This document shows positions 1 to 64,000 of a DNA stretch of 64,000 nucleotides, one piece after another. The translations under genes and the position numbers were made by a program. Position 1 is the first letter of the stretch. Every line of letters starts with the position of its first letter. The notes below the pieces were generated by a model, which had not been told where the DNA came from, did not search any database, and was given only the letters and a program-made list of their open reading frames with translations. Where the stretch lies: the NCBI GenBank assembly GCA_963765765.1, contig CAVXYC010000015.1, forward strand, positions 288,001 to 352,000, in the 5' to 3' direction. This stretch comes from an uncultured Chloroflexia bacterium (lineage in GTDB: Bacteria; Chloroflexota; UBA6077; JACCZL01).

Positions 1-178
1 CGTGGGGGCGAAGACGCCCAATGACGCCGGGACTTACGCTCGCCGTCCCGATGATCCCGCCGTGTTCGTTCTGCCTAACACGCTGACGAATGACATCGAA
101 AAGATGATCACCGAGCCGCCCAAAGCACCTGCCACGGCTACTCCGTTCCCCACGAGTACCGCGACGCCTACACCGTAA
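1..178 (+). CDS. 3' end of a probable DUF4340-like exported protein with a Thr/Pro tail (partial)
   Basis: Frame 2 reads VGAKTPNDAGTYARRPDDPAVFVL...PATATPFPTSTATPTP* to TAA at 176-178. The G-x-x-T-P...Y-A-R...V-F-V-L pattern resembles DUF4340 C-termini. Confidence 0.5.
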   Translation, partial: VGAKTPNDAGTYARRPDDPAVFVLPNTLTNDIEKMITEPPKAPATATPFPTSTATPTP

Positions 179-194
179 TGGCCACGCAAACTGA

Positions 195-227
195 GGTGGG
201 ATGGACCAATGGAAGGTCCATCCCACC
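195..227. repeat. 13-bp inverted repeat (REP-like or terminator hairpin)
   Basis: GGTGGGATGGACC-N7-GGTCCATCCCACC. Confidence 0.65.
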
Positions 228-367
228 GTCCATCTGTAACGCCGTCGTAACCAGAGAAAAACCGGCACCGCAACCAGGTCTCTGCTAGAGTGGTATAGAA
301 CTCCAGAGTGATCGATCGTCAATGAAGACGATTCGATTCCCGCGTCACGATGAGGTGAAGCGAGCTT

Positions 368-757
368 ATGAATTCAATTCCCGACTCGGGTTACCGACCC
401 GAGACTGACCCCGCCCTCCTGGCATTTATAAAATGCCACGTTCGATCGGTTGCCACCTGGGACGTTCTCTGCGTTCTGGCACGTAATGTAGGCCACTGGT
501 TCACACTCGATCAACTCGAGCGAGAGGTTACGATGGCTCCGGCTCGAGTCTCAGCCGCCCTGGTGGAGCTGGTGTCCGACGGTGTGATCGAGTCCGATAC
601 CGATGCCATCAGTACTGTCTTTCGGATTCCCGCTGATGAGCCATCAACGATTGTGATCGAGCGGCTATTTAATGCTGCTCGAGTCGATCGGAATCTTCGG
701 CGGATTGTTGTGGCGCACATGGCTCATGGGCACGATGTCTCTGTAGCGCGGCAGTAA
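368..757 (+). CDS. Small winged-helix-like hypothetical protein
   Basis: 129-aa ORF with GAGG upstream. WFTLDQLEREV...VSAALVELVSDGVI has a wHTH-like pattern. Confidence 0.6.
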   Translation: MNSIPDSGYRPETDPALLAFIKCHVRSVATWDVLCVLARNVGHWFTLDQLEREVTMAPARVSAALVELVSDGVIESDTDAISTVFRIPADEPSTIVIERLFNAARVDRNLRRIVVAHMAHGHDVSVARQ

Positions 758-1859
758 TCTCCTTCAGCACAGAAGGCTCGTTCTCCGTTACTTCCGACGC
801 TCGCAGAGCCACCGTGGCGGCCGGGCCGCCAAGCACGCCCAGGGCCCACGCGGCGTGACCGCGAACCAGCGGCTCTCGATCGCTGAGTGCCTCGATCAGG
901 ACGGGGACCGATTCAGCATCGCCGCTATTTCCGATGGCCACGGCAACATTTCTCAGCAGCCCCCGTCGCTTGGTGCGCGTAACAGCGGTGCCTTTGAACA
1001 TGGCGCGGAAGCCCGCATCGTCCAGGCGAAGGAGGTCTCGCAGCGCCGGTCGTGCGTGATCGTCTGAGATCGGCTGAAGCTCCGGCCATGTACCAGACTC
1101 CAACCGTCGATTCCAGGGACACACGTCCTGGCAGACGTCGCACCCGAAGATCCGATCCCCAATACTACTTCGCAAATCTTCGGGAATCGCATCCTTTAAC
1201 TCAATCGTCAGATATGCAATGCACCGCCGAGCGTCCAGCTCATAGGGAGCGGTGAATGCGTTGGTTGGACAGGCATCCAGGCAGATGCGGCACTGCCCGC
1301 AATCTCGTGTGCGCACCTCATCTGGTTTCAGGTCGGCGGTAGTGATGATCGTACCGATCAGCAGGTAAGAGCCCAGAGCGCCCGTGAGCAGGTTAGTGTT
1401 CTTTCCGTAGAAGCCGAGACCAGACTGAACCGCGGCCTCACGATCCAGAAGCGGTGCGGTGTCCACGAAGACTCGGGTCCTACACTCGGGTTTATCCGTC
1501 TCTCGGATGAACGCTGCGAGCGAATCCACACGGGCCTTGAGCACGTCATGGTAGTCGGATCCCTGGGCGTACCGGGCAATTCTTCCACGCGGGCCACGAT
1601 CATCAATGACGTCAGGCTGATCGGCGTAGTAGGAGACGCCCAATGAAATAATGGAGCGGGCTCCTGGCAGAAGATCATCAGGATGAGTGGAGGAACGAAC
1701 TCGCTCCTGGTTGAACCACGCCATCTCGCCGTGGCGTCCCTCGGCTACCCACCTGGCGTAGCGTGCTTCGGCTTCCTCGAACGGCTCCGCTCGCGCGATC
1801 CCCACAAGGTGGAAGCCCAGCTCATGCGCATTGGCTTTGACTCGGGTCGTAAAGTCCAT
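669..1859 (-). CDS. queG: tRNA epoxyqueuosine(34) reductase
   Basis: IARYAQGSDYH, VDTAPLLDR, CGQCRICLDACPT, RRCIAY, IFGCDVCQDVCPWN and C-terminal HEAT repeats. Start taken at MDFTTRVK. Confidence 0.95.
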   Translation of the reverse strand: MDFTTRVKANAHELGFHLVGIARAEPFEEAEARYARWVAEGRHGEMAWFNQERVRSSTHPDDLLPGARSIISLGVSYYADQPDVIDDRGPRGRIARYAQGSDYHDVLKARVDSLAAFIRETDKPECRTRVFVDTAPLLDREAAVQSGLGFYGKNTNLLTGALGSYLLIGTIITTADLKPDEVRTRDCGQCRICLDACPTNAFTAPYELDARRCIAYLTIELKDAIPEDLRSSIGDRIFGCDVCQDVCPWNRRLESGTWPELQPISDDHARPALRDLLRLDDAGFRAMFKGTAVTRTKRRGLLRNVAVAIGNSGDAESVPVLIEALSDREPLVRGHAAWALGVLGGPAATVALRASEVTENEPSVLKEITAALQRHRAHEPCAPQQSAEDSDRLEQH

Positions 1860-1875
1860 TAAGCAGCGGAGAAAT

Positions 1876-1913
1876 ACGACAGGCGCGGAGTGACTCACTT
1901 CCGCGCCTGTCGT
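1876..1913 (-). terminator. GC-rich hairpin between tpx and queG
   Basis: ACGACAGGCGCGGA-N10-TCCGCGCCTGTCGT, 14-bp stem. Confidence 0.5.
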
Positions 1914-1937
1914 TCTACCTAGCATCGATGGGGTCGG

Positions 1938-2450
1938 CTACTTGGCCGCCTTCGCGGCCGCAAGCGCAGCCTCGTAATTTGGCTCCGTCGTCACTTCCGG
2001 GACGTACTCAACGTACTTCACCTTGCCGTCTTCGCCGATAACGAACACCGCTCGAGTAAGCAGACGCGGCCCCTTCATCAGCACACCGTAGTCGGTGGCG
2101 AAGACTTCATCGCGGTGGGATGATGCCGTGCGATGGCCCACTTCGGCCGCACCACACCAGCGCTTTTGTGCCATGGGCAGGTCCATGCTGACGGTCAACA
2201 TCTCGACATCGCCGAGAGCCGCACGTTCCTTGTCCCAGCGCCGCGTTTCCGTGTCACACACCGGCGTGTCAAGTGATGGGACGGCGCTGAGGAGGACCAC
2301 TTTGCCCGCGTAGTCCGAGAGCTTTACCGGGGACATGTCCTGCCCTACGAGCTCGAAATCCGGGGCCGTGTCGCCGACCTTGATCTCATCGCCAACGAGT
2401 GTGACCGGGTTGCCGCGCATGGTCACTGCGCCTTCACGTTCTTTTGCCAT
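1938..2450 (-). CDS. tpx: Thiol peroxidase (atypical 2-Cys peroxiredoxin)
   Basis: PSLDTPVCD, SMDLPMAQKRWCG, RAVFVI, EPNYEAAL. Confidence 0.95.
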   Translation of the reverse strand: MAKEREGAVTMRGNPVTLVGDEIKVGDTAPDFELVGQDMSPVKLSDYAGKVVLLSAVPSLDTPVCDTETRRWDKERAALGDVEMLTVSMDLPMAQKRWCGAAEVGHRTASSHRDEVFATDYGVLMKGPRLLTRAVFVIGEDGKVKYVEYVPEVTTEPNYEAALAAAKAAK

Positions 2451-2559
2451 TTAAATCCCTCCGAGCGCCGCCGTCGGTGACTTCCGGAATGACCGCGGTG
2501 CCCAGTCATCCTAGCATAGGGGTCGGAGTTTCGATTCAGGCCGCGGGGGCACTTTCGGA

Positions 2560-3261
2560 TCACTCTTCCACGTCAATCTGATCGATGACATCCTGTACAC
2601 CCGGAACGGTTGCCGCGACAGACTCGGCATTTTCCGCATCCTCGATTCCCGCAACCCCGCCTTCCAGTACGACGACTCCGTTCCGCGCCGTGACCTTGAT
2701 ATTTAGGTCCGTTGTGCTGGCATCGGCAATGAGCCGGCGACGTACAGCATCCTCCAACGCTTCGTCGCCGATCTGACCGTCGCTCGCGGAGCGCTCAGGG
2801 CCAGGTGTCTCCAGTGCAGTGGCGGAGAAGCCGCCAACGATGTCCCCGTTGTCACGGGCACCGGGCTCTACAACAGGATCCGTGGGCGGGAAATAGCTCT
2901 CTTCCTGCTCGTCGACCACGTCTTCAATTGCTGTCGTCACGGGTTGATCGTTGAAGCTGGGCTCGATCATGCTGTCGCCAGCGTCGAGCTCTTCTCGGGT
3001 CTCACTGAGGTTGTCAGCCGGGCCGGCTTCAACCTGGAACCCTTCCACATCCACGGGTAGGATGTCCTGGACCTCAAGACCGTTGTCGATCTCTCGATCC
3101 GGCGCGATCGACCGCACGATGTCTTCGGCGGCCTGCCGTGATTCCTCGGTGTCAACCTCGCCTGACAGCGTGACGGATCGCTCGTCCACGCCAACCGCCG
3201 CGTACACGCCCGCTTCTTCGAGCGCCTTTTCCAACTTTCCCTGAACGTCTGATTGCGCCAT
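2560..3261 (-). CDS. BON-domain protein (two BON domains, acidic linker)
   Basis: VTLSGEV...IDNGLEV and GVVVLEGGV...VPGVQDVIDQIDV. Confidence 0.85.
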   Translation of the reverse strand: MAQSDVQGKLEKALEEAGVYAAVGVDERSVTLSGEVDTEESRQAAEDIVRSIAPDREIDNGLEVQDILPVDVEGFQVEAGPADNLSETREELDAGDSMIEPSFNDQPVTTAIEDVVDEQEESYFPPTDPVVEPGARDNGDIVGGFSATALETPGPERSASDGQIGDEALEDAVRRRLIADASTTDLNIKVTARNGVVVLEGGVAGIEDAENAESVAATVPGVQDVIDQIDVEE

Positions 3262-3529
3262 CCCAAGCCCCCTGGTGAACGTCGATTAAGGGCCGGATAT
3301 CGGCAGGTCACGTGCCAGGCTAATTTCCTGGCATAGGATCTGCACGCGACAAACACACCGGCCAGTGGAGTGAATCGGTGGACAAGCCAATTGGCCCTGG
3401 CGTCCAATACTCGCAGGGCGCCTCGCACAGCTAGCTCCGCCAAGGGCGCTTCGGACGGCAGCGCAGAGGCATCCAGGACCCAGGCCGGCCCATCGTAGTC
3501 TGAGGGCACGCGGCAGCGACGGCCGCCGC

Positions 3530-4921
3530 GTGCCCCTCTCACAAGCTTTGGCTCCGTCGGAGATGGAAAAGGTTATGCGTCAGAACGGACATGTTCAGGA
3601 CACCGGACGGCAGTCGGCGCGCGTTGTTGTTCTCGGCGCAGGATTTGGTGGCCTGAACGCCGCGACTGAGCTTGCGAAGGCGGCGCGGCGCGGCGCACCT
3701 CTTCATATCACGCTTGTAGATAAAAACAACTATCACGCCTTTGCGCCCTTGCTTTACCAATCGGCCGTTGGCCTGGTTGACTCGCGTAGCGTGGCATACC
3801 CGGTTCGGGCAGTCACGAGCCCGCTCGGGATCGGGTTTGTCAGGGCACAGGTTGAGGACATCGATATCTCCAGACGCCACGTTCGTACATCTGATGGAGA
3901 TCTAAGTTATGACTGGCTCATCGTCGGATTGGGAAGCGTGCCCAGGTACTTCGGCTTGCAGGACCCCGGCGGGCGAGTTCTGCCTCTCAAGTCCATCGAG
4001 GACGCTGGCCACATTCGGGCACGCGTCATGAGTGCCATGGAGGAGGCGGAGGAGCTATCCGACGCTGAAGCGCGCCGACGCGTATTGTCGTTCACCATTG
4101 TGGGCGGCGGACCAACCGGGCTGGAGTTGGCTGGCGCGTTGCGGGCATTGATCAATGACGTGGCCGGTCGAGAATACCGTAACTTCAGCGCGTCCGAAGC
4201 GAGTGTGACGGTTCTCGAGGGCGCCGACGCGGTTCTACCGGGCTTTCCAGCGCAGTTAGCACAACGCGCTCAGGAGCGTCTGACCCAGCAGGGAGTTGTG
4301 ATTCACCTGGGCCAGATCGTGAAAGCCGTGGATGAGGAAGCCGTCATCACAGCCTCGGGCGCGCGTTTTCCGTCATTCACCGTGATTTGGGCGGCTGGCG
4401 TCCAACCTGGTCCGGTCATTGACGCACTTCCAGGAGAGCGCGTTCGAGATGGTCGGCTCATTGTGCGGCCGACGCTGCAGGTCACTGGCGACGATCGAAC
4501 GTTCTTGATCGGTGACATGGCCGCGTTCACTCCACCCGGCGAAAGCAGACCGCTGGCCGCGCTCGCTCCCGTGGCCATCCAGGAAGGCGAAGTCGCGGCA
4601 AAGAATGTGCTACGCGCCATGGCCAATCGACCGATGCGACCGTTCAAGTATCAGGATCGTGGGAGTCTGGTGATTCTTGGTCGGTATGGCGCCGTGGCAC
4701 AGGTGGGCAGCGCTATGTTCGATGGTCTGCCAGCCTGGCTGCTCTGGCGCGCCGTACACTTGGCCTGGCTGCGCGGAATTCGGCACAAGCTGGAAGTCTT
4801 GGTGGATTGGTCGCTGCTTACTATGACGCCGAGGCAAACGTCGATCATCGAGAACGAAGCGCATCCGGCCGTAGCAGCAGGGCCGGAGACGAAGCAGGTG
4901 GTTGGCGGCGGCACGTCGTAA
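3530..4921 (+). CDS. ndh: Type II NADH:quinone oxidoreductase family FAD-dependent oxidoreductase
   Basis: VVVLGAGFGG, PLLYQ, IVGGGPTGLELAG, IWAAGV, IGD, AIQEG and WRAVHL motifs. Exact start uncertain. Confidence 0.88.
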   Translation: MPLSQALAPSEMEKVMRQNGHVQDTGRQSARVVVLGAGFGGLNAATELAKAARRGAPLHITLVDKNNYHAFAPLLYQSAVGLVDSRSVAYPVRAVTSPLGIGFVRAQVEDIDISRRHVRTSDGDLSYDWLIVGLGSVPRYFGLQDPGGRVLPLKSIEDAGHIRARVMSAMEEAEELSDAEARRRVLSFTIVGGGPTGLELAGALRALINDVAGREYRNFSASEASVTVLEGADAVLPGFPAQLAQRAQERLTQQGVVIHLGQIVKAVDEEAVITASGARFPSFTVIWAAGVQPGPVIDALPGERVRDGRLIVRPTLQVTGDDRTFLIGDMAAFTPPGESRPLAALAPVAIQEGEVAAKNVLRAMANRPMRPFKYQDRGSLVILGRYGAVAQVGSAMFDGLPAWLLWRAVHLAWLRGIRHKLEVLVDWSLLTMTPRQTSIIENEAHPAVAAGPETKQVVGGGTS

Positions 4922-5006
4922 CATCCCCCAGGCCCTCGTCGTACAGCGCTCTGTAGCTTGATCACCCCCGTCCGCCTTGTTCGTCGCTCGTCTATCATCC
5001 CGGCTC

Positions 5007-6365
5007 ATGACGGACGATCAATCGGCGCTCCAATGGCTCTTCGGTTTCACCGATTGGGAGCGTGGAATTGGCTGGGGAAACCGAGCCAGCCCCGACTTGA
5101 GTTGGAATCTCGGCCGCACACGCTGGCTTCTGGAGGCGGTCGGGCGCCCAGATCGCGATTTGCCGGTGGTGCTTATTGCGGGAACCAAAGGCAAAGGATC
5201 CACGGCGGCTCTCATCGAAAGCATTTCCCGAGCAGGCGGAAAGCGCACGGCGCTCTACACACAGCCGCATCTTCAGGACTACCGTGAGCGGATTCGTCTT
5301 GATGGTGCGCCGATTGCAGAGGAACGTTTTGCGGAAGTTGTGAATCGTTTCCGCGAGCCCGTTGACCGTTTACTCAATGAGCTCCCTGATGCGGGAGAGC
5401 CCACCACGTATGAGATCACGACCGCTATGGCCATGCTTGCGGCCAGGGACCATCGAGCAGATCTGGCGGTGATCGAGGTGGGACTCGGGGGCCGTCTCGA
5501 TGCGAGCAATTGCCTCGATCCGATCGTCTCGGTGTTGACTCGTGTCAGTTACGACCATACGCAGATCCTCGGCCCAACGCTGGGCGCGATTACGCGAGAG
5601 AAGGCGGCCATCGCGCGGCCGGGCCGACTCCTGCTCAGTGCACCGCAGCGTCCCGCTGCTCATCGTGCGCTAGTTAGGGCAGTGGGTGAAATCGGCGCTC
5701 GATACCGCTTTGTTGCACCCTTGAGGGCCGTCAGCAGGGTCGCAACCGGATCTCCAGACGCCCAGCGAGTGAGCGGGATCGTTCTGAATCAACGGTTCGA
5801 GAGTGATCTCTCACTCCTCGGCGAGCATCAGCGGGAGAACGCCGCCCTAGCCGTTGCTGTGTGTGAAGAGCTTGCGGGCGCTGGAGTGCTTGCGCTTGCC
5901 GTAAGACACGTGCACGAAGGTCTTAGCAGAGTGGATTGGCCGGGACGACTCGAGACAATGTCCGTTACTCCGCGCATCGTTCTGGACGGTGCTCACAATG
6001 GGGAATCTGCCGAGCGCTTGGTTCGGGCGCTCCGTGAGTCCTTCATCTTCGATCGTTTGATCCTGGTGCTGGGCATCCTGCGAGACAAGGATGCCCGAAC
6101 GATGTTGAGATCATTGACGCCATCCGCGGATATCGTGATCGCCACCCGAAGTACGAGTCCTCGCGCGTTAGAGCCCACAGAGCTTGCGGACCTGGCTCTC
6201 CGTAACCATCACGATGTCCGAGTCGCGCCGACTATCTACGATGCATTGAGCCAGGCACGAGCCTCGGCCAGGGGTGACGATCTTATCTGCGTGACCGGCT
6301 CATTGACAGTTGTTGGCGAAGCCCGCGCGCTTCTCTTGCCCCACGATCAGAGCCGCATCCCGTAA
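5007..6365 (+). CDS. folC: Folylpolyglutamate synthase/dihydrofolate synthase
   Basis: IAGTKGKGST, YTQPHL..YRERI, EVGLGGRLDASN, WPGRLE, LDGAHN, VTGSL. Confidence 0.95.
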   Translation: MTDDQSALQWLFGFTDWERGIGWGNRASPDLSWNLGRTRWLLEAVGRPDRDLPVVLIAGTKGKGSTAALIESISRAGGKRTALYTQPHLQDYRERIRLDGAPIAEERFAEVVNRFREPVDRLLNELPDAGEPTTYEITTAMAMLAARDHRADLAVIEVGLGGRLDASNCLDPIVSVLTRVSYDHTQILGPTLGAITREKAAIARPGRLLLSAPQRPAAHRALVRAVGEIGARYRFVAPLRAVSRVATGSPDAQRVSGIVLNQRFESDLSLLGEHQRENAALAVAVCEELAGAGVLALAVRHVHEGLSRVDWPGRLETMSVTPRIVLDGAHNGESAERLVRALRESFIFDRLILVLGILRDKDARTMLRSLTPSADIVIATRSTSPRALEPTELADLALRNHHDVRVAPTIYDALSQARASARGDDLICVTGSLTVVGEARALLLPHDQSRIP

Positions 6366-6575
6366 GGGTGCGGTTCTGATCGATTCGGAATTCGAGCAGT
6401 CCATTGTCAAAACTCGCATGTTTCGTTTGACAATGGCTCGGGCAGGACGTAGCATCTTTGCAGCGTTCCGTGGGCATCCGTGGAACGAAAATGACCCAGT
6501 GAGGATAGTGCGGGTTCGCTTGACGGAGCTCCCGGAGCCCCTTCCAGCTACAACCGCGTGCAAAAAGCCAGAAAC

Positions 6576-6887
6576 ATGATCGATCTCAGCGAGATGATTG
6601 CGATCGACGATTTCTCAAACGACACACTGATAGCACTGGCTGATCGTCTCGAGCGGTCGACGACATTCCAAGAGCTCCTGGTCCGAGAGGCTGAGCTGGA
6701 CGAAATCTATCGTCGAGTCGAGACGGCGCTCATCGATGCGAAGTCGGCTAACGATGCACATTCAATGGCGGGACTGCAACAGCTCTTTCAACGCGTCTGG
6801 GAGGCGCATGATCTTGCTGCCGAAGGCGAGCCCGTGGAGGCCGCACGACGACTCCGCCAGGGGATGACAGGCGATAACGGTCCGTGA
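6576..6887 (+). CDS. Hypothetical small helical protein
   Basis: Acidic, helix-like ORF starting MIDLSE; no recognised motif. Confidence 0.55.
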   Translation: MIDLSEMIAIDDFSNDTLIALADRLERSTTFQELLVREAELDEIYRRVETALIDAKSANDAHSMAGLQQLFQRVWEAHDLAAEGEPVEAARRLRQGMTGDNGP

Positions 6888-6939
6888 TAACAACCGAACA
6901 TACCTATAGAGTAGAGCGCAAGACTAAGGGAGGTCTCAC

Positions 6940-8217
6940 ATGCTCAATGCCGCCGACAATGAGCTCCTGACTCAGGTGGGTCCGGGGGCCCCGATGGGCC
7001 AATGGCTGCGTCGCTTCTGGACGCCACTCATGTTGTCCGAGAAGCTGGGCGGGCCGGACTCGGAGCCCATTGAAACCCGAATGTATGGCGAAGACTTGCT
7101 GGTCTTCCGAGATACAGACGGGAAGATAGGCGCCATCCAGCCGCTCTGCCCGCATCGTCAGGCGCCACTGGTCTACGGACGAAACGAGGAGTCGGGGCTG
7201 CGCTGTATCTACCACGGCTGGAAGTTCAACACGAGCGGCGTATGCGTGGAAATGCCCAACGAGCCGGCTGATTCGGATTTCAAGCACAAGGTACGGCCGG
7301 TCTCCTATCCCCTGCGCGAGAAGGCCGGTGTCATCTGGATCTATATGGGCCCCAAGCATCTCGAGCCGGAGATTCCGGACATGGAGTGGATGCGGGTGCC
7401 CGCGAGCCATCGCAACGTCTCCAAGTTCAACGTCGAGGGGAACTGGGTTCAGGCGATGGAAGGCGACGTGGACTCGAGTCACGTGGGTTTCCTCCACAAA
7501 GACATGAGCACGATTCGCGATCCCAAGAAGGCCATTCCAGAGCAGCGCTATCAGGCGCTCGACCGCGCTCCTCGCTGGATCATTCAGCCGATGGACAGCG
7601 GCATGATGATCGCCGCCCGCCGCAACGCTGAAGAGGACTCGTACTACTGGCGCATCAACCAGGTGTACTTCCCGTTCTACACGCTCGTTGCCGGCCCGCT
7701 GGATCAGAGCAAGTTCCTGATGCACATCTGGGTTCCCCAGGACGATGGCCACTGCGACGTCTGGACGGCGTTCTGGAAGCCGAAGGATCCGATGTCCGCG
7801 GAAGAGCGGGCCGAGATGTTTAGCGGCCCACGACCGCACGTTGGCACGTTCAACCCGGAGACCGGCGGACTTTTCGGCAACAAGAGCAATCACTTCTTCC
7901 AGGACCGCAAGGACCAGAAGGAGAACACGTTCTCCGGTATCCGCGGCATTCGTGAGCAGGACGCGGCCATGACGGTGGGTATGGGCGCCATCGTCGATCG
8001 CACCAAGGAGCATCTCGGAACGGCAGATATGGCCGTTATCGCCTTGCGGCGCATTTTGATCCGCGAAGCGAAGAGGGTAGCTCACGGTGAGGAGCCCGTG
8101 GCTCCGTACAATGGCGCGCTCTATCGGAATCGCGCCTGGTCTGGCGTGCTTCCGCGACGTGAGCAGTTCCTGGAAGATCCAGAAGCGAAAGAGATGATGC
8201 TGACATTGGTGCCCTGA
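6940..8217 (+). CDS. Rieske non-heme iron oxygenase alpha subunit (phthalate 4,5-dioxygenase/LigXa-like)
   Basis: Rieske motif CPHR...CIYHGW, iron motif EGDVDSSHVGFLH, QDAAM, EHLGTAD; GGGAGG RBS. Confidence 0.92.
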   Translation: MLNAADNELLTQVGPGAPMGQWLRRFWTPLMLSEKLGGPDSEPIETRMYGEDLLVFRDTDGKIGAIQPLCPHRQAPLVYGRNEESGLRCIYHGWKFNTSGVCVEMPNEPADSDFKHKVRPVSYPLREKAGVIWIYMGPKHLEPEIPDMEWMRVPASHRNVSKFNVEGNWVQAMEGDVDSSHVGFLHKDMSTIRDPKKAIPEQRYQALDRAPRWIIQPMDSGMMIAARRNAEEDSYYWRINQVYFPFYTLVAGPLDQSKFLMHIWVPQDDGHCDVWTAFWKPKDPMSAEERAEMFSGPRPHVGTFNPETGGLFGNKSNHFFQDRKDQKENTFSGIRGIREQDAAMTVGMGAIVDRTKEHLGTADMAVIALRRILIREAKRVAHGEEPVAPYNGALYRNRAWSGVLPRREQFLEDPEAKEMMLTLVP

Positions 8218-8254
8218 GGCGCCGAAAAAGCATCGGTACGCTCAACGTGTTCAT

Positions 8255-8284
8255 CTCTGGGCAGTGCCATGGCACTGCCCAGAG
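8255..8284. repeat. Perfect 30-bp palindrome
   Basis: CTCTGGGCAGTGCCATGGCACTGCCCAGAG equals its own reverse complement. Confidence 0.85.
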
Positions 8285-8370
8285 TGCCGTGAGCCGAAGT
8301 TACCAGATCGAATCTAATCCATTGATCGGTCCGACGATCGGATCGAAGCAGTTCACGCTGGAGTGAGTTT

Positions 8371-9126
8371 GTGGCTGAGTACAACAAGGCGGTCGTCGAC
8401 GATCTGAAGAAGCGCCTGGTTGAGGGACTAACTGTTCTCTCGGCCGAGGGTGTTCTCGGCGGCATGGGACACATCAGCGTGCGCGTGCCGCAGAGTGATC
8501 TCTTTCTGATCAATCCCCGGTATGCGCCCAACGTGGCCGGCGTCGAAGATATCTGTGTGGTCACGGCCGACGGAAAACGCGTGGACGGTCCCGGGCCAAT
8601 TCCGGGTGAGACGCCCATACACTCCGGCATCCTCAAGCGGCGCCCAGACGTAGACGCGGTGGTGCATTGCCATCCTCGTAGCGCGGTCATTATGAGCGTC
8701 ATCGATCATCAGCTCGTGCCGTTCAACATCATGGCCAATACGTTCCGCGATGGCCTGCCAGTTTATCCCGAAGCGCACCAGGTTGATACTGCCGAGCGCG
8801 GCGATGCGCTGGCGATGTCTCTGGGCGATCATCTCGCGGTCCTCCAGCGCGGACACGGTATTGCCGCCGTGGGGCCGTCCATTGAGGGCGTCTGCCTAGT
8901 AGCGATCCGACTCGAGCACAGCTGCGCCGATCAACTCGAGGTGATGCGCTACGTCACGCCGGAGCCAGTCGATGATTCAGAGTCGCCGCCGCCGTGGAAT
9001 GGCCTGAAGAACCCGTATCGCGAGTGGCCGTATCTGATGCAGAAGCATCACATCCGCTCCCGCGAGGAGATCAAGGCGAGCATCACCCCGCCGGTGGAAG
9101 GCTCACGATCGCGCGATAACAAATAG
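8371..9126 (+). CDS. Class II aldolase/adducin family protein
   Basis: GHISVR, ETPIHSGI, VVHCHP and RGHG metal-binding motifs. Confidence 0.9.
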   Translation: MAEYNKAVVDDLKKRLVEGLTVLSAEGVLGGMGHISVRVPQSDLFLINPRYAPNVAGVEDICVVTADGKRVDGPGPIPGETPIHSGILKRRPDVDAVVHCHPRSAVIMSVIDHQLVPFNIMANTFRDGLPVYPEAHQVDTAERGDALAMSLGDHLAVLQRGHGIAAVGPSIEGVCLVAIRLEHSCADQLEVMRYVTPEPVDDSESPPPWNGLKNPYREWPYLMQKHHIRSREEIKASITPPVEGSRSRDNK

Positions 9127-9195
9127 GCACTGAGGCAGACTCCGCGGAGCCTCCCAGCGACCCACGGTGCCATATCGCCGGTTGGTTTACGGTCG

Positions 9196-9309
9196 CACCC
9201 GTAGCGCGGCGGTCTTGTGCCCCGCGCCCCTTGAGATGTCCTGAACGACCGACGGCCTGTTCTTAGGTGTTCGCGGGGCGCGGGGCACAAGACCGCCGCG
9301 CTACGGGTG
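9196..9309. repeat. REPIN-like element with perfect 35-bp inverted GTAG-type arms
   Basis: CACCCGTAGCGCGGCGGTCTTGTGCCCCGCGCCCC at 9196-9230 and its exact reverse complement at 9275-9309. Confidence 0.85.
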
Positions 9310-9499
9310 ACTGAGTAATCTCCTCCTTACATCCCTCGGGGATGCCGCGGGCAACGGACGCCAGTGTGTAGGCTGGGCACCCGGTATTAGTTGCGCGCTC
9401 CGGCGTGTGGAGATTAGATTGTTGTTCAATTGGCGCCGTCTCAACGCGCGAGGGGCAGGCGTTTGACTGTCAGTTCACCGCGTTTACTGGAGGAGTCCA

Positions 9500-11293
9500 T
9501 TGACTTCACGAACTCGAACGACACGAATGTGGCTGTATCCGGCATTTGCCACATTGGTAACGGCGGCCGTTGGCTGTCAGGGCGCTGCCCCTGCCCAGAA
9601 GCCGGCTGAGCCTGCACAGGCTACGAGCGCTCCCGCGGCTCAGCCGGCGCAGAAAACTGACGCGAAGCCTGCCGATGCCCAGCCCGCTGCGCCCGCCGCG
9701 AGCGGGCCGGTCACTCCTAAGGTCAACCGCCTGGTGATGGCCATTCAACCGATCGGAATTGAAAGTAATGACCCGACAGTAATTTCGCCGCCCGAAACAT
9801 GGCAGCTCCGGCCCATGTATGAGACGCTGCTCGGCGTAGATCCTGACGGCAAAGAGCCCGTACCGATGCTGGCAACTTCTTACAGCCTGGAGCCGGATGG
9901 GTTCTCCTATCGGTTCCAACTTCGCAAGGGCGTGCAGTTCCACAATGGCTTTGGCGAAATGACCGCCAAGGACGTGAAGTTTGCCTATGAGCGAATGATT
10001 GGGCCCGAGTCCAAGCATCCCCACACCAGCTATTGGAAGACGGTGGTCAAGGACGTGGAGATCATCAATGACCACGAGTTTATCTTCCGATTGACAGGCC
10101 CCGACGCGGACTTCATCACCTCAACGAGCGGCGCGGAAGCAGTTCTCCCCATCTATAGCAAGGCCGACGCCGATTCACGACCCAATTTTCCGACGATCAC
10201 TGACAAGCCAATCGCGGGCACGGGACCATATCAATTCGTTGAGCGGCAACAATCGCAGTTCCTTCGATTTGAGCGCGTTCCGTACCAGCACTGGCGTGTA
10301 ACGCCCGATTTCCCGGAGTTTGAGTATCGGCTGACCAAGGAGCTATCCACGCGCATCGCTCAGTTGAAGGCCAAAGAGATCCAGGTTGCAGGCCTGCCTC
10401 CTGAGATGATCGGACAGGCTGAGGGCCCTGGGTTCAAGGTCATCAAGAGCCGCTCAGCGGGACTGCAGGCATTCTTGACCTGGCATGGCGTGTATCCCAG
10501 TCCTCAGATCCGACCCGAGGAGCGGCCCGCGGTAGACCCGACACAGCCGTTTGTCTACATGGACACGCCGCTTCTGAATATCAAGGTTCGACAGGCGCTC
10601 AACAAGGCGATCAATCGCGACGAGTTCAATAAGGCGTTTTTCCGTGGGATTGGTGAGGAGATTTATCTCTTCGGCTACAAGGAAGATCGGCCGGGCTGGA
10701 ACCCGGAGTGGAAGAATCGCTTCCCCGACATGTACGGGTATGATCCGGCGAAGGCTCGGGCTCTTCTTACTGAGGCCGGCTACGGCCCGAGCAATCCACT
10801 CAGGACCAATATTATCCTGGTCAGCACGGCGTACTTCGCGGCATCCGGTGACATGTCTGAGGCTATCAGCGGGTACTGGCGAAACATCGGTGTGGATGTG
10901 AATCTAATCACGATGGACGGTAACCAGCGCACCACGCAATCCCGTCAGCGTGAGTTCAATAACCACGGTGAAGTGGTGGGCTCATCCGTGCGTCAACTTC
11001 GCGGCTGGGGCATCTACGGCACCCACACTGCGATGGGAACCCAGAGCGGCACGGCTCTGCCGGAAGTGGACGAGGTATTCGACGCTGAGGTGCGCAAGAC
11101 TGTGGACCCAGCGAAGGCCGACGCTGCCTGGCGGAAAATGGGCGACCTTGCCTATGACCGCTTCATGAACGTCCCACTTCACTGGGTACCTGCCGAAGCC
11201 GTAGTGGATGCGAATATCGTGGGCGACTACATCTACCCCGGCACGATTACTGGCCTTTACACTCACCCCGAGTACATTAAGGCAGCGCCCTAA
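9500..11293 (+). CDS. ABC transporter substrate-binding lipoprotein, family 5 (peptide/nickel-like)
   Basis: Lipobox AAVGC, Ala/Pro linker, LRKGVQFHNG, GTGPY, VRQALNKAINR, YDPAKARALL. Confidence 0.9.
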   Translation: MTSRTRTTRMWLYPAFATLVTAAVGCQGAAPAQKPAEPAQATSAPAAQPAQKTDAKPADAQPAAPAASGPVTPKVNRLVMAIQPIGIESNDPTVISPPETWQLRPMYETLLGVDPDGKEPVPMLATSYSLEPDGFSYRFQLRKGVQFHNGFGEMTAKDVKFAYERMIGPESKHPHTSYWKTVVKDVEIINDHEFIFRLTGPDADFITSTSGAEAVLPIYSKADADSRPNFPTITDKPIAGTGPYQFVERQQSQFLRFERVPYQHWRVTPDFPEFEYRLTKELSTRIAQLKAKEIQVAGLPPEMIGQAEGPGFKVIKSRSAGLQAFLTWHGVYPSPQIRPEERPAVDPTQPFVYMDTPLLNIKVRQALNKAINRDEFNKAFFRGIGEEIYLFGYKEDRPGWNPEWKNRFPDMYGYDPAKARALLTEAGYGPSNPLRTNIILVSTAYFAASGDMSEAISGYWRNIGVDVNLITMDGNQRTTQSRQREFNNHGEVVGSSVRQLRGWGIYGTHTAMGTQSGTALPEVDEVFDAEVRKTVDPAKADAAWRKMGDLAYDRFMNVPLHWVPAEAVVDANIVGDYIYPGTITGLYTHPEYIKAAP

Positions 11294-11298
11294 CAGAG

Positions 11299-11374
11299 AG
11301 TGATGAGTGATGGGTCATGAGTGATGAGGGGAGTTTGGGCTGGACTCATCACTCATGACCCATCACTCATCACT
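11299..11374. repeat. Perfect 30-bp inverted repeat built from tandem heptamers
   Basis: AGTGATG-AGTGATG-GGTCATG-AGTGATG-AG at 11299-11328 and its exact reverse complement at 11345-11374. Confidence 0.9.
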
Positions 11375-11382
11375 TCGTTGCA

Positions 11383-12363
11383 ATGGCTGAGATCGTCCTA
11401 GGCATCGGCTCCGCGCGGAGCCCTCTTACCAGCTTGCCGCCCGAACATTGGGCGGCTCTTGGTGAGAGAGACAAACGTAGTACCGTTCTCTTCGAGTTAG
11501 ACGGCTCGCCGGTGACGTACGATGCGCTCCTGGCACGCGCTCCCGACGTATCAACGCGTCTGGACCCTGCGCTCTGGAGACGCCAGTTCGAGACGGCTCA
11601 GCGCGACTTCGACGTGCTCCATGAGACGATTCAGCGCGTCGCTCCCGACGTGCTTGTCATCATGGGTGACGATGAGGAAGAGCTTCACCACGCCGACAAT
11701 CGCCCCGGCATTCTCGTGTACCTCGGTGACTCGTTTAGAGTCATGGCGCGTCCGCTCCCGGCCGATACGGACGAGCTAAACAGGCTCTCCAACTGGTCCT
11801 GGGGTGATCACGATGCGATTTATCCCGCGGCCCAGGAGATTTCAAAGTATCTGGTTGATAGGCTTATCGCTGAAGACTTCGATCTATCCATCTCGAATCA
11901 CCTTCCAATGGATAGGCCAATCAGCCATGGATTTGGATTTATTTTCACTCGGCTTGCTCGTCGAATGCAGATTCCAACAGTCGCGATCTTCATGAACATC
12001 CACTACCCACCCAACCGCCTCAGTCCAAGGCGGTGCTGGCAGTTCGGTAAAGCCGTGCGACGGGTAATTGAAAGTTGGCCGGGGAATGAGCGGGTGGCGG
12101 TGATCGGGACGGGCGGATTGAGCACCGGCGTGCTCCGCGAGGACATGGACCAACTGGTCCTGCGAGCCATGGCCGAGCACGACGAGCAAGTGTTCAACAC
12201 GATGCCTCACGAATGGATCAAAGGGCCGGCAGGTGAAGCTCTCGCCTGGATCGCCACGGCCGGTGCGTGTGAGCATTTAGCCATGGATGTCCTGGATTAC
12301 ATCCCAATCATTCGCTCCCCCGCGGCCACCGGCTGTGGAGTCACGTTCGCCCGCTGGGAATGA
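11383..12363 (+). CDS. LigB-like (class III extradiol dioxygenase fold) protein
   Basis: MAEIVLGIG, PDVLVIMGDD, HGF, RCWQFGKAVRRVIESW, VAVIGTGGLS, E..W. Confidence 0.8.
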   Translation: MAEIVLGIGSARSPLTSLPPEHWAALGERDKRSTVLFELDGSPVTYDALLARAPDVSTRLDPALWRRQFETAQRDFDVLHETIQRVAPDVLVIMGDDEEELHHADNRPGILVYLGDSFRVMARPLPADTDELNRLSNWSWGDHDAIYPAAQEISKYLVDRLIAEDFDLSISNHLPMDRPISHGFGFIFTRLARRMQIPTVAIFMNIHYPPNRLSPRRCWQFGKAVRRVIESWPGNERVAVIGTGGLSTGVLREDMDQLVLRAMAEHDEQVFNTMPHEWIKGPAGEALAWIATAGACEHLAMDVLDYIPIIRSPAATGCGVTFARWE

Positions 12364-12371
12364 TGCTGTCC

Positions 12372-12396
12372 CAAGTCGCGACTCCGGGGCGACTTG
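12372..12396. terminator. Hairpin between convergent genes
   Basis: CAAGTCGC-N9-GCGACTTG. Confidence 0.4.
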
Positions 12397-12400
12397 CTAA

Positions 12401-13612
12401 CTAGGTTCGGTCGTTCAGCACTTTCTGATACAGCGCGGCTGTTTTGTCCGCGATGGCGGACCATGAGAAATACTCCTCCACCCGCTGTCGGCCGGCCTCG
12501 GCCATTTTGTTTCTCAGTGCATCGTCGCGAAGGAGACGATTGATGGCCGCGGCTAGATCTGCGCTGAACTTGGGCGGATCTACGGGCTCAAACGGGCTCT
12601 CCCTGAGCTGATCCAGTGGAACCAATATCCCAGTTTCGCCGTCCACAACGACTTCTGGGATGCCACCGACGGCGCTCGCAACAACCGCCGTTTCGCACGC
12701 CATTGCCTCGAGATTAATGATCCCAAAGGGCTCGTAAATGGAAGGACAGCAAAACACCGTTGCATGTGTGTAGAGCTGGATCACCTCGTTGCGTGGCACC
12801 ATCTTCTCAATCCATATGACGTCCGGCCTGGATGCTTGAACTTGAGCGACGGCAGCCTGCATCTCAGCATCTATTTCTGGGGTATCAGGAGCGCCCGCGC
12901 ACAGGACAATCTGCGCTGAAGCATCGATATCCTTGATGGCACGAACGAGATGGATGATGCCCTTCTGACGGGTGATTCTCCCCACGAAGAGGACGAACGG
13001 CCGATCGGAGTCGATGCCGTATTGCACCAACGCCGATTTTGATTCGGCCGGCTTGTAGAGGTTGACATCGATGCCGTTATGGATGACGTGAACCTTAGCG
13101 GAGTCCACATTGAAGAGCTCCAGCACGTCGCGGCGAGTCTCATTCGAGACGCCAATGATTGCATCCGCCATCTCGAGCGCGGTGCGCTCCACCCATTGCG
13201 TCACGTCGTAGCCGCCGCCAAGCTGCTCCCGCTTCCACGGGCGCAGCGGTTCCAGCGAGTGTACAGTGACGATGAGCGGTATCCCATAGCCTAGCTTGGT
13301 GATGATGCCGCCAAGATGGCTATACCACGTATGGCAATGGACCAGGTCTGCATCAACGTTCATTGCCGCCGCGGCCACGTTTCTGGTCATCGCGCCAAAG
13401 ACCGGCTGAAGTGGTTTTGGGGCAGTGATAGCAGCCGGATCGATCTCAAAGCCCCGGACCGAAAGTCGATTGTCCTGAATCTGCTGGTCGCCGAAACTGC
13501 GCACGTCTACGTCCATGATTCGAGCGAGCTCCGCGGTGAGGAACTCCACGTGCACGCCGGCGCCACCATAGACATAGGGCGGATATTCATTTGTCAGGAA
13601 AAGAGCTTTCAT
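12401..13612 (-). CDS. glgM: GT4 glycogen synthase of the actinobacterial type (alpha-maltose-1-phosphate synthase GlgM-like)
   Basis: EYPPYVYGGAGVHV, HTWY, HSLEPLRPWKREQLGGGY, GRITRQKG, YEPFGIINLEAMAC. Confidence 0.85.
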   Translation of the reverse strand: MKALFLTNEYPPYVYGGAGVHVEFLTAELARIMDVDVRSFGDQQIQDNRLSVRGFEIDPAAITAPKPLQPVFGAMTRNVAAAAMNVDADLVHCHTWYSHLGGIITKLGYGIPLIVTVHSLEPLRPWKREQLGGGYDVTQWVERTALEMADAIIGVSNETRRDVLELFNVDSAKVHVIHNGIDVNLYKPAESKSALVQYGIDSDRPFVLFVGRITRQKGIIHLVRAIKDIDASAQIVLCAGAPDTPEIDAEMQAAVAQVQASRPDVIWIEKMVPRNEVIQLYTHATVFCCPSIYEPFGIINLEAMACETAVVASAVGGIPEVVVDGETGILVPLDQLRESPFEPVDPPKFSADLAAAINRLLRDDALRNKMAEAGRQRVEEYFSWSAIADKTAALYQKVLNDRT

Positions 13613-13872
13613 GTCGATTGATCTTTCAAGAACTACCTGATTCGCGGATATTCACTCGATCGAGGCAGGGGCTACTCAGAACGACCATCGCACAGATGAG
13701 GTCAGGCGTCCGGGTGGCGCAAAAGGCCAAGCGACACGCCGTCAGCCAGGCAACAGAGCGCAGTGGGCGATTCGGCCAAGACCAACTGGCGCGACAAGCC
13801 CTTTGACGTGACAGCGCATCTTAGCAGTCGCCGTCGCGTGAGAGAACCCTCGGGCCTGTCATCGGTGGCACT

Positions 13873-15385
13873 GGGTGTAACCAAGAGTTGTGGGTTTGGG
13901 GGCCTAGGCGGCCCGGGCATGGAGCGTGGCGTGGTGGGCCCGGAGTACGGCCAGCGATTGGCCTCCGGCGCTGGACCAGCGACAGCCCGGCCGTTTCATC
14001 CGCTGCTGGACGAGGTGTTTGGCGGCCGATTCCACCGCGCCCGACCCGATGGGCAGCCCCTGAGCTCGAAACTCCGGATACCGCATCCGCTGGCGATTGC
14101 TCTGGAAGTACCCGCGCTCCGTGGCCACCACCCGGCGCGCCTCGGCCGTCGGCGGCACGAGCTCCCGCAGGCGCGCCAGCACCGCTGCAGCCCCGGCGCT
14201 CCACAGCCCGGCGAGGCTCACCGCGACCCAGTCCGCGGCCGCGGCGGTGCCCGCGCCGAAGACCGCCCAGGGCCACGGTCCAGACATGCTCGCTGGCGTG
14301 GTACCAATCGACAATCTCCAGACGCTCGCCGAACTGCTCCGCAGCCGCCGTCCAGATCCAGCGCGCGCCGTCGCCTAGCACGACAACCGCCCGCAACCTC
14401 GCCAGCCCGGGCCCGGTGACCGGGCCATCGACGCCGAGGATGTCCAGGCCGCCCCGCCGCGCCACTTCGGCGCCCCAGCGCCCGGCGAACGGCCCCACCG
14501 GCTCGCGGGCCGCCACGTAACTCGGGGCCTCCAAGCGCTGCCGTTCCGGGGGCGCGAGCCGGATCCCAGCCGCCGACCACGCCGAGTTTGACTTCGTGCC
14601 AGCCATCGTTGAAGCGCACCAGCACGCCATCGGTTTCAGCGACCAGCTGGTGCGGGGCGGCATCCACCAGCCCGGCCGGGGCCCGCGTCCGTTCGACGGT
14701 GGCGCGGTCGGCCTGCTGAGCCTGATCGAGCGCGGCCCCGGCGGGCCTCGGTCTGGGTGCGCACCGTCTCGGGACTCACGGCCAGGCCGGTCAGGTCCTC
14801 GAGCAGGTCGGCGGCCTCGGCAAACGCCGTGGCGCCCCCCGGCCCGGACCAGCCAGGCGCGCAGCGGGCCGCTCAGGCGCTGGTGCGGCGCGAGGCCCAG
14901 CGTGCGGTCGGTCGGGCTCCAGCCGTGGCGGCAGGTCGGGCAGTGCGCCCACGGGCGCGACCAGCGGACCGGGCCGCAGACCGTGACCACCTGGCGGGAA
15001 CGCCAGCTGTGCGTGGGCGCGGTCGTGCCGCACTCCGGACAGCGGGACCGGTCGCGCTGGAGCCCGGGATCCAGACTGCGCTGGGTAGCCGCGATCATCC
15101 CGGCGACCAGCGTCGGGGCCACGGTGCGCAGCTCGGTCTGGACCTGGCGCTCGAGATCCGTCAGAGAGGCATCGCGGTGGGCGCGCGCCCAAGCCGCCAA
15201 GCGGTGGGCACAGGCGGCGAGCGGTGCGACAATCGTCTCGGGAAGGTTCTCCGCGTCCATGCGACCTTCCTCGCGGCCGGGGCGTCTCACTGCCCCGGCC
15301 GCCTCGGCATGAGAATCCGCGTTCGCAGCGTAACCCATCCGCTCCGGTCTCACCACCCGCTCTTCAACAACTTTTGGTTACACCC
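13873..15385 (-). mobile_element. Insertion sequence, ISKra4/ISLre2-like (prokaryotic Mutator-like), 1513 bp
   Basis: Terminal inverted repeats GGGTGTAACCAA(G/A)AGTTGT match at 18/19. The 8-bp direct repeat GTGGCACT flanks it at 13865-13872 and 15386-15393. The element is visibly GC-richer than its flanks. Confidence 0.92.
13904..15260 (-). pseudogene. ISKra4/UPF0236-type DDE transposase, frameshifted as assembled
   Basis: Motifs CPECG, CPTC, ETDG, WHEVKLG, VLGDGARWIW, DWYHASEH and GSGAVESAAK..RMKRPGCRW are spread over several frames. Confidence 0.85.
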
Positions 15386-15400
15386 GTGGCACTGCAATCC

Positions 15401-15429
15401 TTGACAATGTCACGGCCCTATGGAATCGT
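15401..15429 (+). promoter_or_regulatory. Putative sigma70/sigmaA promoter of the ABC operon
   Basis: TTGACA at 15401-15406, 17-bp spacer, TGn-AATCGT extended -10, upstream of an AGGAGGT RBS. Confidence 0.55.
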
Positions 15430-15486
15430 GCTTGCGTCCGCGTTGCGTCGAAATTCGGCGTGGGCGTTGTCCCGCAGGAGGTCTCA

Positions 15487-16722
15487 ATGTCGTCTACCCG
15501 CCCCATCCACGCCCTCAATCGTCGAACATTTCTCCGCTATATCGCTGGATCAATTGGTGCCGTGAGCATCATGCCCCTTGTCGCGGCATGTGGGGGCTCG
15601 AACTCGGCCCCAAGCAGTAATTCGGCTGCTCCGTCCGCCAAGGCCGCACCAACCGCGGCGGAGGCTAAGGCGCCAGCACAGGCCGCCGCGCCGGCTGCCC
15701 CAGCCGCTCCCGCGGTGCCAGCCGAGTGGCAGCAATGGATGGACGGCGCGAAAAAGGAAGGCAAGGTGGTCGTCAACACCATGCCAGGTGCCGGTAATCG
15801 GAATGCCGTTCTCGAGTTTGAGAAATTCCTTCCCGGCGTCACCGTAGAGCAGACGGGTCTCCAGCTCTCTAACCAATTCACGCCGCGGATTCTTCAGGAA
15901 CGTGAAGGCGGAGTCTACACCTGGGACGTGGCGATCATTCCCATTGCTTCCGCGCTCGCGGTGCTTCGACCGCGCGGTGTATGGGACCCGGTCAAACCGG
16001 TACTGATCCATCCCGACGTGCTCAACGACGCCAACTGGACCGAAGGTTTTCAGTCTGGCTGGAGTGACGATGATAAGTCGCTCACCTACGGCTTCGGGTT
16101 GAACAAGAATCGCTCACTGTGGATCAATACCGAGATGGTCAAGGAAGACGAGATCAAGACCGTCAAAGACCTGCTGGATCCTAAGTGGAAGGGCAAGATG
16201 ATCCTCTCAGACCCGCGAGTGCTGGGAAATGGATTCCTGCCGGTCATGTTGATGCGCAATACGTATGGCGACGACATCATACGTCCGATTTTCAAAGACC
16301 AGGAGCCGAGCCTCAGCCGGGACCCGAACCAGGTCGCCGAATTCCTTGTACGCGGCCGCTACCCAATTGGCCTGGGGCCAACGGAGCTGGTGATCCAGGA
16401 GTTTCAGGACGGCGGGCTCGGTAAGAGCTTGGTAGGTCTCGACATTCCAGACCTTGCCCACACCAACGGCCACAGTGCCTTCCTGGTCAACAATGCGCCG
16501 CACCCGAACGCGGCTAAGGTGTTCATCAATTGGCTCCTTACTAAGGAAGGCCAGACCGCCTGGACGACGAACACGCTGACGAATAGTCGCCGAAACGATG
16601 TGCCGCCAGGCGACCCGGCAACCTATCCGTCCGAGGGTCAGAAGTACGTTCGCGTCGACATTGAGGAGACCACACGCAAGATGATCGAGGCTCAGGAAGT
16701 TTCGAAGCAGCTCATAGATTGA
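15487..16722 (+). CDS. ABC substrate-binding lipoprotein (Fe3+/thiamine-like family), Tat-type signal
   Basis: RRTFLR, LVAAC lipobox, AKKEGKVVV, DLLDPKWKGK, APHPNAAKVFINWLL. Confidence 0.9.
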   Translation: MSSTRPIHALNRRTFLRYIAGSIGAVSIMPLVAACGGSNSAPSSNSAAPSAKAAPTAAEAKAPAQAAAPAAPAAPAVPAEWQQWMDGAKKEGKVVVNTMPGAGNRNAVLEFEKFLPGVTVEQTGLQLSNQFTPRILQEREGGVYTWDVAIIPIASALAVLRPRGVWDPVKPVLIHPDVLNDANWTEGFQSGWSDDDKSLTYGFGLNKNRSLWINTEMVKEDEIKTVKDLLDPKWKGKMILSDPRVLGNGFLPVMLMRNTYGDDIIRPIFKDQEPSLSRDPNQVAEFLVRGRYPIGLGPTELVIQEFQDGGLGKSLVGLDIPDLAHTNGHSAFLVNNAPHPNAAKVFINWLLTKEGQTAWTTNTLTNSRRNDVPPGDPATYPSEGQKYVRVDIEETTRKMIEAQEVSKQLID

Positions 16723-16842
16723 GCGAGCTCGATTGCGCACGAGTGTGCGCCGCATTCCGCGGTCCATCGATGGTCGAACCAGGTACGAGGGAGTACGAGC
16801 TGAGGCACATGCGCAAGAATCGCCGGACGTGTCAGTCAGGCA

Positions 16843-18570
16843 ATGAACGTGGCTAGCGTCGGAGATATCGGCGCCGTTGGTGCACGTCACGCGCGAGCCT
16901 GGAGGCCTCATTGGGACCTTCAGACAATTCTTGGCGTGATTCTCCTCGGATTGCTCACGCTATTCGTGGTTTATCCGGTGGTATTGATCTTCCTGCAGAG
17001 CATTCAGGTCACACGCCCCGGAGAAGCGATGATCTTTGGGGTCGATGGCTGGCGTGCGGTTTTCAATGAGCGCGGACTAGTTAGCGCTACGCTCAATACG
17101 CTGGGACTAACGCTGGCGCGTCAGTCGATTTCCTTGCCCATTGCCATTTTGATCGCCTGGCTCATTGCCCGAACTGATCTGCCTGGGCGAAACGTATTCG
17201 AGTTCATGTTCTGGTTGGCTTTTTTCCTGCCCAGCCTCACGGTGACACTGAGCTGGATCATGGTGCTGGATCCGGAGTTCGGTCTGTTCAACCAGATTAT
17301 TCAGCGTATCGGTTTACCGGTATTCAACGTCTATTCCTTCTGGGGCATTACCTGGGTGCACATCATGGCGAGCAGCATCACGGTGAAGGTGATGCTCCTG
17401 ACTCCGGTGCTGCGAAACCTCAACGCATCATTCGAAGAAGCTTCACGCGTAGCTGGCGCTAGCCCGCTCAGTACGTTGTGGAAGATTGTCGTACCGGTGA
17501 TGCTTCCCGCGGTTCTCGCGATCGAGCTTCTGGCTATCACACGCTCCCTTGAAGCGTTCGAAATCGAGCAAGTGCTGGGTGCACCTGTCGGGCTGTACGT
17601 GCTTAGCACGAGCATTTACGACATGCTGTATCAGCAGATTCCGCGCTATGACGTTGCCGCGGCATTGGGCGTCGTCATGCTGGTCTCCATGCTTGCCCTC
17701 GTGTACCTGCAACAACGCTGGATCGGTGGTCGCCGATTCACGACGGTCACTGGCCAGTATCAAGTACAGGTCTTGCGGCTGGGGCGCTGGCGTTGGGTCG
17801 CCTTCGCGGGTCTCGTAGGATTGCTTCTGCTCATCATCGGTGTCCCGCTGGTCTTCTCTTTGATGGGCACGTTCATGCAATTTTTCGGTTTCTTCACCGG
17901 CGCATGGACCATGAAACACTGGGAAACGGCCTTGAAGGATCGGTTCCTCTTGCAGTCGCTCCAGAACACGCTGATCCTCGCATTCGGAACTGCCATCGGT
18001 GCTGTCTTCATCCATTCTTTGATCGCCTACGTCATCGTGCGCACGCGATTCTTCGGTCGGCGTGCCCTGGACATCATGAGCTGGCTTCCGTTTACGGTGC
18101 CCGGAATTCTCCTCAGTCTGGGCCTCCTGGGTATGTTCCTTCGGACACCAGTGCTGCGGCCGCTCTATGGGTCGATGATCGTCCTGATCATTGCTGGCAT
18201 CGTGGCAATCATGCCGCTGGCCGTGCAGATCGTTAAAAGCAACCTTCTCCAGCTCGGGGCCGAGCTCGAGGAGGCATCCTGGCTCACCGGCGGTAACTGG
18301 TGGCACACATATCGACGCATCATTCTGCCGCTCATCAGCCCCACACTCGTGGTGGTTGGCCTTATCAGCTTCATCGGCGCCTCCAGGAACATTGCCCAGG
18401 TGGCGCTCTTGTCCAATACCGCCACGAGGCCTCTGTCTATCATGCAGCTCGACTACATGGCCGATCATCGCCTTGAGGTTGCTGCCGTGATCGCGTGTCT
18501 GATCATGTTCATGACGCTGGGGCTCGCGCTGGCAGCCCGAGCGTTTGGTTATAAGACGGCCGGCGGATAA
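16843..18570 (+). CDS. ABC permease, FbpB-like (two fused membrane domains)
   Basis: Hydrophobic protein with two EAA loops (EEASRVAGAS, EEASWLTGG). Confidence 0.9.
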   Translation: MNVASVGDIGAVGARHARAWRPHWDLQTILGVILLGLLTLFVVYPVVLIFLQSIQVTRPGEAMIFGVDGWRAVFNERGLVSATLNTLGLTLARQSISLPIAILIAWLIARTDLPGRNVFEFMFWLAFFLPSLTVTLSWIMVLDPEFGLFNQIIQRIGLPVFNVYSFWGITWVHIMASSITVKVMLLTPVLRNLNASFEEASRVAGASPLSTLWKIVVPVMLPAVLAIELLAITRSLEAFEIEQVLGAPVGLYVLSTSIYDMLYQQIPRYDVAAALGVVMLVSMLALVYLQQRWIGGRRFTTVTGQYQVQVLRLGRWRWVAFAGLVGLLLLIIGVPLVFSLMGTFMQFFGFFTGAWTMKHWETALKDRFLLQSLQNTLILAFGTAIGAVFIHSLIAYVIVRTRFFGRRALDIMSWLPFTVPGILLSLGLLGMFLRTPVLRPLYGSMIVLIIAGIVAIMPLAVQIVKSNLLQLGAELEEASWLTGGNWWHTYRRIILPLISPTLVVVGLISFIGASRNIAQVALLSNTATRPLSIMQLDYMADHRLEVAAVIACLIMFMTLGLALAARAFGYKTAGG

Positions 18571-18671
18571 CCAGTAAGCCCAACATTACGCGGTTCAACT
18601 ATGCCGGTAGGCATAACCGGGCCGGTGCAACGGCATCGGTCTCTTCGTCACACTCAGAATGGGAGAATACT

Positions 18672-19460
18672 GTGGCATCAGATCTGGATCAGGTTAAATA
18701 CGACGTAGCAGTGGCGAACCGAGTGCTCACCGCCGTGGGTCTCGCCAATGGGCCTACGATCTCTCTGGGGCATGTCAGTCAGCGTCTACCCGGCGACCCA
18801 AGCAAGTTCGTAGTCAAGGGGCGTGGATACGAGATCGATTCGCTCCCACGCATGCGCCCTGAGGACATGGTGCTTTGCGACCTGGACGGATACATGTTAG
18901 ACGGGCCGAAGGGCTCTACGCCGTGCTATGAGGTTCAGATCCACGCGGCAATCATGAAGAAGCGGCCGGAGATCAATTCGGTTATCCACGTCCATCCGCA
19001 GTTCACGGTGCTGTTCAGCATTCTGGGGAAGCCCATCGTTCCCATGGCGCAGGGGCAGGCAATCAACATCCTCAAGAAGCAGATCCCAACCATGCGTATG
19101 TACAAGATCATCCAGAGCCAGGAGGAAGGCCAACAGGTGGCGAACACTCTAGGCGACAATGTGGCCATGCTTCTGCTGGGGCACGGAGTCGTTGTCGCTG
19201 GAGCAGCTCCAGATGAAGTGGTGATCGGGGCGCTAGGTCTCGAGGAGCAGGCCAAGATGAACTACTACGCCTATAGCGTGGCGGGGCCGGACTATCCAAC
19301 GATCCCGGAAGACCTGGTTCAAGAGAACTTCTATCGGCAGATCAACTTCGAGGACCTACCTCAGTTCAAAGGCCTCGGTGCCGGCGCACACAGCCAGCGG
19401 CGGAACGCGGTCTTCTCGCATTACGCGGAGATCGTGTCCCGGGATTTGTCAAAGCCCTAG
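18672..19460 (+). CDS. Class II aldolase/adducin family protein
   Basis: GHVSQR, EVQIHAAI, VIHVHP, LGHG. Confidence 0.9.
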   Translation: MASDLDQVKYDVAVANRVLTAVGLANGPTISLGHVSQRLPGDPSKFVVKGRGYEIDSLPRMRPEDMVLCDLDGYMLDGPKGSTPCYEVQIHAAIMKKRPEINSVIHVHPQFTVLFSILGKPIVPMAQGQAINILKKQIPTMRMYKIIQSQEEGQQVANTLGDNVAMLLLGHGVVVAGAAPDEVVIGALGLEEQAKMNYYAYSVAGPDYPTIPEDLVQENFYRQINFEDLPQFKGLGAGAHSQRRNAVFSHYAEIVSRDLSKP

Positions 19461-19464
19461 TAGC

Positions 19465-19540
19465 CAGGCTGACATAAGTCGCGCGTTCAGGCTGACATAA
19501 GTCGCGCCTGTTCGTAGTGCGGAATGAACTCCGCACTACG
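19465..19540. repeat. 20-bp tandem direct repeat followed by a GTAG-type hairpin
   Basis: CAGGCTGACATAAGTCGCGC at 19465 and 19488; CGTAGTGCGGA-N6-TCCGCACTACG at 19513-19540. Confidence 0.8.
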
Positions 19541-19570
19541 GGCTGATCATTGCAGGTCTTCGCTGAGACG

Positions 19571-20404
19571 CTACCTCTTTCCCTGCGGCGCCAGCGCGGC
19601 CTCGCGCTGATGGATCTCTTCCAGGTTGTCGATCAGCGGCCCGAGAACACTCGCCAGATGCGGCGCGATCAAGTAGCGCTGGCGTGGCTCCGGATTCGTC
19701 GCCGCGTCGATCACGGCGTCTGCCACAGGTGACAGGTCCGTGGGACCGTTCTCGATTCTCGCTTTCAAGCCCTCGTAATACTCGCGCGCGGGAGCCTCAT
19801 ACTCGGTCCCTTCCGCAAAGTTCGAGTCCATATTGCCAGCAAACGCTGTCTGAAAGGCGCTGGGCATGACGGAGCTCACGCGAATACCAAATTGCCGCAG
19901 CTCGATGTCCCAGGTGGCCGCGATGCAATCCACGGCGTGCTTGGAGGAGCAATAGGCGCCCAGGTACGGCGTGTTGAGTATTCCGCCGATGGCGTTGGTG
20001 AAAACGATGCGACCGCTGCGCTGCTTGCGCATGTGCGGAAGCACCGCTCGAGTCACCGCCATGGCGCCAAAGACGTTGGTCTCGAAGACTTCGCGCAGTA
20101 CCGCCTCGTCCAGCGTCTCCAACGGACTCACCGCGCCGATTCCGGCATTGTTCACCAGTACGTCGATCCGACCCTCTGAGCTCATCGTTTCATCGACGGC
20201 CCGCTGCACCGAATCTGGCTTGTTCACATCGAGTTGTCTGAGCACGACGTTCTTCAAGCCTTGATCGGCAATCGCCGATTTCAGCGTGTCAGCTCGCTCG
20301 GGATTGCGAGCCGTGGCGACGACGGTATCTCCACGGCGAGCAAACGCGGTCACGAACTCCAGTCCAAAACCGGTGCTGCACCCGGTGATCAATACAACGC
20401 TCAT
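19571..20404 (-). CDS. SDR family oxidoreductase
   Basis: TGCSTGFG, NNAG, YCSSK. Confidence 0.92.
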   Translation of the reverse strand: MSVVLITGCSTGFGLEFVTAFARRGDTVVATARNPERADTLKSAIADQGLKNVVLRQLDVNKPDSVQRAVDETMSSEGRIDVLVNNAGIGAVSPLETLDEAVLREVFETNVFGAMAVTRAVLPHMRKQRSGRIVFTNAIGGILNTPYLGAYCSSKHAVDCIAATWDIELRQFGIRVSSVMPSAFQTAFAGNMDSNFAEGTEYEAPAREYYEGLKARIENGPTDLSPVADAVIDAATNPEPRQRYLIAPHLASVLGPLIDNLEEIHQREAALAPQGKR

Positions 20405-20461
20405 GAGTTAGTTCTCCCATCGAATTTACTAGCGCCTGTGTTCGTATGTACTAAACCCGAA

Positions 20462-20558
20462 TCTCCCTGTCATCCTGAGTGCAGCGAAGGATCTCACCCA
20501 CCGGAGTATTGGGCATTGGTGGGTAAGATCCTTCGCTGCACTCAGGATGACAGGGAGA
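20462..20558. repeat. REPIN-like element with 33-bp inverted arms (GTCATCCTGAG family)
   Basis: TCTCCCTGTCATCCTGAGTGCAGCGAAGGATCT at 20462-20494 and its exact reverse complement at 20526-20558. Confidence 0.88.
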
Positions 20559-20596
20559 CTGGAGAGTGCAAACGTTCCCCAGTACTAACTTGTCGA

Positions 20597-22185
<1,589 letters not shown>

Positions 22186-22317
22186 GAATCTCCTCCGGTA
22201 CGGCGCAGTCGCACAGTGCAGGACAGCGCCAATCGCTGATTATAGAAGCGGCGCGCCCTGGTGCCGGGACGCGCCGTCTGGTCTCTCCTAGGGCATCTGT
22301 ACCTTGCCGGATTTTGC

Positions 22318-23280
22318 CTACGCGTACACGGGAATAGACCAATCTCCGTATCGCGGATTCTCACCTCGGGCCGCGCGGAAATAGATCTCTTGGAGCATGC
22401 GTGACCTGGGACCAACCAGACCATCACCTACACGTCGGCGATCTACCTCAACCACGGGCGATACCTGCGCACCGGTGCCACACAGAAATAGCTCGTCGCA
22501 TGTATACAGCTCGGTACGGTCGATGCTGCGCTCCACTACGGGAAGGTGCAGCTCGTCGCCGATCAGCGTCATGAGAAGCTGTCTAGTTACACCCTCGAGC
22601 ACATCATCGGTGACTGGTGGCGTGATGAACGCACCGTCCTTGAAGATGAAGAGATTCTCCGCTGAGCCTTCGCTGACATGGCCGTTGGCGGTGAGCATGA
22701 TGGCCTCGTCGAAGCCCGCCTCCAGCGCTTCAGACTTAGCCAGCGCAGAATTTACATACGAACCGGTGACTTTGGCGCGCGCCGGTATGGCCAGGTCAGA
22801 TACTCGTTGCCAGCTACTGGTGATGCAGCGGATGCCGTTGTCCACGGCGATGTACTCGCCCATTGGAGCGGAATAGATCATGAAGCTCACTTCGACATCG
22901 TGCAGACGCACGCCGATCTCTTCGCTCGAAGCAAAGAGCAGCGGTCGCACATAGACATCCGTTTTGTATTCGTTTCGACGCAGAATCTCGAGCGTCCACT
23001 CCACCAGCTCGGTCGTCTGGTACGGAAGCTCCATGCGCAGCACCCGACCCGACTTCCGAAGTCGATCGTAGTGAATCGCCGGGTGGAGCAAGTAGAGTTG
23101 AGCGCGATCCGCATTCCAGTACGCTCGGATACCCTCAAAGCAGCCCGTGCCGTAGTGCAGCGCGTGCGTCATGGGCGGGATGTGCACATCCTCGTAGCGT
23201 ACGAGCTCTCCATTGAAAAAGACCCATGTGTTGGGATGCTGCTGTCTCGTCCTGCTACTGCCCACCGTCGTAGTTTGCAC
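22318..23280 (-). CDS. ilvE: Branched-chain amino acid aminotransferase
   Basis: LHYGTGCFEGIRAY, YVRP, AKVTGSYVNS, EGSAENLF, LEGVTR, GTGAQ; GTG start with GGAG RBS. Confidence 0.93.
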   Translation of the reverse strand: MQTTTVGSSRTRQQHPNTWVFFNGELVRYEDVHIPPMTHALHYGTGCFEGIRAYWNADRAQLYLLHPAIHYDRLRKSGRVLRMELPYQTTELVEWTLEILRRNEYKTDVYVRPLLFASSEEIGVRLHDVEVSFMIYSAPMGEYIAVDNGIRCITSSWQRVSDLAIPARAKVTGSYVNSALAKSEALEAGFDEAIMLTANGHVSEGSAENLFIFKDGAFITPPVTDDVLEGVTRQLLMTLIGDELHLPVVERSIDRTELYTCDELFLCGTGAQVSPVVEVDRRRVGDGLVGPRSRMLQEIYFRAARGENPRYGDWSIPVYA

Positions 23281-23448
23281 TCGCCGCTCCCTTGACGTTT
23301 TGTCAACGAAAGAATGACGGGTCCCGGACCTGAATAGCAAGGTGATTGAATATCGGCCCAACAATCAGCTTGGGTCGGTTCCCTAACGAGAACGGTGAGC
23401 AGCGGGGGCCTGACATGGCTTCTGCTTCGGCACAGGTAATCCGTTGTT

Positions 23449-23557
23449 GCACGGAGCCTTGTGCCCTGTGTCTGGAGCGCAGTAGTTTCGATGTACGGAG
23501 CTCAGTCACGGCTTCCTATGTCGAGGCGCTCCAAGCACAGGGCACAAGGCTCCGTGC
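23449..23557. repeat. REPIN-like inverted repeat related to the 9196 element
   Basis: GCACGGAGCCTTGTGCCCTGTG...CACAGGGCACAAGGCTCCGTGC; shares the CTTGTGCCC core. Confidence 0.75.
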
Positions 23558-23792
23558 TATTGATCTAGAGTCGGTCCGTGCCGACCTCGATCATGGCTTC
23601 GACACCCGCCTGAACGACAGGCGCGTGGATCAGAGTGCCGAACAATCGGAAGAGCGTGGTTCTCCTGATGCTGCCACTATGGCCGAGCAGGAAAACCAGC
23701 TCTCCCGCCTGCCCCAAGGGTCAGTGCGCTAAGCCTGCCCGCGATGGGGATATGACTCGCTCAGCCCTCGCCTTTCGGTCGTGATCTGAGCT

Positions 23793-24677
23793 TCAGCGGA
23801 GAAGTCCAACGCGGCGAGCTTCTTGGCGGGTCTCGTCATAATCTGACGCCGTGACCCGGGCGTAGGACTCGGCTCTCATCAAGCGCAGAAGCTCTGCGTC
23901 GGTGATCGCTTCGAACGCAGAGGTCACCTCCTCCACGAACTCCGGTGAAAATGCGGAGCGGATGCACCATGGATAACCCTGAACCAGGTTCTGCTCGATG
24001 ATGCGAATCTGGCTGCCATCCACGGTTCCAGCGTCGATCAGGCGCTGCATGACACGCTTCTCCACGCCACCGGCATCCACTGTGCCGTTGAACACTGCCA
24101 GAGTCGTGGCATCATGGCCGCCTGTGTAGACGAATAATCCGGGATTGGTGAAATCGCCAATCCCTGCCCGATCAAGCATGATGCGGGGGTAGAGCGAGCC
24201 CGATGTGGAGCCGATGTCCCCAAAGGCGAACTTCCTGCCCGCGATATCCGCGGCTGTCTGTATGTCGCTGTCATCGCGCGTAATGAGCGCGCTGTAGTAC
24301 TTCACTGTGCTCGTCTCACGATCGATCTCAGTGACGATGGGCTGTAGCTGCGCCCGCTGCTCGGCCTGCACATACGTCAGGCCCCCGAAGTAGGCTAGAT
24401 CGATCTTGTCCGAGGCCATTGCTTCAACGACGCCCGCGTAGTCAGTCGCGACGAATAGCTCGACCCCAATACCTAACGTATCGCCCAGATACGCTCCAAA
24501 GGGCTGGTATAGGGCTCGCTGCCGGTCGGGAGCGATGTTGGGAATGAGCCCCACTCGGAACGTCGTGGGCCGCCCCTGGGCGGTTGGCGCGGCCAGAGCG
24601 GCTCGCGTTGAGGGCACCATGGCCAGGGCGCCTAGAGCAAGTCCCGATTTGACGAAGGTTCGACGAGTTAACGACAC
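23793..24677 (-). CDS. PhnD/PtxB-family phosphate/phosphite/phosphonate-binding protein, Tat signal
   Basis: TRRTFVK, TDYAGVVEAM, DLAYFGG, FGDIGSTSG, GGHD, YPW. Confidence 0.88.
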   Translation of the reverse strand: MSLTRRTFVKSGLALGALAMVPSTRAALAAPTAQGRPTTFRVGLIPNIAPDRQRALYQPFGAYLGDTLGIGVELFVATDYAGVVEAMASDKIDLAYFGGLTYVQAEQRAQLQPIVTEIDRETSTVKYYSALITRDDSDIQTAADIAGRKFAFGDIGSTSGSLYPRIMLDRAGIGDFTNPGLFVYTGGHDATTLAVFNGTVDAGGVEKRVMQRLIDAGTVDGSQIRIIEQNLVQGYPWCIRSAFSPEFVEEVTSAFEAITDAELLRLMRAESYARVTASDYDETRQEARRVGLLR

Positions 24678-24748
24678 AGCGTGCTCCTTGAAAGCAGAAT
24701 TCTTCTCGTCTCGCCAAAAAGCGAGAAGCGCCCGAAGGAGCGCAAGTG

Positions 24749-24865
24749 TCAGTAAATGGCGCTCATCGGGGCGGGAGATATGGCGAACACAGTCAGCGCA
24801 GTACCTGCGCGGAGCCGCCAGGGCAGCGTGACCGGACAGGTTTTACCATAGCGACGGGTGGCCAT
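24749..24865 (-). CDS. Putative 38-aa small protein or leader peptide
   Basis: ATG preceded by GGGAGG; MATRRYGKTCPVTLPWRLRAGTALTVFAISPAPMSAIY*. Confidence 0.3.
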   Translation of the reverse strand: MATRRYGKTCPVTLPWRLRAGTALTVFAISPAPMSAIY

Positions 24866-24979
24866 AGCTTCCTCCCTTCCTAAGATTGATTGACCAACGC
24901 AGCCGCACCATGATGTCATGGCCCATTCAACCGAGCACGGCGCCCGACACGCGAATTTCTGGGCTCGACACGGCCCCCG

Positions 24980-25088
24980 CTGGGACCGCCGACATCCTGT
25001 GACGGCCGCCAGCGGACACTACTAGGGCACGGGAGTCAGAGCTGTCTGCGGACGGCCCTTGCCGGCCGACGGATGTCGGCGGTCCCAG
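24980..25088. repeat. REP-like inverted repeat (CTGG type)
   Basis: CTGGGACCGCCGACATCC ... GGATGTCGGCGGTCCCAG, 18-bp arms. Confidence 0.75.
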
Positions 25089-25123
25089 TTACGGTCGGAC
25101 CGTCCGCTGTCTAGTTAAGCAAT

Positions 25124-25681
25124 CTATGCTCGTCCCTGGGAGTGTCCATCTCCCGCCGGCTGTCCCCGCAGCCGCTCGGTCAGGATGCGACCGGCCTCAT
25201 CGGCGATGTCTTCTCCGGATGGCGCCGCCATACGGCGCATTACGTTGATGGTAGCTTCGGATGGCTCTTCGATCTGGGCGGTGCAATGGGCGCAGCGTCG
25301 CGCATTCTGGGGAATCTTGCTGAGGCACTCAGGACATTCCTTAGTCGGTGCGGGCTGGGGCTCGGATCGATATCGGTCCATGAGCTTACTCACGGGGAGC
25401 ACCACGAGGAAATAGATAACCAAGGCAATGATCAAGAATGAGAGAAGAGCGTTCAGGAAGTCTCCGATTAATAGGCGGGCCCGCCCCACGTTCACCGTCC
25501 AGGTAGAGAAGTCTGGCACACCGCCAGACGAGCCAAGAAGCGGTGTGATGATGTCTTTCACCAGCGCTTGCACGACAGCCCCAAACGCGGCGCCAATGAC
25601 CACAGCGACGGCCAGGTCCACAACGTTGCCGCGCAGCAGAAACTTCTTAAATCCGCCAAGCTCGCCCGTCATAGTGCGCAT
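25124..25681 (-). CDS. mscL: Large-conductance mechanosensitive channel with a C-terminal zinc ribbon
   Basis: FKKFLLRGNVVDLAVAVVIGAAFG, GDFLNA; tail CPEC...CAHC; AGGAGG RBS. Confidence 0.93.
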   Translation of the reverse strand: MRTMTGELGGFKKFLLRGNVVDLAVAVVIGAAFGAVVQALVKDIITPLLGSSGGVPDFSTWTVNVGRARLLIGDFLNALLSFLIIALVIYFLVVLPVSKLMDRYRSEPQPAPTKECPECLSKIPQNARRCAHCTAQIEEPSEATINVMRRMAAPSGEDIADEAGRILTERLRGQPAGDGHSQGRA

Positions 25682-26079
25682 CTCTAACCTCCTTACTCCG
25701 GGAACGAATCGCGGAAGCAGAAGCATGCTCTATGCCAGCGAGCAATGGACCGACGGTGACCGCTTAATCAAGGATTGAGAAACAATGACGTGCGCCTGGG
25801 CCCGCGAGCACTCCGCGAACACCATAACTCCGCGAACCCGTTCGGCATGGTGTCCTTAGAAGCGTCATGCGGCTCGAGCGTACAACACGCCATCAACACC
25901 GGGGCTGTTGCCGTCTCCACCAGTGGGCCGCGGTAGGGCGGGACTCGCGGGCACGGAATCCCGCCCTGCCGCGGCCCGGATCCGGACGCCGTCGTCCCCG
26001 GCAGTCCGAGGGAGCCCATGCCCCAGCCGGCGATTAATCCGGGCAAGGCTTCACGCGTTAAGAGGCAATTCGTGAAGAC

Positions 26080-26112
26080 AAAATCGGCGGCCTTTTGAGG
26101 ACCGCCGATTTT
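26080..26112. terminator. Intrinsic terminator downstream of hsp20, possibly bidirectional
   Basis: AAAATCGGCGG...CCGCCGATTTT. Confidence 0.75.
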
Positions 26113-26136
26113 CGCTATTGTTTGTTGCTACCGCGA

Positions 26137-26643
26137 CTAGCTTGCGCTGCCGACTGCTTTGTTGTTTTCGGTTTGCGACTTGCTATGGCCATTGCTCAGG
26201 GCGGTGGCACCGCCGGTGCTTACCTGGATGCGTCGCGGCTTGGCCTCCTCAGCCTTCGGAAAAACCATGCGGAGGATACCGTGCTGGTAGCTCGCCTCCG
26301 TCGGATCCGCCGTGTAGCTGGTTGGCAACTGCAAACTGCGAGTGAACCGCCCAGTTTGGTGCTCACGTAACAGGTAGTGGCGGTTGGATGCCCCCTGATC
26401 TGCCTCCGTCTGACCCCGAATCGTGAGGACGCCCCGCTCGACCTGGACATCGATCGCCTCCGGATTGATGCCAGGTACGTAGGCTTCTACTACCAGCGCG
26501 TCGTCGCTCTCGTAGACATCGATCGCGGGCCCAGCCCAACCTTCACTGCCACCACTCCGAGGCACGACAAACGCGTCCTCAAACATGCGGTCCATCATGT
26601 GACGCAGGCTCATCGCCTGTCCGACGCTCGAGCGATCGATCAT
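26137..26643 (-). CDS. Hsp20/alpha-crystallin small heat-shock protein
   Basis: PAIDVYE, PGI, GVLTIRG, GRFTRSLQLP, ASYQHGIL, KPRRIQV. Confidence 0.93.
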   Translation of the reverse strand: MIDRSSVGQAMSLRHMMDRMFEDAFVVPRSGGSEGWAGPAIDVYESDDALVVEAYVPGINPEAIDVQVERGVLTIRGQTEADQGASNRHYLLREHQTGRFTRSLQLPTSYTADPTEASYQHGILRMVFPKAEEAKPRRIQVSTGGATALSNGHSKSQTENNKAVGSAS

Positions 26644-26819
26644 GACTCTGCTCCCTAGTCAGTGATTTGGCAAGCCTTTGAAACATTGATCCCGCTCGCC
26701 ACAACCAAAGGATAAGAGCGCAATTGTCAGAGAGTCATAAGAGCAACATCAAACGTTTGTCAGCAATATCGTCTTACTCCACAAGCTCCCAATGATCGGA
26801 ATTCCGGCTCTGCATGAAC

Positions 26820-28127
26820 TCAATCCGAAGAGGCTGAGACCAGCCCAAGACCGCTCTCGATCGCGTCTTTGACCGCAGTTGCCACCGCACGGTGCCCTGA
26901 GGGGCTCAGGTGGCCGTCGCGCGTTTCTGAGTACGGTAGGACTCCATTGGCGGCGAGTGCCTGTAGAGCGGGAAGTGAGTCGATCACTGGAATGCCTTCA
27001 GCGTCAAAGCGATCGCGCAGCGCTTCACGCACGCGCACTTCGGCGGCGGCCTGGTACGCAACGTCCAACGGTAACCGGTCCTGCTCAGCGGCAACGGCAT
27101 CTGCCAGGGCTAGCTCTTTTGTCGGGATGAGCAAAATAGCGAACTCAGCGCCATTCGCATGGGCGCGCTGACGCATCTGACTCAGCGCCTCAACGGTAAT
27201 TCGCATTCCCTCAACTATGCGGGGATCCTCCAGTTCTACGGCAGGTAATCGGTAGCTCGGCGTGAGAACGGTGCTGAAGTAGGCCCCGCGGAAGCGAACG
27301 AAGTCGTCATCCTTAAGGGGGTCATTCTCGTCGTTCGCTTCCGGCCGTTCGGGATGACGGCGATAGTAGTTGTAGGCTCGTCCCGCGGCATGCCAGAGGC
27401 CATAGAGCTTCGAGTGATCCCGCAGTACGCCTTCGAGCGGTTCAGGCGGCTCGTCGCGAGCATCTTCATCCTGACGATCGATGGGGCTCTGGTCCGCAAT
27501 TGGCAGATCGTCCCACGGTTCAGCATCGGCCGCATCAGCCACGGCCTGCCGCGTCTTCTCGTCGGAGGATTTGAACTGCTCGAGACGGTCGCGATTGTAC
27601 ACAAAGGTGAACGAGTCCACGAGGTCGTTTCCCAGATAGAGGGCCTCCACAATGAGCCGCGGCTTAAGCCGCAGCGCCTCGTCGAGTACGAGGAAGCTCT
27701 GCAATGGCCCCCAACCTGGAAACGCCATGTTGTAGCTCGGTCCCAGACCCATATCGCCGAGTGCATGCGGCCAGGTGTCCGACGGACGCACGTTGGATCC
27801 GTACGTCTGTGAATCGCCCAGCGCCACCACCTGCGCCTCCGATGGAATCGTCGCGTTCCGAAAGCCGAGTCGGTCGTGCTCGGGGTACTCAGGATTCCCG
27901 CGCCAGCTCAGCGCACGATCTGCGACAAAGCCCCGCACTGGCGTCACGGACAGCGCCGCGGCGACTGATCGTGATGATGCTGCTAGAACCTGAAGGATTC
28001 CTTCGGCAGCAACGAGAGATCCCAAGACTATGACGAAAGGGAGTAGGAATTTCTTCAAGAGTCGGCCAGAAGCACGATTCCGCAACGCCGAGTGTATTCG
28101 ACCCCGTGCGAGATCGTCACGCCCCAA
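26820..28127 (-). CDS. Membrane-anchored SGNH/GDSL-fold protein (AlgJ/AlgX-like)
   Basis: N-terminal TM segment, LGDSQTYG, YLGND, DGHLSPSGH. Start uncertain. Confidence 0.8.
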   Translation of the reverse strand: MGRDDLARGRIHSALRNRASGRLLKKFLLPFVIVLGSLVAAEGILQVLAASSRSVAAALSVTPVRGFVADRALSWRGNPEYPEHDRLGFRNATIPSEAQVVALGDSQTYGSNVRPSDTWPHALGDMGLGPSYNMAFPGWGPLQSFLVLDEALRLKPRLIVEALYLGNDLVDSFTFVYNRDRLEQFKSSDEKTRQAVADAADAEPWDDLPIADQSPIDRQDEDARDEPPEPLEGVLRDHSKLYGLWHAAGRAYNYYRRHPERPEANDENDPLKDDDFVRFRGAYFSTVLTPSYRLPAVELEDPRIVEGMRITVEALSQMRQRAHANGAEFAILLIPTKELALADAVAAEQDRLPLDVAYQAAAEVRVREALRDRFDAEGIPVIDSLPALQALAANGVLPYSETRDGHLSPSGHRAVATAVKDAIESGLGLVSASSD

Positions 28128-28169
28128 GGTGGCATTTGCACGGCGCGTTCCCCTCAGGGCCTTTTCAGA

Positions 28170-30110
28170 CTAGGGACCTCGAGACAGGATGACGAATCCG
28201 TTAGGCGGCAGCGTCATGCGCGCGGCGTGCGGATAACCGAATTGCCCTACTCTATCGGCCATCACTCGACCGCCATTACCGGCAACGTGCTGGTTCGGGA
28301 AGTGGTCGTAGAAGTCACTGTTGAAGATCTCATACCACGTTCCTGGGTGCGGCAGGTCTACGAGATAACCCTCTTGCACGTGCTCGTTGAGACTGGCAAC
28401 GACGGCGACATCGCTCCCCTGGCCTTCAACCCAACGGTGCATTGCAATCACTCGATCGTCATTGTGAACCTGAGAGACGCGTACGCCATCGCCGTGCAGC
28501 GCTGGACGAGTCCGCCGTAGCCAGAGCAGATCCTGCATGAAGCGACGATAGTCACTCATCGCTGAATCTAGATTCAGCCCATCCCACCAGATGAGAAATT
28601 GAGCCCAATGCTCGTAGTCGTCTGACCAGGGCTTGTCTTCCAGGAACTCCTGGCCCATGAATAGCATTGGAATGCCGGGTGCGGTCAACAAGAGGCCCGC
28701 GGCCACACGCGAGCGGCTTCGCGCAAACCACGACCGATGATCCGACGAGTCCGCCAGCGCGGGAATTCGCGGCATGTCCGGCGCATTCTTTTCATACCGC
28801 CAGCGAACCACGTCGTGATTTTCCAGGCCCTGCACAGCCGACCAGCGCGAGGGGAAACCCGGCGGCCCGTAGAGCGTATCGCGCACCGCGTCCAGGTTTA
28901 CGGGCGCGTGGGCCCCGCCCGCTGCTTGACGAATCGCCCCACGGATCGATCCGCGGAGTCCATCACTGAGCGCCGCGTCGAACCCTAACCCTTGCGGCGC
29001 CGCCGTCACGGCATATGCGCGATCCCAATTCCAGTATTCCGCGATCTGGATCACATTGGGCCTATGGTGGCGCAACGTACTCGCGATATCTCGACAGAAG
29101 CGATCACCCCCGTGATCCACGGCGACGCTAATCTCGTCGTATCGGAGTCCGTCGATTCGGTACTCGTCAAGAAAGAAGCGTCCATTGTCGATGAGAAGCT
29201 GCCCGGACGGAGGACTGCCAGTAGGCGAAGATGCTGCCGCCGGCCCAGCCTTGATCCGTGAAGTACAGGCTATTGTTGTGATTACCGTTCGGCTGCCGGT
29301 CGTAGAACCAGAGGCTACGATCTCCGAAATCGCCGCCAGCATGGTTGTAAACCACGTCGAAGATGACCGCGATGCCATTCAGGTGACAGAGGTCCACGAT
29401 GCATTTGAGCTGATTTGGTCCAGGGGCAAGCTCCTCGAGGGTCAGCAGCGGCTTTTCGTGCTTGGCGAGCATGGCGTTGACCGGGAGCACATAGCGCTCG
29501 ACCTCGGCGGCGTCATCGACCTGGTATTCGGTCTCCGGCGAGAAATAGTCCACGCCGTTGTAGCCGAGGCTGAACTGCGTGGGGAACTCCTGGATTGGTA
29601 GGAGCTGGACCGCGTTGATCCCCAGATCACGTAGATAGTCGATCCGATCGACCAGGTCGAGGAATTTGCCGTAGTCCCTAGCGCGACGGTCCTTCCCTTC
29701 AGCGTCCAGAGCCCAATACGCCCCCAGATGGAGCTGATAGATCACAAGCTCATGGAATGCCGGCGGACGCCATTCTGTCGCACGCCACGCATACGTATTC
29801 GGGTCGCGCACCAGGCAATGGCAATTGGGAAACTCAGTAGCGTTACACAGCTCGCGCGCATAAGGGTCGCGCTTGAATCCCGTGATTCCCGTCGGTCCGC
29901 GCACCCAGAACAGATATTCGTCGCCGTCTCGAATGCCCGGCACAAATCCCGCCCAGGTGCCGTCGTCTGATTTGATGAGTCGATCGCCCTCAGACGGCTG
30001 CCAACCTTGGTCATCGCTGCCGGAAAGCTGATCGGTGACCACATAGACGTCGAGCGCATGCGGCGCCCACGTACGAAATGTCGCCCCGTCATCCATCAAT
30101 GTCGCGCCCA
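28170..30110 (-). CDS. GH13 alpha-amylase family (CBM48 plus GlgB/TreZ-like); frameshift near 29200
   Basis: FRTWAPHA, DPYAR, DVVYNH, DGLRYD, IAEYW, ENHD, PMLFMGQEF. Confidence 0.85.
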
Positions 30111-30210
30111 TAGCTGTCGCCGCAGTGAGATGTGTGTCCTGAACTGGCACTGAATTCACCCGCCTAATCGAGTACATGACCAGCCGCGCTCGGGGACGGC
30201 AGCCGTCGCA

Positions 30211-30725
30211 TCACCTCATCTTCGCCCCATCGGCGGTGGCGCTGGATTCCCTCACGTCGTCCTGCAGCGGGGCTGCGAGCACCCCCAAGCGCGCATTCGG
30301 GATCAGGCCGATCGTGTACGTGACGTGGCTCGCCTCACACCAGGCGAACAGGCGCGGAATGGCGAACCCGGCATCCGCACGCAGCTCGACGGGCACCCCG
30401 GGCCACGTCCGACGGATCTGTCGGAGCAGCCGTCGCAGCACCAGAACGGCAAATCGGCTCGCGTGCACCGTGCCGGGTCGCAGGATCGCCGTGATCAAGT
30501 GCCCGGTGTCCCCGTCGAACAGCAGCAGCGGGTGGTACATGTATTGGCGGTAGAACCCGTGGTAGGCCACCCCTTCCTGTTCCCCGTGGACCGGATCGTC
30601 GGTACCGTCGATGTCGATCAGGATCCGCCGCGGCGCGCCCCGGTGGCTGCGAGCGGCCGGATAGATGCGGACCAAGGCCGCGGCCATCGCTTCGATGCTG
30701 TGGCGATCGGAGGCGCGCTCCTAGC
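30211..30725 (-). mobile_element. IS1380-family transposase internal fragment
   Basis: IDIDGTDDPVHGEQEG..YHGFY..YHPL, LRPG, LRADAGF; truncated at both ends. Confidence 0.85.
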
Positions 30726-30772
30726 TGAGCGGCCCTTGGCGATTCATTGGTGCGGATCACACGTGAAGTACT

Positions 30773-30804
30773 CGGTGGGACGGGCAGAGACGCCTGTCCC
30801 ACCG
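30773..30804. repeat. REP-like hairpin (GTGG type)
   Basis: CGGTGGGACGGGC-AGAGAC-GCCTGTCCCACCG. Confidence 0.55.
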
Positions 30805-30916
30805 GCGACGTTCTCAGAGTATTGACAGAATGGGCGTGCGTCTACGCGGGAAGGGTGCTTCCGTTCCCAGCATCCGGGGTACCCTTGAGAGCAACAGGAC
30901 AAGGAGCCGGGCCCCG

Positions 30917-31567
30917 ATGCCGAGTGAATCAATCTTCGTACCTTCCGATGGGAGCGATTCCCTGGCAAACGATCGCCGAGCGCTCATGGCAGAGCTGGAC
31001 ATGCCGCCTGATGCATCGTGGAAACGATTCTTTGAGCCCGGGGAGTGGTGGGGACCAGAATGGGCAGGTTGGACTGTCGACAATTTTGGGATGTCCGCGC
31101 CCACTCCGTCAGGATGGCCACCTCCCTGGCCCTACCTCCTGTTGCAGTCGCCCGGCATGTCGGGTAGCGTCCTCATTCAGGTCTGGCGCACTATCGTGCA
31201 GGCCCCTGACTGCCCACTGAGACTGGAAAGACGCTGGCATCCCGATCATGGCGATCGTATTGACATCAAAGGGCTGGAGCGTAAACACACCCAGCACGAC
31301 ATCAGTGTCGCCAGCCGAGGTATCGAGTTACTCGCGCTCTCCGCCCGACAGGGCCGCAGTCAAGATGAGACCGATGACGCGGCGCTTGCTACATTCGTCG
31401 AGCTAGCCGACGCCTGGTTTGATCGACACCCGAACGCGAAGCCCGATGATCTTCAGTGGAGTCACATCCACGAGATGTCCTACCTATCGTGGAGCCGCTT
31501 CGACGCGACCAGATCCGATCACAAGATTGAGATTGCCGATGTGAAGCGGGGGTTGCGAAGTCGATGA
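30917..31567 (+). CDS. Hypothetical protein
   Basis: Long ORF with AAGGAG upstream of MPSES; no recognised motif. Confidence 0.5.
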   Translation: MPSESIFVPSDGSDSLANDRRALMAELDMPPDASWKRFFEPGEWWGPEWAGWTVDNFGMSAPTPSGWPPPWPYLLLQSPGMSGSVLIQVWRTIVQAPDCPLRLERRWHPDHGDRIDIKGLERKHTQHDISVASRGIELLALSARQGRSQDETDDAALATFVELADAWFDRHPNAKPDDLQWSHIHEMSYLSWSRFDATRSDHKIEIADVKRGLRSR

Positions 31568-31612
31568 ACCACGTGCAGATCATTGTCGGCCAGACAGTTC
31601 ACTAGCTAACCG

Positions 31613-31654
31613 AACGAAAGGAAAGGGACCTCCGCGGGTCCCTTTCCTTTCGTT
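31613..31654. terminator. Bidirectional hairpin terminator between convergent ORFs
   Basis: AACGAAAGGAAAGGGACC-N6-GGTCCCTTTCCTTTCGTT, 18-bp stem. Confidence 0.8.
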
Positions 31655-32021
31655 ACAAGCTAGCGGCCGCGCCGCGAGCTACGGCTTTGCCCGGCGGTGC
31701 CGGGGCATCCGAGGAATTGCTCGGTGCACTGGGTGGATTGACCGGATTAGACGGTGCGCTTGGCGGATTGACGTTTATCGGCGGCGGGTTGACATTGACG
31801 TTCGGCGGCGCCTGCTGTGCCGGTGGATTCACCTGGACGTTGGTGTTGCTTCCGCCGAAGGCTGAACGGAGTGGTCCAGTAAATAGAAACCACAGGATTC
31901 CGATCAGGAACACAAGGACCAAGAAGACCGTCAGGAAATTTATGCCCGCTGCTGCCGTACGATCTGAGCCCGACGAGGGCGGATCAGTTCCCGGGGTATT
32001 GACATTAATCTGACTCACCAT
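31653..32021 (-). CDS. Small single-TM protein with Pro-rich NVNPP repeats
   Basis: GGAGG RBS; TM FLTVFLVLVFLIGILWFLF; repeated VNPP/NPPSAPS. Confidence 0.7.
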   Translation of the reverse strand: MVSQINVNTPGTDPPSSGSDRTAAAGINFLTVFLVLVFLIGILWFLFTGPLRSAFGGSNTNVQVNPPAQQAPPNVNVNPPPINVNPPSAPSNPVNPPSAPSNSSDAPAPPGKAVARGAAASL

Positions 32022-32107
32022 CACCTCCCGCCGCCTCGGCGGCATTGGAGAGCTCATAGCGCAGGGCGCGTGCCGTCCGGCGGATTTCCAGTCCAGGTAG
32101 CGCGAAA

Positions 32108-32837
32108 TCACCTAGGCCTCGGCCAGCCATCGAGTTTCGCAAAGACGAGTCTTGCCGCTCTGAGAGCCAGATTAGGCTGCGCTGCTCGGCACGAAGCTTG
32201 CACGGCGATTTTCATGATGCCGTCAAACAATGGGGCTGCTGCCGACGGCGGTGAGCTCGTGACTTCAGTCAGCAGCTGCGGTGTCTGCTCCTCATAGGCC
32301 AATGACATCTGGCCCGGGGCATCAACTGGGACACCAGGCGGCGGATATTGCAAACGCACGCGCGCATCGGGCGCGGAGTCGATCGAAACAGGTGTCCAGT
32401 TGAAACGGGCAAGGTTTAATTCAGCCTCCGATCGCGTCTGCCCGACCACGTCGGGCACGACCAGGCCGGAGCTGACGGTGACACGAACCTCGCGAGCCGC
32501 ATTCACGCGCCAGCCGCTCACGGGCGACTGCTGCACGACGACGCCCTCGCGGATACTGATCGCTCGGCCGTTCGCCCAGCACCTGGACCGAAAGCTCAGT
32601 AGACACCGCCCGGTCCTCGGCAACGGTGAGGGGCTGCCCGACAAGCTGCGGAATGGCGTGACCAACGTTCAACGTCGGCCTCGGTAATTGATTAATGAAC
32701 TGCGCAATCGCCATAACGATGATGGCGAAGAAGATGGTGGAGATTGCGATGACTATCGCTGACAACCAGGAGCTCGCTCGGGCTGATCGACTCGCTAAAC
32801 CGCGCACTGGATGTGAGCGTCGAAGCGTTGTGCTCAT
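32108..32837 (-). CDS. Membrane protein with two PASTA domains, frameshifted as assembled
   Basis: TM segment then IPQLVGQ...; second frame has VVQQSPVSG, VPDVVGQTRSEA, QYPPPG. True 3' end uncertain. Confidence 0.65.
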
Positions 32838-33644
32838 GATGTCAATTCGATCGTGAGCGCTTGGGCGGGTTCAGATATAGATGGTCCGTCGCATTGGTCT
32901 GGACAAGTCATTTCTCGATTCCTTCGCGTCTCACAGATGCACGATTCGGACCTTGATGAAAACCGACAGGACAGACGTAGCCTCGTTTGATCAAGATGGG
33001 GTGCACGCGGTATATGTTCGACGTACGAACGGCCCCCAGGCGATCAAGGGACGCCGTGAAATTTGGCAGGCGTTGCGCCTGGACTCATCGCACTGGCGGC
33101 CCTTCGTGCGTTATCGCGGCTGCGCATCGTTGCTCGATTCCTGTTAGCCTGCCGAGCCCGAATCTGCTCGGCGGGAATAGGCACTGGCGCGAGGTGTGCA
33201 TCCCTGGGGACCCTGGGTAGCGCTGTTGTGGCGCATAAGCGCGCTGAGGAAAATGACTGGTGCGCGGTCAAGACGCTACTGAACTCGCACAATGTGGATG
33301 TCCAGCTCGATGGCAATTTCGGCGACCGGATCGATGGAGCCGCAAGCTCCCTTCCACCGAGCCAAGGTCATCACCATCGATGGAATCGTTGGAGATGCCA
33401 CCCGGACAGCCCTGGTTAAATGAATGGCTCTGGAACAGCGTCGTCTCTGGCCCGCTGAGATCAGTAAGCCCGACGGACGCCGGTCGTCTTTGTAGCGGAG
33501 CCCCCCGGCTTTTATATGATTGATACGGGCGCCCGATGCCGGTGACGATTAAACCGGTTACGGAGCCTGACGGCATTTTTCCGCTCGTTCAGGCTCTCCG
33601 TCCCCAAAATAGGTAGTCCGATTCGCGCTGATTTCTCCTAGCTC

Positions 33645-34575
33645 ATGGTGTTTCGTCTATCTGCCAGTGCCGCAGCCGGTAGCCTTGCCCTGGGTCTCGG
33701 CGTGTATGCCACCCGGATTGAGCCGTATCGTCCAGTCCTACGCCGGCTGACACTTTCTGTTCCCGCGAACTGGCCGCGGCTCTCGATTCTCCACCTGAGC
33801 GATATACACGTGCACGCCCGGCCGGATCGCCTGTATCGGGCCCAGGAGCGATTCCTTCGCTCGATTGGTGGACATCCAGACGTGGTGTGTGTCACCGGCG
33901 ACGTGTGTGAGACTCTGCGGGGCGTAGCACGTGCAACGGCGCTCCTCAAGCAGCTTCAGCCGCGTATCGCGACCATCGTGACACTCGGTAACCATGAACA
34001 TGATGCGCCTGTTCCCGTGTGGCAACGGAAGCGAGTGTGGAGTGTTCCCCGCCAGTTAAAGCGCATCCTCTCGCTCCTGGTAGGGCCTCTGGAGCGCAGC
34101 TCGGGTACGGCAGAATCGCGACAGATTGCCGCGGCTTTCCGCGAGGGCCGGACTCGCGGTGCTCGTCAATGAGGGGACGCGGCTTGATGTCGACGGGAGA
34201 TCACTCTGGGTCGCCGGGACAGACTCCACGTGGGCCGGCCGCACGAGGGCTGTGGACGCCGTGAAGGGACGGCGACCCGATGAACCGTGCCTGGCGCTGA
34301 TCCATGAGCCTGAGGGAGTATTCTCGTTCCTGACTCGCGGAGCGGCGGTCATCCTTCCCGGGCACACGCACGGAGGGCAGGTCAGAATACCGTTTGGGAA
34401 CGCTCTCTACAGCCACCGCATGGACCCGCGTATCCGAATTGCCTCCGGACTCCAACGATTCGGATCGAGCCATCTCCATATCTCCCCCGGTCTGGGCCAA
34501 AATTTCCCTCTTCGATTCAATTGCCCGCCGGAGGCAGCGTGGATCGACTGCGTCCCGACCTCTCCGGTCGCCTAG
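33645..34575 (+). CDS. Metallophosphoesterase (YkuE-like); frameshift near 34145
   Basis: LSDIH, TGD, LGNHE, HEP, GHTHGGQ, RFNCPPE. Confidence 0.88.
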
Positions 34576-34670
34576 TTGCCTATTGCATGGAGCCGATATT
34601 CGCCGCATGCTTCTCGGGCCGAAGCCTTGTTTAGGCTGGCGGATCAGACGGGCGAACGTGCGCTCTTCGC

Positions 34671-35123
34671 TTGGTCCGTTTCGCCGTACCGAAGCCATGC
34701 GGTTCTCCGAGGACTCGCGTCCTCCATCTTGGATTAAAGCATCTTGATGGTCGAAGGGTCGTAGAAGGGCAGATCTTCGACGACCATGTTATTTACAAGC
34801 TAATCCGAGAGATAGTCTCCGTCGACGCAGAAAGCAGCTCACTGCATCTTCGTCTCGGCGTAGACGACGCCGCTGGACTGTTCTTCTACGAACAGTTCGT
34901 CGGCGCAGACCGGACAGTCCCTCCATCGTGGTATTCAGTGCCTCTGCCGAATCTTCTCGCTCAGTTCATTGTGATGTATGGACCGCCGATAGTGGTGCGC
35001 TACAAGCCCCATCGGTGGGGTGCTATGTTGGATGGAAGGAATTCTCGGCTTCTGCCCGTCATCGAAAATGTTCTGCCGTCGCGGAGCGAGGTGGCCGAAC
35101 CCTTGTTCTCAATCATCTGCTAG
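34671..35123 (+). CDS. Hypothetical protein (island cargo)
   Basis: 150-aa ORF with no motif; start uncertain. Confidence 0.35.
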   Translation: MVRFAVPKPCGSPRTRVLHLGLKHLDGRRVVEGQIFDDHVIYKLIREIVSVDAESSSLHLRLGVDDAAGLFFYEQFVGADRTVPPSWYSVPLPNLLAQFIVMYGPPIVVRYKPHRWGAMLDGRNSRLLPVIENVLPSRSEVAEPLFSIIC

Positions 35124-35411
35124 AGCGTCGAGTGATGTTCTTGGGGGAGATGCGTTGGAGCAAGATGCATCATCTTGAAACACCCTGGATTGGTGCAGGC
35201 GCCTAGACGCCTTTTAGCAGGATATGGTGTGGTCCGCTGAATCACATGACGGTGTCGCGTTAGCGTCGATAGGCGAAGGCACGGCGTACTCCAAGGCGTT
35301 GTTCGCGTTCCAGGTACTTGATTCGCAATAGTCCCAGCATCCGTGCGGTCCAACCTGAGAATTCCCGGCATTCGACCCGAATAACAGCGGATTGGTTGGC
35401 CATGCTGGGCA

Positions 35412-35825
35412 TCACAAGCGAAAGATGCGGACCCGATAGCGAGCGCTAGTGGCCTCTACCTGCTTGTAATGCACTTCCTTAATTTGTCGGTCATTCTGAT
35501 ACAGGGCTACAGTCCTTAGTGGCCCGCGATGCTCAAGCACGCCGCGTCGATCCTTGACTTCAAGTACGTCGGCAACGCCCACGAGATAATTTGTAGCGTC
35601 CCAAGGGTCCAAGTCTGGTGATGCAAAAGAGTGACCTCAAGTCCGATCGGACCTTGGAGTGGTTGCCACCCGTTCTCGGCGATGGCCTGACGAGCTGACT
35701 CCAAAAGCTTTAGCACACGCGAGGCGTGGGAGTGTCCCATACCGAGCATCGATAAAGCCTCATTCTTGGCTGGTGGAAACCCCATTCACCTCAAGGCTAA
35801 GCTTATCCACTCGAACGTGGTCCAT
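35412..35825 (-). pseudogene. RusA-like protein, frameshifted as assembled
   Basis: Joined frames give MDHVRVDKLSLEVNGFPPAKNEA...GPIGLEVTL...DATNYLVGVADVLE...LYQNDRQIKEV...YRVRI. Confidence 0.5.
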
Positions 35826-35999
35826 GGTTGCTGTCTTGACTATCGCCGCCACGCTCTCTGGATATGCATTGCTGTTGCGACATGCGCCAGACCACGACGG
35901 CTCCGTTGTTTCGGTTCTCCACCCACGCTTCTAGCATGGCCCTGAGCCGGTCGCACAGGGATATTTAATGGCGGCGTTCGTTCTACCGCGCCACGCGCG

Positions 36000-36233
36000 T
36001 CAACGCATCTCGCCCCCCGCCCGCTCCACCCCTTCCAGCGGATGCCACTGGGCCCGGCATCTCAGGCACGGGCACTCACCGTCGCATCCGGAGATCCAGT
36101 CGTGGCCGCAGACGAGGCACATCCTGTCCAGGCCCCATTCGTCGTCCCACTCACGAAAGCGCCCATCCTCCGTCATCGCCGCATCCTCGTAAGAACGGCT
36201 CGCTATCTCTAATTCAGAGCTATCCATCGCCAT
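36000..36233 (-). CDS. Small acidic Cys-rich hypothetical protein
   Basis: CLVCGH...CDGECPCLRC; GGAG just upstream of the ATG. Confidence 0.4.
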   Translation of the reverse strand: MAMDSSELEIASRSYEDAAMTEDGRFREWDDEWGLDRMCLVCGHDWISGCDGECPCLRCRAQWHPLEGVERAGGEMR

Positions 36234-36908
36234 CTCCACAGGGTGCGTCGGGCCCGCAATCACGCCTGCCTGGTTTCGACTAGTCAGACCGCCAACGCGT
36301 GCACCTGCCCGATCAGCCGGTCGCCCCGAGATCCACAACCCCAGCTGCGCCACGCCACCAATCGCGAGACCGATGGCCATCAACTTCTTGGGAACAATCA
36401 ATCAATCAACTCCAAAATCCGCTACCCGCGCCTTAACGCACAATGCCGATCAGGACCGGGGTACTACCAACCGTTGCGAGGACGAGGTTCCTGGAGACGG
36501 TGGCGTGATCTATCGCGCCACGAACGGCTCCTCGCCTCACTTCGTATGTATTCATCGACGCGCCAGCCTCGGATGGCGTTCCAATTCCCTCAACTTAGAC
36601 CCGTCGCCGAGCCATAGTTCTCTTGGGAGGCGCTGAAGACCTTCAGATGATGCTGACCGAGGAGTTGTCGCCGCTCGAGCAGATGTGGGAGTGGCGCAAC
36701 TAACCGGCAACCCCTTTCGGCATTGTCCCAGTGGGAACATTGGACAAGGCGTAGTCAAGTCGGCCGAGGCGTTACCTTCTGATCGTGACCGTGGTGTGCC
36801 AGTGAGCGAGATATGTCGCATATGTCGCTTTTCCCCCAGAGTGTCGACGAAACTTGTTGTCGCGTCTTCATGCCACATAGAAACGTTTCAATGTGATCCA
36901 ATGAGCCC

Positions 36909-37097
36909 ATGACGGATGAACGCGGAAGCGAGCTAGGGCGACAGTTGGTGGCGCGTCGACGCATTGTCGAGCGACCGTGCGTCGTGTGCGGGACCACCAT
37001 TAGCGGAACGGTGAGGCGTCAATACTGCTCTAATCGATGCCGGGTGGCCGCATACACGAAGCGGAAGCGCGAACAGCGGACGAAGGAGACCAGCTGA
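36909..37097 (+). CDS. Small basic zinc-finger protein coupled to the integrase
   Basis: CVVCG-x9-YCSNRCR; its stop overlaps the integrase ATG (TGATG). Confidence 0.7.
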   Translation: MTDERGSELGRQLVARRRIVERPCVVCGTTISGTVRRQYCSNRCRVAAYTKRKREQRTKETS

Positions 37098-38236
37098 TGG
37101 CTGGACGACGCGGTCACGGGGAAGGTTCAATCTACCAGCGGCAAGACGGACGTTGGGTCGCAGTTCTGGATCTCGGTTTGAAGGAAGGAAAGCGACGACG
37201 CAAATCGCTCTACGCGTCCACTCGACGCGAGGCGCAAGAGGCCCTTAGCAAGGCGCATCATCAGCAGTTCGCAGGAAGCCTCGCCACAGGCCCGCGATTA
37301 ACGGTTGAGCGCTACGTTCAGCAATGGCTCGAAGAGTCTGTTCGTCATAGAGTCAAACCTAGGACTTTTTCGAGCTACAACCAGCTAGTACGACTTCACG
37401 TTGCCCCAGGGCTGGGCAAGTTGCAATTGGCGAAGCTTCAAGCGAAGGACTTGCAGCATTTCTACAGCAAGAAACTGGAGACTCTATCGCCGCGGACCGT
37501 CGAGTATCTTCACGCGATTATCCATCGGGCGCTCAAGGAGGCCGAACGCCTGGACCTCGTTAGCAGAAATGTGGCTGATCTAGTAAGCCCTCCTCGTCCA
37601 ACCCGAAAGTCGGTGCGATTCCTGGCACCGCGCGAAGTGGAAGCGTTTCTCGCCGCGGTCAGTGCCGATCGGCTCGGGCCACTGTTCACGGTTGCCCTAT
37701 TTACGGGGTTACGACAGGGAGAATTGCTCGGTTTGAGATGGCCCGACGTGGATTTGTCAACTCAATCCTTGACGGTCGGTCAAACACTGCAACTCATCGA
37801 TGGAAAGTTAGTCTTCGGTCAACCAAAGAGTGGTACATCACGACGCACCGTGCCATTGACGCCCCAGGCATGCGAAGCTCTGCGGGCTTGGCGGACAACG
37901 CAAGTCCAGTCTCAACTTCAAGCCGGGCCAGCGTGGCATGAGTCAGGGCTCGTGTTCACATCAGAGATTGGAACGCCGTTGTTCGCTCGAAATGTCACAA
38001 GGCGACTACACAAACTCGTTCAAGCTGCTGGGTTAGTAGATATCAAGTTCCACGAGCTTCGTCACTCGACCGCAAGTCTTCTTATTGCCGCCGGGGAGCA
38101 ACTGAAGGTCGTGCAAGAGATCCTAGGACATAGCCAGATCAGTGTGACTGCGGATTACTACAGCCATCTGGCACCAGGGCTGAAGGAAAGTGCGATGAGC
38201 CGACTCGATGCACTGGTGCGTTCCCAAGCCCGCTAG
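37097..38236 (+). CDS. int: Tyrosine recombinase/site-specific integrase
   Basis: N-terminal RRGHGEGSIYQR arm-binding domain; TGLRQGE, PKS, FHELRH, LGHS and YYSH catalytic residues. Confidence 0.96.
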   Translation: MAGRRGHGEGSIYQRQDGRWVAVLDLGLKEGKRRRKSLYASTRREAQEALSKAHHQQFAGSLATGPRLTVERYVQQWLEESVRHRVKPRTFSSYNQLVRLHVAPGLGKLQLAKLQAKDLQHFYSKKLETLSPRTVEYLHAIIHRALKEAERLDLVSRNVADLVSPPRPTRKSVRFLAPREVEAFLAAVSADRLGPLFTVALFTGLRQGELLGLRWPDVDLSTQSLTVGQTLQLIDGKLVFGQPKSGTSRRTVPLTPQACEALRAWRTTQVQSQLQAGPAWHESGLVFTSEIGTPLFARNVTRRLHKLVQAAGLVDIKFHELRHSTASLLIAAGEQLKVVQEILGHSQISVTADYYSHLAPGLKESAMSRLDALVRSQAR

Positions 38237-38275
38237 TTCTCCCCACCGGGCGAACTGCGGCCACGAGCGTCACTG

Positions 38276-38602
38276 TTAATCGCGACTCCGGTCGTCGTCC
38301 CCAGGGGAAGGGCCAAGTAATCGATTCATTGCTTCCGTCGCGTGCGCCACGGTGCGGGTCTCCGGAGGATAGACTCCCTGGACGGCATCACTCGGCGCAA
38401 TAAGCTGACCGTCGCGTTCCAGCAGAGCGGAGCGGCGTAGCAACAATCCCGTACCAACTCGAAACCGCCAAGACTCCGCAACGACATCCGCGAGAACCCA
38501 CTCACGGGCGACGTCAGTCACGACTGCATCGACGAATCGACGGATCGAATGGCCGGGAGACGGAGCGATTCGCACGAGCTTCCCACGCCTGGGTTTGACC
38601 AC
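38276..38602 (-). CDS. Hypothetical protein between integrase and tRNA
   Basis: 108-aa ORF, no motif. Confidence 0.35.
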   Translation of the reverse strand: MVKPRRGKLVRIAPSPGHSIRRFVDAVVTDVAREWVLADVVAESWRFRVGTGLLLRRSALLERDGQLIAPSDAVQGVYPPETRTVAHATEAMNRLLGPSPGDDDRSRD

Positions 38603-38621
38603 GACGACCCCTAAATCGCGG

Positions 38622-38645
38622 CTTTGGCTGTCACTTTGGCTGGCA
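38622..38645. promoter_or_regulatory. Tandem 12-mer, candidate integrase arm-type binding sites
   Basis: CTTTGGCTGTCA CTTTGGCTGGCA, about 60 bp from the tRNA 3' end. Confidence 0.5.
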
Positions 38646-38705
38646 AAATGTCAAAGCCTGGCGACTCGCGTCAACCAGGCCTTGAAATTCGAGATTAGAA
38701 ACCGG

Positions 38706-38778
38706 TGAGCCGCCGGGGACTCGAACCCCGAACCGGCTGATTAAGAGTCAGCTGCTCTGCCAGTTGAGCTAGCGGCCC
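38706..38778 (-). tRNA. tRNA-Lys (anticodon CTT)
   Basis: GGGCCGCTAGCTCAACTGGCAGAGCAGCTGACT-CTT-AATCAGCCGGTTCGGGGTTCGAGTCCCCGGCGGCTCA folds as a cloverleaf; CCA not fully encoded. Confidence 0.97.
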
Positions 38779-38784
38779 GGGGAG

Positions 38785-38814
38785 ATGATACGGGATGCGC
38801 GACGGGTGCGCCAA
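38785..38814 (-). promoter_or_regulatory. Putative tRNA promoter
   Basis: TTGGCG-N18-TATCAT, 6 nt before the tRNA 5' end. Confidence 0.5.
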
Positions 38815-39455
38815 ACGTGGGATGGTGCGCGGTGGTGCCGATTGGCGGGTATTCGGGCGGTCTGGCGGGACGCTCGTTGTGCGGTGGTGTCGGCCGTTTG
38901 CCCGACTAACGTGGCTTGTTTGGTCGAATGAGCTTGCGGGTTGAGTGCGAGCTTACGGTCGGGCAGGATGCCCGACACCACCGGGAATGCGATGCTCGAT
39001 GAGGTCTAGGGTGGCGGTTTTGGCGGCGCTGCGCGTGCGGGCGGGATGCCCGGGGTTACGGTTTGGCTGAGGTGGTGTAGTTATGGTCGCAACGAACGTG
39101 AGCCTATCCATCGGCCGGTAATCGTCGGCGTCGGCTTGTGTGCCCACACCGATGTGGCGCGATCGCTCGATTGGGGAATGTGGCGCAGCACCTGCACCGG
39201 CCCAGCCCGGGTGAGCTGGCGCACTCAAGCGGCGCTGTGGGAGAAGCCGGTGAGACGTGTTGGGCGCCACTTACGCGCTGGATCCCTCTCCAAGCATTTT
39301 GGGCGGGACTCCGATGCTGATGCAGCAATTGTTGCCACCGAGACTGGACAGCCAGAGACGGCTGCCCCACCGAGGCGCTCGGCCAGCGGAGGTCAATTTT
39401 CGCTCGCGGCGCTATGTGCTACGCTCTCAGCAATCAGCCCCGATGGAGTCGGCAT

Positions 39456-39950
39456 ATGACCGATACGATGGAACGGCCCATCCTGAAGCCGGGCGAGGAA
39501 TGGGTCTGGGACTACCCTCAGCCCGCGTTTATTGAGGATTCAACACGTCACGTGCGGGTTGTCTTCAATGACGTGGTCATCGCGGATACGCGGCGGGCCA
39601 AGCGCGTATGCGAGCAGGGGCAGCCGCCCGTTTTCTACATTCCGCCAGACGACGTAAAGATGGAATATCTGCAGGGGTCGGATCTCAGCACCACTTGACC
39701 ATGGCGAGGGCAGGCAGTGTACTTCACCGTTCAGGTGAACGACCGCGCTGCTGCCAACGGGGTATGGTCATACCCCAATCCCATTCCGGACGCCGAGCCG
39801 GTTCGAGATTACCTGGCGTTTTATCCAGGTAGGATGGACGCGTGCTTCGTCGATGACGAGCTCGTGAACAGCCAGGGCAGTGAATACTACGGCGGCTGGG
39901 TCATTGAAGGTATCGTCGGGCCATTCAAGAAGCGTCCCGGCGAGAAGTAG
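39456..39950 (+). CDS. DUF427 family protein with an in-frame TGA at the conserved Cys; probable selenoprotein (164 aa, Sec81)
   Basis: Both ORF halves are in the same frame: WVWDYPQP, IADTRRA, PVFYIPPDDV, TT-TGA-PWRGQAVYF, WSYPNP, LAFYPG, YYGGW, GPFK. Confidence 0.8.
39709..39755 (+). promoter_or_regulatory. Candidate bacterial SECIS element
   Basis: GGCA-G-GCAGUGU-AC-UUCACC-[GUUCA]-GGUGAA-CGACC-GCGCUGC-UGCC. The stem starts after a 10-nt spacer and the GU-initiated apical loop after 30 nt from the UGA. Confidence 0.65.
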
Positions 39951-40004
39951 CAATTTAGAGAACGCTCAAAAGAGGACTGGAAGTCACATTCGTCACTCGA
40001 CATC

Positions 40005-40039
40005 GGGCGGTGCGCTGATCTGACGCATCGCCTGTTTTT
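40005..40039 (+). terminator. Intrinsic terminator after the DUF427 gene
   Basis: GGGCGGTGCG-N9-CGCATCGCCT followed by GTTTTT. Confidence 0.65.
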
Positions 40040-40056
40040 ATCAGGGAACAGACACT

Positions 40057-40587
40057 ATGGCCGATTTCCCTACAACCCGTGACGAAGCGCTGACCGCGAT
40101 TGAGCGAGCACGCGCTGCATTCAAGCAGGCATACAAAGATGTTCCCGACGCGGCGTTACGCTACCTCCCCGAGGGCGATGATTATTCGCTCGGTGGGCTC
40201 ATCGTCCACGTGGCGAACGCCATGGAGAACTATGTGACGGTACTTGACCGGATGAAGGCTGAGAGCTTCAGACGAATGAAAGCAGCCGAGGGCTCAGGCG
40301 AAACGCCCGAAATGCTGAAGGCGTTGAAGCACGGCTTTGATGGTCCGGAGCGCGCCAGGCATTGGTCCCGGCTCGATATCGTGCACGCGGCACTGGTGAA
40401 TAATGTGAACGCTCTGGGCGATCAAGACTTCGGCCGCACCGCACCCATTCTCTTTGGCGCCGCCACCGAGCCGCTGGACACGAACGCCGCCATGATCATG
40501 GGCTGGATGATCGACCACTACCGCGACCACGTCAGTCAAGTGCGAGACATGCTGGCGGAGTGGCAGGCGGACGAGCAGCCGACTTAG
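40057..40587 (+). CDS. DinB superfamily protein
   Basis: YSLGGLIVHV and DHYRDHVSQV His triad; helical four-helix-bundle pattern. Confidence 0.8.
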   Translation: MADFPTTRDEALTAIERARAAFKQAYKDVPDAALRYLPEGDDYSLGGLIVHVANAMENYVTVLDRMKAESFRRMKAAEGSGETPEMLKALKHGFDGPERARHWSRLDIVHAALVNNVNALGDQDFGRTAPILFGAATEPLDTNAAMIMGWMIDHYRDHVSQVRDMLAEWQADEQPT

Positions 40588-40672
40588 GATCGGAGGCTGG
40601 CTGGTGTTTGCGCTGTGTCAGACTTTGTGCGCGGGAGGAACCGCACCCTTACGGGATGCGGCTCTGTCTCGG

Positions 40673-43172
40673 TCAGTCCCGGCGGACTTTGAGGCGGTCG
40701 CCTAGCTCCGCGAATGTGGTTGCCCACTCCTGGGCGAGGGAGTCGCCGTTGGCGGCTTCCTCGTAGATAGTCGGCGCTGTTTGCTGGAGGACGCGGTAAT
40801 ACACGTTCTGCGCCTTCCAGACGTCGGCCTCAAACGGAAGCTGCTCGCCCAGCGCCACAAGGGCATTTAGACGGCCGAGTAGCTCTCGGTCGTCGGGCTG
40901 TTCGGAGAACGTTGTCGCCATTGTGTCCACGGCGCGTTTCATTGCGAATCGGAGGGAGACCGTGTCGAGCGAAAGCTGCCATTCTCTCGCGCGGGTCGTG
41001 AGCGCGTCAACGGCCTCCGAATCCAGCTCTTCCTGCTCCAGACATCGGCGCAGATCGGTATTTACGATGAGCTCCACGGCTGCGCGAAGCGGTTTGGGGA
41101 TTGGCGCACCCAGGCCCACCAGGAACCTGATGAGCGGCTCGTTGTGCTCTGCGATGCGGTGGTACTCGGTCTCTGTCTCGGACAGCGTCGTATCCAGAAT
41201 TCGATCCAGTACCTGGCGCTGCTCATCCCGGAAGAGCGATCGAAGTGAATACGCGCTCTCGCCAAAATGGCGATCGAAGACGCGTATGACCTCCGGAAGG
41301 TCTGCGCGCTCGAACGGCTCGGAGACCTCCTCGATGATCTTTTGATAGGACGCTTCGTTGGCGTACTCCACAACTCCCGCGCTGAGATTGTGATCGCCCA
41401 TATGCACCGCGCCAAAGGCAAAAAGCTCGGACTCCAGGCTGATGTGGGATGTGATTCGGGCCGATCCGACGCCCAGTGAGACACGGCCAGCCTCGCGGTG
41501 CTGAAAATCGACGAGCTCAGCATCGAACCCGTAGACCGTCGCCTGCTCCGGGTATTGTTGAAAGAGGGATCGCACCGCGTAGTGCGCTGCCACTTGCTTG
41601 AGATCCACTTTGGCCGGTCGAACAAATCGCTCGTAAATCTGTCGGCCGTTGCCCATCTCGGGGATATTGCTGCGAGCCCGCTCCAACATCGCGATGAATC
41701 GTCCCTCGAGGCTCTTTGAGGCAGCGGCCGCCCGCGTAGTCACAAATGGCGGCTCCAGAAGCTCGGCGAAGCGGGCATCGGAGTTGCTTGTAAAGATCTC
41801 ATCCGCAAGCTGAATCGCTCTCCCCGCGTACTGAATGACCTGAACCGGCTCAATTCCTGAGATCTCGTCAAAGAACCAGCCACAGCTCGTGTACATGAGC
41901 ATCGCGTGACGTTGGAGCTCCATGAGCTTCAGAACCGTGGTTGTCTCCGCTTTGTTTAAGCTGCGCTTCGCGTGGCGCATCAAAAAGTCGTCAATACAGT
42001 CAGATGACCGATCCATCATGACGCTGACGTAGTCGTCCCGGGCCGTCCAGGGATCGCGCAGATATTCGCTCGCGTGCTTCTCGAATTGCGGTCCCAGCGT
42101 GTCACGCAGCCAGTCCAGCGACTCGCGCAAGGGCCTTCGCCACTCCTGATTCCAGCCTGATTGTCCGCCGGTACTGCAGCCGCAGTTTGCCCGCCAGCGC
42201 TCTATACCGTGCGCGCAGCTCCAGGACGTGTTGTCGATGACCTCGGCTTCATAGGTCGGTGGGAACCGCTCCAGATACTCACCGTAGTTGGTGATTGTGG
42301 CAATGCCGTGGCTCTCGATGTATTCCAGCGCGTAGGCGAGCGCCATATCGCCGTGGGGATGGTGGTGGCCGTACGTCTCGCCGTCAGTAGCGATGTGGAC
42401 GAGCTGCGACCAATCACGGTTGTCGCTGAAACCAGTGCGCAGCCGTTGAGCAAAGACCTCGCCGCTACCGAGCAGGTTCTCGAAGGCCACCGCTTGAGAA
42501 ATCGGACCATCGTAGAAGAACACGGCGATGCTCTTGCCGCGCGGAAGCGCAACGCGATACGCACGGGTTGGGTCAACGCCGCCGGGCCCATGGTCTTCCC
42601 AGCTCTGCTTGCCGATTTGTCGCACGCGACCCGCTTGATACGGCGAGAGCACGGTGTATTTGATGCCATGCTCTGCCATGATCGAGAGGCTCTCGAGGTC
42701 GACGGCCGTTTCGGCCAGCCACATGCCCTCGGGCTTGCGTTTGAAACGATGCTCAAAGTCAGCAATGCCCCAGATGACCTGCGTCTCCTTGTCGCGGCGA
42801 TTTGCCAGGGGCAGGATCATGTGGTTATAGGCCTGGGCAATTGCGGATCCATGGCCGGAGAATCGCTCCTGGCTCTCCAGGTCCGCCTCAAGGATGGCTT
42901 GATAGACGTCCGGCGTCCTGTTCTTCCATCCAGCCCAGGAGCGTGGGGCCGATGTTGAAGCTGATGCGCGCATAGTTGTTGACTATTGAGGCGATGCGAC
43001 CATCGCCATCAAGTATGCGGGACGTCGCGTTGGGGCCATAGCACTCCGCGGTAATGCGCTCGTTCCAGTCGTGAAACGGGTACGCGGAATCTTGAAGCTC
43101 CACCGTTTCCAGCCAGGGATTCTCCCGTGGCGGCTGATAAAAGTGGCCGTGGATGCAAATAAATCGTTCCAT
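40673..43172 (-). CDS. GH57 family glycoside hydrolase with DUF3536; frameshift near 42925
   Basis: IHGHFYQPPRENPW, YNHMILPL, GMWLAETAVD, ATDGETYGHH, MYTSCGWFFD. Confidence 0.9.
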
Positions 43173-43303
43173 GATGATGACTTAGCGTTCCTGTCTAGAT
43201 GGGCCGAGCATGGGCCGGAATTCCAGTGCGCGCACCGGAGCACGTGTTCTTGGAGCAACGTCGTGCAGACGAAAAGAATTGCTCGGTTGAAGGGGCTACA
43301 CAG

Positions 43304-45256
43304 TTAAGTAGGCTCGTTGGCGACGGGTTTCAGGAATAGCGCTGCCAGAGGCGGCAATGTCAATAAAACTGAATGGGGCTGGCCATGTCGCGATTCGGAG
43401 CTGGCTTCAACAAAGCTCGCGTTCCCGAGGCCGCTTCCCCCGTAGATGTCGGCATCGCTGTTAAGGATCTCTCGCCAGGTGCCGGGCTGTGGAACCCCAA
43501 GCTGATAACCATGCCGCGGCACGGGTGTGAAATTGAACACCGCCACAACAACGTCTTCCGGACTTTCGCCAATGCGCATCCAGCTCAGTACGCTGTTGTT
43601 AATGTCGCCACCGTCGATCCAGGTGTAGCCGCCGGGCTCAAAATCACGTGCGTGCAGAGCGGTTGTCTCCTTGTACATGGCGTTCAGGTCCGTGAGCCAT
43701 TGCTGAACCCCTCGGTGCTGAGGGTACTCCAGCGCATGCCACTCTACGCTTGAATCGTGCCGCCATTCGCTCCACTGGCCAATCTCGTCGCCCATGAAGA
43801 GCAGCTTTTTGCCCGGTTGGCCATACATGTAGCCATAGAGCAGTCGAAGGTTGGCGAACTTTTGCCAGTCATCGCCGGGCATCTTGCTGAAGAGCGAGCC
43901 TTTGCCGTGGACCACCTCATCGTGTGATAGCGGTAGAACAAAGTTCTCTTGAAAGGCGTACACCATACGGAAAGTGATCTCGTTGTGGTGATACTGGCGA
44001 TAGATGGGCGCACGCGACATGTACTCGAGTGTGTCGTGCATCCAGCCCATGTCCCACTTCATACCGAAGCCCAGTCCGCCGGCATACGTGGGCCGTGACA
44101 CCATGGGCCAGGAGGTTGACTCCTCAGCCATGGTCTGCACATCCGGGAAGGTGCCGTAAACCTCTTCGTTGAGCCGGCGAAGAAAGGAGATCGCCTCGAG
44201 GTTCTCTCGTCCGCCGAACTCGTTGGGGATCCACTCGCCTTCTTTACGGGAGTAGTCGAGATAGAGCATGGAGGCCACGGCATCTACGCGCAGTCCGTCC
44301 GCATGGTACCGATCCAGCCAATAGAGCGCACTGCTCAACAAGAACGATCGCACCTCATTGCGACCATAATTGAAGATCAGGCTCTTCCAGTCCGGGTGGA
44401 AGCCTTTACGCTGGTCTTCATGCTCGTACAGATGTGTCCCGTCGAAATAGCCCAGGCCGTGTTCATCGGACGGAAAGTGCGATGGCACCCAGTCCAGTAT
44501 GACTCCGATCCCTCGTTGATGAAGACCATCGACCAGAGTCATGAAATCCTGGGGCGTTCCAAAGCGGCTTGATGGGGCAAAGTAGCCGGTGGTCTGATAG
44601 CCCCACGAGCCAAAGAATGGGTGCTCCATCACGGGCATAAGCTCCACGTGCGTGAAGCCGAGCTGCTCAACATAATCCGCGAGCTTTGTCGCCAGCTCCG
44701 CATAGTTGAGCGACCGGTTGCCATCATCGGGCACGCGCATCCACGATCCGAGATGCACTTCGTAGATGCTCATTGGAGCGCGGCCGCTATTGTGCTTGCC
44801 ACGCGATGACATCCAGTCGGTATCACGCCAGTCATAGGCTAGGTCCCAGACCACGGAGCCCGTTCGCGGCGGCATCTCGTGATACACGCCAAACGGATCA
44901 GCCTTCTCCACCCGGTAAGCCCTGTTTCGGGATGCCACGAAGTACTTGTAGATGGTGCCGGGCTGGATGTCCGGGATGAAGCCCTCCCAGATTCCGGATG
45001 ACCCGCGTGGACGTAACTCATGGCTGGTCCGATTCCAGCCATTGAAGTCGCCCATGACGTTGACGGCCTCGGCGTTCGGCGCCCACACCGCGAAATACAC
45101 GCCTTCAACCCCATCAACCGTGACGGGATGTGCCCCCAGGCGCTCATAGAGTCGTGAATGGTTGCCCTCATTGAACAGGTGCAGATCCACTTCACCGAGG
45201 AGGCTCGGAGACTTCCCGCTCAGTACTGGCTTGGTGCTATTTGTGCCTTGAGTCAC
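43304..45256 (-). CDS. glgB: 1,4-alpha-glucan branching enzyme
   Basis: FAVWAPNA, YEVHLGSW, SWGYQ, DWVPSHF, GLRVDAVASMLY, AEEST, LSHDEVVHGK. Confidence 0.97.
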   Translation of the reverse strand: MTQGTNSTKPVLSGKSPSLLGEVDLHLFNEGNHSRLYERLGAHPVTVDGVEGVYFAVWAPNAEAVNVMGDFNGWNRTSHELRPRGSSGIWEGFIPDIQPGTIYKYFVASRNRAYRVEKADPFGVYHEMPPRTGSVVWDLAYDWRDTDWMSSRGKHNSGRAPMSIYEVHLGSWMRVPDDGNRSLNYAELATKLADYVEQLGFTHVELMPVMEHPFFGSWGYQTTGYFAPSSRFGTPQDFMTLVDGLHQRGIGVILDWVPSHFPSDEHGLGYFDGTHLYEHEDQRKGFHPDWKSLIFNYGRNEVRSFLLSSALYWLDRYHADGLRVDAVASMLYLDYSRKEGEWIPNEFGGRENLEAISFLRRLNEEVYGTFPDVQTMAEESTSWPMVSRPTYAGGLGFGMKWDMGWMHDTLEYMSRAPIYRQYHHNEITFRMVYAFQENFVLPLSHDEVVHGKGSLFSKMPGDDWQKFANLRLLYGYMYGQPGKKLLFMGDEIGQWSEWRHDSSVEWHALEYPQHRGVQQWLTDLNAMYKETTALHARDFEPGGYTWIDGGDINNSVLSWMRIGESPEDVVVAVFNFTPVPRHGYQLGVPQPGTWREILNSDADIYGGSGLGNASFVEASSESRHGQPHSVLLTLPPLAALFLKPVANEPT

Positions 45257-47370
45257 GATGTTCCCGTCTGACGCGCTCGATGAATCATGTTGAGCGTACC
45301 GAGTACGTCCTGATTCGATTTGAACTCTTCCATGGAATAGCGGGCTTTACGCCGCCAGTTCTCCCAATCATCGCCCGTACCGGGGACGTTCTGTGGCTCA
45401 CGCTCGAGCCAGAGATCCTCTAGCGTGACCATCAAGACCTGCGCAGGGCCGGCGGCGAGTCGCTCCAGTATGCCCTGAAGCGCCACCATCGCTGAGTCGG
45501 CGCCTTCAAGAACCTGCGCTTTGCCCAGAAATCTGAGGAGCGCCTGCTCGAGATGGGCCCGCTCTTCGCGTCGTTCTCTAAAATCATCATCGTCTATGAG
45601 CTCGAGCCGGCGCATAATTTCGATGTCCAGCCCATCCCAGAAGCCGCCGAAAAGCACCGTATCATGAGTATTCACGCTGGCCATTGAAGTCGCCGGCGCG
45701 GGCGGTAAAGCCTTCTCAACTGGGGATGACATTTCAAATTGCGCTACATACATGCGCAGGAAGTCATGTTCTGTCATGGCGGCCCGGACCGACTCCGGTA
45801 CGGTCCCGAGATCTTCCCCAACAATCGGGCACTGGAAGCGACGCGACTCTAGAGCAAGAATCGCGTACATCTCGTCAGGCGCGAATCGAACGTAGACACC
45901 ATCTTGAGCGCCCATGCCTTGCGGGATCCAGAACAGGCGCATGAGACCCATGACGTGATCGATGCGCAATGCACCCGCAAAGCGCAGGTGATTGCGTATT
46001 GCGTCGATGAAGTAGCTGTATCCCTGGTCGCGGATGGCCTGAGGCTGCATGGGCGGAAAGCCCCAGTTCTGTCCGCCGGTAAAGAACATATCGGGTGGCG
46101 CCCCCACCGATATGCCGTTTGCAAACGAGGCTCGCTCGCGCCACGTGTCGTACGAGTCGGGATGCACCCCCAGTGGAAAATCGAGGTACAGCCTGGCTCC
46201 CACTTCGCGGGAGCGGTCAGCCAGCCGATTGATCTGCTGGAAGAGCTGCCATTGCGCGTACAGATGGTAGCGTTGCCGAGCGGGGTCGAAGTCGCTTACC
46301 TCGATCCGCCCGTCGCGGGGGCCGTCCGGCCAGACGATCCAGCCGGATCGCTGTCGTTCTTGAACAGCGCGGAATTGGGCGTAGTCGTTCGCTCGAGGCT
46401 GTCTGGCAAGAAACGCTTGGAAGCCCGAATCGCGTTCTCCGCCTCGCTCGAAGAAGCACGCTGAAAGCGGCTCGAGCACTGCGCGCTGACCCTCAGACCA
46501 CGCCCGATAGTCGACGTGATTGACGTGGTTTTGCGAAGACAACCGGGGCTGGTTGGCTAGCAGCGACTGCGCGGCCGGGCAGCTCGCCAGCTCGGGAATC
46601 TGCTCGAGGTCCAGGAAGAGCTCGTTCCAGAACAGTCGCGAGGCTGGTGAATACGGGCTCGGATCGAACGGCTCATCCAGAAACGTGGCCAGCAGCGGCA
46701 GGGTGCCTACCAGCGACCCGCCCATTCTGGCGGTCCACGAAGTGAATTCTTCGAGATCGCTGAGCGTGCCACCCCATCGGCTATGCCGCGAGCGGAGCGC
46801 GTGGAGCGGCATGAAGACGCCCCATCGACGCGCCTGATCGCTATCAGCGGCGTATGTCCATGCCGTCTTCGGCGCGCTGATGATACGTGACTCATCGCGG
46901 CGTCCGTCGATTTCGACGCTGAACCGGTGGTAACCCATCGGCATGTCCTGGAGCTGACCTAGCTCTTTGACGAGATACAGCGCACCGTCAACTTCCGCGG
47001 TTTCAATCGTTGTCAGATCGGAGAGCGTGACGCTCCAGGGGTGTTGGCTGCCGTTCTCGAGCCGGAGCACGCAGGCACACCGCGATCGCTCGAGACTGGC
47101 CGGGATTCGAAGGGTGGTGCTGGATGAGCGACCGCCCCAGGCGATCAGCACGGGCTCCAGGCGGCGCGACCAGCGATCGATCTGTCGCTCCCGCAGTGCG
47201 CTGGGCGCGTCGGCGGGCGAGCCCAGAGGCGCGCCAAGTGATTGCAGCACCTTGATGAGCGCATCATCGGGCGCTGAACGCTCAGCGCCCCAGATATCGC
47301 GGTAGGTTGTGTCGATCCCGTAAGTCGTAGCGAGCGCGGCGAGCCCGGGATCGTTTGCAGATGTTCTCAT
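45253..47370 (-). CDS. malQ: 4-alpha-glucanotransferase (amylomaltase)
   Basis: SPYSPASR, GAPPD..GQNWGFPP, LRIDHVMG, GEDLG, NTHD, NVPGT..NWRRK. Confidence 0.95.
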   Translation of the reverse strand: MRTSANDPGLAALATTYGIDTTYRDIWGAERSAPDDALIKVLQSLGAPLGSPADAPSALRERQIDRWSRRLEPVLIAWGGRSSSTTLRIPASLERSRCACVLRLENGSQHPWSVTLSDLTTIETAEVDGALYLVKELGQLQDMPMGYHRFSVEIDGRRDESRIISAPKTAWTYAADSDQARRWGVFMPLHALRSRHSRWGGTLSDLEEFTSWTARMGGSLVGTLPLLATFLDEPFDPSPYSPASRLFWNELFLDLEQIPELASCPAAQSLLANQPRLSSQNHVNHVDYRAWSEGQRAVLEPLSACFFERGGERDSGFQAFLARQPRANDYAQFRAVQERQRSGWIVWPDGPRDGRIEVSDFDPARQRYHLYAQWQLFQQINRLADRSREVGARLYLDFPLGVHPDSYDTWRERASFANGISVGAPPDMFFTGGQNWGFPPMQPQAIRDQGYSYFIDAIRNHLRFAGALRIDHVMGLMRLFWIPQGMGAQDGVYVRFAPDEMYAILALESRRFQCPIVGEDLGTVPESVRAAMTEHDFLRMYVAQFEMSSPVEKALPPAPATSMASVNTHDTVLFGGFWDGLDIEIMRRLELIDDDDFRERREERAHLEQALLRFLGKAQVLEGADSAMVALQGILERLAAGPAQVLMVTLEDLWLEREPQNVPGTGDDWENWRRKARYSMEEFKSNQDVLGTLNMIHRARQTGTS

Positions 47371-47444
47371 CAAGGGTGGCTCAGCGTTCCAATTTGGCCC
47401 GGCAAGAAACGAGAGCGGCTTCATCGGTCTCAGGAGACCTATGA

Positions 47445-47540
47445 AGCGCGGTGGATTGTGCCCCGCGAAATTCTGCTGTTCGAGCGTGCAGACGAGGCCG
47501 AGGAGTGCGGTTCCGCGGGGCACAAGACCACCGCGCTACG
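47445..47540. repeat. REPIN-like element of the 9196 family between glgE and malQ
   Basis: AGCGCGGTGGATTGTGCCCCGCG ... CGCGGGGCACAAGACCACCGCGCTACG. Confidence 0.8.
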
Positions 47541-49533
47541 GGCCCTCCGCGGCGCTTTGCCGCACATGCAGAATGTGCGCCGGAGTGACGGCGGGATCCA
47601 GCTCGACATAATTGCGGGATCCGTGCCAGGCGTATGTGTCGCCGGAGAGCAGGTCGGTTACCGAGAACCCTGCGCTGGACGAAAGTCCAAGCGCATTGAG
47701 ATCGAGGTCGAGCCAACCTGCCTGCTTGTAGGTCGGATCGAGATTGACCACCATAAGGATGACGTCGTCGTCGGATGATTTCGAGTAGGTGAGAAACTGC
47801 TCGTTGTCGGAGTTGTGGAATCGCAGGGTATCGTTGGATTGAAGCGCCGGATGTGCTCGGCGAATCGCGTTGACCTGACGGATGAGCGGCGCCAGGCTCC
47901 TGGGATCGTTCAAGTTCCAGTGACGAATCTCATACTTCTCGGAGCTCAGATACTCTTCTCGCCCTGCTTCCAGCGGCAGATGCTCCTGAAGCTCGAAGGC
48001 AGGTCCATAAATCCCATAGCTCGCTCCTAATGTGGCTGCCAGGACAAAGCGCGAGGCGAACACGGAGCGCTCCCCAGTCTGAAGCTGCCCGGTCAGAATG
48101 TCCGGGGTGTTGGGCCAGAAATTAGGGCGGAAGTATTGAGCTACGCCCGTCTGGGTGAGCTCCGTCAAATACTCGGTCAGCTCATATCGGCCGAACCGCC
48201 AGGCGAAGTACGTATAGGACTGGGTGAATCCTAGCTTTGCCAGGCGATACATGACTTTTGGACGAGTGAATGCTTCGGATAGAAAGATTACATCGGGACA
48301 CTCGCGCTTTACTTCCGCGATGACCCATTCCCAGAAGGGGAACGCCTTGGTATGAGGATTGTCCACGCGGAAGATGCTGATTCCCTGCTTGACCCAGTAG
48401 AGCAAGACGTCGCGGAGCTCGGTCCACAGTCCGGCCCAATTTTCTGACTCGAAGTCGAACGGGTAGATATCCTGGTACTTCTTCGGCGGATTCTCGGCGT
48501 ACTGGATCGTGCCGTCTGGCCGACTTCGAAACCACTCCGGATGCTGGCGGACGTAGGGATGATCGGGAGAGCACTGGAACGCCATATCGAGCGCGATCTC
48601 TACGCCGAGCTCACGAGCTGACGCGATCAGGCGTTTGAATTCGTCCAGATCTCCGAGCTGGGGATGGATCGCGGTGTGGCCACCTTGCTCTGAGCCGATG
48701 CCCCAGGGACTGCCAGGATCGGTTGGGGCGGCCGTGGTGTTGTTGTTCTTGCCCTTGCGGTGCGCCAGCCCGATGGGATGGATCGGCGGCAGGTAGAGCA
48801 CGTCGAATCCCAGAGACGCGACATACGGCAGCCGCGCTTCTACGTCCTTAAACGTACCGTGCTTTCCAGGCTCTGTTGCCGTGGAGCGGGGGAACAGCTC
48901 GTACCAGGTGCTGAATCGAGCTCGTTCGCGATCGACGCTGACGCGGAGCTCGCGAGTGTGGGTGGTGGAATCGCACAGCTTCGGATACTGACTCATCTGC
49001 GCGTATAGCTCGGGACTCAGCGCCGTTGTAGCGGCCGCTCTACCGCCCTTAGCGACGCGATCGGCGAATCGACGCAGCTTTGTCGCATCCACGTCAGATG
49101 CGCGAGACGCCGCATCCTCGATGAGACTGGCGCCAATTTGAAGATCGACCGTGAGATCCTGTCGCGCCTCAAGTCGTTTGGCAAGGTCATGCGACCACGT
49201 TCCGAACGTGTCGATCCAGCCACGCACGGTATAGACGTAGTCTTCGGGGCGATCGATCTCGAACGAGCCGCGCCAGCGGTCGTTGCCCATCGCCGGCATG
49301 CGCGCCTCGCACCATTCAGTCTGGCTGACCGGGCGAAAGAGCACCGCGGCGGCGACCTCGTCGTGACCATCCGCGAAGACGTCGGCTTCAACTGTCACCC
49401 GTTCGCCGGCGGTTCGCTTTATCGGGAATCTGCCCGCGTCGATCTCAGGATGCACCGCCTCGATGGCGACGCGCTTGCGTCCATCGAGAAGCGATTTAGC
49501 CTTTCGGCGACTGGAAGTGCGATTGACGGCCAT
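47536..49533 (-). CDS. glgE: Alpha-1,4-glucan:maltose-1-phosphate maltosyltransferase
   Basis: FADGHD, WYELFPRS, YLPPIHPIG, QCSPDHP, YAENPPKKYQDIY, FRVDNPHTK, NTPDIL, SEKYE. Confidence 0.97.
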   Translation of the reverse strand: MAVNRTSSRRKAKSLLDGRKRVAIEAVHPEIDAGRFPIKRTAGERVTVEADVFADGHDEVAAAVLFRPVSQTEWCEARMPAMGNDRWRGSFEIDRPEDYVYTVRGWIDTFGTWSHDLAKRLEARQDLTVDLQIGASLIEDAASRASDVDATKLRRFADRVAKGGRAAATTALSPELYAQMSQYPKLCDSTTHTRELRVSVDRERARFSTWYELFPRSTATEPGKHGTFKDVEARLPYVASLGFDVLYLPPIHPIGLAHRKGKNNNTTAAPTDPGSPWGIGSEQGGHTAIHPQLGDLDEFKRLIASARELGVEIALDMAFQCSPDHPYVRQHPEWFRSRPDGTIQYAENPPKKYQDIYPFDFESENWAGLWTELRDVLLYWVKQGISIFRVDNPHTKAFPFWEWVIAEVKRECPDVIFLSEAFTRPKVMYRLAKLGFTQSYTYFAWRFGRYELTEYLTELTQTGVAQYFRPNFWPNTPDILTGQLQTGERSVFASRFVLAATLGASYGIYGPAFELQEHLPLEAGREEYLSSEKYEIRHWNLNDPRSLAPLIRQVNAIRRAHPALQSNDTLRFHNSDNEQFLTYSKSSDDDVILMVVNLDPTYKQAGWLDLDLNALGLSSSAGFSVTDLLSGDTYAWHGSRNYVELDPAVTPAHILHVRQSAAEGP

Positions 49534-49667
49534 AGATCAAATCATACCGAAGGGAATTTGTCAGGACTGCCGTGAAATGAGCGCCCGTCGTTGACTCGAT
49601 TGCCACTACGTCTCAGCACCTAGATTAGGTATCGACACTCTGGAGTCGCGGATTCAAGTAGTTCCGT

Positions 49668-51912
49668 TCACGTTTGCTGGTGGAGCGCCTCGTGAACGCG
49701 CTCGGCAGAAACGGGGAGCGTATAAACTCGTGCGCCACAGGCACGGGCGACCGCATTGGCGACCGCGGCAGGTATCGGAACGTTGCTCAGCTCCGCCACC
49801 GCCTTGGCTTCGTATGGACCGGGGCCGGTCGAGCCTTCTACGAACACGCTCACCAGCTCCGGCAGGTCTGTAGTAACGGGCAGCTTGTAATCGCCAAGAT
49901 GGCTTGCGGTGGGGCGACCATCCTCGCGGGCGAGGTCTTCCATCAATGCGTGCCCCAGTCCTTGAATCGTGGCTCCGTCGATCTGCGCCTGGAGCAGTGA
50001 CGGATTGATCGCGGTCCCCACGTCATGCACCGCGGTGATCTTGAGTGGCGTGACGCGACCGGTCTCCGGATCCACTTCGACATCCACCGCGTAGGCCACG
50101 ATACACGACTCGGATGCTTTTTGATCTCGGGTGGGCCCGCCAGATGTGCCTTCCAACGTGCCACCGGCTCGGTTCGCGGCATCCGACGCGACATCCTGTA
50201 CAGGTACATTGAGCCCGGCGTGACCACGCACCTGGAACGCCTGTCCAACGAGCTCCAGGTCTTCCGTTGAGCATTCCAGCCTCTCCGCCGCGATGGGGCG
50301 AAGCTGGTTCATGATCTTGCCAGAGGCTTCTACCGAAGCAACCGTGAGACTGTAGGTATGCTTGCTACCGCCCATTCCCGCGTCGGGTGGAGCGTCGTTC
50401 GTGTTACCACCGATGACTGTTACAGCTTCGAGGGGCAGATGCAGCTCCTCAGCAAGCACCTGGCGCATCACCGTGAGTGCGCCGGTGCCGCAATCGACGA
50501 TACCGGACAACGCGGTCGCCGAACCGTCATCGTGGACGGTGATGACCAGGCCGCTTTCGCCAGCGCCAATGCCGCGCTCGCTGACGGCCATACCCCTGCC
50601 CTGGTTTGGTCCCATGGGCGAATCCCATCCGGATACGTCCCGAAGCCGCTCAAGAGTCTCGCGGGTCATGACGCCTTCAAACGTGCCGTTGTGGGGCCAG
50701 ACGTCCTCAGTGCGAATCGCATTCTTGATGCGGAGATCGAGCGGGTCCATTCCTAACGCCTCTGCGATGAGGTCGATCTGCGACTCGCCGGCAAACACGA
50801 CTTGTGGCTGAGCGGGCGCTCGGGCCACCCCGCCGGGGGTGTTGTTGGTGTAAACGAACTCAGCAGTGATCCGAGTATTAGGGATTCTGTAGGGGCCCAA
50901 TGCTCGCGCCACGGATGGAAGGATGACCTGCGGGGTGGGCTTGTATGCACCGTAAGCGCCGCCATCCATGATGATTCGCGCCGATCGAGCGACGATCGTC
51001 CCATCGCGGTTGACACCCGTCTTCACGGTGGTGACCGATGCGTGCCGCGGCCCTCCTGCTAGCAGCTCTTCCGATGAAGTCGGCACGTATTTCACTGGCC
51101 GGTCTGTGGCCCGGGCGAGGGCGTGGAGCGCACGGCTCCAGGCCCACACTCCCCTTGGCGCCAAACGAGCCTCCAACCGGCGTGGACTCAACGATGACCT
51201 CATCAGTAGTTAAGCCCAGCAGCTTCGCCAGAAGATTGCGCAGACCGTACGGTGACTGACAGCTACTCCAGACGTGCACCGTGCCATCGGTCGCCACATT
51301 GACCATGCAGGCGCGCGGCTCGATGTACCCCTGGTGCATAGTGGACGTGCGAAAGGTATGCTCGAAGACGAGCTCCGCCTCAGCGAAGCCTTCCTCAACG
51401 TCACCCTTTTTGATGTTCGTGAAGCCTTGAAGGTTGGGCGTGTCTGGCAGCTCGGGGGCGCCCGCGTAGCTGGAGCGATCGGGATGGAGAATCTCGGCGG
51501 ATTCGCTCATCGCGGATTCAACGTCGAACACCGACGGGAGCTCTTCGAGGTCGACCCGGATGAGGCCGAGCGCTGCTTCAGCGGAATCGGCATCCTGAGC
51601 GGCAATGACGGCAATAGGCTCGCCGACAAATCGGATGCGATCGGTGGCGAGAACTGGCATATCCCGAATGGCTGCACCGGTGCACAAGCCGCCGAGATCC
51701 TTGCCGGTCACCACGGCTTCCACGCCTGCCAGCGCCAGCGCCGCCGAAGTATCAATTCCTTTGATGACCGCGTGCGGAACGGTGCTTCGCAGGACGCGCG
51801 CGCTAAGCACGCCGGGCAGTGTCACGTCTACCGTGTAGCGGGCTCCGCCGGTGACCTTGGGCCGTCCTTCGATGCGTGGAACACTCGTCCCAACGACGCT
51901 CAATGTTGGCAT
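49668..51912 (-). CDS. Xanthine dehydrogenase family molybdopterin-binding subunit; frameshift near 51130
   Basis: KVTGGARY, HQGYIEP, VGGSFGAKG, MDPLDLRIKN, DVGTAINP, AKAVAE. Confidence 0.9.
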
Positions 51913-52133
51913 GCTGATTCACCCCTCCGTCGTGCGCTTCCTGACCTTCGATTCTTGGTGTCCGGAATCACACCCATCAACGCGAAGATTGTCTCATAAT
52001 GGGCACCGTGAGAGTGACGAGCGAGATTCATTGTGCTTATTGACCATGGTCGGACTAAGCGCGGGATAGATAGCATGAATTGCGTGGATCTCGGCATGTG
52101 CTGGCTATTTCCCATGGTCACGGGGTGTAAATA

Positions 52134-53228
52134 GTGGCGTCCGTCACGTATGACCGGGTGAGCAAGCGCTTCGGCGCGGATACTGTTGCGGTTCGAGACT
52201 TCTCACTTGTCGTACAGGACGGGGAATGCCTCATTCTGGTGGGTCCTTCAGGCTGCGGAAAGTCCACCTCGCTACGCATGCTCGCTGGTCTGGAAGAGAT
52301 CTCAGAAGGCGCGATCTATATCGGTGACCGCATGGTGAACAACGTCCCGCCCAGTGAGCGCGACATCGCCATGGTCTTTCAGAACTACGCGCTCTATCCG
52401 CACATGACCGTCTTTGACAATATGAGCTTCGGCTTGCGAATGCGGAAAGTGCCCCGCGCTGAAGTTGAGCGAAAAGTTCACGAGGTGGCTGGGATGCTTG
52501 GCCTGGAAGCGCTTCTGGACCGGAAGCCGCGCCAGCTTTCTGGCGGACAGCGTCAGCGTGTTGCGCTCGGGCGCGCTATCGCGCGTCAGCCGCAGGTCTT
52601 TCTTTTCGATGAGCCTCTATCTAATCTTGATGCCGCGCTACGAGCGGAGACGCGCATCCACCTGCAGCGGCTCCACAAAGACCTTGGTACTACCTTCTTC
52701 TACGTTACCCACGATCAAGTAGAAGCCATGACCATGGGCGATCGTATCGCCGTCATGCGCGATGGCGCGATTCAGCAAGTGGCGACGCCACGGGAGTTGT
52801 ATGACCACCCGTGCAATCTCTACGTCGGGACGTTCATCGGTCATCCGCGAATGAACTTGCTTCGGGTCACAGTCACTGATCGGGTGGCGCGAGCCGAGGG
52901 TGTGGAGGTCGCGCTGCCGTTTGCGACTTCAACCAGTGAAGTGATCATCGGGATACGCGCCGAGGATTTGTCGTTGCCGGCGGAAGAAGGCTCTGAGAAG
53001 CTGCGGACTACCGTGGAGATTGTCGAATGCCTCGGGTCGGATCAATTCATCTACGGCAAGATCGGCGGCGTTGAGCTGATCGCGCGTTCGCGGCCAGATT
53101 TGATTGTTTCGCCAGGAGACGTGGTGGAATTGGGAGTGAACGTGTCCCGGATTCACATATTCGATGCTGCCACTGGCGAGGCTATTTCCCAGGAGTCCAG
53201 ATCATTGGAATCGGCGGCGGCGCGGTGA
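52134..53228 (+). CDS. Carbohydrate ABC transporter ATP-binding protein (UgpC/MsmX-like)
   Basis: GPSGCGKST, VFQNYALYPHM, LSGGQRQR, DEPLSNLD. Confidence 0.95.
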   Translation: MASVTYDRVSKRFGADTVAVRDFSLVVQDGECLILVGPSGCGKSTSLRMLAGLEEISEGAIYIGDRMVNNVPPSERDIAMVFQNYALYPHMTVFDNMSFGLRMRKVPRAEVERKVHEVAGMLGLEALLDRKPRQLSGGQRQRVALGRAIARQPQVFLFDEPLSNLDAALRAETRIHLQRLHKDLGTTFFYVTHDQVEAMTMGDRIAVMRDGAIQQVATPRELYDHPCNLYVGTFIGHPRMNLLRVTVTDRVARAEGVEVALPFATSTSEVIIGIRAEDLSLPAEEGSEKLRTTVEIVECLGSDQFIYGKIGGVELIARSRPDLIVSPGDVVELGVNVSRIHIFDAATGEAISQESRSLESAAAR

Positions 53229-53246
53229 TGGACCGGATCGCGCGCT

Positions 53247-54248
53247 GTGACCGTCACCGGCGAGGCGCTCACCCAGGCGGCCCCGGTCGTCCAGGGGGCG
53301 GTGTATGCCCGGAAGGCTCGCATGAGCGAGGTGACGCTGGGCTACGCGATGCTGGCTCCGGCGCTCATTCTCCTGTTTGCGTTCGAGCTTTTTCCGATCC
53401 TGTACGGCCTCTTTATCTCCACGTGCGATTGGCGACTGAGCTGTGTGGAGTTCATCGGAGCAGACAACTACGTGCGCGCGTTCCGCGATCCCGCAATGTG
53501 GCACGCGCTGCTCGTGACAACCACGTACTCACTTATCGCCGTTGTGCTCCAGCTCAGTGTGGCGCTCTTTCTCGCTTACCTGCTCTATCAAAAGATCGCC
53601 GGGCAGGAGGCGTTCCGAGTCCTTCTGTTCTTGCCATACATCACCTCGACGGTGGCGTCGGCAGCGGTCTGGAGCTACGTCTACAGTCCGGACAATGGGT
53701 TACTCAACGCCATGCTGCGCGCCGTTGGCCTCCAGCCGTTGCGCTGGCTGCTGGAGCCCACGGGGTTATTTGCTTTGATCGCGCAGGGGTTCGGAGTGAC
53801 ACTGCCGGTCTGGGCACACGGGCCGAGTTTTGCTCTGGTGGCGATCATTATCTATACGACGTGGGTCTTTGTCGGGTATGACATCACAATCTTCCTGGCA
53901 GGTCTCTCCAATATCCCGACCGAGCTTTATGAAGCCGCGAAGGTGGACGGCGCGCGTGGCTGGAAGCTCTTTCGCCACATCACCTTTCCGCTTCTCTCGC
54001 CGACCACGTTTTTCCTCTCGCTCCTTACTGTGATCGGGACGTTTAAGGCGTTCAACCACGTCTATGTCCTGACGCAGGGTGGGCCGGGCAATGCCACGAC
54101 GACGGCGAGTGTGCTCATCTTTCAGCAGATGTACCAGGCCAATCGCTATGGCTACAGCGCCGCCCTCTCATTCATTGTGTTCTCGGTGATTCTGGTGCTG
54201 ACCCTTATGCAGCACCGGTTCGCTGCCAAGCGCGTGGTGTACGAATAG
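53247..54248 (+). CDS. Carbohydrate ABC permease (UgpA-like)
   Basis: ELYEAAKVDGA EAA loop; TM helices. Confidence 0.92.
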   Translation: MTVTGEALTQAAPVVQGAVYARKARMSEVTLGYAMLAPALILLFAFELFPILYGLFISTCDWRLSCVEFIGADNYVRAFRDPAMWHALLVTTTYSLIAVVLQLSVALFLAYLLYQKIAGQEAFRVLLFLPYITSTVASAAVWSYVYSPDNGLLNAMLRAVGLQPLRWLLEPTGLFALIAQGFGVTLPVWAHGPSFALVAIIIYTTWVFVGYDITIFLAGLSNIPTELYEAAKVDGARGWKLFRHITFPLLSPTTFFLSLLTVIGTFKAFNHVYVLTQGGPGNATTTASVLIFQQMYQANRYGYSAALSFIVFSVILVLTLMQHRFAAKRVVYE

Positions 54249-54263
54249 GATGATGTCGGTCTC

Positions 54264-55154
54264 ATGAGCGCGAAGCCTCAATTGCGAATTCGTCGGCAGA
54301 CGTCGCTTGGCCGCAAGCTCACCTACGTGCTGCTCATCATTGCCGCATTCCTGGCTGTGGCGCCGTTTGTTTACATGCTCATGGCGTCGCTCAAGACGTA
54401 CGGAAGTGTGATCGCCAATAACCTCTGGCCCTGGCCGCCGTTCGGTTCTGAAGGGCTGCAGTTCGGGAACTATCCGCAGGCTATTGAAACCATCGGTCGG
54501 GATCGCCAGTGGAACACATGGCTGTTCTTCCGCTACCTGGCAAACAGCTTGATCGTTTCAGGCTTGACGGTCATCGGTGTCCTCCTCACATCAACACTGG
54601 CGGCGTACGCGCTAGCGCGTATCAAGCTGCCGGGCCAGAACATCCTCTTCATCCTGGTGCTGACGGCGGTGATGGTTCCCGAGGATCTCACCACCGTGCC
54701 CAAGGTGGTCATGATGTTCAATCTGCAGTGGTACAACACGTATGCCGCGTTGATCGTCCCGTTTACCGTGAGTGTGTTCGGGATATTCCTACTGCGTCAG
54801 TTCTTCATGCAGATACCGCGCGAGCTTTATGAAGCCGCGGTGCTGGATGGTGTCGGACACATCGGTTTTCTGTTTCGCGTGGTTCTACCGCTGAGTCGTC
54901 CGATCCTGATGGCGCTCGGGCTGTTGACCTTTGTCTGGTCCTGGGACAACTTCAAGTGGCCGCTGCTCGTCACCCGTGATGCCAGCATGCGCGTCCTGGC
55001 GGTTGGCCTGCAGCAGTTCATCATCGGCGAAGGTCGGGAAGTGCAGCTTCTCATGGCGTTCGCCACGCTCGTCGCCGGACCAGTGATCGTGCTGTATTTC
55101 ATCACTCAGAAATACTTCAAGGAAGGGATTCTGACGACCGGTTTGAAGGGGTAG
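54264..55154 (+). CDS. Carbohydrate ABC permease (UgpE-like)
   Basis: LLRQFFMQIPRELYEAAVLDG, WDNFKWPL. Confidence 0.92.
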   Translation: MSAKPQLRIRRQTSLGRKLTYVLLIIAAFLAVAPFVYMLMASLKTYGSVIANNLWPWPPFGSEGLQFGNYPQAIETIGRDRQWNTWLFFRYLANSLIVSGLTVIGVLLTSTLAAYALARIKLPGQNILFILVLTAVMVPEDLTTVPKVVMMFNLQWYNTYAALIVPFTVSVFGIFLLRQFFMQIPRELYEAAVLDGVGHIGFLFRVVLPLSRPILMALGLLTFVWSWDNFKWPLLVTRDASMRVLAVGLQQFIIGEGREVQLLMAFATLVAGPVIVLYFITQKYFKEGILTTGLKG

Positions 55155-55196
55155 GTAGGTATTCGCCAGTATTTGCTCATGCAGAGGAGCAAGCAC

Positions 55197-56681
55197 ATGA
55201 AGATTCCAGGGTTTCGCATAGCCTCGATGCTCGCGATCGCGAGTATCGCGCTCGCGGCGTGCGCGCCACCGAGCAGTACGTCTGGCGCTAAGCCAACCAG
55301 CGCGCCGGCTGCGGCGAATCCGGCAGCGGCGCCCGCCGGTGCGAAGCCGGCTGCTGAGTCGGCAAAGCCGGCAACCGTCGCGGTGACCAACCCACCGACA
55401 TCTCCAGAGATGGTGGATTCGATCGACATTCAGGGCAAAAATATCGAGGTCACGTACTGGCACCAGCGCCCACAGAAGGATCAGGACGTCCTGCAGGAGA
55501 TGCTGGACCAGTTCAGCGCCAGCAATCCATACGGGATCAAGGCACGCGCTGAAATCGCGGGCGCGGCGTATCCCGATGTCTACAACAAGGTGAATGCTGC
55601 TCTGCAAGCGGGCCAGCCGCCCGAGGTCTCGGTGGCTTACCAGAATCAAGCCGCCTTTTACCGAGCCCAGAATGCCGTGCTGGACCTGAATCCATTTATC
55701 AAGAGCAAGAAATACGGGCTCTCTGACGAGGACCAGAAGGACTATTTCCAGACGTTTCTAGATGGCGACGCGAACCCTCAGTTCCAGGGTGAGCGCCTTG
55801 GATTTCCAACCCAGCGATCCATGGAAGTCATGTACTACAACGTGGATTGGCTAACGCAGCTTGGCTATAACGAGCCGCCCAAGGACTGGAAGACGTGGGA
55901 AGAGGCTGCATGCAAAGCGAGCGACGCTGCGCAGAACAAGTCGGGCTGGGCCTTCCGCCACGACGCCTCGAATTTCGCGTCCCAGGTCTTTGCGCGGGGC
56001 GGCCGGATCCTGTCCGCCGATGGCACCTCGTATCAATTCAACTCCGATGCCGGCGTTGAAACGATTGCCATGGCCCAGCGGATGTTCAAAAACAAGTGCG
56101 CGGTTGAGATTCCGGTGTCCGAGCGCAATGGCGAGCAGAACAGATTCGCCAACGGCCAGATCCTGTTCGTCTTTGCAACGTCCTCAGGAATGGCGGGCTA
56201 TCAGGAATCCATCAGCAAAGGCGCCAACTTCAAATGGGACATCGCGCTGTTACCAAATGGCGGCAAGCCGGCTGTGAATCTCTATGGAGCGAGCGTTTCC
56301 GTCTACAAGACCACACCGGAGAAGGAGCTTGCGGCCTGGCTCATGATCAAGTACCTGGGTGAGAAGGCCCAGACTGTGAAATGGGCCACGAGCACCGGCT
56401 ACCTGCCCGTTCGGGCGAGCGCCAAGGATGACGTCATCGGTATCTATAAGCAGGACCCGCGCTGGGGACCCGCGGCGGATTCGTACGCGAAGATGTTCGA
56501 TTGGGCGCAGTACGGCATGGTCGAATCACCGGTCGCGGGGTATGACCCCGTTCGAGACATCATCGACAAGGAGATTCTGACGAAGGTCATCACGGACTCG
56601 TCGGTCGATCCGAAAAAGCTCGTGGACGACGGCGTGGAGAAGTCCAACGCGATCCTGAAGGAGAATGCGCCCAAGCGGTAG
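55197..56681 (+). CDS. Carbohydrate/G3P ABC substrate-binding lipoprotein (UgpB-like)
   Basis: LAAC lipobox, Ala/Pro linker, VTYWH, MYYN, TGYLPVR. Confidence 0.9.
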   Translation: MKIPGFRIASMLAIASIALAACAPPSSTSGAKPTSAPAAANPAAAPAGAKPAAESAKPATVAVTNPPTSPEMVDSIDIQGKNIEVTYWHQRPQKDQDVLQEMLDQFSASNPYGIKARAEIAGAAYPDVYNKVNAALQAGQPPEVSVAYQNQAAFYRAQNAVLDLNPFIKSKKYGLSDEDQKDYFQTFLDGDANPQFQGERLGFPTQRSMEVMYYNVDWLTQLGYNEPPKDWKTWEEAACKASDAAQNKSGWAFRHDASNFASQVFARGGRILSADGTSYQFNSDAGVETIAMAQRMFKNKCAVEIPVSERNGEQNRFANGQILFVFATSSGMAGYQESISKGANFKWDIALLPNGGKPAVNLYGASVSVYKTTPEKELAAWLMIKYLGEKAQTVKWATSTGYLPVRASAKDDVIGIYKQDPRWGPAADSYAKMFDWAQYGMVESPVAGYDPVRDIIDKEILTKVITDSSVDPKKLVDDGVEKSNAILKENAPKR

Positions 56682-56711
56682 GTTTACTCGCATCGGTCTA
56701 CAGAGATGCCT

Positions 56712-56745
56712 AGAGGCAGCGCGGAGTAGCTTCCGCGCTGCCTCT
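56712..56745. terminator. Terminator hairpin between convergent genes
   Basis: AGAGGCAGCGCGGA-N6-TCCGCGCTGCCTCT. Confidence 0.75.
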
Positions 56746-56782
56746 CTTGCTCATGCCTATTCAAGCGGTTGGGTGTCCGGCT

Positions 56783-57568
56783 TCAGACCAGACCCATGCC
56801 GCCGTCCACGATAAAGATCTGGCCCGTCACGTACGCCGCCGCGTCAGATGCTAGATACACCGCCAGTAGCCCGACATCTCTGAATCGACCCTCTCGGCCG
56901 AGCGGTACCCTTTCAGATAGGTCTCGGATCGATTTCTCCATGTTTTCTGGAGAGCGCTGCTCGGGATCTGGATAGGTGCCGGGGCCGATCGCATTGACCC
57001 GAATGCCGTACGGCGCCCACTCGAGCGCGATGTCGCGCGTGAACTGATTCAGTGCTTGCTTCCCCGAGTCATATGCGGAGCTTGCTACCCGAGCACGATT
57101 CAAGACGTACGTGGTGATATTGATAACGGTGCCGGATCGACGCTCGATAAACCGTGGGCCGAATGCACGGCAGCCGAGAAACGCGTGTGTCATATTGATG
57201 TCCATGATGGATCGCCAGTCGGCGAGCGTCATCTCTCCCTCCGGTCCATCAGGGAGACGAACGATCGGCCGACGGAGTGAATCGCCTACGCAATTCACGA
57301 GAATGTCTATATCTCCGAATTGCGCGCTCACGTCGGCGGCCAGCCGCGTCATCGAATCTTCGTTCGTGGCATCGACCTGAAATGCTTTGCCAACCCTACC
57401 GTGGGCGGTGACACCGTCGAGCGCCTTTTCGGCGTTCGCCAGCGTGAGGCTAGCGATCCCCACGTCCGCGCCAGCTTCGGCCAGCACGGCGGCTAGCCCC
57501 TTGCCGATGCCTCGACCTGCGCCGATGCAGAGTGCTCGGCGACCCTCGAGGCTGAACTCCTTGATCAT
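56783..57568 (-). CDS. SDR family oxidoreductase
   Basis: GAGRGIG, YDSGK, IRVNAIGPG, VTGQIFIVDGG. Confidence 0.92.
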   Translation of the reverse strand: MIKEFSLEGRRALCIGAGRGIGKGLAAVLAEAGADVGIASLTLANAEKALDGVTAHGRVGKAFQVDATNEDSMTRLAADVSAQFGDIDILVNCVGDSLRRPIVRLPDGPEGEMTLADWRSIMDINMTHAFLGCRAFGPRFIERRSGTVINITTYVLNRARVASSAYDSGKQALNQFTRDIALEWAPYGIRVNAIGPGTYPDPEQRSPENMEKSIRDLSERVPLGREGRFRDVGLLAVYLASDAAAYVTGQIFIVDGGMGLV

Positions 57569-57611
57569 CTTTAACTCTCCTACAATATTCTTCGGCCCAC
57601 TATAAGGCGAA

Positions 57612-57671
57612 GAGTGATGAGTAATAAGCCATGACTGGTGAGTAAGACCTCACATGCGTCGCTCATCACTC
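57612..57671. repeat. Degenerate heptamer-type inverted repeat
   Basis: GAGTGATGAG ... CTCATCACTC; same motif as the 11299 element. Confidence 0.55.
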
Positions 57672-57723
57672 GCATCTCCCAGAGTAAGATTCGCGGGCAT
57701 AGTCGTGGTTTGTTGGAGTTCAG

Positions 57724-60021
57724 ATGTCCATCGTGCCCGGGGAACCTGCTCTTCTTTCAATAGCTGACGTCCGTCTGGAGGGGCCGCTCAAGGTCACCGG
57801 TCAGGCACACTATTCGGCGGACTTCTCCCGGCCAGGGATGCTTCACGCCAGGACGCTCGGCAGCCCTCATGCGCACGCGCTCATACGCTCCGTTGACGTT
57901 TCCGAAGCGAGGGTGCTGGCCGGTGTGCACGATGTGATCACCGCGCACGACATCGGACTGATTCACACCGGTAGACGGCTCATGGACTACCCGATTCTTG
58001 CCCGCGATCGCGTGCGCTTCGTGGGTGAGCGAGTCGCCGCGGTGGCGGCAGAGACGCCGGAGATCGCTGAGGAAGCGCTACGTCTGATCCACGTCGAGTA
58101 CGACGAGCTGCCGATGGCGCTGACACCCGTGGAATCTCTGGCGGACGGTGCACCGATTCTGCATCCCGATTCCGCGACGTATCAATTCCGTGGCGGCGTA
58201 CGCGATGCGGTTCCGCACCCCAATATGCAGGCGTGCAAGGTGGTAGGTAAAGGCTCGGTTGCCGACCTGGAAGTGTCATTTGCGAGCGCGGCGCGCGTCT
58301 TTGAGCACACGTTCAACACACCCAGGCAACATGCCGGCTACATCGAGCCACGTGTGTCGCTGGTCTGGATTGAGCCAGATGACACTCTGCGTGTGATTAC
58401 GACGAACAAGCTTCCGTTCAACCTCCAGGAAGAGCTGAGCATGGTCACGGGGCTCCCGCTCGAGAAGATCGACGTTGACTGCGGCTTCGTCGGCGGAGAC
58501 TTCGGCGGAAAAGGCCTGTCATTGGATGAGATGACAGGATACTTTCTGGCGCGTCGTACCGGGCGGCCGATCAAGGCGGTTCTTCCCTACGGCGAAGAGC
58601 TCACGACGACGAACTCACGCCACGCCGCGACAATCCGATTACGAACGGCCGTGGATAAAGACGGCCGGTTTCTGGCCCATGAGGGGCGAATGCTCTGGGA
58701 CGGTGGGGCCTACGCCGCGGGCAAACCACAAGCCGACGTAAACCTCATCTCGGGGAGCCGTCACTTCAATGCCTATGCGATTCCAGTCGTGCGGAGCGAG
58801 CACGTGATGGTCTACACGAACAATCTGCCCGGCGGACAGGTGCGCGGACCGGGGAACGCGCAGGTTGTCTTTGCCTGGGAGTCGCACGTGGACATGATGG
58901 CCGCTGAGCTGGGTATCGACCCGCTGGAGTTTCGTCAGCGCAACGCCTTGCGCGATGGAGATTCGGGCATGGGTGGTCAACGCATCGCGGCACCCAAAAG
59001 CCGAGAAGTCCTGGAAGCGGTGCGACGTGAATTCCATTGGGACGACCCACTGCCGCCCAATCGCGGACGCGGGCTCGCCTTCTTCACCCGAGAAACGGGC
59101 GAAGGCAAGACATCGGTGTTGATGCGAATCGCCGAGGACGGCCGGCTGGAAGTGGTGACCGGTGTCCCGGAGCAAGGCTCCGGGATTCACACCATGATTG
59201 CTCGCGTGACCGCGGCGGCGTTTGATGTCGAATTGTCGGACGTCCTGGTCACTCGGGGAACGACAACCCAGGCGCCATGGGATCCCGGGGTGGCAGCCAC
59301 GCGCTCTACGCACCTCATCGGCCAGGCCGCGCTGAATGCTATCGCCCAGCTCAGGCCAATTCTAGAATCCCTCGCCTCCGAGCTACTCGGGTGGCCCAGC
59401 GACGAGGTGCATCTACGCGATGGCAGCTTTCACCTGGGAGCTGAGTCGCGTAGCGCGATTCCCTTTCGAGAGGTTTCGCGGTTGATCAGTCGTGGTCCGC
59501 GTGTGGAAGTGACCGGTTTCTACGATAGCGCGAAATCCCATTCACCAGAGGGCCTCGCACTGAACTTCTTGGCCATGGTGTTCGAGGTCAGTGTTGACCC
59601 GGAAACGGGACGTGTGGAGATCATCGACGCACTGTCTGTGACGGACGTCGGCGGAATCATCAACCCCATAAGTCATGCTGGACAGGTTGAGGGTGGCTTC
59701 GTGTGCGGTATTGGCTCGGCCTTGCTGGAGGAGCTTGTCTCGGACGGCGGCCGAATTACGAACGGCAGTCTTGCCGACTATAAGCTGCCGAACATTGCCG
59801 ATCTGCCGCCGTTTCGAAGCTCACTGATTCGTGGGAATGATGGGCCGGGACCCTTCGGAGCCAAGGCTATCGGCGAGCACACGAATATCGGAGTGCCACC
59901 GGCGCTTGCAAATGCCATTGCACACGCTATCGGGGCGCGTGTCACTGAACTGCCAATCACGCCTGAGCGGATTCTCGACGCGTTGGCTAGCCGGGCTCAG
60001 CACAGTCTTATTAAGGGCTAA
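57724..60021 (+). CDS. Xanthine dehydrogenase family molybdopterin-binding subunit
   Basis: KVTGQAHY, HAGYIEP, VGGDFGGKG, RGPG, DPLEFRQRN, GQVEGG, GAKAIGE. Confidence 0.93.
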   Translation: MSIVPGEPALLSIADVRLEGPLKVTGQAHYSADFSRPGMLHARTLGSPHAHALIRSVDVSEARVLAGVHDVITAHDIGLIHTGRRLMDYPILARDRVRFVGERVAAVAAETPEIAEEALRLIHVEYDELPMALTPVESLADGAPILHPDSATYQFRGGVRDAVPHPNMQACKVVGKGSVADLEVSFASAARVFEHTFNTPRQHAGYIEPRVSLVWIEPDDTLRVITTNKLPFNLQEELSMVTGLPLEKIDVDCGFVGGDFGGKGLSLDEMTGYFLARRTGRPIKAVLPYGEELTTTNSRHAATIRLRTAVDKDGRFLAHEGRMLWDGGAYAAGKPQADVNLISGSRHFNAYAIPVVRSEHVMVYTNNLPGGQVRGPGNAQVVFAWESHVDMMAAELGIDPLEFRQRNALRDGDSGMGGQRIAAPKSREVLEAVRREFHWDDPLPPNRGRGLAFFTRETGEGKTSVLMRIAEDGRLEVVTGVPEQGSGIHTMIARVTAAAFDVELSDVLVTRGTTTQAPWDPGVAATRSTHLIGQAALNAIAQLRPILESLASELLGWPSDEVHLRDGSFHLGAESRSAIPFREVSRLISRGPRVEVTGFYDSAKSHSPEGLALNFLAMVFEVSVDPETGRVEIIDALSVTDVGGIINPISHAGQVEGGFVCGIGSALLEELVSDGGRITNGSLADYKLPNIADLPPFRSSLIRGNDGPGPFGAKAIGEHTNIGVPPALANAIAHAIGARVTELPITPERILDALASRAQHSLIKG

Positions 60022-60334
60022 TCCATGCGATCCTCTGGTCATCGATAACAACCGCAACGGTATCACCTGTGAAGGTGCTGACGGAGCCCCATTCATCAAT
60101 GGTCCATTTGACGCGAATCCAGTGGCGCGCAACGGGATGGTCGGGCGAATGTGACCCCGGGAGCAAACTGCAGTCAGTTCCAAAGTCATTCGTTAGCTCA
60201 GGCTTACCTGTGTGTCAATCCGAGCGATCCTTTGCTGACTGGACAACACTGGTAACGGGATAGCCTGTGAAGGTGCTGACGGCGTCGGATTTATGAACGG
60301 TCCATTCGATTACAACCCCGTCCATCGTAATTAG
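59995..60334 (+). pseudogene. Remnant of a tandem Excalibur calcium-binding domain gene
   Basis: Two repeats 198 bp apart: LRANPCDPLVIDNNRNGITCEGADG and NCSQFQSHSLAQAYLCVNPSDPL-LDNTGNGIACEGADG. Confidence 0.65.
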
Positions 60335-60498
60335 CGGCCGCGGGAAGTCTCTGGCCATCTAACCGCCCGTCCGATCGGCTCTAGCGGAGCATGAAGCGCT
60401 CACTGAACTAGCCCTGGGCTTACCGCGCACCCGGAGAGCGTTCGCCCCTCGGCTCCGTGGGGGGTGGGGGAGCGGGGCCAATACTCGCTCATCAGCCC

Positions 60499-61848
60499 CT
60501 ACGAGCTGCCCGGTATGGGTGTTCCAGTGGGCGTTGGCGATTGGGTGGGGCTCATTGTCGGCGTTGGTGTTATTGATGCCGTCGGCGCCGCAGTGGCGGT
60601 CGCCGTGGGCGTCGGTGTCGCCAACCGAATCCCCGTTATCTCACGAATCATGCTTTCGTCCAGACCTGGCGCAATGAGCTGACGATCGATATTTCGCTGC
60701 CGCGGCTCTGGGTGCCAGATCTGGTACGGGTGGCTGAATCTTCCGTTCTCGCTGATACCGGTCCACGCGCCGTCTGTCGGATTCTCGGCTGGACCCTTGA
60801 TGCGATAACGAAACTCTTTTCCTTCGTTTGAAGGCCAGTGGCGGACCCCCACAAAGTCAGGAGGCACGTCGTTATCGACAAGCCAGACTGTCGTCTCTAC
60901 GACGGACCAATCTGGATCTTCCGGATCCGGCCCGTACTGGAGCTGGAAGCGATACGCGGGATAGCTCCAAATTTCGTTGTCACCGATCCGGAACGTCACG
61001 ATCATCGCCTTCTTTTGCTCACCCATCCAGGTCAGCAGCATACGATGAAAATCGACCGGATTCACGTCGTCGCCACCACCATATGCCCAGCTCGCCGCGT
61101 CCGCGAAATGGAGATCGGAGAAGAGCCCTTTCTGATCTCCGACGGTAAACGTAATCCCGCCAAACTCGCGTGGTGCCTGAGGCTCCTCTTCCAGAATTGC
61201 CGCCGCTGCCCAACCATTGCAATGACCGGCCCACAGCAATCCCAGGCCTGCTGGCGAGAGCTCGCTCGACTCCCATTCTCGGGTTCCGGGGCTCTCCCCG
61301 CGTGTTGCCAGAACAGCACGGTCATACTTCCATAACGGCCCGCCGAAGGAATCGAGCGCTGGTCCGGCCCCGCTGACAGACCACCACCATCCAGACCATG
61401 GCTGTCGACTGGATTGCCCTTCGGCGCGGTGTGCGCGCTCAGGAACGCGCGCGGCCGCGGGGATATCTCCGAGTGCGGAGATATCCAATCGATCGGCAGA
61501 GGTTGCCTCCGCGTCCCACGCGAGTGCGCCGCGCTGAAACGCCTGCACAACGCGACCGCGGGCGATAAATCTTCGGCTCAGCGGATAGCCGAGCTCCTGC
61601 CAGCCGCCGTTCTGGAGGAATGCGTCCCAGAAGGCAATCCCAAGCGAGTCCGTGACGGCGTATCCTTCGCCACTCTTCCCGCCGGGGTGCGCTTGTGTAT
61701 AGAAGTGCCCATTGGGGATGTCATAGTCCGCAGGCTCGGCTTGGGCAGACGCTCCGGGACGAGAGAATGCCAAAACGGATGCGATGACGATGGCCCAGAT
61801 CAGTAAGAAATGAGTGATCCGACGGGAAGCTTTGGGCATGTGCAGCAA
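60499..61848 (-). CDS. Secreted transglutaminase-elicitor (GP42-like) family protein with an N-terminal surface-repeat domain and a Thr/Pro tail
   Basis: Signal peptide; PWSGWWW, PLWKYD, WAGHCNGWAAAAILEEEP, GITF..GDQKGL, DVNPVDFH, EIWSYP. Confidence 0.7.
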   Translation of the reverse strand: MLHMPKASRRITHFLLIWAIVIASVLAFSRPGASAQAEPADYDIPNGHFYTQAHPGGKSGEGYAVTDSLGIAFWDAFLQNGGWQELGYPLSRRFIARGRVVQAFQRGALAWDAEATSADRLDISALGDIPAAARVPERAHRAEGQSSRQPWSGWWWSVSGAGPALDSFGGPLWKYDRAVLATRGESPGTREWESSELSPAGLGLLWAGHCNGWAAAAILEEEPQAPREFGGITFTVGDQKGLFSDLHFADAASWAYGGGDDVNPVDFHRMLLTWMGEQKKAMIVTFRIGDNEIWSYPAYRFQLQYGPDPEDPDWSVVETTVWLVDNDVPPDFVGVRHWPSNEGKEFRYRIKGPAENPTDGAWTGISENGRFSHPYQIWHPEPRQRNIDRQLIAPGLDESMIREITGIRLATPTPTATATAAPTASITPTPTMSPTQSPTPTGTPIPGSS

Positions 61849-62030
61849 GATAGTAGTGATTTGAGGTGCCCCGTGTCAGGGCGCAGGCTTCACGCGCTGA
61901 GGCACACCTTCCGCCGACCCAATGGAGATCACGATCGCACACTGATTGATCGGTCTCGGGCGAGAGGCCTGGCGACCGATCCACCTGAACTTATTGCACT
62001 TGAGGCGCCGCCCCAAGGTTCGATTTAAGA

Positions 62031-62921
62031 CTACTCCCAGCGCACGTTCTTGGTGAAGTCATACGAGAGCGAGATGTCTGACTGCATGCGCCAGATTGCT
62101 CGGTCCTTCGGGTAATTACCGCGGGCGACATGCTCCAGAAACGTCAGGATCCGTGACCACGCATGCTCAGATTGTTGCGGGCGATAACGACCGGGCATCG
62201 TATCGTTCAGCCAACCGTGAGGCATATCTCGGTAGACGAGAAACTCGTAGCTCTTCCGCTTCTCCTCCAGCACGTTTCGCAAATGGCGCACATCGTCCAA
62301 CGAGACCACATTATCAGCTTCACCCCAGACGCCCAGAACGGGCGCTGTGAGTCGTTCCAGAATCGATTCATACCGCTCTGACCGGTTCTCGTTGATCTGC
62401 CACTCACGAGCCTGGGCACCGCCGTAAAAGACGACGTTGGCGTAGATTTCGGACCGGACGCTGTTGAGCACCAGGGGATAAGCGCCGCTCTGGCAAACAC
62501 CCATCGCGGCGATCCGATCCGACATCACCCGTGAATCAGCAAGCAGAAAATCCAGACTCGCGCCCATGTAGTCTCGAATGTTAGCGTCGGAGATTGGAAC
62601 CGAAATGTCTCCGCGATTTAATGCGGCCTTATCACCGTCCCATCGCGAGAACAGATCAGGTGCGATGCCGACTATTCCGTAGCGGGCGAATTTCGCCGTG
62701 AGATCCAGGGTGTGTTGAACGAGGCCGTAACGCTCATGTCCCAGGATGACCGCTGGAAATGGACCGTTGCCTGATTCTGGAACCGCAAGGAATGCGCTCA
62801 CGCGATTACCGAAGGTGACCGTCTCCGTACGTGCGCCGGGGAATTGAGTGAAATGGAGTGCTCCTTGACGCATTGGTACGACAGGCGTCTCCAGCTGTCG
62901 AGTCCATTCAGAGTGGGCCAC
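62031..62921 (-). CDS. Dienelactone hydrolase family protein
   Basis: HERYGL, APDLF, GVCQSG nucleophile elbow, GEAD, PHGW. Confidence 0.9.
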   Translation of the reverse strand: MAHSEWTRQLETPVVPMRQGALHFTQFPGARTETVTFGNRVSAFLAVPESGNGPFPAVILGHERYGLVQHTLDLTAKFARYGIVGIAPDLFSRWDGDKAALNRGDISVPISDANIRDYMGASLDFLLADSRVMSDRIAAMGVCQSGAYPLVLNSVRSEIYANVVFYGGAQAREWQINENRSERYESILERLTAPVLGVWGEADNVVSLDDVRHLRNVLEEKRKSYEFLVYRDMPHGWLNDTMPGRYRPQQSEHAWSRILTFLEHVARGNYPKDRAIWRMQSDISLSYDFTKNVRWE

Positions 62922-62954
62922 ACGACAGTCGGAGACCGACCCTCGCGGAAGTTA

Positions 62955-64000
62955 TTAGTACAGTCGCGCCAGGCCGGTGCGCTTGCGGATGAACAGTGCC
63001 ACTGCCAGCGCAACCATGCTGATTGCCATGAGAATGAGGCCAGCTACGAGCGCCCGCTCTGGGTTGGACCCCGACCAGTTCTCCCAGATCATGCTTGCCA
63101 AAACGCGACTGTCCGGCCCGTAAAAGAACAGGATCAACGATAAATTTCGGCTGGCTACCAGGAAGAGCAGGACGAAAGAGGTGAGCAGGGTCGGCGCCAG
63201 CAGCGGCAGCAAGATCCGCACGAACGTTCGCGTCCAGTTCGATCCAGCTACCCAGGAGGCCTCTTCGAGCGAGGCAGCAATCTGATGCATCGCTCCGTTG
63301 GAGATTCGCGCGCCAAGCGGGATACCGTTCACGATTAGCACGATCGCCAGGATCCACACCGTGCCGAGCAACGGTCGGAAGATGTCAGGGCCGACGTACG
63401 TCCACAGGAAGGCAATGGCCAGCACCGGAGCCGGCGCTACACGCGGCGCCCAGGTGATGAACTCCAGCAGTCGCCCACCCTTGAACCTCGTTCGGACGAT
63501 GACATATGCGGTGAGCGCACACAGCGCGGTGCCGCCCAATCCCACCAGGACGCCCAGGACGATGGTGTTAGTGATGGCTGACATCAATCGGGGATCGCCA
63601 AGCGAGACCTCCCAGTGTTTTAAAGTGAATGCGTTAGGGCCCCAGAGCCCCCAGCCCTTCATGAATGTGCCCATGACCAGAATGATGAACGGCAGGACGG
63701 TTGCAATAACGAAGTAAAGGAGGCAGATCGTGAAGGTGACCCAGCGCCATGGTCCCAGAGGAGTGACACGAGTGGAATAGGTAGTACCGGAGACGGTTGT
63801 GAACGATTTTCCGCGAGCCATGCGCATCTGAAGCCAGATCACACCAACTACGGCAAGCAAGAACACCGAGCTCAGCGCTGTGCCGAGCGGCAGGTCGGAA
63901 GGATATTGCTCCGCCAGTACAAAGATGCGAGTCGAGAGGACGTAGACCTGCGCTGGCGTTCCCAGGATGAGCTCAGTCTCGAATGACTCGAGCGCGATGA
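62955..64000 (-). CDS. ABC permease, FbpB-like (5' part outside the window)
   Basis: LEEASWVAGS EAA loop; paralogous to 16843-18570. Confidence 0.88.
   Translation of the reverse strand, partial: IALESFETELILGTPAQVYVLSTRIFVLAEQYPSDLPLGTALSSVFLLAVVGVIWLQMRMARGKSFTTVSGTTYSTRVTPLGPWRWVTFTICLLYFVIATVLPFIILVMGTFMKGWGLWGPNAFTLKHWEVSLGDPRLMSAITNTIVLGVLVGLGGTALCALTAYVIVRTRFKGGRLLEFITWAPRVAPAPVLAIAFLWTYVGPDIFRPLLGTVWILAIVLIVNGIPLGARISNGAMHQIAASLEEASWVAGSNWTRTFVRILLPLLAPTLLTSFVLLFLVASRNLSLILFFYGPDSRVLASMIWENWSGSNPERALVAGLILMAISMVALAVALFIRKRTGLARLY

Follow-up and report, generated by a model that had tools for sequence, protein, structure and literature searches.

Bacterial selenoprotein genes, such as Escherichia coli fdhF, carry a SECIS element within the open reading frame that is read by SelB. 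In the terms used by bSECISearch, this element is a hairpin located just 3′ of the UGA, with a G early in an apical loop that lies about 16–37 nt on. The DUF427 family (PF04248) is represented by the Cys-type protein 3DJM from Rhodobacter sphaeroides and has been placed in the beta-tent fold; it is described as lacking the zinc site in the accessible part of that source (PMC4287342). A further point of reference is the published three-gene cluster senA-senB-senC of Variovorax paradoxus, which makes the selenium antioxidant selenoneine. For the sen pathway, the accessible part of the preprint leaves the conversion of selenenic acid into selenoneine to “reduction or disproportionation” (bioRxiv 10.1101/2022.04.13.486033).

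The window, i.e. the whole stretch of 64,000 nt analysed here, stems from an uncultured Chloroflexia bacterium and contains a gene whose predicted product shares Pfam family and fold with 3DJM. Compared to Cys-type DUF427 it would carry selenocysteine (Sec) in place of Cys and has an RNA hairpin inside the reading frame; moreover, at ~165 residues it is a long form, extended at both termini, and has another conserved Cys (C130). As in SelB-read genes (E. coli fdhF, selD of the same host), the UGA occupies a Cys column, a hairpin follows directly 3′, and selA, selB, selC and selD are present. The loop starts with GU as in the host selD, ~33 nt after the UGA in selD and 30 nt in the window gene. 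Conversely, the window hairpin is unlike that of SelB-read selenoprotein genes in being long (~75 nt), built in three tiers, and in pairing the UGA itself. The methionine-R-sulfoxide reductase MsrB and the mammalian selenoprotein MsrB1 have the beta-tent fold in common with DUF427, for which a similar logic of catalytic Cys/Sec and resolving Cys may apply; sequence similarity to MsrB is not significant, and the zinc site is absent in DUF427 (accessible part of PMC4287342). With the Variovorax cluster the locus is linked via relatives: the sister genome G001 encodes SenA and SenB, both above model cut-offs, together with selD/senC, and so does contig C21 of the host, where senA is split. The published cluster contains neither DUF427 nor DinB_2, whereas in G001 it is joined, in divergent orientation, by two Sec-DUF427 genes and one DinB_2 gene; the window copy of DUF427 has been relocated away from the sen cluster.

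Taken together, the window DUF427 gene is most probably a genuine, intact selenoprotein gene of a family that has not yet been catalogued, a reading to which we assign a probability of about 0.88 on the basis of the sequence comparisons below. Full-text literature searches on DUF427, PF04248 and COG2343 gave no description of a Sec form, in agreement with the first-pass annotation of this DNA, which had not recognised DUF427 as an established selenoprotein family; catalogue supplements may list more families (BSepDB, PMC13326102). In their accessible parts, the prokaryotic selenoprotein family table of a 2026 review (PMC13188914) names other DUF families and not DUF427/PF04248, and deep-Sep (PMC12013277) likewise lists other DUF families and not DUF427. 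The literature on “NTP_transf_9”, the Pfam short name, consisted of unrelated plant work. New elements are a two-paralogue Sec-DUF427 clade in soil Chloroflexota, quantitative evidence for translation of Sec-DUF427 past the UGA and for constraint on the RNA, and the placement of Sec-DUF427 in a selenoneine cluster. Annotation pipelines split Sec-DUF427 and file the halves as separate proteins. Reading the UGA as Sec would restore the full-length protein and add a family to the bacterial selenoproteome, and Sec at a near-invariant Cys would mark the reactive centre of the widespread DUF427 family.

Reading frame, family and predicted structure

The gene extends over positions 39456–39950 of the window (+ strand). 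A frame of 164 codons runs from an ATG at 39456, with GGAG 7 nt 5′ of it, to a TAG at 39948–39950, and its sole break is a TGA at 39696–39698 (codon 81, Sec81) in the context ...DLSTT-U-PWRGQAVYF. The first-pass annotation had described precisely this arrangement, one frame interrupted by the TGA alone. Read through, the protein matches PF04248 over residues 33–124 (E = 2.4e-34; 117.4 bits versus a cut-off of 22.1). A scan against NCBIfam (release 20) provided no model for this protein or for the DinB_2 protein encoded downstream.

A HMMER search of 1.84 billion representatives gave 5,531 DUF427 matches at E ≤ 0.001, from which 46 full-length single-domain homologues were picked by coverage, not by residue. 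The TGA column is occupied by Cys in 42 of these (D in two, S and G in one each), in line with the earlier proposal that the TGA falls on the conserved Cys of DUF427. Cys is likewise found at this column in 3DJM, the one relative with a solved structure; the column is aligned in a profile match with E = 7.9e-21. It had further been proposed that Cys52 (RVCEQ, where RVLET is usual) could act as a resolving residue. The deviation from the usual motif is confirmed, as the column holds L (31), I (7) or V (5) in 43 of the 46 homologues and Cys in three. The resolving role is weakened by the same count and by the confinement of Cys52 to one clade of Sec forms (clade A, see below). Cys130 (MDAC) is the better candidate, with Cys in 41/46 homologues and in all 12 Sec forms.

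An AlphaFold model based on a 47-row alignment reached a pLDDT of 96. Superposition with 3DJM gave Z = 16.5 and an rmsd of 1.5 Å over 112 residues (Foldseek E = 2.7e-10). More distant structural matches were Mis18/Yippee (Z 7.8–6.5), the cereblon CULT domain and the RIG-I C-terminal domain (Z 5.5 each), human MsrB1 (3MAO; Z 4.7, 6% identity), Staphylococcus aureus MsrB (Z 3.9) and MSS4 (Z 3.6). Z values this low point to a shared beta-tent fold class and not to a function.

A normal terminator after the TAG, as noted in the first-pass annotation, was judged differently by two methods. The consensus terminator scan returned no sites. Folding of positions 39990–40045, in contrast, revealed a hairpin of 11 pairs (–22.4 kcal/mol, z = –3.3) followed by UGUUUUUA, so that a terminator-like hairpin with U run can be placed at 40004–40041 (+ strand).

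Relatives with TGA at the same column

The TGA recurs at the same column in 12 genes that form two paralogous clades, A and B, and stem from two genomes of the genus and five metagenome contigs. The window gene belongs to clade A, and its orthologues share the TGA column. The host and G001 contribute two genes each. Three of the metagenome contigs (L124, L129 and L131) encode both paralogues, L132 a clade-B gene and L135 a clade-A gene. In G001 the paralogues are arranged in tandem. The clade-B gene of the host is found on contig C21 (109036–109443), divergent from selD, with the motif STUPWKGAAEYF; relative to L132 it is frameshifted by one extra nucleotide within a run of G. Along with senA, which is split over two frames, it is one of two host genes elsewhere that are broken by indels. 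The contig L135 is 92% identical to the window locus and retains the TGA.

Beyond the genus, a two-domain DUF427 with the motif THUPIKG and TGA at the same column was identified in G396, an AT-rich genome of 1.7 Mb. Among 39 genomes of the order, TGA-form DUF427 was restricted to the genus of the window. In a phylum sample of 401 genomes, TGA forms occurred in the host (G000), G001 and G396 among the 150 listed of 221 DUF427 matches. An exact-pattern scan (U-P-W-K/R-G-x-A-x-Y-F) of metagenome contigs returned 13 stretches, six of them real (nine genes, one of which is a short form on L123) and seven due to chance. The same scan over one genome per species returned six stretches, of which the G001 contig (two matches) is DUF427 and five are chance matches. 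As the pattern misses other Sec forms (e.g. UPIKG in G396), these figures do not measure the spread of the family.

A collection of 5.8 billion proteins yielded 15 short proteins. Nine are N-terminal fragments of 63–98% identity that end just before the Sec column, and three (P0004, P0006 and P0009) are C-terminal fragments that begin at the next V/M codon with V/M-YFTV. The remainder comprises one Cys form truncated at the end and two unrelated C-terminal pieces. At the nucleotide level, the contigs X1 and X2 (DNA runs) and X15 span the TGA unchanged. The X15 contig (386 nt, 21 differences) comes from a metatranscriptomic library, and RNA libraries can contain DNA. A further contig, X3, ends 2 nt before the TGA.

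The first-pass annotation had proposed Sec insertion and listed what would speak against it: TGC or TGT at this position, a host without Sec machinery, or relatives lacking both the TGA and a conserved hairpin. All of these tests were run and none went against Sec insertion, which is supported. The codon is TGA and not TGC or TGT in independent contigs (L135, G001, four more metagenome contigs, X1, X2 and X15; contigs, not raw reads), the 12 genes provide relatives with TGA at the same column and a conserved hairpin, and the Sec machinery is described below.

A three-tier hairpin starting at the UGA

A SECIS-like hairpin was identified at 39696–39770 (+ strand) on the basis of its fold, of synonymous constraint and of folding better than the corresponding stretch of Cys forms. 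It consists of a basal helix (39696–39703 with 39763–39770) that pairs the UGA itself, a middle helix (39709–39720 with 39745–39755) and an apical helix (39722–39728 with 39734–39741), all on the + strand, closed by the apical loop GUUCA (39729–39733) 30 nt after the UGA. The stem-loop at 39709–39755 with its GU loop, which had been noticed on first inspection, is made up of precisely the middle and apical helices. For an 81-nt stretch, the folding energy is –37.5 kcal/mol compared to –26.7 ± 3.1 kcal/mol for 200 shuffles, none of which was as good (z = –3.5).

In clade A the loop distance and the early G are as in SECIS elements. The minimal loop of clade B is CAAGC, and G is found first only in a more open loop with two closing pairs opened. 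Mismatches in the apical stem were seen in two sequences, C–C in the clade-A gene of L129 and A–G in the clade-B gene of L124.

Pairwise Nei–Gojobori estimates (10 pairs per clade) gave dS values of 0.05–0.88 for codons +1 to +26 after the UGA, several-fold below both flanks in 20/20 pairs. Where the amino acid of a column never varies, its codon does not vary either in 9/15 (clade A) and 8/17 (clade B) cases within the hairpin region, versus 15/76 and 6/62 elsewhere in the gene (Fisher p = 0.003 and 0.001). The stretch GTA-TGG-TCA, which is the partner of UGA-CCN-UG, is identical in all 12 genes. Standard pairs account for 97.5% (A) and 96% (B) of the pair cells and for 23–52% when the partners are slid by 1–3 columns.

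Compensatory changes are scarce. Clade A has one such pair, A–U↔C–G at a ratio of 3:3 with both changes at synonymous third positions, and clade B another, A–U↔U–A in 2/6 genes plus one A–G mismatch. The covariation score was equalled in 26/500 (A) and 98/500 (B) shuffles, for sequences that are few and related. Covariation in the hairpin is thin and weak, at one compensatory pair per clade. Two other observations favour a signal at the RNA level. The residues whose codons form the 3′ arm of the apical stem differ between the clades, being Q/T-V-N/K in A and H-G-E in B, with an offset of about one codon. Moreover, Sec forms fold better than Cys-form genes: the 12 Sec forms reach z values of –1.6 to –4.5 (mean –3.1), compared to a mean of –0.5 for the same 84 nt of 58 distinct Cys forms, nine of which also fold at z ≤ –1.57 (mononucleotide shuffles).

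Selenocysteine machinery of the host

The host assembly (6.49 Mb, 33 contigs, 92% complete) encodes selA (555 bits), a directly adjoining selB (312+ bits) and selD (382 bits), the latter with one in-frame TGA of its own. Over the whole genome, ARAGORN identified one tRNA-SeC (anticodon UCA, 86 nt), which lies 120 kb away on the contig that also contains the window. Rfam describes this UCA-anticodon tRNA as a generic tRNA at 33 bits, so the SeC call is that of ARAGORN. The check for Sec machinery proposed earlier accordingly returned selA, selB, selD and a UCA tRNA; with the tRNA-Sec candidate included, these are the genes by which a selenoprotein host is recognised. An Rfam scan around selA, selB and selD gave nothing relevant. 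A genome-wide search with the Rfam tRNA-Sec model had a sole match above the gathering score, which ARAGORN identifies as tRNA-Ser(GCU) and which was discarded.

TGA is not reassigned in this genome. It is the commonest stop, ending 771 of 1624 open frames of at least 400 codons, and it ends three of the six genes neighbouring the window DUF427 gene. We infer that SelB and tRNA-Sec would decode UGA81 as Sec, with the ~75-nt hairpin beginning at the UGA as the directing signal. An alternative is recoding of the UGA as a residue other than Sec, either by a near-cognate Trp or Cys tRNA or by a Cys-charged tRNA-Sec that inserts Cys. The inserted residue is not readable from sequence alone and a hairpin could stimulate read-through in general, both of which leave room for this alternative. 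Still, the Sec machinery is complete, selD is of the Sec type in all three genomes with TGA-form DUF427 (host, G001 and G396), and the placement of Sec in a column of conserved Cys is the usual hallmark. Furthermore, the hairpin geometry resembles, by eye, that following the UGA of the host selD, where a 7-bp stem carries a GUG loop ~33 nt on. Recoding to another residue is therefore considered improbable, and insertion of Sec remains the preferred reading.

Selection on both sides of the UGA

Synonymous sites between orthologues are near saturation, with dS ranging from 0.7 to above 3. In the 60 codons upstream of the TGA, the 20 pairs gave dS values of 0.97–3.3 (two pairs saturated) and dN/dS ratios of 0.01–0.22. 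For codons +27 to +80, dS was 0.72–2.5 and dN/dS 0.01–0.21, the latter covering the 14 pairs with computable dS while the remaining six are saturated. With similar dN/dS on both sides, the part of the protein encoded 3′ of the TGA is constrained to the same degree as the part encoded 5′ of it. The region 3′ of the UGA is translated and under strong purifying selection.

These data bear directly on the possibility that the gene is a pseudogene, i.e. a Cys-type DUF427 in which a nonsense mutation turned TGC or TGT into TGA, with an incidental hairpin. A single base change is sufficient for this conversion, other genes in the same assembly are broken, and a selD remnant and an integrase gene lie close by. 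However, 12 genes share the TGA despite near-saturated synonymous sites, the downstream dN/dS ratios are as low as given above, nine database fragments (63–98% identity) share their final residue, and synonymous change after the TGA is restricted. The pseudogene reading is strongly disfavoured. Equally improbable is a split gene, in which translation would stop at the UGA and resume from GTG 39717 to give two polypeptides that assemble: gene callers do annotate the halves separately (P0004, P0006 and P0009) and clade A has this GTG seven codons after the TGA, but GAG (Glu) at that codon in 4/6 clade-B genes means no start there, the halves are contiguous and in the same frame in each of the 12 genes, and the break would hit precisely the conserved Cys, within a beta-strand of what is one compact domain.

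Genomic context

In G001, the Sec-DUF427 genes are found on contig C503. The gene order there is DinB_2 ← DUF427-B ← DUF427-A | → selD (TGA) → PhnD-type → PhnC → PhnE → SenA → SenB, which puts both Sec paralogues and DinB_2 on one arm of a head-to-head arrangement and the selenoneine biosynthetic cluster (selD/senC, a PhnCDE-type transporter, senA and senB) on the other. SenA (NF041186) scored 480 bits against a cut-off of 420 and SenB (TIGR04348) 363 bits against 300. The PhnD-type protein is a weak match to the putative selenate-transporter model TIGR04553 (147 bits versus a cut-off of 250).

In the host this module is split. Clade B resides on C21, divergent from selD, PhnC, PhnE, SenA and SenB, and clade A is absent there; clade A and DinB_2 are found in the window. 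Downstream of the window DUF427 gene follows a DinB_2-superfamily gene (40057–40587, + strand, 176 aa; PF12867, E = 1.3e-8), and DinB_2 genes also follow DUF427 in G001, L124 and L135. Searches by tblastn located this partner beside Sec forms only and not at Cys-form loci, an observation of little weight given short flanks and a divergent family. On the other side, a remnant of the 5′ end of selD/senC (39086–39257, – strand) is oriented divergently from DUF427. By blastn it is 78% identical over 176 nt to the 5′ end of the C21 selD and 75% over 124 nt to the G001 selD. A tRNA-Lys (38704–38778, – strand) and an integrase gene (37037–38236, + strand) are located just upstream of the locus. As the window holds clade A, DinB_2 and a selD remnant, the locus is described as a displaced piece of a selenoneine-linked module. 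The order of clade A and DinB_2 also occurs in L135, which argues against a misassembly. It should be noted that adjacency to the sen cluster holds for the G001 orthologue and for the host clade-B paralogue, and that the window gene itself adjoins only the selD 5′ remnant.

The link between DUF427 and selenoneine genes is local, not general. SenA was above cut-off in seven of the 39 genomes of the order, and in the six other than G001 there was no DUF427 on the SenA contig. Across the phylum sample, proximity of an EgtB-like gene to DUF427 (same contig, within 10 kb) was seen only in the host, G001 and G142 (8 kb apart in the latter), among the 150 listed of 221 DUF427 matches. The tallies of SenA in the order and of DUF427 and EgtB in the phylum take in unpublished genomes (G293, G006 and G075), on which no individual claim depends. 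In a published count, DUF427 (COG2343) is found within ±5 kb of 5.7% of all EgtB/SenA-type synthase (NHISS) genes, compared to 6.2% for EgtE and 6.3% for SenC (PMC13674229). This ranks DUF427 between EgtE/SenC and an OpuB-type permease, which the authors leave without comment in the accessible part of the paper. Such a figure fits an association of DUF427 with the synthase that recurs but stays in the minority.

Possible role of Sec-DUF427

Two Sec paralogues inside a selenoneine cluster lead to a concrete substrate hypothesis, as conversion of the SenA product into selenoneine is currently regarded as non-enzymatic. Sec81 may act as the nucleophile or as the redox-active residue, with the conserved Cys130 as the probable resolving residue, in an enzyme that would work like its fold relative MsrB. 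The substrate could be an oxidised chalcogen species of the selenoneine/ergothioneine pathway, for instance a selenoxide or a selenenic acid; upon its reduction, the oxidised enzyme would be re-reduced by a thiol system. Sec at the conserved Cys, the second conserved Cys, the MsrB-like fold class and the cluster context make a Sec-dependent reductase for oxidised Se/S species of this pathway plausible, at odds that are clearly below even.

In the same tentative manner, the Sec-DUF427 paralogues, perhaps together with DinB_2, could supply the reductive arm that selenoneine metabolism still lacks at the enzyme level, a proposal that we consider rather doubtful. The selenoenzyme, MsrB-like and of the beta-tent fold, would then act as reductant on what SenA leaves behind (a selenenic acid or a selenoxide), or else return oxidised selenoneine or ergothioneine to the reduced state. 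If true, DUF427, a large family with 5,531 representative clusters, would gain its first function, and its place as the most frequent of the unexplained neighbours of EgtB/SenA-type genes (5.7%, accessible part of PMC13674229) would be accounted for.

A short form of DUF427 with TGA

A short DUF427 form of 95 residues with TGA at the same column was found on the metagenome contig L123. In the same frame, its fold is not unusual (z = –0.7). The gene is located between a ferredoxin–thioredoxin-reductase-like gene and a glycine-betaine-type ABC importer. The upstream neighbour is a weak match to FtrB-type models, and the importer is assigned to the OsmF glycine-betaine type by NCBIfam (422 bits versus a cut-off of 400). 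Such neighbours hint at a betaine or thiol-redox context.

Genomic setting of the window locus

A selD/senC 5'-end fragment of about 170 nt (39086-39257, minus strand; 78% identity to selD/senC of the same genome) lies alongside the window DUF427 gene, to which it is oriented divergently. This remnant is evidence that the selD-DUF427 junction is represented at this locus by a displaced copy. Just upstream of the remnant, a tyrosine-recombinase (phage integrase) gene (37037-38236, plus strand) borders a tRNA-Lys(CUU) gene (38704-38778, minus strand) on its 3' side, and the pair likely marks a genomic-island boundary.

On the other side, a conserved 38-nt stretch (40630-40667) is found 3' of the DinB_2 gene. 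It shows 97% identity to the stretch directly 3' of the DinB_2 gene in the same-genus sister genome (G001), with an inverted match of 94% identity at a second G001 site ~250 nt from the first, and constitutes a small conserved repeat. The genes at 40673-47523 (minus strand), encoding GH57/DUF3536, a GlgB-type branching enzyme and a MalQ 4-alpha-glucanotransferase, form an ordinary glycogen-type alpha-glucan cluster with no relation to the Sec-DUF427 finding.

Indel breaks in the contig 21 cluster

On contig 21 of the window's own genome, the clade-B Sec-DUF427 gene beside selD (G000:C21:109036-109443; L054/L113) has one G-run nucleotide inserted when compared with the metagenome contig L132. 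The insertion shifts the N-terminal frame and may represent either an assembly error or a genuine frameshift. A second indel-type break in this cluster affects senA (G000:C21:112756-114058; L136:2194-3565), which in this assembly is divided between two frames, one with its DinB_2 portion and the other with its FGE-sulfatase portion; senA of G001 is intact.

Other Sec-DUF427 forms and a further TGA-containing frame

A metagenome contig encodes a 95-residue Sec-DUF427 (TTUPWKG) and its flanking genes, all on one strand (L123:147-5112), with a ferredoxin-thioredoxin-reductase-like/rubredoxin-like gene on one side and an OsmF/ProVW-type betaine ABC importer on the other. A two-domain DUF427 protein (G396:C9:121777-122052; L112) occurs in an AT-rich, 1.7-Mb genome of the same phylum as the window; domain 1 contains Sec (THUPIKG) and domain 2 has Ser at the equivalent column. 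An in-frame TGA is also present in selD of this genome. Lastly, a SenA/FGE-sulfatase-like match (177 bits) in another comparison genome (G030:C15:858758-859489) lies in a 595-residue open frame with one in-frame TGA; it may encode a further selenoprotein, or the gene may be broken.
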